Positions 1 to 26,273 of a stretch of 26,273 nt of DNA are shown here, piece after piece. The notes under the pieces were generated by a model. That model searched no databases, was not told the DNA's origin, and saw only the letters and a program-made list of their open reading frames with translations. The position numbers were made by a program, and so were the translations under genes. The DNA comes from Clostridia bacterium (GTDB lineage Bacteria; Bacillota; Clostridia; Christensenellales; Maliibacteriaceae), in contig JAGBGW010000019.1 of NCBI GenBank assembly GCA_017935825.1, positions 1-26,273 on the forward strand, in the 5' to 3' direction. How positions within the stretch are numbered: the stretch's first letter is position 1; the number at the start of each line of letters is the position of its first letter.

Positions 1-245
1 CCGCTTGCCTCTTTGACCATAAACTCACCAAGCTTGGTGTGTGCGGTATGAAGGCCGGGGGTGTCGATCAAAACCATCTGATACCCCTCACGGGTGACAA
101 CACCGCGAAGGTTGGTGCGTGTGGTCTGTGCCTTGGGCGACACGATGGATACTTTTTCGCCGACCAGCGCATTGACAAGCGTGGATTTACCCACGTTGGA
201 GCGACCGCACAGCGTTACAAAACCGGAACGATAAACGTTTTCCAT
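1..245 (-). CDS. era: GTPase Era (N-terminal part; runs off the window start)
   Basis: Not in the ORF track; translated by hand: [43 protein letters not shown]...LIDTPGLH. G1 (GxxNxGKS), G2 (QTTR) and G3 (DTPG) are present. AGGAG RBS upstream; lies downstream of ybeY. Confidence 0.95.
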
Positions 246-269
246 GAAATACTCCTGATTCTAACGAAA

Positions 270-713
270 TTATTCTCTTGGAAGACCGATGGCAGTCATG
301 GCCTTCTCTTCTTTTTCACGCATGACGGCACGTTCTTCCTCCGTCATATGGTCATACCCCACAAGGTGCAGTGCGCTGTGGGCGCAAAGGTACGCAGTTT
401 CGCGCAGGATGCCGTGACCAAACTCCTCGCCCTGATCCTTTGCGCGCACCATGTACACCGCCATATCACCGATATGGGGACGGCGGCCTTCCGTCTCGTT
501 GGGGAAGGAAAGTACGTCCGTGGGTGCATCGACATTTCTGAAATCACGGTTGAGGGTATGGATGGTCTGTTCATCACAGAGCAGAACGCTCACATCACCA
601 CGGGTAAAACCTTCTTCTTTCAGTGCCGCGCGGATGCCTTTTTTAATATAACCTTTCAGCTGACGTGTGATTTCAACGTCATCCTGCTGATTTTGGATCT
701 GAATACGGATCAA
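270..713 (-). CDS. ybeY: rRNA maturation endoribonuclease YbeY
   Basis: HSALHLVGYDH metal-binding motif, plus LNRDFR and DVLSFP. Start reassigned to TTG at 713 because AGGAGG lies just upstream; the ORF track start at 773 overlaps the previous gene. Confidence 0.93.
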   Translation of the reverse strand: MIRIQIQNQQDDVEITRQLKGYIKKGIRAALKEEGFTRGDVSVLLCDEQTIHTLNRDFRNVDAPTDVLSFPNETEGRRPHIGDMAVYMVRAKDQGEEFGHGILRETAYLCAHSALHLVGYDHMTEEERAVMREKEEKAMTAIGLPRE

Positions 714-717
714 ATTG

Positions 718-3087
718 TTATTCCTCCTGCAATTCCTGCGGGATCTGGACGTTTTGCATCGGCTGCTGTACAAGTGCCTGCACGGGCTGTACGGGGATCT
801 GTGCCGTTACGGAAGGTGCCGACGGGCTCTTGGGCAGATCGGGATACTCGATGCGCTCGTGATAAGTGCTGGACAAAGTCTTGATGAAGGACTCGATCAG
901 AATGCCCAGATCGCGAAGCGTCAGAGGCGAAGCGTCCAGCTGACCGTCCGCAAGTTTGCCCCGAACCAGCTTTTCAACCAGTTCGCGAATTGCCTCGGGG
1001 GTGTGCTCACGAAGCGTGCGGCTTGCTGCCTCAATGGTATCTGCAAGCATGATGACCGCCTCCTCCTTGGTCTCGGGACGAGGACCGGGATAGCGGAACG
1101 ATGCCTCATTGACGGGCGGCAGGCCCTGTTCCTGGGCAAGCTTGCTGGCCTTGCCGTAGAAGAAGGCGGCCAACGTATCGCCATGGTGGGAACGGATCAC
1201 GTTCTGGATGGGTCTTGGAATACGATAGCGCTTTGCAATCGCCACACCGTCGGTGACATGGCTTCGCAGAATCATCGCGGAAAGGTCAGGTGAGATATGA
1301 TCATGGGGATTGCCCGGACCCACCTGATTTTCCTTAAAGAACACGGGGCGCTTCATCTTGCCCACATCGTGGTAGTAGGCAGCGGTTCGTGCAAACAGCC
1401 CGTCCGCACCGATGGCATCGGCAGCCTGCTCTGCCAGATTGGCAACGACGATGCTGTGATGATAGGTGCCCGATGCTTCCATCAAAAGTTTTTTAAGCAA
1501 AGGCTGATTGGGGTTGGAAAGCTCCATCAGCTTCATGGGGGTCAGCAGGCCAAACAGATTTTCCCAGAAGGGCATGACACCCAGGCACAGCATGCCCGAA
1601 AGCACACCCGAGCCGATGCCGTATGCAATGCAGGGCAGGTAATTGCCCGTGGACTGACTGCGCGCCACAAGGAAGTAGATGCCTGCAGTGACCACGCCGC
1701 CCAGCGCACCGGACACGAGCATGGTGCCGCGCTGGATCTGCTTATGTCCGCTTCGAAGAATGAAGACGCTGACGCAGCCGCCGATCGCGGTAGCAAGGGT
1801 GACATTGAGCGTATTGGCATTGACGATCTGTCCACCTTCGCCTGCCATCATACCCACAAGGAAGGATGCGGCGATGGCAACGGCAAGGCCGATGCGCTCA
1901 CGCAATGCCACCGTCACCACAATGCCGCAGGCGGCAACGGGTGCAAGGCGGATATCCGCCAGCTGGCACAGGTAGGATACGATCATCACCACGCAGAACT
2001 GAGCACAGATCATCCAAAGATGCTCTCTGTCCTTCAAAAGCGTGCGGTGGAATTGTACGATATAAATTGCAAGAAGACCGTAAGTCAGCACCACAAAGCC
2101 GATGGTGGAAAGATACAGCGACCAATCCAGCCGATCGCTTCGAAGAAGATTCAGGCTCTTCAAAACTTCGTACTGTGCTTCGGTGATGCGCTTACCCTCT
2201 TCAACGATGATCTCGCCCGATTTGAAGGTGACAGGGGTCACCGACTCAATGGCGCGCTGACGTGCAGCTTCCAAAGCTTCGGTATCAAGCAGAAGGTTTG
2301 CCTTCACATATTGGCGAACCGCGCAAAGTGCAAGGGCGCGAAGGTCGTCATTCAAAGAAGGAAGACTTGCTGTGAAGTCGGCCATGATAGTGTCATAGGC
2401 AGAAGAAAGCAAACTTTCCTTGACACCTGTTTTCATGGTTGCTTCCACGCAGGAAGTAAGGATTCTGCAGTAGACTTCCAGATCCTCATTGGAAAGATCA
2501 AGAATGCAGCGCACCTGCTGCGTGGTGGTACCTGCAGGCAGCATGCGCGCAAGGCTCTGCAGGAAGGAATCCTCATAAACAAATTCTGCCGTGTCCACGG
2601 TAAAATCTGCCGCCGTCACATCGGAATCGGGATTTCGTTCAAGTTCCGCAGCGACCAGCTTGTTCAGTTCCTGCTGGCGCCAGCGCTCCACCTCATCGGC
2701 GGCCGTTTCGCGGACCATGCGACAGGATTCCGCAAAGGCATCCATTCCGCTCATGGTGTCAACCATTGCCTGCTCGTCCTCGGTATAGCGCACGTCAACC
2801 GCTGCCACAGCTTCATCGATCAGCTTCTGTGTGGAAACCGTATCTTCAATTTCACGGGTGGCCTTGATGGTTTCAGGTGCAACATCGTCCATCTGCAGGT
2901 CGTAGCGCTTGGGCTGTACGCTCATCAAGATCAGTACAATGGACACAATGATCGCCACTGCCGCAGGGGTAAGCAGCTTCCAGTCCCATTCCTTATTCTG
3001 ACCCATCAGCGTGCGCCGAATGATCTGCATGCGCAGCTTTAACTGTTTTAAAAACTTGCCAAGCGACTTAGTCTGTTCTTGTTTCAT
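718..3087 (-). CDS. pgpH: 7TM-HD membrane phosphohydrolase (PgpH/YqfF family, probable c-di-AMP phosphodiesterase)
   Basis: Large extracellular domain, multiple TM helices, then an HD domain (GTYHHS, YYHDVGK, SHHG, MLADTIEAA). Conserved position between phoH and ybeY. Start MKQEQ at 3087 overlaps the phoH end. Confidence 0.85.
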   Translation of the reverse strand: MKQEQTKSLGKFLKQLKLRMQIIRRTLMGQNKEWDWKLLTPAAVAIIVSIVLILMSVQPKRYDLQMDDVAPETIKATREIEDTVSTQKLIDEAVAAVDVRYTEDEQAMVDTMSGMDAFAESCRMVRETAADEVERWRQQELNKLVAAELERNPDSDVTAADFTVDTAEFVYEDSFLQSLARMLPAGTTTQQVRCILDLSNEDLEVYCRILTSCVEATMKTGVKESLLSSAYDTIMADFTASLPSLNDDLRALALCAVRQYVKANLLLDTEALEAARQRAIESVTPVTFKSGEIIVEEGKRITEAQYEVLKSLNLLRSDRLDWSLYLSTIGFVVLTYGLLAIYIVQFHRTLLKDREHLWMICAQFCVVMIVSYLCQLADIRLAPVAACGIVVTVALRERIGLAVAIAASFLVGMMAGEGGQIVNANTLNVTLATAIGGCVSVFILRSGHKQIQRGTMLVSGALGGVVTAGIYFLVARSQSTGNYLPCIAYGIGSGVLSGMLCLGVMPFWENLFGLLTPMKLMELSNPNQPLLKKLLMEASGTYHHSIVVANLAEQAADAIGADGLFARTAAYYHDVGKMKRPVFFKENQVGPGNPHDHISPDLSAMILRSHVTDGVAIAKRYRIPRPIQNVIRSHHGDTLAAFFYGKASKLAQEQGLPPVNEASFRYPGPRPETKEEAVIMLADTIEAASRTLREHTPEAIRELVEKLVRGKLADGQLDASPLTLRDLGILIESFIKTLSSTYHERIEYPDLPKSPSAPSVTAQIPVQPVQALVQQPMQNVQIPQELQEE

Positions 3088-4078
3088 TGTATCTGCGTCG
3101 CTCCTCTCTACGTTTCTCATGTCGATCATATGCCTGAATGATCGACTGGACAAGTTCATGACGGACAACGTCCTTGTGGGTCAGTTCCACGATGGAGATG
3201 TTGTCCACGCCGCGAAGCACGCGGCAGGCTTCCACAAGACCCGAGGGTTTGCCGTCAGGAAGGTCGATTTGGGTGATGTCGCCTGTTACGATCATGCGGG
3301 AACCAAAGCCCAGACGGGTCAGGAACATCTTCATCTGTTCGCGGGAGGTGTTCTGTCCTTCGTCAAGAATGATGAAAGCTTCGTTCAAGGTTCTGCCGCG
3401 CATGTAGGCAAGGGGCGCAACCTCGATGACACCGCGCTCGAACAAATTCTGGTAAGTTTCCATACCCAGCATGTCGTACAGTGCATCATACAGTGGGCGA
3501 AGGTAGGGGTCTACCTTGCTTTGCAGGTCGCCGGGAAGGAAACCAAGCTTTTCGCCTGCTTCCACCGCGGGACGGGTCAGGATGATGCGGGAGACTTCCT
3601 TATTTTTGAATGCCTTGACAGCCATGGCAACTGCAAGGTAGGTTTTGCCCGTACCTGCAGGACCGATGCCAAGAACAACCGTATTTTTACGGATGGCGTC
3701 AATGTAACGCTTCTGACCAGCAGTGCGGCACTTGACGGGCTTTCCTTTGTAGGTGACGGCAACCACGTCCGCCATAGCTTCGCCCACGGATTCGCCCTTG
3801 CCTTCCTGCACAAGCTCTGCCACGTAGCGGATGCGGCCGCGGTCGATCTGCTCGCCGGATGCTGCAAGCTCAAGCAGCTTTTCAACGACAATGCGCGCAG
3901 GCTCCAGCTTGTCCTCCGCTGCGCAAAGCAGGATCTCCCCTTCGCGCGTGACCATCTGTACGTCCAACTCTTCACAGATGATCTTTGCATTTTCGTCGTA
4001 ATTGCCAAAAAGCATACGAAGCTGATCCATGGATTCAACTTCAATGCGTTCAACCTTCGTTTGCTGTACTTCGCTCAT
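3068..4078 (-). CDS. phoH: PhoH family ATPase
   Basis: GPAGTGKT Walker A, RPAVEAGEKLGFLPGDL, LAYMRGRTL, GDITQIDLP. ATG 4078 overlaps the yqfD stop (ATGA) and has an AGAGGTG RBS. Confidence 0.96.
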   Translation of the reverse strand: MSEVQQTKVERIEVESMDQLRMLFGNYDENAKIICEELDVQMVTREGEILLCAAEDKLEPARIVVEKLLELAASGEQIDRGRIRYVAELVQEGKGESVGEAMADVVAVTYKGKPVKCRTAGQKRYIDAIRKNTVVLGIGPAGTGKTYLAVAMAVKAFKNKEVSRIILTRPAVEAGEKLGFLPGDLQSKVDPYLRPLYDALYDMLGMETYQNLFERGVIEVAPLAYMRGRTLNEAFIILDEGQNTSREQMKMFLTRLGFGSRMIVTGDITQIDLPDGKPSGLVEACRVLRGVDNISIVELTHKDVVRHELVQSIIQAYDRHEKRREERRRYNETRTD

Positions 4079-5241
4079 TGTGCATGCACCTCTTGTGTTG
4101 TTGCAAGTAAAAGTTTTGCCGTCAGCGTACATCGGATTTCGATTGTATCGCCGCGGATAGAGTATTCATAATCAGTATCGATCAATTCTGCATCTTCATG
4201 CATTTGCCGCATGGTTTGCGCAAGTGCAGATTGCTGCGCACGGAAAATCAATGTTTGTGTATCCGCCTGCTGTAACCGCGTACGTGTAGTGGTTTCAATG
4301 TAAATAGGCATTTGCATATTCTGCATTGGCAAATACTGGCGCGATACCATTTGGTCAAATTGAATAAAATCTTCCTGAAAGCTTTGAAGCGGCAGTTCCA
4401 GTTTGCCAATGAAAAGACTTCGCGCAGTATCGGTCACCGTGTCTTTGATCAAAAGATCATCTTTTTTAAATGTAAAGGTATCCGTGTAAAAAACTTGCGC
4501 TTGTATAATACCCTGTGCCCGAACACTGCGAACAAAACCTTCGCGTCCCGCCTGCCCCAAAATCAGAATATCGCCTTTTTGTACGATATCGCCCGCCTGC
4601 ACACATGCCGTACCGCTTGTAACAGCGATAGAAATGATCTGCGCATCGCACATTGCCACAAGATCGTTTCTGTCGCCCGACATATCCGGCGGCACCGGGA
4701 TTTCATGGCGAAGCTGCGCGTCGATGCAAAGTGTCACACCAACATCGTAAACCTCGGCAAAGCTAAGCTGTGGCAGTTGCAAAAGCAAAAGATCCCGCAG
4801 TGCTGACGTATCCAGCGTATGTTTTGCAATGGGAACCTTCACCTCTGCATCCTGCAAAACAGAACAGACCTGTGTTTGTACGGCAACCGGCACACCTGAA
4901 AGATCCAGTTTCCACACAAATTGTCCAAAAACGGATGCTGACAGAAGGCTTACAGCCAGCATGCAGCACAATCCCATATGCCGCCTTGTCCATGCTTTAA
5001 AACGCAATGCACCGCAAAGTTCCACACAAAACTTTACCTTGGGACGCGTACTGCAAAACTCCTGCAGCAATTCGATCCCATTTGCCGCAGTACAAAATCG
5101 CACGCCGTTTTTGAGGCGAACTGCATTCCACAGGGGAATGTTCTTTTTTCGGAAGGATTCCAATATTCGTTCCATTGGACACCCCTCCACTGTAATGATA
5201 CCATATCCGTACAAAAATCTCCACATTTGAAGCCATTTCAT
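4075..5241 (-). CDS. yqfD: Sporulation protein YqfD (stage IV family), divergent
   Basis: 388 aa with one TM segment, DLVAMCDAQIISIAVTSGTACVQAGDIVQKGDILILG (YqfD-like) and VRAQGIIQA. Canonical position between yqfC and phoH. Confidence 0.8.
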   Translation of the reverse strand: MKWLQMWRFLYGYGIITVEGCPMERILESFRKKNIPLWNAVRLKNGVRFCTAANGIELLQEFCSTRPKVKFCVELCGALRFKAWTRRHMGLCCMLAVSLLSASVFGQFVWKLDLSGVPVAVQTQVCSVLQDAEVKVPIAKHTLDTSALRDLLLLQLPQLSFAEVYDVGVTLCIDAQLRHEIPVPPDMSGDRNDLVAMCDAQIISIAVTSGTACVQAGDIVQKGDILILGQAGREGFVRSVRAQGIIQAQVFYTDTFTFKKDDLLIKDTVTDTARSLFIGKLELPLQSFQEDFIQFDQMVSRQYLPMQNMQMPIYIETTTRTRLQQADTQTLIFRAQQSALAQTMRQMHEDAELIDTDYEYSIRGDTIEIRCTLTAKLLLATTQEVHAQ

Positions 5242-5253
5242 ACAAAAGCAACC

Positions 5254-5526
5254 TCACAATTCATCGGCAAGAAAACTGATTCGATCGATTTTACCGCAAA
5301 GGCATGTTTCTCCTGAATCGACAAAGGATACAACCAGATCCTCCCCGTCCACAAAAAGCCTGCCGCACATGGTTGCAAAAACCATACGTTCGCTTTGACA
5401 AAGGAGTAACCTCTGTCTACCCTGTAAAAGCAAGGTCTGCCGTGCAATCAGCGTAATACGCGGCAGGTCGCCTGCTGCATCTGCAGGAATATCAAAAAAT
5501 TGATTGAATCGCGTCATCATCGCCAT
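5254..5526 (-). CDS. yqfC: Sporulation protein YqfC/YabP family
   Basis: 90 aa; D(I)PAD...DLPRITL N-terminus and GKIDRISF C-terminus. AGGAGG RBS before ATG 5526; directly upstream of yqfD. Confidence 0.75.
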   Translation of the reverse strand: MAMMTRFNQFFDIPADAAGDLPRITLIARQTLLLQGRQRLLLCQSERMVFATMCGRLFVDGEDLVVSFVDSGETCLCGKIDRISFLADEL

Positions 5527-5546
5527 GCAAATCGCCTCCTTTTGGC

Positions 5547-5576
5547 AGTTTATGCGCACATGGCTTGGACGAATTC
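5547..5576 (-). promoter_or_regulatory. Possible sigma-E-type promoter for yqfCD
   Basis: GAATTCG-N15-CATAAACT. The -10 fits the sigma-E CATAcAnT pattern but the -35 is weak. It lies just after the rpsU terminator, and yqfCD is sigma-E-dependent in Bacillus subtilis. Confidence 0.35.
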
Positions 5577-5594
5577 TTCCTGATTTTTTGCATG

Positions 5595-5627
5595 AAAAAA
5601 GACACTGAAAGAATTTTCAGTGTCTTT
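5595..5627 (-). terminator. Intrinsic terminator of rpsU
   Basis: 13-bp perfect stem AAAGACACTGAAA/TTTCAGTGTCTTT (5598-5610/5615-5627) ending in a U run on the minus strand, 11 nt after the rpsU stop. Confidence 0.88.
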
Positions 5628-5638
5628 GTTTCATCTGA

Positions 5639-5812
5639 TTAATACTTGCGCTTACGTGCAGCTTCAGCCTTCTTCTTACGCTTTACGCTGGGCTTCTCAT
5701 AATGCTCTCTGCGGCGGATTTCAGCCATAACGCCAGCACGAGCACACTTACGCTTAAAACGTTTAAGGGCGCTTTCCAAAGATTCGTTTTCACCCACTCG
5801 GATTTCCGACAT
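5639..5812 (-). CDS. rpsU: 30S ribosomal protein S21 (57 aa)
   Basis: Below the ORF-track cutoff; translated by hand: [68 protein letters not shown]. Confidence 0.97.
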
Positions 5813-5892
5813 GTCCGTTACACCCCCTTACACGTGTTACTCCAAAATTGTCTCATTGAGACGTTCGTGCGACGAATTTCGCGCACTTACAC

Positions 5893-5921
5893 ATTATAAG
5901 ACTTCTGTCAGTTTGTGTCAA
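5893..5921 (-). promoter_or_regulatory. Sigma-A promoter of rpsU
   Basis: Perfect TTGACA (5921-5916), 17 bp spacer, TATAAT (5898-5893). Confidence 0.9.
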
Positions 5922-5948
5922 TATAATTTTTTCGAGCAAATAGCAAAC

Positions 5949-5981
5949 TTATGCCATCTGTTCGGTCATCTGCTTGCCGCC
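5949..5981 (-). repeat. Second copy of the last 33 bp of the HIT gene (other copy 6110-6142)
   Basis: GGCGGCAAGCAGATGACCGAACAGATGGCATAA versus the gene end GGCGGCAAGCAGATGACTGAACAAATGGCTTAA: 30/33 identical, and both read GGKQMTEQMA*. Confidence 0.95.
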
Positions 5982-6109
5982 TCGTCCTCGCGGACTTCAT
6001 ATCACTCACCGCTTCGCAAGCTCACCGTTTCATTCATTTCGTCGCTCGTCCTCTTCGCAAAATTCCTTACGGCTTTTTGCGAGTTTTTCAAACGGCAAAA
6101 CATCAACGA
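5982..6109 (-). mobile_element. 128-bp structured insertion (MITE/REP-like or integrative-element scar) between the two HIT-end copies
   Basis: Bounded by the 33-bp direct repeat. Internal hairpins TCGCAAAA..CCGTAAGG..TTTTGCGA and GTCC-GCGA-GGAC; no credible CDS. The mobile origin is inferred. Confidence 0.5.
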
Positions 6110-6451
6110 TTAAGCCATTTGTTCAGTCATCTGCTTGCCGCCAAGGACGTGCAGATGCAGGTGCAGAACGCTCTGTGCACCGTCGCGGCCGGTGTTGACG
6201 ATGAGGCGATAGCCGCTTTCTGCGATACCGACTTTTTCAGCCATGATGGCTGCAACGCGCATCATGTGACCCAGCAGAGCCTGGTCTTCATCGGTGGTGG
6301 CAGCAACGGATTCCACATGCTTTTTGGGCAGTACCAGCATGTGCACGGGTGCCTGGGGATTGATGTCGTTGATGACGACTACCTGATCGTCTTCGTAAAT
6401 ATGGGGGGACGGAATTTCGCCCGAGATGATTTTGCAGAAAATGCAGTCCAT
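6110..6451 (-). CDS. hinT: Histidine triad (HIT) nucleotide-binding protein
   Basis: MDCIFCKI start, DINPQAPVHMLVLPKKH, HLHLHVLGG triad. AAGGAG RBS. Confidence 0.95.
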   Translation of the reverse strand: MDCIFCKIISGEIPSPHIYEDDQVVVINDINPQAPVHMLVLPKKHVESVAATTDEDQALLGHMMRVAAIMAEKVGIAESGYRLIVNTGRDGAQSVLHLHLHVLGGKQMTEQMA

Positions 6452-6475
6452 GTTAAAAATCTCCTTTTTGTTTTA

Positions 6476-7768
6476 TCAAAGCACTTGTGCGTGCATTATG
6501 TCATCTTGCAAAGTAAGCTTGCAGGATACAAGACGGTCAAAGGGCTGAGGGGTGTCACAGACGACCTCAATGTCCTCCCCCGTTCTACCAATATATACAC
6601 CGTCACGTTCACGCTCAAAAAGAACGTCCTGCACGGTGCCGTCGAATTGCTCGATATAGGCTTTCTTCAATTCCTCACCCACGGCGATCAGCTGCGCCGC
6701 ACGCGCCTGTTTTTTCTGCGTGGAAAGCTGACCTTCCATCACAGCGGCAGGGGTACCCTCACGGGGAGAGTAGGGAAAAACATGAAGATGGGAAAAACCG
6801 ATCCGACGTACAAACTCGATGGTCTCCTTTGCCTCATCCTCCGTCTCGCCGGGGAAACCTGCGATCATGTCAGTGGAGATGGCGGCATCGGGCCAATACT
6901 TTCGAAGGATGTCGATATGACGGGCATACCCTTCCTTTGTATAACTGCGCTTCATGCGGCGAAGCACGGTCTCACTGCCCGACTGCAGTGCCACGTGCAT
7001 CTGATGGGCAAATTTATCCAGTTTTGCCACGCGAGCCATGAATTCTTCGCTCAGCACACTGGGTTCCAAAGAACCCATGCGGATGCGGTGCACACCTTCG
7101 ATGGCATTGAGCTGTTCCAAAAGCTCTGCCAGCATTTGTCCCGGATACGCCTGACGGCCAAGGTCGCGGCCGTAGCTTGTCAGGTGAATGCCCGTCAGCA
7201 CGATTTCAGGTACGCCATGTGCGGCAAGACGCTTTGCTTCCTCCACACAATCCTCCAACGCACGGCTTCTGATGGGACCGCGGACGTAAGGGATAATACA
7301 ATAGGAACAAAAACGGTCGCAGCCTTCCTGAATTTTCAGTGCAACACGGGTTCTGCCGTGCATCTGACCGATGGCAAGGGGCTCAAAAACGGTATCCAGT
7401 TCTTCAACCGCACTTTTCTTCATACCTGCAAGAGCTTCTTCCACCAGCTGGCCTGCCATGGCACGGTTGGAAGAACCGATGACAAGACCCACGCCGGGGA
7501 TTTCCAGCAGTGCCTCGCCTTCGCGCTGTGCAAGACATCCTGCGGCGACAATCAGTGCATCGGGATTCTTGCGATGGGCGCGGTTGATCATCTGGCGGGA
7601 TTTTTTATCGCTGGTGCCGGTAACGGTGCAGGTGGCGATGAGGTAGACGTCCGCCTTCTGAGAAAACTCCACCTGTTCATAGCCCAAAGAAAGCAGCTGT
7701 TCGCGCATGGCTTCTGCATCGTACTGGTTGACACGGCAGCCAAGTGCGCATACGGCAAATGTTCTCAT
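6476..7768 (-). CDS. mtaB: tRNA t6A37 methylthiotransferase MtaB
   Basis: LGCRVNQYD, TCTVT and GCLAQ N-terminal cysteines; radical SAM CDRFCSYC; position after rsmE. Confidence 0.9.
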   Translation of the reverse strand: MRTFAVCALGCRVNQYDAEAMREQLLSLGYEQVEFSQKADVYLIATCTVTGTSDKKSRQMINRAHRKNPDALIVAAGCLAQREGEALLEIPGVGLVIGSSNRAMAGQLVEEALAGMKKSAVEELDTVFEPLAIGQMHGRTRVALKIQEGCDRFCSYCIIPYVRGPIRSRALEDCVEEAKRLAAHGVPEIVLTGIHLTSYGRDLGRQAYPGQMLAELLEQLNAIEGVHRIRMGSLEPSVLSEEFMARVAKLDKFAHQMHVALQSGSETVLRRMKRSYTKEGYARHIDILRKYWPDAAISTDMIAGFPGETEDEAKETIEFVRRIGFSHLHVFPYSPREGTPAAVMEGQLSTQKKQARAAQLIAVGEELKKAYIEQFDGTVQDVLFERERDGVYIGRTGEDIEVVCDTPQPFDRLVSCKLTLQDDIMHAQVL

Positions 7769-8517
7769 ACTTCCTCCTTCCGCGCATCCATGCCGCCGCG
7801 GACAAACTGTGCAACGGAAAGAAGTGCAATCGGCGCAGTTTCACAGCGCATGATGCGGCTGCCAAGGGAAATGCTTACAGCACCGCTTGCGCAGAATGCT
7901 TCCACTTCCCGTTCTTCAATGCCGCCCTCGGGGCCCACGATCAGACCAAGGGGGGCGTCGGTGGGCACGGATGCAAGACCGTCTGCAATGGAACAGTTTT
8001 TCTCAAGTTCATATGCTACAAGCGTATGCATACCCTCAATGTCAGCACATACTTGTGCCACACTCATGGGACGGGTCACTTCGGGCAGGAAGAGTCTTCC
8101 GCTTTGCATGGCGGCTTCCCGTGCGATCTTATTCCAGCGGGTGCACTTTTTCTCTTCATCTTTTGCGGTGATCTTGACCACACTGCGCGCAAAGGCAACG
8201 GGCACGATGCGCGATGCGCCAAGTTCCACAGCCTTCTGCACCACAAAGTCAAACTTATCACCTTTGGCAAGACCCATGTAGAGGGTGATGTTTCCGCCTG
8301 CTTCCTGCGCAGCGGAAGGACTTACCTCGCCGCAGCGGATGCAGAAACCGTCCTTGGTATCGATGGTACCCATGGCGGTTGCGCCCGTGGGGTCCACCAG
8401 AGCCAAAGTCTCGCCGTCCTTCATCCGAAGGACGTTTTTGACGTGATGCAGGTCGTCGGAACTGACCACCGCACGTTCCCCCATCACAAGGGGCGCGTCA
8501 CAAAAAAGTCGATGCAT
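7765..8517 (-). CDS. rsmE: 16S rRNA m3U1498 methyltransferase RsmE
   Basis: HVKNVLRM, KGDKFDFVVQKAVELG, EAAMQSGR, IVGPEGG, LGSRIMRCETA. Confidence 0.96.
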   Translation of the reverse strand: MHRLFCDAPLVMGERAVVSSDDLHHVKNVLRMKDGETLALVDPTGATAMGTIDTKDGFCIRCGEVSPSAAQEAGGNITLYMGLAKGDKFDFVVQKAVELGASRIVPVAFARSVVKITAKDEEKKCTRWNKIAREAAMQSGRLFLPEVTRPMSVAQVCADIEGMHTLVAYELEKNCSIADGLASVPTDAPLGLIVGPEGGIEEREVEAFCASGAVSISLGSRIMRCETAPIALLSVAQFVRGGMDARKEEV

Positions 8518-8520
8518 AGT

Positions 8521-9513
8521 TTATGCCTTTTTCGCCATGATGGCGACCCATTCACCCTTGGTGCGGACTTCCACAAGTTCAAAACCAGCGGCAAGCATGG
8601 CAGCTTCCACATCCGCGCGGCGATCGTGGATGATGCCCGATGCGATCCAAAGGCCGCCCTGCTTAACGAGTTTTCCTGCCTGCTGACCAAGCGCGATGAC
8701 CACGTTTGCGATAATGTTGGAGCAAAGCACGTCATAGCCCGTGCCAACACGAGATTGCACATCCTCATCCTCGATCACATCGCCGATGATGACGGAAAGC
8801 TTGTCCGAGCCAATGTTGTTGAAACCCGCGTTGCGCATGGCAACACGGTCTGCCGCATCATCGATATCCACACCCAGTGCGCTTTTCGCACCAAACAGCA
8901 GTGCGCCGATGGACAAGATACCGCTGCCGCAGCCTGCATCAAAGACGCGCTCGCCGCCCTTGATGACCTCGGAGAGGAATTCAAGGCAAAGAGATGTGGT
9001 CTCGTGGGTGCCGCTGCCAAACACCATACCGGGATCAATGTACAGCACGGTGCGCTGTTCTTCGGTGAGATTTTCACGCTCCCACTCGGGGCAGACGATG
9101 AGCTTATCGCCGATCTCCATGGGCTTGAAGTACTTTCTCCAGTTGGTTGCCCAGTCCTCGTTGTTGACGTAGTACTCGCTGGTTTCAAGGGTACCGATGT
9201 CAAAGCCGAAGTCCTCAGCTTTGAGCCATGCAAGCTTTTCCTCGATACGGGTGCGAAGTGCAACGCCTGCATCGGTGTCGGGAATATACACACGCACGGA
9301 GGGATTTTCCTCAAAGCCTTCGATCAGATTATCTTCCACAAAGTCCCAGTGCTTGGCGTTGTCCTGCAAAAACTGTACAACGTCAGCCTGTGCTTCGATG
9401 ATCTCAAGTTTTTCTGCGCCCACAGATTCAAGTGCGCCGCTTAAAAGGTCCACACCAAGTTCTGTGGTGGAAATGGTCAGTGCAATATAATTCTGAGAAG
9501 TATCTTTCTGCAT
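8521..9513 (-). CDS. prmA: Ribosomal protein L11 methyltransferase PrmA
   Basis: DWATNWRKYFKP, IDPGMVFGSGTHETT, DAGCGSGIL, NIIA. AAGGAGG RBS before ATG 9513. Confidence 0.95.
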   Translation of the reverse strand: MQKDTSQNYIALTISTTELGVDLLSGALESVGAEKLEIIEAQADVVQFLQDNAKHWDFVEDNLIEGFEENPSVRVYIPDTDAGVALRTRIEEKLAWLKAEDFGFDIGTLETSEYYVNNEDWATNWRKYFKPMEIGDKLIVCPEWERENLTEEQRTVLYIDPGMVFGSGTHETTSLCLEFLSEVIKGGERVFDAGCGSGILSIGALLFGAKSALGVDIDDAADRVAMRNAGFNNIGSDKLSVIIGDVIEDEDVQSRVGTGYDVLCSNIIANVVIALGQQAGKLVKQGGLWIASGIIHDRRADVEAAMLAAGFELVEVRTKGEWVAIMAKKA

Positions 9514-9539
9514 AGTTTCCTCCTTGTCTTCACACAAAC

Positions 9540-9568
9540 GCGGCGCAGCGTGTTTTACGCCGCACCGC
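9540..9568 (-). terminator. GC-rich hairpin, possible weak terminator or processing site between divIVA-like and prmA
   Basis: Minus strand GCGGUGCGGCGU-AAAAC-ACGCUGCGCCGC forms 12 pairs including 2 G.U. The following tract (GUUUGUG) is a weak U run. Confidence 0.5.
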
Positions 9569-9575
9569 ATGTTGC

Positions 9576-10373
9576 TTATTTCTCGCCCAGAATACCAAGT
9601 TCGCTCAACACGGAAGTCAGGCGATCCTGCTCGGTCTTGGCAGGCATGTACATATCGCGCTTTTCAGGTTCTGCCTTGGGCTGCTCGACAGCAGCTTCAA
9701 CAGGCTCTTCCTTCTTTTCCGTGCGGGGGTCCACCGTTTTTTTCGGGGGCTGATTGCCCTGCTGCAGGTTTTTCAATCTCCAGTAGAGGCTGTGGATATC
9801 GCTGTCCACCTGGGGGTCCACTGCAGGCTCACCGCCGCGATCCTCCTCGGGGACTTCCACAGGCACTTCCACCGCTTGTGCAACAGATTCTTCCGCTTTT
9901 TCTTCTTCTTTTGAAGATTCGCTTGCCTGCGCAAGCAGGATGCGGTCGGCCTCTTCCAGCGTGGTCTTCCAGTCGTCGCCGGTCTTGCTTCTTGCTGCAC
10001 CGACTTCTGCGCGGATGTTGGACAGGAAGTTTTCGATCACAGTGTCAAGTGCGATCAGGCGCTCGCGGTTTTGTGCGATACGGTCCTCCCAAAGCTTGGA
10101 ATCTTCCGCAAGGCGCATAATGGCGCGGTCGTAATTTTCCTGTGCCTTCTGTTCAATTTCCACTGCGCGGTTTTGCGCATCCAGCAGTGCGCCCGAAATA
10201 TACCGCTCCTGATCGCGATATTTTTCGATCTGCTCTTTTTGTTCGTCAAGCTGAGACTGCATGGTCTCAGTCTGGGCGCGCAGGGTATCGATCTCCGTGC
10301 GCAGCTGGGCGATGTATTCATCGACTTCCTGTTTGGAATAGCCAAATGCCGCCCGTCTGAAAGTTGCCGTCAT
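9576..10373 (-). CDS. DivIVA-domain coiled-coil protein with long acidic linker
   Basis: N-terminal FRRAAFGYSKQEVDEYI matches the DivIVA/GpsB motif, followed by a coiled coil and an E/P-rich region. GGAGG RBS. Confidence 0.75.
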   Translation of the reverse strand: MTATFRRAAFGYSKQEVDEYIAQLRTEIDTLRAQTETMQSQLDEQKEQIEKYRDQERYISGALLDAQNRAVEIEQKAQENYDRAIMRLAEDSKLWEDRIAQNRERLIALDTVIENFLSNIRAEVGAARSKTGDDWKTTLEEADRILLAQASESSKEEEKAEESVAQAVEVPVEVPEEDRGGEPAVDPQVDSDIHSLYWRLKNLQQGNQPPKKTVDPRTEKKEEPVEAAVEQPKAEPEKRDMYMPAKTEQDRLTSVLSELGILGEK

Positions 10374-10398
10374 AGTTCCTCCGAATAGTTGTTACGAA

Positions 10399-11853
10399 TT
10401 ACTTCTCCGTCTCCCGCAGCAGCTGCATCTTCATATCATACAGCTTCTGGGACAAGTCGACTTTATAGATATGGGGACGATTCAGTCTTCTGTAGGTATC
10501 CCAAAGTGCAGAAAGTTCCACCTTGGAATATTCGCAGATTTCCTTCAAAGTGGGCAGTTCATACACACGACGACCGTCTTTGAAGATGGGCACAAGAAGC
10601 TCTCTTACATGGTAGTTGTCGATGGTCTTGCGCTTCCAGGTATCGATGGGGTCGAAGATCTCCAGATCCTTGCTTTCATCGATGACCTCATCTTCCAGCG
10701 TAATCAGGTCAGCAAGTGCGCGACCCGTGTCGTTGTCGAAGATGCGGAATACCTTTTTAATGCCGGGGTTGGTGACCTTGGCAGGATTTTCACTCTTTTT
10801 GATCTTGGGCACGATCTTGCCGTCCACATATTCTGCCACAAGCTTGTACACACCACCCAGTGCAGGGCATGCATCGCTGGTGATCATGCGGGTACCAACG
10901 CCCCAGGTGTCGATGCGGGCACCCTGGGTCAGCAGGTCCTGAATGACGTTTTCGTCAAGGTCGCTGGATGCACAGATCTTGGCTTTGGGGAAACCTGCCT
11001 CGTCCAGCATCTTTCTTGCCTCGATGGAAAGATAGGCAAGGTCGCCGGAGTCAAGACGGATGCCAAGAGGTTCATGACCTGCCGCACGCAGTTCCTTAAA
11101 CACGGTGATCGCGTTGGGCACACCGCTTTTGAGGGTATCGTAGGTATCCACAAGAAGCAGGCATGCGTTGGGGAAGGTCTTTGCATAGGCGCGGAATGCG
11201 GAAAGCTCGTCGGGGAAGCTCATGACCCAGCTATGGGCATGAGTGCCGCTGACGGGCACATCGAACATGGATCCCACAAGGACGTTGCTTGTAGCACGGC
11301 AGCCGCCGATGATGGCAGCGCGGGCACCGTAGTTGCCTGCATCGGGACCCTGTGCACGGCGAAGACCAAACTCAAGCACCGTGCCACCCTTTGCAGCATA
11401 AACCACGCGGCTTGCCTTGGTGGCGATCAGCGTCTGGTGGTTGATGATATTCAAAAGCGCAGTCTCGATCAGCTGTGCTTCAAAAAGAGGTGCGCGAACG
11501 CGTACCAAGGGCTCCCCGGGGAACACGGGGGTACCTTCGGGCACAGCGTAAAGTTCACCCGTAAACTTCAGATTGGAAAGACGCTGCAAAAATGCTTCGT
11601 TGAAAACATTCTGGCTTCTGAGATATTCAATGTCTTCGGAAGTAAAATGCAGATTTTCGATATACTCGCAAAGCTGCTCCACACCTGCCATGACGGCATA
11701 AGTGATCTGGCCATCATCGCGTTTTCTGAAAAACATATCAAACACAGCGATATTATCAGCCATACCGTTATCCAGGTAGCCCTGCATCATGGTCAGCTGA
11801 TAAAAGTCCGTCATCATGGTCAGATTACGTCCAAGACCCGTATTTTCCGACAT
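10399..11853 (-). CDS. pncB: Nicotinate phosphoribosyltransferase
   Basis: TDFYQLTM, EFGLRRAQG, GTHAHSW, LLVDTYD, GIRLDSGD, GGVYKL. Confidence 0.96.
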   Translation of the reverse strand: MSENTGLGRNLTMMTDFYQLTMMQGYLDNGMADNIAVFDMFFRKRDDGQITYAVMAGVEQLCEYIENLHFTSEDIEYLRSQNVFNEAFLQRLSNLKFTGELYAVPEGTPVFPGEPLVRVRAPLFEAQLIETALLNIINHQTLIATKASRVVYAAKGGTVLEFGLRRAQGPDAGNYGARAAIIGGCRATSNVLVGSMFDVPVSGTHAHSWVMSFPDELSAFRAYAKTFPNACLLLVDTYDTLKSGVPNAITVFKELRAAGHEPLGIRLDSGDLAYLSIEARKMLDEAGFPKAKICASSDLDENVIQDLLTQGARIDTWGVGTRMITSDACPALGGVYKLVAEYVDGKIVPKIKKSENPAKVTNPGIKKVFRIFDNDTGRALADLITLEDEVIDESKDLEIFDPIDTWKRKTIDNYHVRELLVPIFKDGRRVYELPTLKEICEYSKVELSALWDTYRRLNRPHIYKVDLSQKLYDMKMQLLRETEK

Positions 11854-11894
11854 TTTACATGCACTTCCTTTTTATGAAATCGGTTTGCTACTAT

Positions 11895-11923
11895 ATTATA
11901 CCCCAAGGACGTTCCAGGTTCAA
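11895..11923 (-). promoter_or_regulatory. Sigma-A promoter of pncB
   Basis: TTGAAC-17 bp-TATAAT, about 40 bp upstream of the pncB ATG. Confidence 0.7.
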
Positions 11924-11979
11924 CAGCATGTACATAAGAAAACATTCCGCACAAAGTTACAGGAAGTGACGATTTGCCT

Positions 11980-12008
11980 TTGTCATATCCGGCAATTTGT
12001 AGTATAAT
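11980..12008 (+). promoter_or_regulatory. Sigma-A promoter of the lipoprotein gene (divergent from pncB)
   Basis: TTGTCA-17 bp-TATAAT, then a GAGGT RBS and ATG 12043. Confidence 0.75.
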
Positions 12009-12042
12009 AAATATATCCCTGCAATTGTGAGGTAATTATTTA

Positions 12043-12963
12043 ATGAAACGAGCTTTTCGCTTTTTTATATGCGTGCTGCTTGTCTGCACGATGCTTTTTG
12101 CATCAGGCTGCGGCACATTGTCCTTTCCGGACATGGTAGAAAAATTTGATCTTGCACTGACCGGCTGTGATGTCGTCATCCATTTCCGCGACGAAATGTC
12201 CGGCGGTGCTGATGTTTACACCCGCCTGACAGGCGACGAGGCAAACGCCTTTATCACCGCAATTGCCTGCGGCCGCCAGATCAACGCCCCTAAAGAGGAT
12301 TACAGCATTCACCTGAGTGCTTCTCATCAGATTGTTTTGGAATCTGCAGGTTCTGAAAAGATGCAGATCTTCTACGATGAGGCAAACGATTGGCTCATCG
12401 CACAGATCGCGCAGCAAAAGGGTTCCAACACCATTATGCGTTACTACTTCTTCCGACCTGATCCGGTGTTCCATGCGCTGCTGGACATCGCCGCCGAAAA
12501 GCGAGCATCTACGGAGGATACTGATACACTGCAGACATCTTCGCTGGTACTTCGTGCCAGTATTACAAGCGACATGCTCGCTCAGGCCGGCACCGTGGTA
12601 GACTACGAGCTTTATACCGGCAGCTATGCCTATGCCGACGAAGCTTCGCTGTACCACATCTATACCAGCCAGGAACTGCCCGAGGTCGTGGAAGGTTCCA
12701 CCGGTCTTCTTGTTGCATCCCTTGGTGCCTGCCCCACCACAGGCTACTCGGTCAACATTTCCCAGATTGACTACACCGACCACCTGATCCGTGTGTTCCT
12801 GCATGTGGAATCCCCCATCTATCCCGATGATGAGGAAGTGGTGCAGACCTACCCCTACGTTATGGCAACCTGCGATCTGGACGATTTCCCGCTGGGACTT
12901 ACCGTGGCATTCATCGACCAGAACTACAACATTTTGGACGTGCAGACCATCCAGATGCCCTAA
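12043..12963 (+). CDS. Lipoprotein with a C-terminal PrcB-like (protease complex subunit) domain
   Basis: Signal peptide with lipobox (LFASG-C). C-terminal LGACPTTGYSVNISQI...VQTYPYV resembles PrcB_C; the N-terminal domain is not recognised. Confidence 0.7.
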   Translation: MKRAFRFFICVLLVCTMLFASGCGTLSFPDMVEKFDLALTGCDVVIHFRDEMSGGADVYTRLTGDEANAFITAIACGRQINAPKEDYSIHLSASHQIVLESAGSEKMQIFYDEANDWLIAQIAQQKGSNTIMRYYFFRPDPVFHALLDIAAEKRASTEDTDTLQTSSLVLRASITSDMLAQAGTVVDYELYTGSYAYADEASLYHIYTSQELPEVVEGSTGLLVASLGACPTTGYSVNISQIDYTDHLIRVFLHVESPIYPDDEEVVQTYPYVMATCDLDDFPLGLTVAFIDQNYNILDVQTIQMP

Positions 12964-12969
12964 AAACAT

Positions 12970-12998
12970 TCGACAAAATGGAATATCCATTTTGTCGA
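12970..12998. terminator. 13-bp perfect hairpin just after the lipoprotein stop
   Basis: TCGACAAAATGGA-ATA-TCCATTTTGTCGA. The only nearby U run is on the minus-strand side (AUGUUUUU). Confidence 0.65.
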
Positions 12999-13002
12999 GA
13001 CC

Positions 13003-13140
13003 TGCAGATTTTCCCTGTCGCCTTACGGCTCCCGGGCGCAAAACTCTGCAATGTAGGAAAACACAGTTTTCCTGCGCAAACGGCGTACATGCCGCCGTTT
13101 ACGGTATGAGATCAAGGGTTGCACCCTTGATGATCCTGCC
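13003..13140 (-). repeat. Tandem hairpin cluster (REP/MITE-like element or structured RNA)
   Basis: Four adjacent stems: 13003-13050, 13055-13073, 13078-13100 and 13111-13131. Confidence 0.55.
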
Positions 13141-13290
13141 AAATTACTTTAAATCCAATTCGGATAAGAAGTATTGGCTTAAGCTTGTTTTTCATTTTCC
13201 TTTTACGCAGGAAGCGTAGGAAGATCGAAAATAGATTTACCGTTTTTATCCACTGAAACCAAAAATCATTCGGAAAGGACGTACATCATC

Positions 13291-14484
13291 ATGCCGGAAT
13301 TCCACCTGGAACACCACGACCCGCTCCTCACCCAGCCCGTTGCACCTCTTGGCATCATCGCACTTGAATCCAGCCGCGAGATGGGTCAGAAGATTAACGA
13401 ATATCTTCTTGACTGGCGCAACACTGCTCCCGAAGAAGAACTGCATGCTATCCCCGGTATCGACCGCAATTCCTTCCTTCTGGACGCATCCTGCCCCCGC
13501 TTTGCAAACGGCGAAGGCAAAGGCCTGATTCGTCAGTCCATCCGCGGTTATGACCTCTTCCTTCTGGTAGATGTCGGTAACTACTCTGTGGAATATCCCC
13601 TGTATGGCAAGAAAGTTCCCATGACTCCCGACGAGCATTTTGCAGACCTCAAGCGCATCATCAACGCAGCTGCAGGCAAGGCTCGCCGCATCAACGTCAT
13701 CATGCCTCTTTTGTATGAGGCACGTCAGCATCGCCACACCAGCCGCGAGTCCCTTGACTGCGCAGTGGCACTGCAGGAACTGCAGGCAGCAGGTGTTGAT
13801 AACTTCATCACCTTCGACGCTCATGACCCCCGCGTACAGAACGCTGTACCTACCATGAGCTTTGAAAACGCTCGCGCAAGCTACCAGACGCTGAAGGCAA
13901 TGTTCAAGGCAGTGCCCGATCTGAAGCTTGACCGCGACCACATGATGATCGTCTCCCCCGACGAAGGCGGCATGAGCCGTAACGTATACTTTGCATCCGT
14001 TCTGGGTCTGGACGTTGGTATGTTCTACAAGCGCCGCGACTACACCCGCATCATCAACGGCCGCAACCCCATCATTGCACACGAGTACATCGGTGCTGAC
14101 GTAGCAGGCAAGGATATCTTCATTGCAGACGATATCATCTCCTCCGGCGAATCCGTCATCGACCTTGCCCGTGAGCTCAAGAGAAGAAAGGCTCGCCGTA
14201 TCTTCGTATCCGTCACCTATGCATTCTTCACCGACGGTCTTGAGACCTACAAGCAGGCATACAAAGACGGCATCATCGACCTGATCTTCTCCACCAACCT
14301 GACCTATCGCAGCCCTGAGCTGCTGGCTCAGCCCTGGTATGTTGACGTTGACATGAGCAAGTACCTTGCACTGATCATCGCAACCTTGAACCATGACCGC
14401 TCCCTGTCCACCCTGCTCAACCCCCTGGATCGCATCCATAAGCTGATGGATACCTACGGTTTTGCACGTCCCCAGGAGATCTGA
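13291..14484 (+). CDS. prs: Ribose-phosphate pyrophosphokinase (long clostridial type)
   Basis: FANGEGK, MPLLYEARQHR, ITFDAHDP, VSPDEGG, YKRRD, IADDIISSGES. GAAAGGA RBS. Confidence 0.9.
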   Translation: MPEFHLEHHDPLLTQPVAPLGIIALESSREMGQKINEYLLDWRNTAPEEELHAIPGIDRNSFLLDASCPRFANGEGKGLIRQSIRGYDLFLLVDVGNYSVEYPLYGKKVPMTPDEHFADLKRIINAAAGKARRINVIMPLLYEARQHRHTSRESLDCAVALQELQAAGVDNFITFDAHDPRVQNAVPTMSFENARASYQTLKAMFKAVPDLKLDRDHMMIVSPDEGGMSRNVYFASVLGLDVGMFYKRRDYTRIINGRNPIIAHEYIGADVAGKDIFIADDIISSGESVIDLARELKRRKARRIFVSVTYAFFTDGLETYKQAYKDGIIDLIFSTNLTYRSPELLAQPWYVDVDMSKYLALIIATLNHDRSLSTLLNPLDRIHKLMDTYGFARPQEI

Positions 14485-15086
14485 TGCAACATAAAGCGAC
14501 TCGTCCGTCACGCCCTGTGGAGGTTCTCCACCGGGCGTGGCTTTTGTTCTTTTTCTTCTTCCGCATCGGCTTTTTCACCTTTGGAGGCGGTTGGAGCATC
14601 ATCGCCCAGATGACCCGTGAGTTTGTGGAGAAGAGAAAATGGCTCACCAATGAAGAACTGATGGATATGGTCTCGGTGGCACAATCCCTGCCCGGCATCA
14701 TGATCATCAACTGCTCCGTACAATTTGGCTACGCGCTGGGCGGTGTGTTCTGCGCTTTTGCTGCAGCACTGGGCATTGCGCTGCCGTCTTTCATCGTGCT
14801 GGTTGTTGTAACATTCTGCTACAATGAATTATCGCAAAACATCTACGTTGCCCGTGCCCTGGTCGGCGTACGCGCAGCGGTGGTGCCCATTATCGTGTCT
14901 GCCACGCTGCGGCTTCGTAAAGCCGCCCTGGTGGATAAGCTCAGCTGGGCGCTTGCCATCTTTGCACTTTGCATTTGTCTTTTCACCAATTTGTCCCGCA
15001 TCGTGGTGATCATCATCGGCGGCATTGCAGGTCTTCTGATCCTCAACATTATGGCAAAGAAAAAGGATAAGGAGGAAGAAGCATGA
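14484..15086 (+). CDS. chrA: Short-chain chromate-ion transporter (CHR) subunit 1
   Basis: FFRIGFFTFGGGWSII, SVAQSLPG, GYALGG. ATG overlaps the prs TGA. Confidence 0.88.
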   Translation: MQHKATRPSRPVEVLHRAWLLFFFFFRIGFFTFGGGWSIIAQMTREFVEKRKWLTNEELMDMVSVAQSLPGIMIINCSVQFGYALGGVFCAFAAALGIALPSFIVLVVVTFCYNELSQNIYVARALVGVRAAVVPIIVSATLRLRKAALVDKLSWALAIFALCICLFTNLSRIVVIIIGGIAGLLILNIMAKKKDKEEEA

Positions 15087-15613
15087 TCTACCTTCGACTG
15101 TTCTTTTCCTTTATCAAGATCGGTTTTTCCTCCTTCGGAGGACTTTCCCTTGTACCCGTCATCAATCAGGAAATGATGACCAACGGCTGGATGACCTCGC
15201 AGGAAGTGCAGGATATCATCGCCATTGCCGAAATGACCCCCGGCTCCCTGGGCATCAACTGTGCCACCTTTGCAGGCATGCGTGTGGCAGGTCTTGCAGG
15301 CGGCGCAGCGGCAACGCTTGGTGTGATGATGCCATCGCTGACACTGTGTCTGATCGCTGCGATTTTTGTGGAGAAATTCCGCAAAAGCCGCACGATGGAG
15401 GATATCCTCCACTCGGTGCGCCCCATCTGCCTTGGCATGATCGCGGCAACGGCACTGACCTTGATGCAGACCAACTTCCTCCCTTCGGGGATCTTCTGCT
15501 GGCAGGCACTGGTCATCGCCGTCATCGCAGGTGTGGTGCTGATGAAATTCAAAGCCAATATCCCCATCGTGGTGCTTTTAAGTGCCGGACTTGGGCTGTT
15601 GCTGGTACGCTGA
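15083..15613 (+). CDS. chrA: Short-chain chromate-ion transporter (CHR) subunit 2
   Basis: FIKIGFSSFGG, IAEMTPG, NCATFAG. ATGA overlap with subunit 1. Confidence 0.88.
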   Translation: MIYLRLFFSFIKIGFSSFGGLSLVPVINQEMMTNGWMTSQEVQDIIAIAEMTPGSLGINCATFAGMRVAGLAGGAAATLGVMMPSLTLCLIAAIFVEKFRKSRTMEDILHSVRPICLGMIAATALTLMQTNFLPSGIFCWQALVIAVIAGVVLMKFKANIPIVVLLSAGLGLLLVR

Positions 15614-15659
15614 ACAACAAAAGCATCGTTTGATTAATCAAACGATGCTTTTGTTGTTC
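15612..15659. terminator. Bidirectional terminator (perfect 48-bp palindrome)
   Basis: GAACAACAAAAGCATCGTTTGATT|AATCAAACGATGCTTTTGTTGTTC fills the whole gap between two convergent stop codons. Confidence 0.88.
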
Positions 15660-16871
15660 TCATTTTTCAGACAAGTGATGGATTTTTTCCCGAAGTCTTT
15701 GCAATGCACTGTGCCGCGGTTGGGCACCGCTTTGGATCAATCGTTCATAATGCAGTTCAGCCTCGGATATCACGCTCTCCCACGACCTGGGCAGTGTTAT
15801 CCTTGCCGCCTCTCCCAAGCGTTTTGTCATTGCTTGATCGTGCAAAACACGTTTCATCACATCCGCAAGACTTTCCGGCGACTCATCGCACAACAGACCG
15901 TTTTCACCATCACAAATGATCTCCGCAGGGGCACTTTGGAAAAGCGCCACAGAAGGTGTTCCCATTGCACCTGCTTCGGACACCACAAGGCCTGCTGTAT
16001 CATAGGCCGAAGGAAACACAAACAATCGCGCATTTCGATAAATGCCTGCAAGCAAACTTTGATCCGACACATGTCCTGTGAAAATCACATGCTCCGATAT
16101 TCCAAGGTTTTGTGCCTGTTTTTGAAATCGTTCCAAATCGCGGCCTTGTCCCACAAATACCATACGAAAATCTTCTCCCTGCGCATGCAGCAACGCGCAG
16201 GCTTTCAATGTCAATTCAATGTTTTTCTTTCTGTCGATCTGCCCCACATACAAAAACATCGGTTCATTTTTGATGTCCAAAAATGCCTTTACCTGCTCTG
16301 TTTGACAAGGTTCTGCAAAATTCGGATTCGTTCCGTTTTTCACAATACGGATTTCACCCTTGTACCCATAACTTTCCAGCTCCCGCGCCGCGTATTCGCT
16401 TACGGTCCAAACTTCATCGCAGCATTCAAAAAACTCTGCCACAATGGATGCCCCCAAATGTGCAATCGCACGGCTTTTGGTCATGGCATACATATCATCA
16501 TAATATTTGGAATGAAACGTTCCTACCAAAGGCACATTGTACTTGCGCGCCAAGCGAATTCCTTCCAAGCCTGCACTTGCAGGCGAATGCACATGGACAA
16601 TGTCAGGACAAATCATATCGATTCGTTTCAAATAATGCGGATCGATGCTTGCTACTCCTGCCTGATACTGCGGTGTTTTGGGAAGCCCCATTGTGGTCGC
16701 AAAATCCACGATTTCATACGTCAGACCCCCCCGATTCCCCGTATCGCGCATCGGGCAGATTGCATAAACTTCATGACCGTGTCTGCTTAAAATATCGCAA
16801 TAATTGACCACAACACGCCCCACACCATCCATCAAAGGCAAAAGCGAATCCGTACATTCAAAAATGCGCAC
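15660..16871 (-). CDS. GT4 (GT-B) glycosyltransferase, similar to glycolipid (monoglucosyl-DAG) synthases
   Basis: DSLLPLMDGVGRVV, HVHSP, VGTFHS, YVGQIDRKKN, FVFPSAYDTAGLVVSEA. Start set at GTG 16871, after an AAGGGG RBS. Confidence 0.85.
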   Translation of the reverse strand: MRIFECTDSLLPLMDGVGRVVVNYCDILSRHGHEVYAICPMRDTGNRGGLTYEIVDFATTMGLPKTPQYQAGVASIDPHYLKRIDMICPDIVHVHSPASAGLEGIRLARKYNVPLVGTFHSKYYDDMYAMTKSRAIAHLGASIVAEFFECCDEVWTVSEYAARELESYGYKGEIRIVKNGTNPNFAEPCQTEQVKAFLDIKNEPMFLYVGQIDRKKNIELTLKACALLHAQGEDFRMVFVGQGRDLERFQKQAQNLGISEHVIFTGHVSDQSLLAGIYRNARLFVFPSAYDTAGLVVSEAGAMGTPSVALFQSAPAEIICDGENGLLCDESPESLADVMKRVLHDQAMTKRLGEAARITLPRSWESVISEAELHYERLIQSGAQPRHSALQRLREKIHHLSEK

Positions 16872-16923
16872 GAGAACTACCCCTTTCACATAGTTTCATT
16901 TCATCATTATTTTGGTTTGAAGC

Positions 16924-16953
16924 ATTATAAGACAGTAAAACAAGAGCTGTCAA
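16924..16953 (-). promoter_or_regulatory. Sigma-A promoter of the glycosyltransferase
   Basis: TTGACA-18 bp-TATAAT. Confidence 0.75.
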
Positions 16954-17091
16954 ATTAATCTTTCATTTGCATCCAATACAGCTTTGATCACACAAATTTC
17001 AAACGACATACAGATTTTCCATCTATCGTATAGCCGCCAAATGTGGTAATATGATAGATGTACTTTTATGTAAAAATGAGAGGCAAAGACA

Positions 17092-18240
17092 ATGATCTAT
17101 CTGGATAACAGCGCCACCACCCATGCAAGAGCAGAAGTCATCGAAACGGTGAACGATGCAATGCAAAAGTTCTGGATCAACCCTTCTGCAGCTTATGCAC
17201 AGGCGCTTGATGTGGAAAAGGCGCTTGATGGCGCACGGCGCACGGTGCTTCGCTCCATTGGCGGTGCACAGGCAGGCACTGTAGTATTTACAGGCGGCGG
17301 TACGGAGGGCGATAACCTTTCCATCATCGGCGCAGCCAACGCACGACGTGCCCATTTCAATCACATCATCACCACGGCCATCGAGCATCCTGCAGTGCTT
17401 CGTACGGTGGAATTCCTTGAGCGTTCGGGCTTTGATGTGACCGTTCTTCCCGTCAACGAAAAAGGCTGTGTGATCCCCGAACAGGTGGCGGAGGCTGTCC
17501 GCGAGGACACCTGCATCGTGTCCGTCATGCACGTCAATAACGAAGTAGGTTCCGTCAACGATATCGCAGCCATCGCAGAGGCGGTCAAGGCGAAGAACCC
17601 CAACACCTACGTTCACGTAGATGCAGTGCAGGCGTATCTTCGCGTGCCCGTGGAACTTGCAAAGACCAAGATCGACCTTTATTCCGCCAGTGCCCACAAG
17701 GTGCACGGTCCCAAGGGCGTGGGTTTCCTGTTCATCCGAAAGGGTGTAAAACTGGACGGCGTGCAGCTGGGCGGCGGTCAGGAGATGGGTCTTCGTTCAG
17801 GCACCCAGAACGTACCCGGCATCCTTGGTTTTGCAAAAGCTGTGGAACTTTGGGATCCTGCCGACAACGACCGCATGCGCGGCTTGAAGGAAAAGCTCTT
17901 TGCCGAGATTTCTTCCCGTTTGGATGGTGTCAGAAGAAACGGTCCTTCTGCTGAAGAATCCGCACCTCACGTGCTGAACGTCGGTTTCACAGGCGTTCGT
18001 GCAGAAACACTGCTGCATGCGCTGGAAGATAAAGACGTGCTGGTTGCAACGGGCTCTGCCTGCTCCTCCAAGCATCGCAAAGTCAGTTTCGTGCTGGATC
18101 AGATGGGTGTTCCCGAAAGCCACATCGGCGGCTCCATCCGTCTGAGTTTCGGTATCTTTAATACTGAAGACGATATCGTCCCTGCGGCGGAGGCGATCGC
18201 AAGCGCGGTCACGCTTCTTCGCAGATTCAAAGCAAGATAA
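17092..18240 (+). CDS. iscS: Cysteine desulfurase (NifZ/IscS-like, ThiI partner)
   Basis: MIYLDNSATT, SAHKVHGPKG (PLP lysine), ATGSACSS (catalytic cysteine); adjacent to thiI. Confidence 0.93.
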   Translation: MIYLDNSATTHARAEVIETVNDAMQKFWINPSAAYAQALDVEKALDGARRTVLRSIGGAQAGTVVFTGGGTEGDNLSIIGAANARRAHFNHIITTAIEHPAVLRTVEFLERSGFDVTVLPVNEKGCVIPEQVAEAVREDTCIVSVMHVNNEVGSVNDIAAIAEAVKAKNPNTYVHVDAVQAYLRVPVELAKTKIDLYSASAHKVHGPKGVGFLFIRKGVKLDGVQLGGGQEMGLRSGTQNVPGILGFAKAVELWDPADNDRMRGLKEKLFAEISSRLDGVRRNGPSAEESAPHVLNVGFTGVRAETLLHALEDKDVLVATGSACSSKHRKVSFVLDQMGVPESHIGGSIRLSFGIFNTEDDIVPAAEAIASAVTLLRRFKAR

Positions 18241-18278
18241 TAATCCCGAAAAAAAATTCTGAAAGGAAATTGATCGAT

Positions 18279-19469
18279 ATGGAAAACGTGGAAAAGTTGA
18301 TCCTCATCCGTTTTGGTGAAATTCACCTGAAGGGTCAGAACCGTCCCTATTTTGAAAACATGCTCCAGCGCCGCATCCGCGAGGCTGTGGCATTCTACGA
18401 AGGTGCTCGTGTCAGCCGTCACGACGGTCGTTATTTCGTCCGCGGTGCAGAGCATAACCCCGAGGTCATCGAAAAAATCTGCCGCGTCTTCGGCGTACAT
18501 TCCGTCTGCCCCGCAGTACAGATGCCCAAGGACAGCTTTGAAGATATCTGTGAAATGGCATGCGAACTGATGAAAGACGAAAAAGGTTCTTTCAAAGTCC
18601 ATGCACGCAGAAGCGACAAGCGTTACCCCATGGGTTCTCCCGAGATCGCCGCAAAGGTGGGCGAAGCCGTGCTGAACGCAAACGAAAACCTGCATGTGGA
18701 CATTAAAAATCCCGACACCCGTCTGGAAGTTGAGATTCGCGACAAGGCTTTCCTCTATTCCAAGGTCTACATGGCACGCGGCGGCATGCCCGTAGGATCC
18801 AACGGCAAGGCTTATGTGCTGCTTTCCGGCGGCATCGACTCCCCCGTTGCAGCTTACATGACCGCAAAGCGCGGCGTACACATCGATGCTGTGCACTTTG
18901 ATTCTCCCCCCTATACCAGCGCAAGAAGCCGCCAGAAGGTCATCGACCTTGCAAAGCTTCTGACCGACTACTGCGGTTCCATCCGTCTGCACATCGTGCC
19001 CTTTACCGAAATTCAGCAGGAGATCTACGAAAAGTGCCCCGATGAGGAGCTGACCATCCTCATGCGCAGAAGCATGATGCGCATTGCACAGGCCATCGCC
19101 ATCGAAGGCAACGGCACCGCACTTGTCACGGGCGAGAGCATCGGTCAGGTGGCAAGCCAGACTTTGGAATCCCTTGCATCCACCAACGATGTGTGCGCCC
19201 TGCCCGTCATCCGCCCCCTGATCTGCTTTGACAAGTCCGAGATCATGGAAGTGGCGCGCGACATCGGCACGTATGAGACTTCCATTCTGCCCTACGAAGA
19301 CTGCTGCACCGTATTCGTACCCCGTCATCCCAAGACCCATCCCAAGATCGAGGATGTACGAAAGTCCGAAGAAAACGTGGACTTTGCTGCCCTGGAAGCC
19401 CGCGCCATGGAACAGGCCACCTTCATGGACCTGCACCTTGGCGATTCCCACGAAGTGGAGCAGTATTAA
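18279..19469 (+). CDS. thiI: tRNA 4-thiouridine synthase ThiI (THUMP + PP-loop, no rhodanese domain)
   Basis: GEIHLKGQNR, LLSGGIDSPVA, GESIGQVASQT, PYEDCCTVF. Alternative start TTG 18270. Confidence 0.95.
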   Translation: MENVEKLILIRFGEIHLKGQNRPYFENMLQRRIREAVAFYEGARVSRHDGRYFVRGAEHNPEVIEKICRVFGVHSVCPAVQMPKDSFEDICEMACELMKDEKGSFKVHARRSDKRYPMGSPEIAAKVGEAVLNANENLHVDIKNPDTRLEVEIRDKAFLYSKVYMARGGMPVGSNGKAYVLLSGGIDSPVAAYMTAKRGVHIDAVHFDSPPYTSARSRQKVIDLAKLLTDYCGSIRLHIVPFTEIQQEIYEKCPDEELTILMRRSMMRIAQAIAIEGNGTALVTGESIGQVASQTLESLASTNDVCALPVIRPLICFDKSEIMEVARDIGTYETSILPYEDCCTVFVPRHPKTHPKIEDVRKSEENVDFAALEARAMEQATFMDLHLGDSHEVEQY

Positions 19470-19499
19470 TCGAGCAAATAACGAAGGAGTGATTCTTCG

Positions 19500-21758
19500 A
19501 TGAATCTGACACAAATTCTGGATTCGTGGAAAAACGATCCTGCCGTGATGGATCATGTCACCTGCTGGCGGCAGATCCCTGCACAGAAGGCACATTACGC
19601 ACCGTGGCCCGATGATCTGGACGCACGTCTTGTTGACATGCTCAAAAAGCGCGGCATTGCGGCACCCTACAGCCATCAGGCAGAGGCCATGGAGCACATT
19701 GCAAAAGGCCGCGACACGGTGGTGGTCACCCCCACCGCATCGGGCAAATCCCTGTGCTATCACATCCCTGTTTTGAATGACATGCTGCGCGATCCAAACG
19801 CCCGTGCGCTGTATCTTTTCCCCACCAAGGCGCTTTCCGCCGACCAGGTGACGGAACTGTACGACATGATCGGCGATCTGGACTGCGACATCAAAGCTTT
19901 CACCTATGACGGCGACACCGCAGTTTCCGCCCGCCGCGCCGTACGCACCGCAGGCAACATCGTGGTGACCAACCCCGACATGCTGCATTCGGGCATTTTG
20001 CCCAACCACGTCAAGTGGGTGAAGCTTTTTGAGAACTTAAAATACGTGGTCATCGATGAGATCCATTCTTATCGCGGCGTTTTCGGCAGCCATCTTGCAA
20101 ATGTGGTACGAAGATTGAAGCGCATCTGCCAGTTCTACGGCAGTGACCCCGTGTTCATCTGCTGCTCTGCAACCATCGCAAATCCCCTGCAGCTTGCACA
20201 GACCATCACGGGCAGAACCATGGTGATGGTAGATCGCTCGGGCGCACCCGTGGGTCAGCGCGATATCGTGTTCTACAATCCGCCCGTGGTCAACAAGCAG
20301 CTTGGTATTCGTAAGAGCGCCATCTTCCAGGCGCAGATGTTTGCAGCGATTTTGATCGCAAATAAGATCCAGACCATCGTCTTTACCAGAAGCCGTCTGA
20401 TGGTGGAAGTCATTTTGACTTATTTGAAGACCTTCGTCCGCGACCGCATCGGTCGCACGGATCGTGTGCGCGGCTATCGCGGCGGCTACATGCCTTTGGA
20501 GCGCAGAGCCATTGAAAAAGGCTTGAAGTCGGGCGAAGTTCTGGGTGTTGTATCCACCAACGCGCTGGAGCTTGGCGTAGATATCGGCTCGCTGGAAGCA
20601 TGCATCCTCTGCGGCTATCCCGGCACCATCGCCAGCACATGGCAGCAGGCAGGCCGCGCAGGCAGACGCAATTCCTCCAGTTTCATGATGTTGGTGGCAA
20701 ACTCCTCCCCCATGGATCAGTTTATCGTCACCCATCCCGAGTACTTCTTTGATCAGAGCCCTGAAATGGCACTGATCAACCCCGACAACCTGTACATTTT
20801 CATGAGCCATTTGAAGTGCGCGGCATTTGAGCTGCCCTTTGAAGACGGCGAGATCTTCGGCGATGTGATCACCACCGAGGAAGCACTTGACTATCTGCAG
20901 GAAGAAGGCGTGGTGCAGCGCGTGGCAGGCCGCTGGCACTGGTCCAGCGAGACCTTCCCTGCAAAGGATATCTCTCTTCGAAGCGCATCCAACGAGAACG
21001 TGGTCATCATCGATGTGACCAATCCCGATCCCCGTGTCATCGGCGAGATGGATCACTTCACCGCGCCCATGCTGCTGCACGATGAAGCCATCTACATCCA
21101 CGAGGGCACCCAGTATCAGGTACAAAAGCTGGATCTTCCCATGCACAAGGCCTTCATCAAGAAGACCAACGTGGACTACTACACCGATGCGGACATGCAG
21201 GTGGATGTAAAGGTACTGGACGTCTTCACCGAACGTGAAATGCCCAACCGTCTTGATATGCACGGCGAAGTATTGGTCAATTCCCTTGTGACGGTCTTTA
21301 AAAAGATCAAGTTCGAGACCCACGAAAACGTAGGCTGGGGACAGGTCCATCTGCCCGAGATGACCATGCACACACAGGCGTCCTGGTACACCTGGCCCGA
21401 GGGTCTTGCAGGTCTTTCCGAAAGCGAGACCGGTACCGCACTTTCCGGTGTGGCAAATCTGGTGGCCAACGTGGCGCCTTTGTTCCTGATGTGCGATCCC
21501 CGCGACATCGCGGTGTTCTATCAGGTACGTCAGCCCTTCACGGATGCCCCTGCGCTATTTGTCTACGATGCAGTGCCCGGCTCCATCGGTCTTTCCGAAA
21601 AGCTGTATCACATGCAAAACGAGGTCTTCCGTCAGGCACTTGATCTTCTTGACAACTGCCCCTGCGAAGACGGCTGCCCCTCCTGCGTAGGTCCCGGTGC
21701 AGGTGAAAACGCAAAGGAACTGGCACGAAACCTTCTGCTTTCCATGATTCAGGAATAA
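19500..21758 (+). CDS. mrfA: DEAH-box helicase with DUF1998 Cys4 C-terminus (MrfA/YprA/SftH family)
   Basis: PTASGKS, FPTKAL, DEIH, SAT, TNALELGVDIG, QQAGRAGRR; C-terminal LMCD...CPCEDGCPSC. Confidence 0.9.
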   Translation: MNLTQILDSWKNDPAVMDHVTCWRQIPAQKAHYAPWPDDLDARLVDMLKKRGIAAPYSHQAEAMEHIAKGRDTVVVTPTASGKSLCYHIPVLNDMLRDPNARALYLFPTKALSADQVTELYDMIGDLDCDIKAFTYDGDTAVSARRAVRTAGNIVVTNPDMLHSGILPNHVKWVKLFENLKYVVIDEIHSYRGVFGSHLANVVRRLKRICQFYGSDPVFICCSATIANPLQLAQTITGRTMVMVDRSGAPVGQRDIVFYNPPVVNKQLGIRKSAIFQAQMFAAILIANKIQTIVFTRSRLMVEVILTYLKTFVRDRIGRTDRVRGYRGGYMPLERRAIEKGLKSGEVLGVVSTNALELGVDIGSLEACILCGYPGTIASTWQQAGRAGRRNSSSFMMLVANSSPMDQFIVTHPEYFFDQSPEMALINPDNLYIFMSHLKCAAFELPFEDGEIFGDVITTEEALDYLQEEGVVQRVAGRWHWSSETFPAKDISLRSASNENVVIIDVTNPDPRVIGEMDHFTAPMLLHDEAIYIHEGTQYQVQKLDLPMHKAFIKKTNVDYYTDADMQVDVKVLDVFTEREMPNRLDMHGEVLVNSLVTVFKKIKFETHENVGWGQVHLPEMTMHTQASWYTWPEGLAGLSESETGTALSGVANLVANVAPLFLMCDPRDIAVFYQVRQPFTDAPALFVYDAVPGSIGLSEKLYHMQNEVFRQALDLLDNCPCEDGCPSCVGPGAGENAKELARNLLLSMIQE

Positions 21759-21777
21759 CACGTTCGAGGTTAAACAC

Positions 21778-22920
21778 ATGGCAGGTCTGCGTGATAAACT
21801 CAAGACCATGGCGAGCCTGTCGGAAGATTGGAACGCCCAAGCCGCCGCGCCCGAAGCACCCAAGACGGGCGGGCTTGGTGATGATGTGTTTTTTTATCCG
21901 CTTGACCATAAAACGGGTGACTACACCTTAAAGGAATTTTTGTCCATTGATGAGGAAAGCTTCTTCGGCTTAAACGATGAAGCGGCGATGGACTTAGATC
22001 CCCGTCGTGTGCTGTTCCTCGATACCGAGACCACGGGTCTGTTCGGCGCAAACGTACAGGCTTTTCTTGTGGGGCTTGGGTATTATACAAACAGCGGCTT
22101 TTGTGTACGGCAGCTTCTGATGCGGAATCTTGCATCGGAAGAAGCACTGCTGCAAAAGCTGGATGAGATTTTTCAAAACTTCGATGTGATCGTCACCTTC
22201 AACGGAAAATCCTACGATATTCCCTTGATCCAGACCCGTATGCTGTATTGCAGAATGCATGGGTCTGTGCCCGACACCCACATCGACCTGATCCATCCTG
22301 CACGGCGCATCTACAAACTGCGCATCGAAAGCTGTCGGCTTTCCAATATTGAAGACAAAATCTTTCATGCAGGACGTAGCGACGACATCGATGGCGCAGA
22401 AATTCCCGGGCGGTATTTCCGTTACATCCGAACGGGTGATGAAAGTCTGCTTTCCGATATTTTGGAGCACAATCGGCAGGACATCGTCTCCATGCCCCTT
22501 CTTGCATGTGCCATGTGCCGCGTACTGGACGACCCGTCCATGAGCGAATTCGGCGCCGACCGCTTCAGCATCGGTCGCTATTACCAGCGGCAGAACAACC
22601 CCCAAATGGCGGAAAAGTATTTTTCCTCCGTCACCGATGGGCTTTGGTCACTGCCTTCCATGTGGCAAAAGTCCCTTCTTTTAAAAAAGAGCGACATGGC
22701 AGCCGCCGTTGCCTGCTGGGAAGAAATACTCTCCCACACGCCCGACTACTGCCCTGCGCTGATGGAACTTTGCAAATATCACGAACACACCACGCGTGAT
22801 GTGAAGCTGGCGCTTGAACTTTGCTGTCGTGCTCAACAAACAGGTATGGGCCAGATGAAGTTTGCAGACGACCTTGCAAAGCGCCGCGCACGGCTTGAAA
22901 AAAAGCTTTCCAAACAATAA
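21778..22920 (+). CDS. mrfB: DEDD-type exonuclease (RNase H-like fold) with TPR-like tail (MrfB/YprB)
   Basis: FLDTETTGL, TFNGKSYDIP, HIDL.HPARR, CRLSNIE, HNRQDI; immediately after mrfA. Confidence 0.87.
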   Translation: MAGLRDKLKTMASLSEDWNAQAAAPEAPKTGGLGDDVFFYPLDHKTGDYTLKEFLSIDEESFFGLNDEAAMDLDPRRVLFLDTETTGLFGANVQAFLVGLGYYTNSGFCVRQLLMRNLASEEALLQKLDEIFQNFDVIVTFNGKSYDIPLIQTRMLYCRMHGSVPDTHIDLIHPARRIYKLRIESCRLSNIEDKIFHAGRSDDIDGAEIPGRYFRYIRTGDESLLSDILEHNRQDIVSMPLLACAMCRVLDDPSMSEFGADRFSIGRYYQRQNNPQMAEKYFSSVTDGLWSLPSMWQKSLLLKKSDMAAAVACWEEILSHTPDYCPALMELCKYHEHTTRDVKLALELCCRAQQTGMGQMKFADDLAKRRARLEKKLSKQ

Positions 22921-22935
22921 CAGGAGTTGGTCCAT

Positions 22936-24291
22936 ATGCACAATTCCTCACCTATGCTTCTAAAAAAGAAAAAGTTCACCTTCGCTCAAATCGCAGCGCT
23001 TGTGTATCTTACATTGATCGGCGTGGGTACAGTTCTTTTGATGCTGCCCATATCTTCCGCACAGGGCACACCCACCTCGCTTTTGGATTGCCTGTTCACC
23101 GCCACCAGCGCCACCTGTGTAACCGGCCTGATCGTGGTGGACACTGCCACCCACTGGTCATTTTTCGGACAGGTCGTCATCATCCTTTTGATCCAGACAG
23201 GCGGTATGGGTTTTATGGCAATGGTCGCCATGCTGTTCTGGGCAACGGGAAAAAAACTGGGGCTTACCCAGCGCCGTCTTCTTTGGCAAAGCGCAGGCGG
23301 CGAAGATGCAAACGCAAAGCACCTGACACGCAACATCTTAGCCTGTACCTTTATCTGCGAGGGAATTGGTACAGTGCTGTTAAGCTTTTTCTTTGTCCCC
23401 AAATACGGCCCGGGAAAAGGACTTTTCTACAGCATTTTCCATGCGATTTCCGCCTTCTGCAATGCAGGATTTGATATTCTGCCTGAGCAGGTACCCTTTT
23501 CCTCTTTCCTGCTGTACCCCGATCACGTTTATCTGAACGTGGTGCTGATGCTGCTGATCATCTTCGGCGGTCTTGGTTTCTTCGCACTGTATGACCTTTG
23601 GAAAAACCGCTGCCGCTGGACGAAACTTTCACTGCACACAAAGCTTGTGTTGGTCGTTTCAGCACTTTTGATCGTTCTTGGATCGCTCGGTCTGCTTGCA
23701 TTTGAGCATAATGCCGCATTTTCTGATATTGACTTCGGCACGAAAGTTTTGGCAAGTATGTTCCAAAGTGTTTCAGCAAGAACGGCAGGCATCGCCACGG
23801 CGGATCTTTCCACACTTTCCCCTGCAGGCTGTCTTTGGATGTGCATTTTGATGGTGATCGGCGGAAGCCCTGCCTCTACGGCAGGTGGTATGAAAACCAC
23901 CACGTTTGCCATTTTGATTCTGGGCATTTGGGCTGAGGCGCGAAGAAAACCCTCCGTGACGGTATTCAAGCGTCGTCTTGATGCAGCAAGTGTCACACGG
24001 GCATGGACGATTTGCGCCATCTACTTTATGCTGGTCATCATCTGCACCATGCTGCTTTGTGCCATCGAGCCCATCACACTGATGCAGGGACTTTTTGAAA
24101 TTTCCTCCGCCATCGGCACGGTGGGACTTACCATGGGCATCACACCTTCTCTTTGCAGTCTATCCAAAGTGCTCATCTGTGTGCTGATGTTTGCAGGCAA
24201 GCTGGGTGCAATGACACTTGCATTTGCACTGGCAGAGCGGGTGGAATCCGTTCCTCTGCAGCGTCCCGTGGGCACAGTCATTATCGGATAA
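22936..24291 (+). CDS. ktrB: Ktr/Trk potassium uptake membrane subunit
   Basis: Four pore-loop glycine motifs: TSATCVTGL, SAFCNAGFD, SARTAGI, SAIGTVGLT. AGGAG RBS favours ATG 22936. Confidence 0.92.
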   Translation: MHNSSPMLLKKKKFTFAQIAALVYLTLIGVGTVLLMLPISSAQGTPTSLLDCLFTATSATCVTGLIVVDTATHWSFFGQVVIILLIQTGGMGFMAMVAMLFWATGKKLGLTQRRLLWQSAGGEDANAKHLTRNILACTFICEGIGTVLLSFFFVPKYGPGKGLFYSIFHAISAFCNAGFDILPEQVPFSSFLLYPDHVYLNVVLMLLIIFGGLGFFALYDLWKNRCRWTKLSLHTKLVLVVSALLIVLGSLGLLAFEHNAAFSDIDFGTKVLASMFQSVSARTAGIATADLSTLSPAGCLWMCILMVIGGSPASTAGGMKTTTFAILILGIWAEARRKPSVTVFKRRLDAASVTRAWTICAIYFMLVIICTMLLCAIEPITLMQGLFEISSAIGTVGLTMGITPSLCSLSKVLICVLMFAGKLGAMTLAFALAERVESVPLQRPVGTVIIG

Positions 24292-24313
24292 ATACAGAAA
24301 GGATGAGACATTT

Positions 24314-24973
24314 ATGAAACCTGAATCTGTTCTGATCATCGGTCTTGGCAAATACGGCGAAAACCTGGCGCTTCAATTTGTAAAGCGCGGCTTGTCCGTA
24401 ATGGTACTTTCCCGTGACGAGGAGGCCGTCAACCGTATCGCACCCTATGTATCCGATATCCAGATCGGCGACGGTACCAACATTGCGGTGCTTCGTACGC
24501 TGGGTATCAGCGATTTTGACGTTTGCTTTGTCACCGTGGGTGAAAACTTCCAGGCATCGCTGGAAATCACTGCTTTCTTAAAGGAGCTGGGTGCAAAGTA
24601 CGTGGTATCCAAAGCCACGGATGAAGTGCAGGAGAAATTCCTGCTGCGTAACGGCGCCGATGAAGTTGTCTTCCCCGAGCGTGACATTGCAGAAAAAACC
24701 GCCGTTCGTTTTTCTTCCAATCATATTCTGGACTACATCCAGGTGACAGGCGAGTACTCCATCTTCCAGATCCCCGTTCCCGCCAATTGGGTGGGCGATA
24801 CCATTGCATCGCTGAACGTACGGCAAAAATATGGTGTCAATATTCTTGCAGTGGAATCTGCTTCGGGGCACATCGATGCCATGCCGGGCGCAAGTTATAT
24901 CCTGCAAAATGATGAACGACTTCTGATCCTGGGCAAATCTCAGGATGTATTCCGTCTGACCGATCAAACCTAA
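24314..24973 (+). CDS. ktrA: Ktr/Trk RCK regulatory subunit
   Basis: IIGLGKYG Rossmann motif, LKELGAKYVVSKA, GADEVVFPE, RCK_C domain. Confidence 0.92.
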   Translation: MKPESVLIIGLGKYGENLALQFVKRGLSVMVLSRDEEAVNRIAPYVSDIQIGDGTNIAVLRTLGISDFDVCFVTVGENFQASLEITAFLKELGAKYVVSKATDEVQEKFLLRNGADEVVFPERDIAEKTAVRFSSNHILDYIQVTGEYSIFQIPVPANWVGDTIASLNVRQKYGVNILAVESASGHIDAMPGASYILQNDERLLILGKSQDVFRLTDQT

Positions 24974-25001
24974 TCACTTTATAACTTTCAAGGAGAACCC
25001 C

Positions 25002-26273
25002 ATGAACGAAAACAAAGGCAACTTCCGCGCACTGCTGCCCATCGGCGTATTCCTTGTGCTGTACCTTGGTCTTGGCCTGATCTTTGAGTACGCACTGCAC
25101 ATCTCCATGGGCTTTTACCAGATCCCCATCGTGATCATCTTCATGATCGCACTGCTTGTGGCATGCATGCAGAATAAATCCCTTTCCTTTGACAAAAAAC
25201 TGGAAGTCATGGGTACGGGTGTTGGTGACAAAAACATCGTCACCATGATCCTGATTTTCCTTGTGGCAGGCGCATTCGTGGGCGTTGTGGGCAGAAGCTC
25301 TGCAGAATCCGTGGCATACTTCATGCTTTCCATCATTCCTGCCCGCTTTGCAGTTGCAGTACTGTTTATCGTGGCATGCTTTGTTTCCACCGCCATGGGC
25401 ACTTCCGTGGGCACCATCACACTGCTTACCCCCATCGCAGTGGCTGTTGGCAATGCATCCGGCTTTTCCATGCCCCTTTGCATCGCATCCGTCATGGGCG
25501 GCGCGATGTTCGGCGACAACCTTTCCTTCATCTCCGACACCACCATCGCAGCCTGCAACGGTCAGGGCTGTCAGATGAAGGATAAGTTCCGTGAGAACTT
25601 TTTGATCGCACTGCCTGCGGCACTTGCAACGCTGGTGCTGATCCTTGTTCTTTCCTTTAGCAGCAATATCAACGGCGCTGTCATCGGTGAATATAACCTT
25701 GTACAGACCATCCCCTACCTGCTTGTTTTGATCGGCGGCATCATCGGTATCAACGTATTTGTGGTACTGCTCATCGGTATTGCATCCGGCTCCATCATCA
25801 TGCTTGTCACCGGTGCCACCGAGGCTACCAGCCTGCTTGCCAACATGGGCAGCGGTGCATCGGGCATGTTTGAGACCATCCTGGTCACCGTGCTTGTCTC
25901 TTCCCTTTGCGCACTGATCCGTGAATTCGGCGGCTTTGATGCACTGCTTTCTCTTGCCCAGAAGATGTTCCGCGGCAAAAAAGGCGGTCAGCTGGGCATG
26001 GGTCTTCTGGTTGGCGTGATGGACATTGCAACTGCCAACAACACCGTTGCCATCGTCATGGCAAACCCCATCGCAAAGCAGATGGCAAAGACTTACGGCA
26101 TCAGCGCAAAGAAGAGCGCCTCCATCCTGGACACCTTCTCCTGCATCTTCCAGGGGGCCATTCCCTATGGTGCGCAGATGCTGGTGGCCATTTCCGCGGC
26201 GACGGAGATGGGCTTGACCATTACCGCATTTGACATCATGCCGAAGCTTTTTTATCCGATGCTGCTGCTGGTC
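25002..26273 (+). CDS. NhaC-family Na+/H+ antiporter or amino-acid transporter (runs off the window end)
   Basis: Not in the ORF track (no stop in window); translated by hand: MNENKGNFRALLPIGVF...STAMGTSVGT...GAMFGDNLSFISDTTI...NNTVAI...IPYGAQML. AAGGAG RBS. Confidence 0.88.
   Translation, partial: MNENKGNFRALLPIGVFLVLYLGLGLIFEYALHISMGFYQIPIVIIFMIALLVACMQNKSLSFDKKLEVMGTGVGDKNIVTMILIFLVAGAFVGVVGRSSAESVAYFMLSIIPARFAVAVLFIVACFVSTAMGTSVGTITLLTPIAVAVGNASGFSMPLCIASVMGGAMFGDNLSFISDTTIAACNGQGCQMKDKFRENFLIALPAALATLVLILVLSFSSNINGAVIGEYNLVQTIPYLLVLIGGIIGINVFVVLLIGIASGSIIMLVTGATEATSLLANMGSGASGMFETILVTVLVSSLCALIREFGGFDALLSLAQKMFRGKKGGQLGMGLLVGVMDIATANNTVAIVMANPIAKQMAKTYGISAKKSASILDTFSCIFQGAIPYGAQMLVAISAATEMGLTITAFDIMPKLFYPMLLLV

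Follow-up and report, generated by a model that had tools for sequence, protein, structure and literature searches.

The hinT locus and its duplicated gene end

The window is the whole stretch of DNA that was analysed, 26,273 nucleotides in length. On its reverse strand, the gene of a HIT-family hydrolase (hinT) is followed by rpsU, and the features of this interval are collected in Table 1. The HIT product ends with GGKQMTEQMA*, and the proximal gene tail, read in the hinT sense, is GGC GGC AAG CAG ATG ACT GAA CAA ATG GCT TAA. A distal copy, 128 bases on and downstream of hinT, reads GGC GGC AAG CAG ATG ACC GAA CAG ATG GCA TAA, and the starts of the two repeats are 161 bases apart. The initial annotation of this DNA had described the arrangement correctly. 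The recurrence of the last 33 bases of hinT at a distance of 161 bases downstream was exact in coordinates and content, the leading 17 bases are identical between the copies, and the three differences (ACT/ACC, CAA/CAG, and GCT/GCA) are each at a synonymous third position. The insert, called the cassette below, joins hinT between codons 102 and 103, directly past the His-x-His-x-His motif. The rpsU promoter lies downstream of the distal tail copy and is undisrupted.

Table 1 Features of the hinT-rpsU interval, in window coordinates.
Feature	Position	Strand	Basis
hinT (HIT-family hydrolase), intact	6110-6451	-	ORF, 113 aa; Pfam HIT and DcpS_C on an identical product
Proximal, translated hinT tail (last 10 codons and stop), incoming type	6110-6142	-	Sequence comparison
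Distal, untranslated hinT tail, relic of the original host end	5949-5981	-	Identity with empty allele L026
Spacer, 26 bases, 3' of the new stop codon	6084-6109	-	Allele comparison
R, 102-base repeat-family member	5982-6083	-	Covariance model R1, 118 bits
Dyad CATCTGC-N16-GCAGATG, its centre between 6142 and 6143 being the left insertion junction	6128-6157	.	Symmetry scan
rpsU promoter: TTGACA, 17-base spacer, TATAAT	5893-5921	-	12/12 consensus matches
rpsU (ribosomal protein S21)	5639-5812	-	ORF; Pfam Ribosomal_S21 on an identical product

A scan with the 33-base hinT tail, with up to 3 mismatches allowed, returned only these 2 sites in the window, where 0.00 were expected from 100 shuffles. 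A repeat search of the window returned the same pair. Logan contigs from the source run and from two more runs of the same study cover the repeats and the insert with zero differences, and part of the insert structure is present in a Logan contig of a run from another study. Both tail copies are also found in the independent ENA assemblies L027, L028, and L061. The duplication is therefore real. An assembly artefact, a concern that had been raised with the initial annotation, is ruled out as its source by these several independent assemblies. The duplication of the hinT tail, with an intact HIT product kept, is thus confirmed.

A structured repeat family within the insert

The 128-base interior of the insert is composed of a 26-base spacer, which resembles the native hinT-downstream sequence of other alleles, and a 102-base copy of a repeat that is named R here. 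The cassette is gene-less, with no ORF of note. Read 5' to 3', R has a variable hairpin capped by a GUAA loop, then a strand rich in purines and a hairpin at the centre; a GTGATATG linker leads on to a GUCC-GCGA-GGAC hairpin, and the 3' terminus (...GACGA) is sharp. This terminus is sharp in about 40 copies, with G as the next base in 31 of 40, and in the window it coincides exactly with the junction to the distal hinT relic.

A covariance model of R (R1) was built from 7 copies. A search of the genome with the interior sequence, as had been suggested initially, gave two further copies, and the genome therefore has three in total (window 5982-6083 on the reverse strand, C265:1469-1569, and C34:3107-3219). 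Of 151 genomes sampled from the order, 41 gave matches to the covariance model, and copy numbers among these 41 range from 1 to more than 100; they are Eubacteriales, Oscillospiraceae, and Clostridia MAGs. More distant copies were found in another family of the order. One Eubacteriales bacterium MAG (G200) has at least 112 R matches, many of them at contig ends, and its R copies are embedded in mosaics of other hairpin modules.

The fold of R is supported by pairing and covariation. Across 19 copies from 6 genomes, 94.9% of cells pair, in an alignment that is model-fitted and favours structure, and compensatory double changes are present in 20 of 22 pairs. Zero shuffles reach the observed values, and the slid controls collapse. 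The hinT-sense strand is the one favoured by the GNRA loops (GUAA and GCGA) and by a G-U pair that hardly varies. Rfam 15 gave zero matches for R, searched with the window copy and 5 other loci. Exact-pattern scans for the R core in genome and metagenome contig collections gave zero matches, a junction-pattern scan of contig collections gave four matches, all due to chance, and the 194-base region was without a match in phage and plasmid collections. The R family of structured repeats is undescribed and without an Rfam entry, and it is dispersed or mobile. The initial reading of the 128-base cargo as the remnant of an element is thus changed: the cargo is gene-less as proposed, and it is mostly a member of a dispersed repeat family instead of a unique remnant.

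The flanks of other R copies were compared with those at hinT. At about 40 other copies, neither gene-end relics nor long flanking repeats were found, and flank repeats of 5-8 bases were not enriched at 40 copies. The repeat-less flanks indicate that R insertion normally creates no att-like duplications. For the C34 copy, a search by the protein encoded beside it, which had no match on record, gave no empty site.

Other hairpin clusters were observed near R or resemble it. Directly 5' of the C265 copy, short hairpins whose stems vary are repeated in tandem, each set apart by an unvarying GTGATAT spacer (C265 1577-1654, reverse strand); this array matches the Rfam Gut-1 RNA (RF01706, 65 bits, E 2e-11), and R contains the same GTGATATG linker as this array. 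Downstream of the C34 copy, at about 1760-1850, tandem hairpins with ATGAATTG spacers and variable GC-rich stems were found. In the window itself, a back-to-back hairpin cluster at 12962-13145 (reverse strand) has one AGCCGUAAGG cap, as in the 5' hairpin of R, and is preceded by GCCGTTT, as in the 26-base spacer; the R model does not match this cluster. In a distant family, an R copy (G012:C6 1016-1118, locus L130) lies about 200 bases downstream of hinT, past a truncated P-loop ORF. It was considered as a related case and rejected, as another small ORF intervenes and there is no hinT relic; its position is probably a coincidence.

R inside integrative elements

Four single high-scoring R copies were examined in other genomes (G005, G009, G028, and G074). 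All four sit within integrase-bearing elements, with a serine recombinase or a tyrosine integrase 3-5 kb from R. In G005 and G009, the element is inserted in an Xre-type HTH gene and is 88-92% identical between two families, and about 195 bases separate R from its left end. Directly after R, which is in sense orientation, come a Cys_rich_VLP gene and a RepA_N gene, and a large serine recombinase is found 3 kb further, at the opposite element end. In G028 and G074, R is upstream of an AAA_25 gene, and a tyrosine integrase adjoining a tRNA gene follows 4-5 kb on. In all four elements the genes that follow R are replication genes, and R is internal and not at an att end. R is therefore one of the modules of which integrative elements are built, with its place in their interior. 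Neither the right end nor the left end of the G005/G009 element resembles the R terminus, and the idea that the R end serves as the recombinase arm of this element was rejected for this reason.

Filled and empty alleles among strains

The strain set consisted of contigs that encode an identical or near-identical HIT protein and whose flanking genes are 94-99% identical. An empty allele with one GGKQMTEQMA end had been predicted among relatives, and it was found. The empty allele L026 has a lone GGKQMTEQMA end with 100% identity to the distal copy over 301 bases, downstream DNA included, and L059 is a second empty allele. The hinT-rpsU gap is 136 bases in empty alleles versus 297 in the window, a difference of exactly 161. 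In a related congeneric species (G001, L005), the tail codons are likewise ACC and CAG. The identity of L026 and the ACC and CAG codons of G001 show that the distal copy is the displaced original host end and that the translated copy arrived with the insert, as the initial annotation had supposed.

Only insert-bearing alleles (window, L027, L028, L061, and L032) have the cassette-type ending GCT TAA TC, in agreement with an insert-derived translated copy. One cassette-type tail reads GGCGGCAAGCAGATGACT GAA CAA ATG GCT TAA TCG. The CAA codon travels with the GCT TAA TC ending except in L061, which has AAA, and it is not exclusive to filled alleles, since the empty allele L059 also has it. Cassette-type tails are diverse among strains. 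A third hinT allele (L024, L025, L033, and others) has the tail GGT GGA AAA ... GCG TAA and a different 135-base spacer element, E3, downstream of hinT.

The filled allele L061 combines two of these types. Its cassette interior is identical to that of the window at 127 of 128 bases, plus a 10-base variant, and its hinT body resembles the window and not the third allele. Its distal copy and the next 135 bases are 100% third allele, which L024, L025, and L033 show unfilled. Past GACGA, the relic in L061 is of host type from its very first base, with the junction GACGA/GG (a slash marks the join) as in the window. The two tail copies of L061 differ at 7 of 33 bases, and each matches a different allele. 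With the left junction TTG/GGC GGC and the right junction CGA/GGT GGA, the common bases are GG only; the window junctions share 17 bases, since the host and cassette tails happen to agree there. The gene-less insert is thus polymorphic between strains and sits at the same bond in two different hinT haplotypes. It follows that the cassette entered, or was copied into, two haplotypes at one and the same phosphodiester bond, and that the host tail was left unaltered both times.

These comparisons bear on a simple explanation of the direct repeats, namely that R transposed as a MITE with target-site duplication and that the coding copy later drifted synonymously. The direct repeats do bracket a small element of a repeat family; however, 33 bases is far above the usual duplication length, R has neither terminal inverted repeats nor a constant short duplication, and about 40 other R copies lack a flanking duplication of at least 5-8 bases. 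In addition, it is the non-coding copy that matches the empty allele in full (100%), whereas the coding copy has 3 differences in 33 bases where the background divergence is about 1.4%, and the L061 copies, with their 7 differences, match two alleles. A long target duplication is excluded by L061 and by the repeat-less flanks of the other R copies, and the MITE origin as a whole is scarcely credible.

Several alleles are mosaic. The distal copy of L027 has the ACT codon. The unfilled L055 has a chimeric end, GGC GGC AAG CAG ATG ACT followed by GAA CAG ATG GCG TAA TCCATCG, which is the tail that a crossover between both L061 copies would leave. Of the 5 filled alleles, 3 (L061, L032, and that of the X4 contig) have cassette-linked variants (CAT GTC CTS/TTG) also on the upstream side of the junction.

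The insertion point

Two 7-base arms of an inverted repeat, 16 bases apart, flank the insertion point of the empty site, which lies exactly midway between them; the arm at 5967-5973 stands here in place of that at 6128-6134. Such a dyad occurs at 0.10% of the window junction positions, a figure to be read with the feature having been noticed post hoc. In the same post hoc check, 14 of 25 positions around the junction were symmetric. The joint between the R end and the new tail, judged by eye, has symmetry at about chance level.

Search for an integrase or parent element, and comparison with microCIMEs

The initial annotation had expected a larger, integrase-bearing island at this site in some relatives, and a 161-base circle formed by recombination between the copies. 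Neither was found. About 25 strain contigs have no integrase-bearing or larger island at hinT, and no integrase-bearing island adjoins hinT among the R matches in the genomes sampled from the order. A circle or excision joint, including a 161-base skip, was not seen in assembled contigs. The view of the insert as a minimal non-autonomous element or scar thus held in one part, as the insert is small, gene-less, and strain-polymorphic, and was not borne out in the other, the integrase-bearing parent at hinT. On sequence comparison, site-specific integration at hinT is plausible.

MicroCIMEs are gene-less, att-flanked remnants of ICEs or IMEs, 130-220 bases long, that were described in Streptococcus salivarius at the 3' ends of rpmG, rpsI, fda, and rplL (PMC7563491). 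They are the closest known kind for the hinT cassette. In both cases, a small gene-less unit that is polymorphic among strains lies between direct repeats of the 3' end of a protein gene, and the gene-proximal repeat keeps the gene intact. The direct repeats of the hinT cassette (33 bases) include the 3' end of the target gene, recombination, conjugation, and mobilisation genes are absent, and its 161 bases fall within the range of 130-220. Unlike microCIMEs, the cassette stands alone and not in tandem with an ICE or IME, it has no known cognate integrase or parent, its target is hinT, and its interior is a dispersed structured repeat whose natural terminus is the right junction. The junctions of one haplotype (L061) share GG only, unlike a tyrosine-integrase core.

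A microCIME scar in the strict sense would be left by an ICE, IME, or prophage that integrated in the hinT 3' end and was then deleted to 128 bases between attL and attR, and the attP of this parent would have carried the hinT tail. The order of the tails, with the element-type tail adjoining the gene and the host tail distal, would be explained in this way, as would a size within 130-220 bases (PMC7563491), and four genomes have R as a part of integrative elements. The deletion, however, would have had to stop precisely at the natural R terminus on one side and at the crossover on the other, and the dead scar would then have had to enter a second haplotype. No parent element was found at hinT anywhere searched, and the phage and plasmid collections were without a match. 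A strict scar is therefore improbable in our judgement.

Origin and spread of the cassette

The mosaic alleles suggest a different course, in which one illegitimate join was made and was then spread between strains by homologous repair, with no dedicated recombinase. The start would be a type D lineage (like L032) that had R between hinT and rpsU. Through either homology-facilitated illegitimate recombination or a template switch at the R end with its many hairpins, the hinT(D) tail, the spacer, and R would have come to lie ahead of a host hinT tail. For the spread, a host 3' end would pair with the distal copy of the donor, be trimmed to the homology edge, and copy R and the new tail. Such priming would automatically give the same junction and a fully host-type relic. 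The chimeric unfilled end of L055, the distal ACT of L027, and the cassette-linked variants upstream of the junction in L061, L032, and X4 all fit this course. It also fits the hinT-rpsU spacer as an indel hot spot (E3 and a repeat-less two-gene island, see below), the lack of att-like repeats at other R copies, and the lack of an integrase at hinT.

Homologous spread nevertheless meets difficulties at the right junction. With a third-allele recipient, the crossover to the right of R is expected in a 20-base identical block or in rpsU, and a chimeric or donor-type relic is expected; the L061 relic is host-type from its first base, which homologous spread explains only if the repair had a special geometry. 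How the first R/GG junction arose is not accounted for by this course. The position of the junction exactly at the dyad centre is a further point against it, though a hairpin-directed break could also explain this position. We consider homologous spread a serious possibility that falls short of being probable.

The reading that we favour, with about an even chance of being right, is that of a non-autonomous, microCIME-like cassette, for whose position-specific insertion an enzyme would be supplied in trans. Read along hinT, the cassette consists of the gene tail of a foreign allele (10 codons and the stop), 26-36 downstream-like bases, and the 102-base R, whose canonical 3' terminus (...GACGA) forms the right junction. 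The working gene tail of the cassette replaces the host tail, and HIT stays intact because this tail is supplied. The host tail is displaced downstream, where its 33 bases persist as a relic ahead of the rpsU promoter. Two mechanisms may be considered. The crossover could be confined to the GG common to both junctions, in the style of a serine recombinase, or the machinery that makes the R termini could carry along 59-69 bases of the former hinT flank of R. Later homologous recombination, between the copies and between strains, would then reshuffle the 33-base repeats.

The cassette reading agrees with junctions that share GG only, with the dyad, with the spare gene tail, with a cassette that is almost the same in both haplotypes, and with the occurrence of R in integrative elements. 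Against it stand the roughly 40 other R copies without att-like repeats, the internal position of R in those elements, the lack of an integrase or parent at hinT in the strain contigs and sampled genomes, and the lack of a circle or excision joint in the contigs. The variants upstream of the junction match the co-conversion expected from homologous repair and also count against it. A 161-base circle is, moreover, small for recombinase synapsis.

A further proposal concerns the role of R. R might be a portable att-, nick-, or origin-like cis-acting site that is shared with integrative elements; together with a spare gene tail, it would make a mobile 161-base cassette that is repeatedly inserted just past the catalytic His triad of hinT with the gene left active, by a GG crossover or by a cut at the dyad centre, with the enzyme encoded elsewhere. 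This proposal is speculative and rather unlikely. A TnpB-guide-like reading, in which the flank after R would be a guide for the proximal copy, was set aside by reasoning only, because a filled allele would target itself and R occurs in mosaics.

Should insertion of the hinT cassette be active and position-specific, the cassette would rank with the smallest known integrating units, being made of a structured recognition module and a replacement gene tail only, and coding sequence beside a catalytic motif would be usable as a landing site without host cost. If homologous repair is the true course, the locus would be an ordinary and well-resolved case of inter-strain recombination making partial gene duplications. 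Whatever the mechanism, the R family is a candidate cis-acting site or RNA of poorly studied elements of gut Clostridia.

Comparison with other mobile and repeated elements

Elements such as Tn4451 and Tn5397 and phage integrases represent the large serine recombinases, which use a crossover dinucleotide and an attB that is an imperfect dyad of about 40-50 bases. The hinT crossover could likewise be confined to a dinucleotide, within coding sequence. The attL-like and attR-like junctions of L061 share only GG, and the hinT target is an imperfect dyad centred on the crossover, a feature noted post hoc. Serine recombinases are present in the own genome and near R in G005 and G009; the serine and tyrosine recombinases of the own genome include those on C278, C209, C238, and C13. 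The hinT cassette differs in that it has no recombinase gene in cis and the joint between its R end and the new tail has no clear dyad, and the ends of the G005/G009 element are unlike R.

REP/BIME, ERIC, and Correia sequences are small structured intergenic repeats. R is similar to them in its length of about 100 bases, its many hairpins, and its presence in multiple copies between genes; it follows genes in sense orientation, occurs in hairpin mosaics, and breaks assemblies. In contrast to these repeats, R has no terminal inverted repeats or target duplication, has a strongly covarying multi-helix fold, and is found as a single copy inside integrative elements in several families. A Y1/RAYT transposase of the REP/BIME kind is lacking in G200, which has more than 100 R copies: no Y1 transposase (PF01797) was found in this genome, and G000 has four.

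Mobile introns and homing endonuclease genes spread by homing, with co-conversion of flanking markers. The hinT insert resembles them in its one fixed position in a conserved gene that stays functional, and in donor-type variants that are linked to the insert on one side. It differs from them in that no intron, intein, or nuclease gene is present, and hinT is kept whole by duplication of its tail and not by splicing.

Other indels between hinT and rpsU

Further small insertions were observed in the same spacer. E3, the element of the third allele, is small and structured, with a length of about 110 bases, and copies of it with 70-72% identity are present in the own genome at C259:11171-11273 and C226:1209-1310. 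The copies elsewhere mark the hinT-rpsU spacer as a landing pad for several small repeats. In a sister lineage (L062, L128, and L129), a two-gene island of 1.35 kb lies between the hinT stop and the rpsU promoter and encodes a 270-aa protein of unknown function and a HIRAN-domain protein. No hinT relic was found beside the island in these three contigs. The 270-aa ORF 3' of hinT in L062 was considered as a recombinase and was rejected, as it has only weak DnaJ/DUF matches and the island is without a hinT relic. L063 encodes the same HIT protein as the island-bearing sister lineage and does not have the island. Taken together, E3 in the third allele and the island in the sister lineage show that the hinT-rpsU spacer is an indel hot spot.

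The spacer of the cassette is itself variable in length. It is 10 bases longer (TCCGGYTTAA) in L027, L028, and L061, and the cassette total is accordingly 161 bases, or 171 in some strains. The 10-base indel, TCCGG(C/T)TTAA, is located just past the new hinT stop and is absent from the window allele. It repeats GGCTTAATC, which is the hinT end plus two bases, and looks like the product of slippage between 9-base repeats.

Follow-up and report, generated by a model that had tools for sequence, protein, structure and literature searches.

The end of a HIT-family gene occurs twice in the window (the whole stretch of 26,273 nt analysed here, from a contig of a Clostridia bacterium), and 128 nt of additional DNA lie between the two copies, ahead of the rpsU promoter. 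How this arrangement arose, and whether the inserted DNA folds into a switching structure with the gene ends around it, is the question raised by the locus.

On the minus strand, an mtaB-like gene (7768-6476) precedes the HIT-family gene (6451-6110), which ends with GGKQMTEQMA and the stop codon TAA at 6112-6110. The last 33 nt of the gene form the proximal, translated copy of the HIT end (6110–6142). They are followed by the insert (6109-5982) and by the distal, untranslated copy (5949–5981). The insert starts with a spacer of 27 nt between the HIT stop codon and a structured module (6083–6109), and the sharp 3' end of the module, ..GACGA (5982–5983), is joined straight to the distal copy. 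A perfect sigma-70 promoter of rpsU, TTGACA-17-TATAAT (5893–5921), is located 27 nt past the distal copy, and rpsU itself occupies positions 5812-5639. The HIT-end copies at 6142-6110 and 5981-5949 differ in three nucleotides, all of them synonymous. In a genome of the same genus (G001) the rpsU -35 box is found 10 nt after the HIT end, without any insert; hence the insert and the duplication of the HIT end are derived. The insert was not present at the HIT–rpsU locus in either of the same-genus genomes sampled (G001 and G003). The distal copy carries ACC/CAG, as in the empty site of G001, and these two synonymous sites, common with a 72%-identical relative, weakly suggest that it could be the ancestral one.

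A preliminary description of this DNA, made by hand pairing, proposed that the insert forms a multi-arm structure closed by an arm within the spacer. The arm UGUUUUGCCGUU (6102-6091, minus strand) can indeed pair with GGCGGCAAGCA by 11 pairs, including three G.U pairs, with one bulged U, and this target is found twice, at 5981-5971 and at 6142-6132, once in each HIT-end copy. The bases are also as described in the local hairpin UCGCAAAA-(CC GUAA GG)-UUUUGCGA at 6082-6055, in the GGUGA/GGUGA loop with the GCUUGCGAAGC apex (6026-6006), and in GUCC-GCGA-GGAC (5995-5984). The predicted stability of the whole structure does not exceed chance. The RNA fold of 5971-6142 on the minus strand has an energy of -47.8 kcal/mol (z -1.36), and 19 of 200 shuffled sequences are equally stable; the corresponding z values are -0.83 for the plus strand and -1.72 for the 172-nt stretch folded with DNA parameters. 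The 128-nt insert folded alone does stand out (z -2.86; 1/200 shuffles as good). The unconstrained minimum-energy RNA fold of 6142-5949 (-50.5 kcal/mol) uses neither arm pairing, and forcing them yields -45.5 kcal/mol for the distal and -46.0 kcal/mol for the proximal target, about 5 kcal/mol above the minimum. The duplex between the spacer and the 33-nt HIT copy is matched by 14.8% of dinucleotide shuffles (6.8% for the first 12 nt), and an ungapped test for an inverted match of the arm to the HIT site gives p of about 0.06. The insert has no match in Rfam at E<=10.

The inserted structure itself is not unique. A module of approximately 105 nt is present in three copies in this genome, one of them being window 6082-5982 on the minus strand, in the 3' 100 nt of the insert. 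The other two copies (C265:1469-1570 in locus L002 and C34:3108-3187 in L003) are 85-92% identical over the core. All three terminate in ..GTCCGCGAGGACG(A), and their upstream hairpin, designated P1, differs compensatorily: CTCGCAAAA/TTTTGCGAG, CTCCCAAAA/TTTTGGGAG and CACAAAAAGT/ACTTTTTGTG, so that the P1 stems of L002 and L003 are changed in both strands. The closing arm lies outside the module, and the alignments of the other two copies begin at P1 or later (query position 26 or 48). The distal stem of the module, P2, is degenerate in all three copies, which accounts for the GGUGA/GGUGA loop (6026-6022 / 6010-6006) and the GCUU-GCG-AAGC apex (6021-6011) in the window.

Several arrays of other small hairpins were noticed in the same genome. 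In L002 (G000:C265) tandem mini-hairpins TTGCTTCGCAA and GCACTTCGTGC, spaced by GTGATAT, occupy positions 1570-1690 and 2960-3030 and trail two paralogous genes of zinc-ribbon membrane proteins, a single unit behind one of them and three behind the second. An array of hairpins spaced by AATTCA lies upstream of the C34 module copy in L003. The window has an intergenic cluster of back-to-back small hairpins at 12962-13145, one of which, AGCCGUAAGG, has the same GUAA loop as P1 of the insert; the cluster has no match to the covariance model and may be another mosaic from the same repertoire of hairpin units.

The occurrence of the module in other genomes was analysed by an exact-pattern scan with GGACGAGCGACG-N40-60-GTCCGCGAGGAC and by a covariance model, R1, built from 12 copies. 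The pattern scan identified 27 loci in genomes of representative species, as well as 4 contigs from viruses and 67 from metagenomes, the counts including a few chance matches in coding sequences, e.g. L033 and L037. The hosts include Pseudoflavonifractor (at least 10 copies in one isolate), Lawsonibacter, Butyricicoccus, Agathobaculum and Blautia. Of 151 genomes sampled from the order, 34 were positive in the covariance-model search, the richest having 23 copies of the module. Window 5981-6082 on the minus strand matches the full model with 60 bits (E of about 1e-11), typical copies scoring 120 bits. A BLAST-level search of 40 relatives missed the family, which was detected by the covariance model alone, and a metagenome scan with a pattern specific to the subfamily of this genome gave nothing useful. 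At loose thresholds Rfam 15 contains no family for typical copies (five loci; L044 at E<=10), conserved 12-mers of the module gave no match in a full-text literature search, and a typical copy has nothing similar among 72,556 plasmid records. The module is thus a previously uncatalogued two-hairpin repeat, widespread in gut Clostridia (Oscillospirales and Lachnospiraceae), and the 128-nt insert is a spacer plus one worn, lineage-specific and partly degenerate copy of it.

Module copies also form tandem arrays, for example 7 x 151 nt. The latter, in L083 978-2049 (G105:C6), has seven 151-nt units that are 98% identical, each composed of a diverged module and a 36-nt spacer. Arrays of three units were observed in L084 (period 213) and in L064/L089, beside tRNA-Leu.

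The fold of the family was derived from 105 model-aligned matches, 92 of them distinct; the alignment was fitted to the model and the counts lean its way, with large margins. Module positions are paired in 94% of cells compared to 66% in shuffled alignments and 35-48% in slid controls. Double changes were observed at 34 of 34 module pairs, and the covariation score is 0.72 vs 0.22, a value reached in 0 of 500 shuffles. The first hairpin, P1 (6055–6082 in the window, by covariance-model placement), has 10 bp, all of which covary across the family, and its apex is often GCCCAGCGAAGCGGGU. A 3-nt linker (AGA) joins P1 to one long hairpin, G.A-rich, which family covariation places at 5984–6051 (GGA-C-GA-GCGAC ... 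GUCCGC-GA-G-GAC). The consensus of its 5' side is GGA-C-GA-GCGAC-GGA-AU-GA-AU-GA, leading to P2 of about 10 bp, and the 3' side after P2 reads GA-AU-GAU-AU-GNA-GU(C)CGC-GA-G-GAC. P2 covaries in the family, and in some subfamilies the tandem G.A steps are swapped for Watson-Crick pairs. P3, formed by GUCCGC with the upstream GCGAC (6045-6041 with 5995-5990 in the window), is 97% paired and shows double changes, with GC and AU pairs exchanged in 36 copies. All module copies end with ..GACG(NN).

The multi-arm fold of the preliminary description therefore survives in part: the family has both P1 and the purine-rich arm with its tandem G.A pairs, but neither the closing arm nor the third arm. The candidate third arm GUCC-GCGA-GGAC is paired in 73.0% of cells vs 73.1% after shuffling (350 of 500 shuffles reach it), with covariation below that of the shuffles. 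In place of the three-arm junction, GUCCGC partners the upstream GCGAC and not the downstream GGAC.

The placement of the structure on the minus strand was confirmed. G.U or G.T pairs occur in 30/92 and 40/92 copies at two positions, and since these pairs and the conserved tandem G.A steps can be formed by one strand only, the minus strand of the window is the structured one. A GNA triloop closed by C-G is found in P1 of 51 of the 92 copies. Mini-hairpins of the d(GCGNAGC) type are established DNA structures, and the P1 triloops hint, by this analogy, at single-stranded DNA rather than RNA as the folded form. Hammerhead, twister and K-turn readings of the conserved core were considered by eye and rejected, as the core motifs do not match.

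The layout of the HIT locus, a gene end, a short spacer, the module and a second gene end, recurs at tpiA and pgk in other genomes. The last 78 nt of tpiA are duplicated in G151 (L041), G159, G161 and G164, the latter with three copies. A duplication of 46 nt of the tpiA end was found in G157, and the second module of G161 joins at the same position. The end of pgk is duplicated over 30 nt in G164 and G157 and over 39 nt in G151. Two non-genic copies of the module, L021 and L112, are bracketed by flanking repeats of 24 nt. In every case the joint with the distal repeat is the 3' end of the module, and the length of the duplication varies from 24 to 78 nt or more. We know of no bacterial transposase of such a size class that explains variable duplications of this length. 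A MITE of the DDE type was rejected: the module ends are not mutual inverted repeats, and flanking repeats are mostly missing or else 24-78 nt long.

The differences between gene-end copies are nearly all synonymous, which speaks against simple drift after duplication, although the translated tpiA copy of G159 has diverged in its protein sequence. The tpiA insertion is common to G151 and G159, with 90% identity over the whole locus, and both copies within each genome carry genome-specific variants; because these variants are common to both copies, the comparison indicates gene conversion between gene-end copies as the probable cause. In G164 the interval between the second and third tpiA ends (L160 1930-2085) is occupied not by this module but by another element, which strings together five small hairpins and ends with ..GGGACG, so gene-end duplication is not exclusive to the R1 module. 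Flanking repeats and inverted flank copies are both missing in about 95% of module copies; the gene-end signature is therefore not established as a general product of insertion.

The idea that the arm is a guide recognizing the insertion target finds a parallel in independent gene-end insertions of the module. At the 78-nt site of tpiA the spacers contain an inverted copy of the intact insertion site of 15-19 nt (p<=4e-4 in three genomes), which in G161 is identical at 19 of 19 nt. At the 30-nt site of pgk the inverted copy has 12 nt (p<2e-4 in two genomes). At both sites these copies are located 6-11 nt 5' of P1. No inverted site copy was seen at the 39-nt site of pgk, the inverted match at the 46-nt site of tpiA is not significant, and inverted flank copies are not enriched over 116 module copies. 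The guide idea thus has a counterpart at individual tpiA and pgk sites but not in a general excess, and the expectation that the arm would covary with the flanks in other copies failed in the same set of 116.

The window arm is found 8 nt 5' of P1. It spans only the downstream half of the insertion site, with three C-to-T mismatches and one extra base. Moreover, the 27-nt spacer resembles the sequence beyond the distal HIT copy (p = 0.03). Similarly, the spacer of G161 is homologous to native downstream sequence, and in an empty-site relative (L165) a similar sequence follows the tpiA stop codon. From this likeness in the window, G161 and L165, the duplication may extend past the stop codon and the complementarity may be partly native; on the same sequence comparison, the tpiA inverted repeat may predate the insertion. 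The closing arm is most likely a decayed remnant of the insertion signature or of native downstream sequence, and not a conserved arm of the fold. As to its origin, it is probably a decayed footprint of insertion, or possibly an insertion guide.

In 8 of 157 copies the module lies flush, within 1 nt, with the 3' end of an opposite-strand tRNA gene (Leu, Arg, Val, Pro or Met), the chance expectation being about 0.01. In L078 and L081 the junction between the module and the tRNA end was displaced by later integrations. In one rumen lineage the module interrupts 5S rRNA genes. In Pseudoflavonifractor it is embedded in mosaic repeats of more than 500 nt. The orientation with respect to neighbouring genes is about even (upstream gene on the same strand in 31 cases and on the opposite strand in 39, by crude ORF calls).

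Individual loci of this kind have further features. The 5S rRNA copies (L024 5229-5328 and 666-765, L042, L095 and L118) are antisense and lie between ..CCACCC and CCCGAAC..; one locus resembles a full 5S gene with an insert, and another a pseudogene. L075 1503-2110 contains two tandem non-coding elements (262 and about 325 nt) at tRNA-Pro, each of which starts with the reverse complement of the module and has conserved ..GGCGCAGACTG..AAATT at the other end; they are bounded by tRNA-end repeats of 16, 16 and 9 nt. In one phage lineage (L032 2387-4131) two modules lie in antisense orientation immediately ahead of a gene for a phage-type reverse transcriptase (phrog_1423, RVT_1), which is possibly part of a diversity-generating retroelement. 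The same arrangement was found in L047, L048, L098, L113, L119, L136, L148 and L155. A retron or diversity-generating retroelement as the origin of the module itself was rejected: differences between gene-end copies are not adenine-specific, and the sole module-linked reverse transcriptase is phage-type, encoded on the opposite strand and confined to this single phage lineage.

In the typical subfamily, at least 11 loci have the module upstream of mobC and a MobA/VirD2 relaxase gene, divergently oriented and in a fixed position, and in two or three loci it is directly upstream of mobC-relaxase on the same strand. The putative oriT of MOBP7 mobilizable elements lies upstream of mobC, and oriT-like sequences are also present in elements without a relaxase (PMC12084326). 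Module-positive and relaxase-positive genomes overlap above chance (15 genomes, odds ratio about 3.6, uncorrected for kinship). No more than two or three ancestral associations may underlie the relaxase-linked copies. The PF03432 relaxase was not found in the high-copy genomes G073 (23 copies), G074, G078 and G124, nor in the present genome, which is 83% complete, and the module copy of the window is far from any mobilization gene. The Y1 transposase (PF01797) was not found in G073 (23 copies) or G099 (20 copies), and six loci around Y1 genes are without the module.

Taken together, these data make it likely that the insert is a copy of a repeat family with an insertion footprint around it, and that the arm is not a conserved structural element. 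The module would have entered the gene between ..CCTTG and GCGGCAAG.., 33 nt before the HIT stop codon, and the stretch from the entry point through the stop codon, probably about 23 nt further, would have been duplicated. The upstream HIT copy would thereby keep the gene intact, with the 3' end of the module abutting the downstream copy, and the closing arm would take the position in which other gene-end insertions hold an inverted copy of the insertion site. We speculate that the module acts as single-stranded DNA, that its 3' end is attached to a nicked target by an enzyme acting in trans, perhaps one of the relaxase-like HUH type, and that the two gene-end copies are kept alike by gene conversion and selection. 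This enzymatic mechanism, taken alone, is tentative. A broader proposal, to be held with similar reserve, is that the module could be the cis-acting core of an undescribed single-strand mobile element of gut Clostridia, related to or derived from conjugative transfer origins. The trans enzyme would then join the 3' end to a nick at GC-rich sites of gene and tRNA ends, insertion would restore the interrupted gene end as a long duplication, and a short inverted copy of the target 5' of P1 would be written or used, the window arm representing that guide or footprint.

The duplicated gene end could alternatively be left by an integrase that placed here an element carrying the HIT 3' end as attP, of which attL, the 128 nt and attR remain; the element might have been of the cis-mobilizable kind, with an oriT-like module riding on conjugative elements. 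Gene-end integration classically leaves direct repeats of gene 3' ends that differ by synonymous changes, the tandem elements at tRNA-Pro in L075 (262 and about 325 nt) are bounded by tRNA-end repeats (16, 16 and 9 nt), integrase-bearing elements adjoin module-flanked tRNA ends (L081), and the module takes the oriT position of mobC-relaxase modules. However, a single recombinase would have to take unrelated core sequences and two insertion points per gene (78 and 46 nt from the end of tpiA, 30 and 39 nt from that of pgk), and repeats flank the non-genic copies L021 and L112 as well. The joint is always the exact 3' end of the module, which is not expected from random deletion of a larger element, and no integrase (PF00589) is encoded on the contig of the window. 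We consider such a remnant unlikely. A homing element in which the inverted copy in the spacer serves as a programmable guide pairing with the target, the element bringing a replacement gene end, is less probable still. It would explain why the inverted copies span the intact cut site at the 78-nt position of tpiA (19/19 in G161) and at the 30-nt position of pgk (12 nt), why they lie 6-11 nt 5' of P1 in the same place as the window arm, and why the same sites are occupied in several species. On the other hand, the 116 copies have no excess of inverted flank copies, the 39-nt pgk site has none and the match at the 46-nt tpiA site is not significant, and the window arm covers only the downstream half of its site at a marginal p of about 0.06. 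The homology of the G161 spacer to native downstream sequence and the empty site of L165 imply that the tpiA inverted repeat may be older than the insertion, and occupation of the same sites across species can reflect vertical inheritance, the whole locus being 90% identical between G151 and G159.

Far less probable than either is the functional RNA switch of the preliminary description, in which the arm would have two alternative partners, the translated HIT end and the distal copy, and ribosome occupancy would refold the RNA ahead of the rpsU promoter. In its favour, one pairing excludes the other, their energies are nearly the same (-46.0 and -45.5 kcal/mol), and the insert, which separates HIT from the rpsU promoter, is on the sense strand. 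Yet each pairing lies about 5 kcal/mol above the minimum-energy fold, the fold of 5971-6142 is not above shuffles, and the rpsU promoter comes only after the whole structure, which leaves an upstream RNA fold no obvious target. The other copies lack the arm, the alternative pairing shows no conservation, and native sequence past the distal copy has a likeness to the arm (p = 0.03). Rfam gave no match, crude ORF calls put the modules in either orientation to their neighbouring genes about equally often, and the insert is missing in G001 and G003 of the same genus. A ribosome-sensing switch is supported by none of the results. The features seen in the sequence are real; most of the multi-arm switching fold is not.

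Read as a member of a repeat family, the insert can be compared with several known systems. Similarly to REP/BIME/REPIN, BOX, RUP, Correia and bcr1 repeats, the module is short, non-coding, multi-copy and extragenic, and it shares with bacterial interspersed repeats compensatory hairpins, mosaic clustering with other hairpin units and tandem arrays. It differs from REP-type repeats by its size of about 105 nt, two defined hairpins and a long conserved G.A-rich core, as well as by the sharp 3' end abutting tRNA 3' ends and by long variable gene-end duplications; unlike REP/REPIN with RAYT, it has no link to a Y1 (RAYT/IS200) gene. Typical module copies resemble the oriT of MobC/MOBP-type modules (Tn1549-family mobilizable and conjugative elements) in their fixed place upstream of mobC-relaxase and in strand-specific hairpins followed by a precise end, at which a nick site would be putative. 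In contrast to an oriT, many module copies are chromosomal in genomes without detectable PF03432, the window copy is far from mobilization genes, and nothing similar was found among the 72,556 plasmid records. Elements of gene 3' ends and CIMEs also have a duplicated gene end, an upstream copy that completes the gene and tandem accretion at tRNA ends; here the insert is just 128 nt, the insertion points vary within a gene, the joint is always the module 3' end and there is no integrase nearby. Elements of the IS200/IS605 type and their miniature derivatives share with the module strand-specific subterminal hairpins, the absence of terminal inverted repeats and a short target-complementary sequence 5' of the hairpin foot. 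They produce no target duplication and depend on the Y1 transposase, whereas the duplications associated with the module reach at least 78 nt, and two genomes holding 20 or more copies each have no Y1 genes.

For the interpretation of such loci, hand-paired alternative helices near a duplication arise automatically from the duplication itself, and comparative support is needed before a switch is called. If the proposed reading is true, odd "recoded" gene-end duplicates in metagenome-assembled genomes would be explained, and annotators would have a model for masking them. Gut Clostridia would then harbour an abundant uncatalogued structured repeat that enters the ends of essential genes (HIT, tpiA and pgk) without being lethal, lies flush with tRNA 3' ends and breaks up 5S rRNA genes. 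The core of this module would be common to the presumed transfer origin of common mobilizable elements, which would link the conjugation machinery to the genome-wide spread of a repeat.
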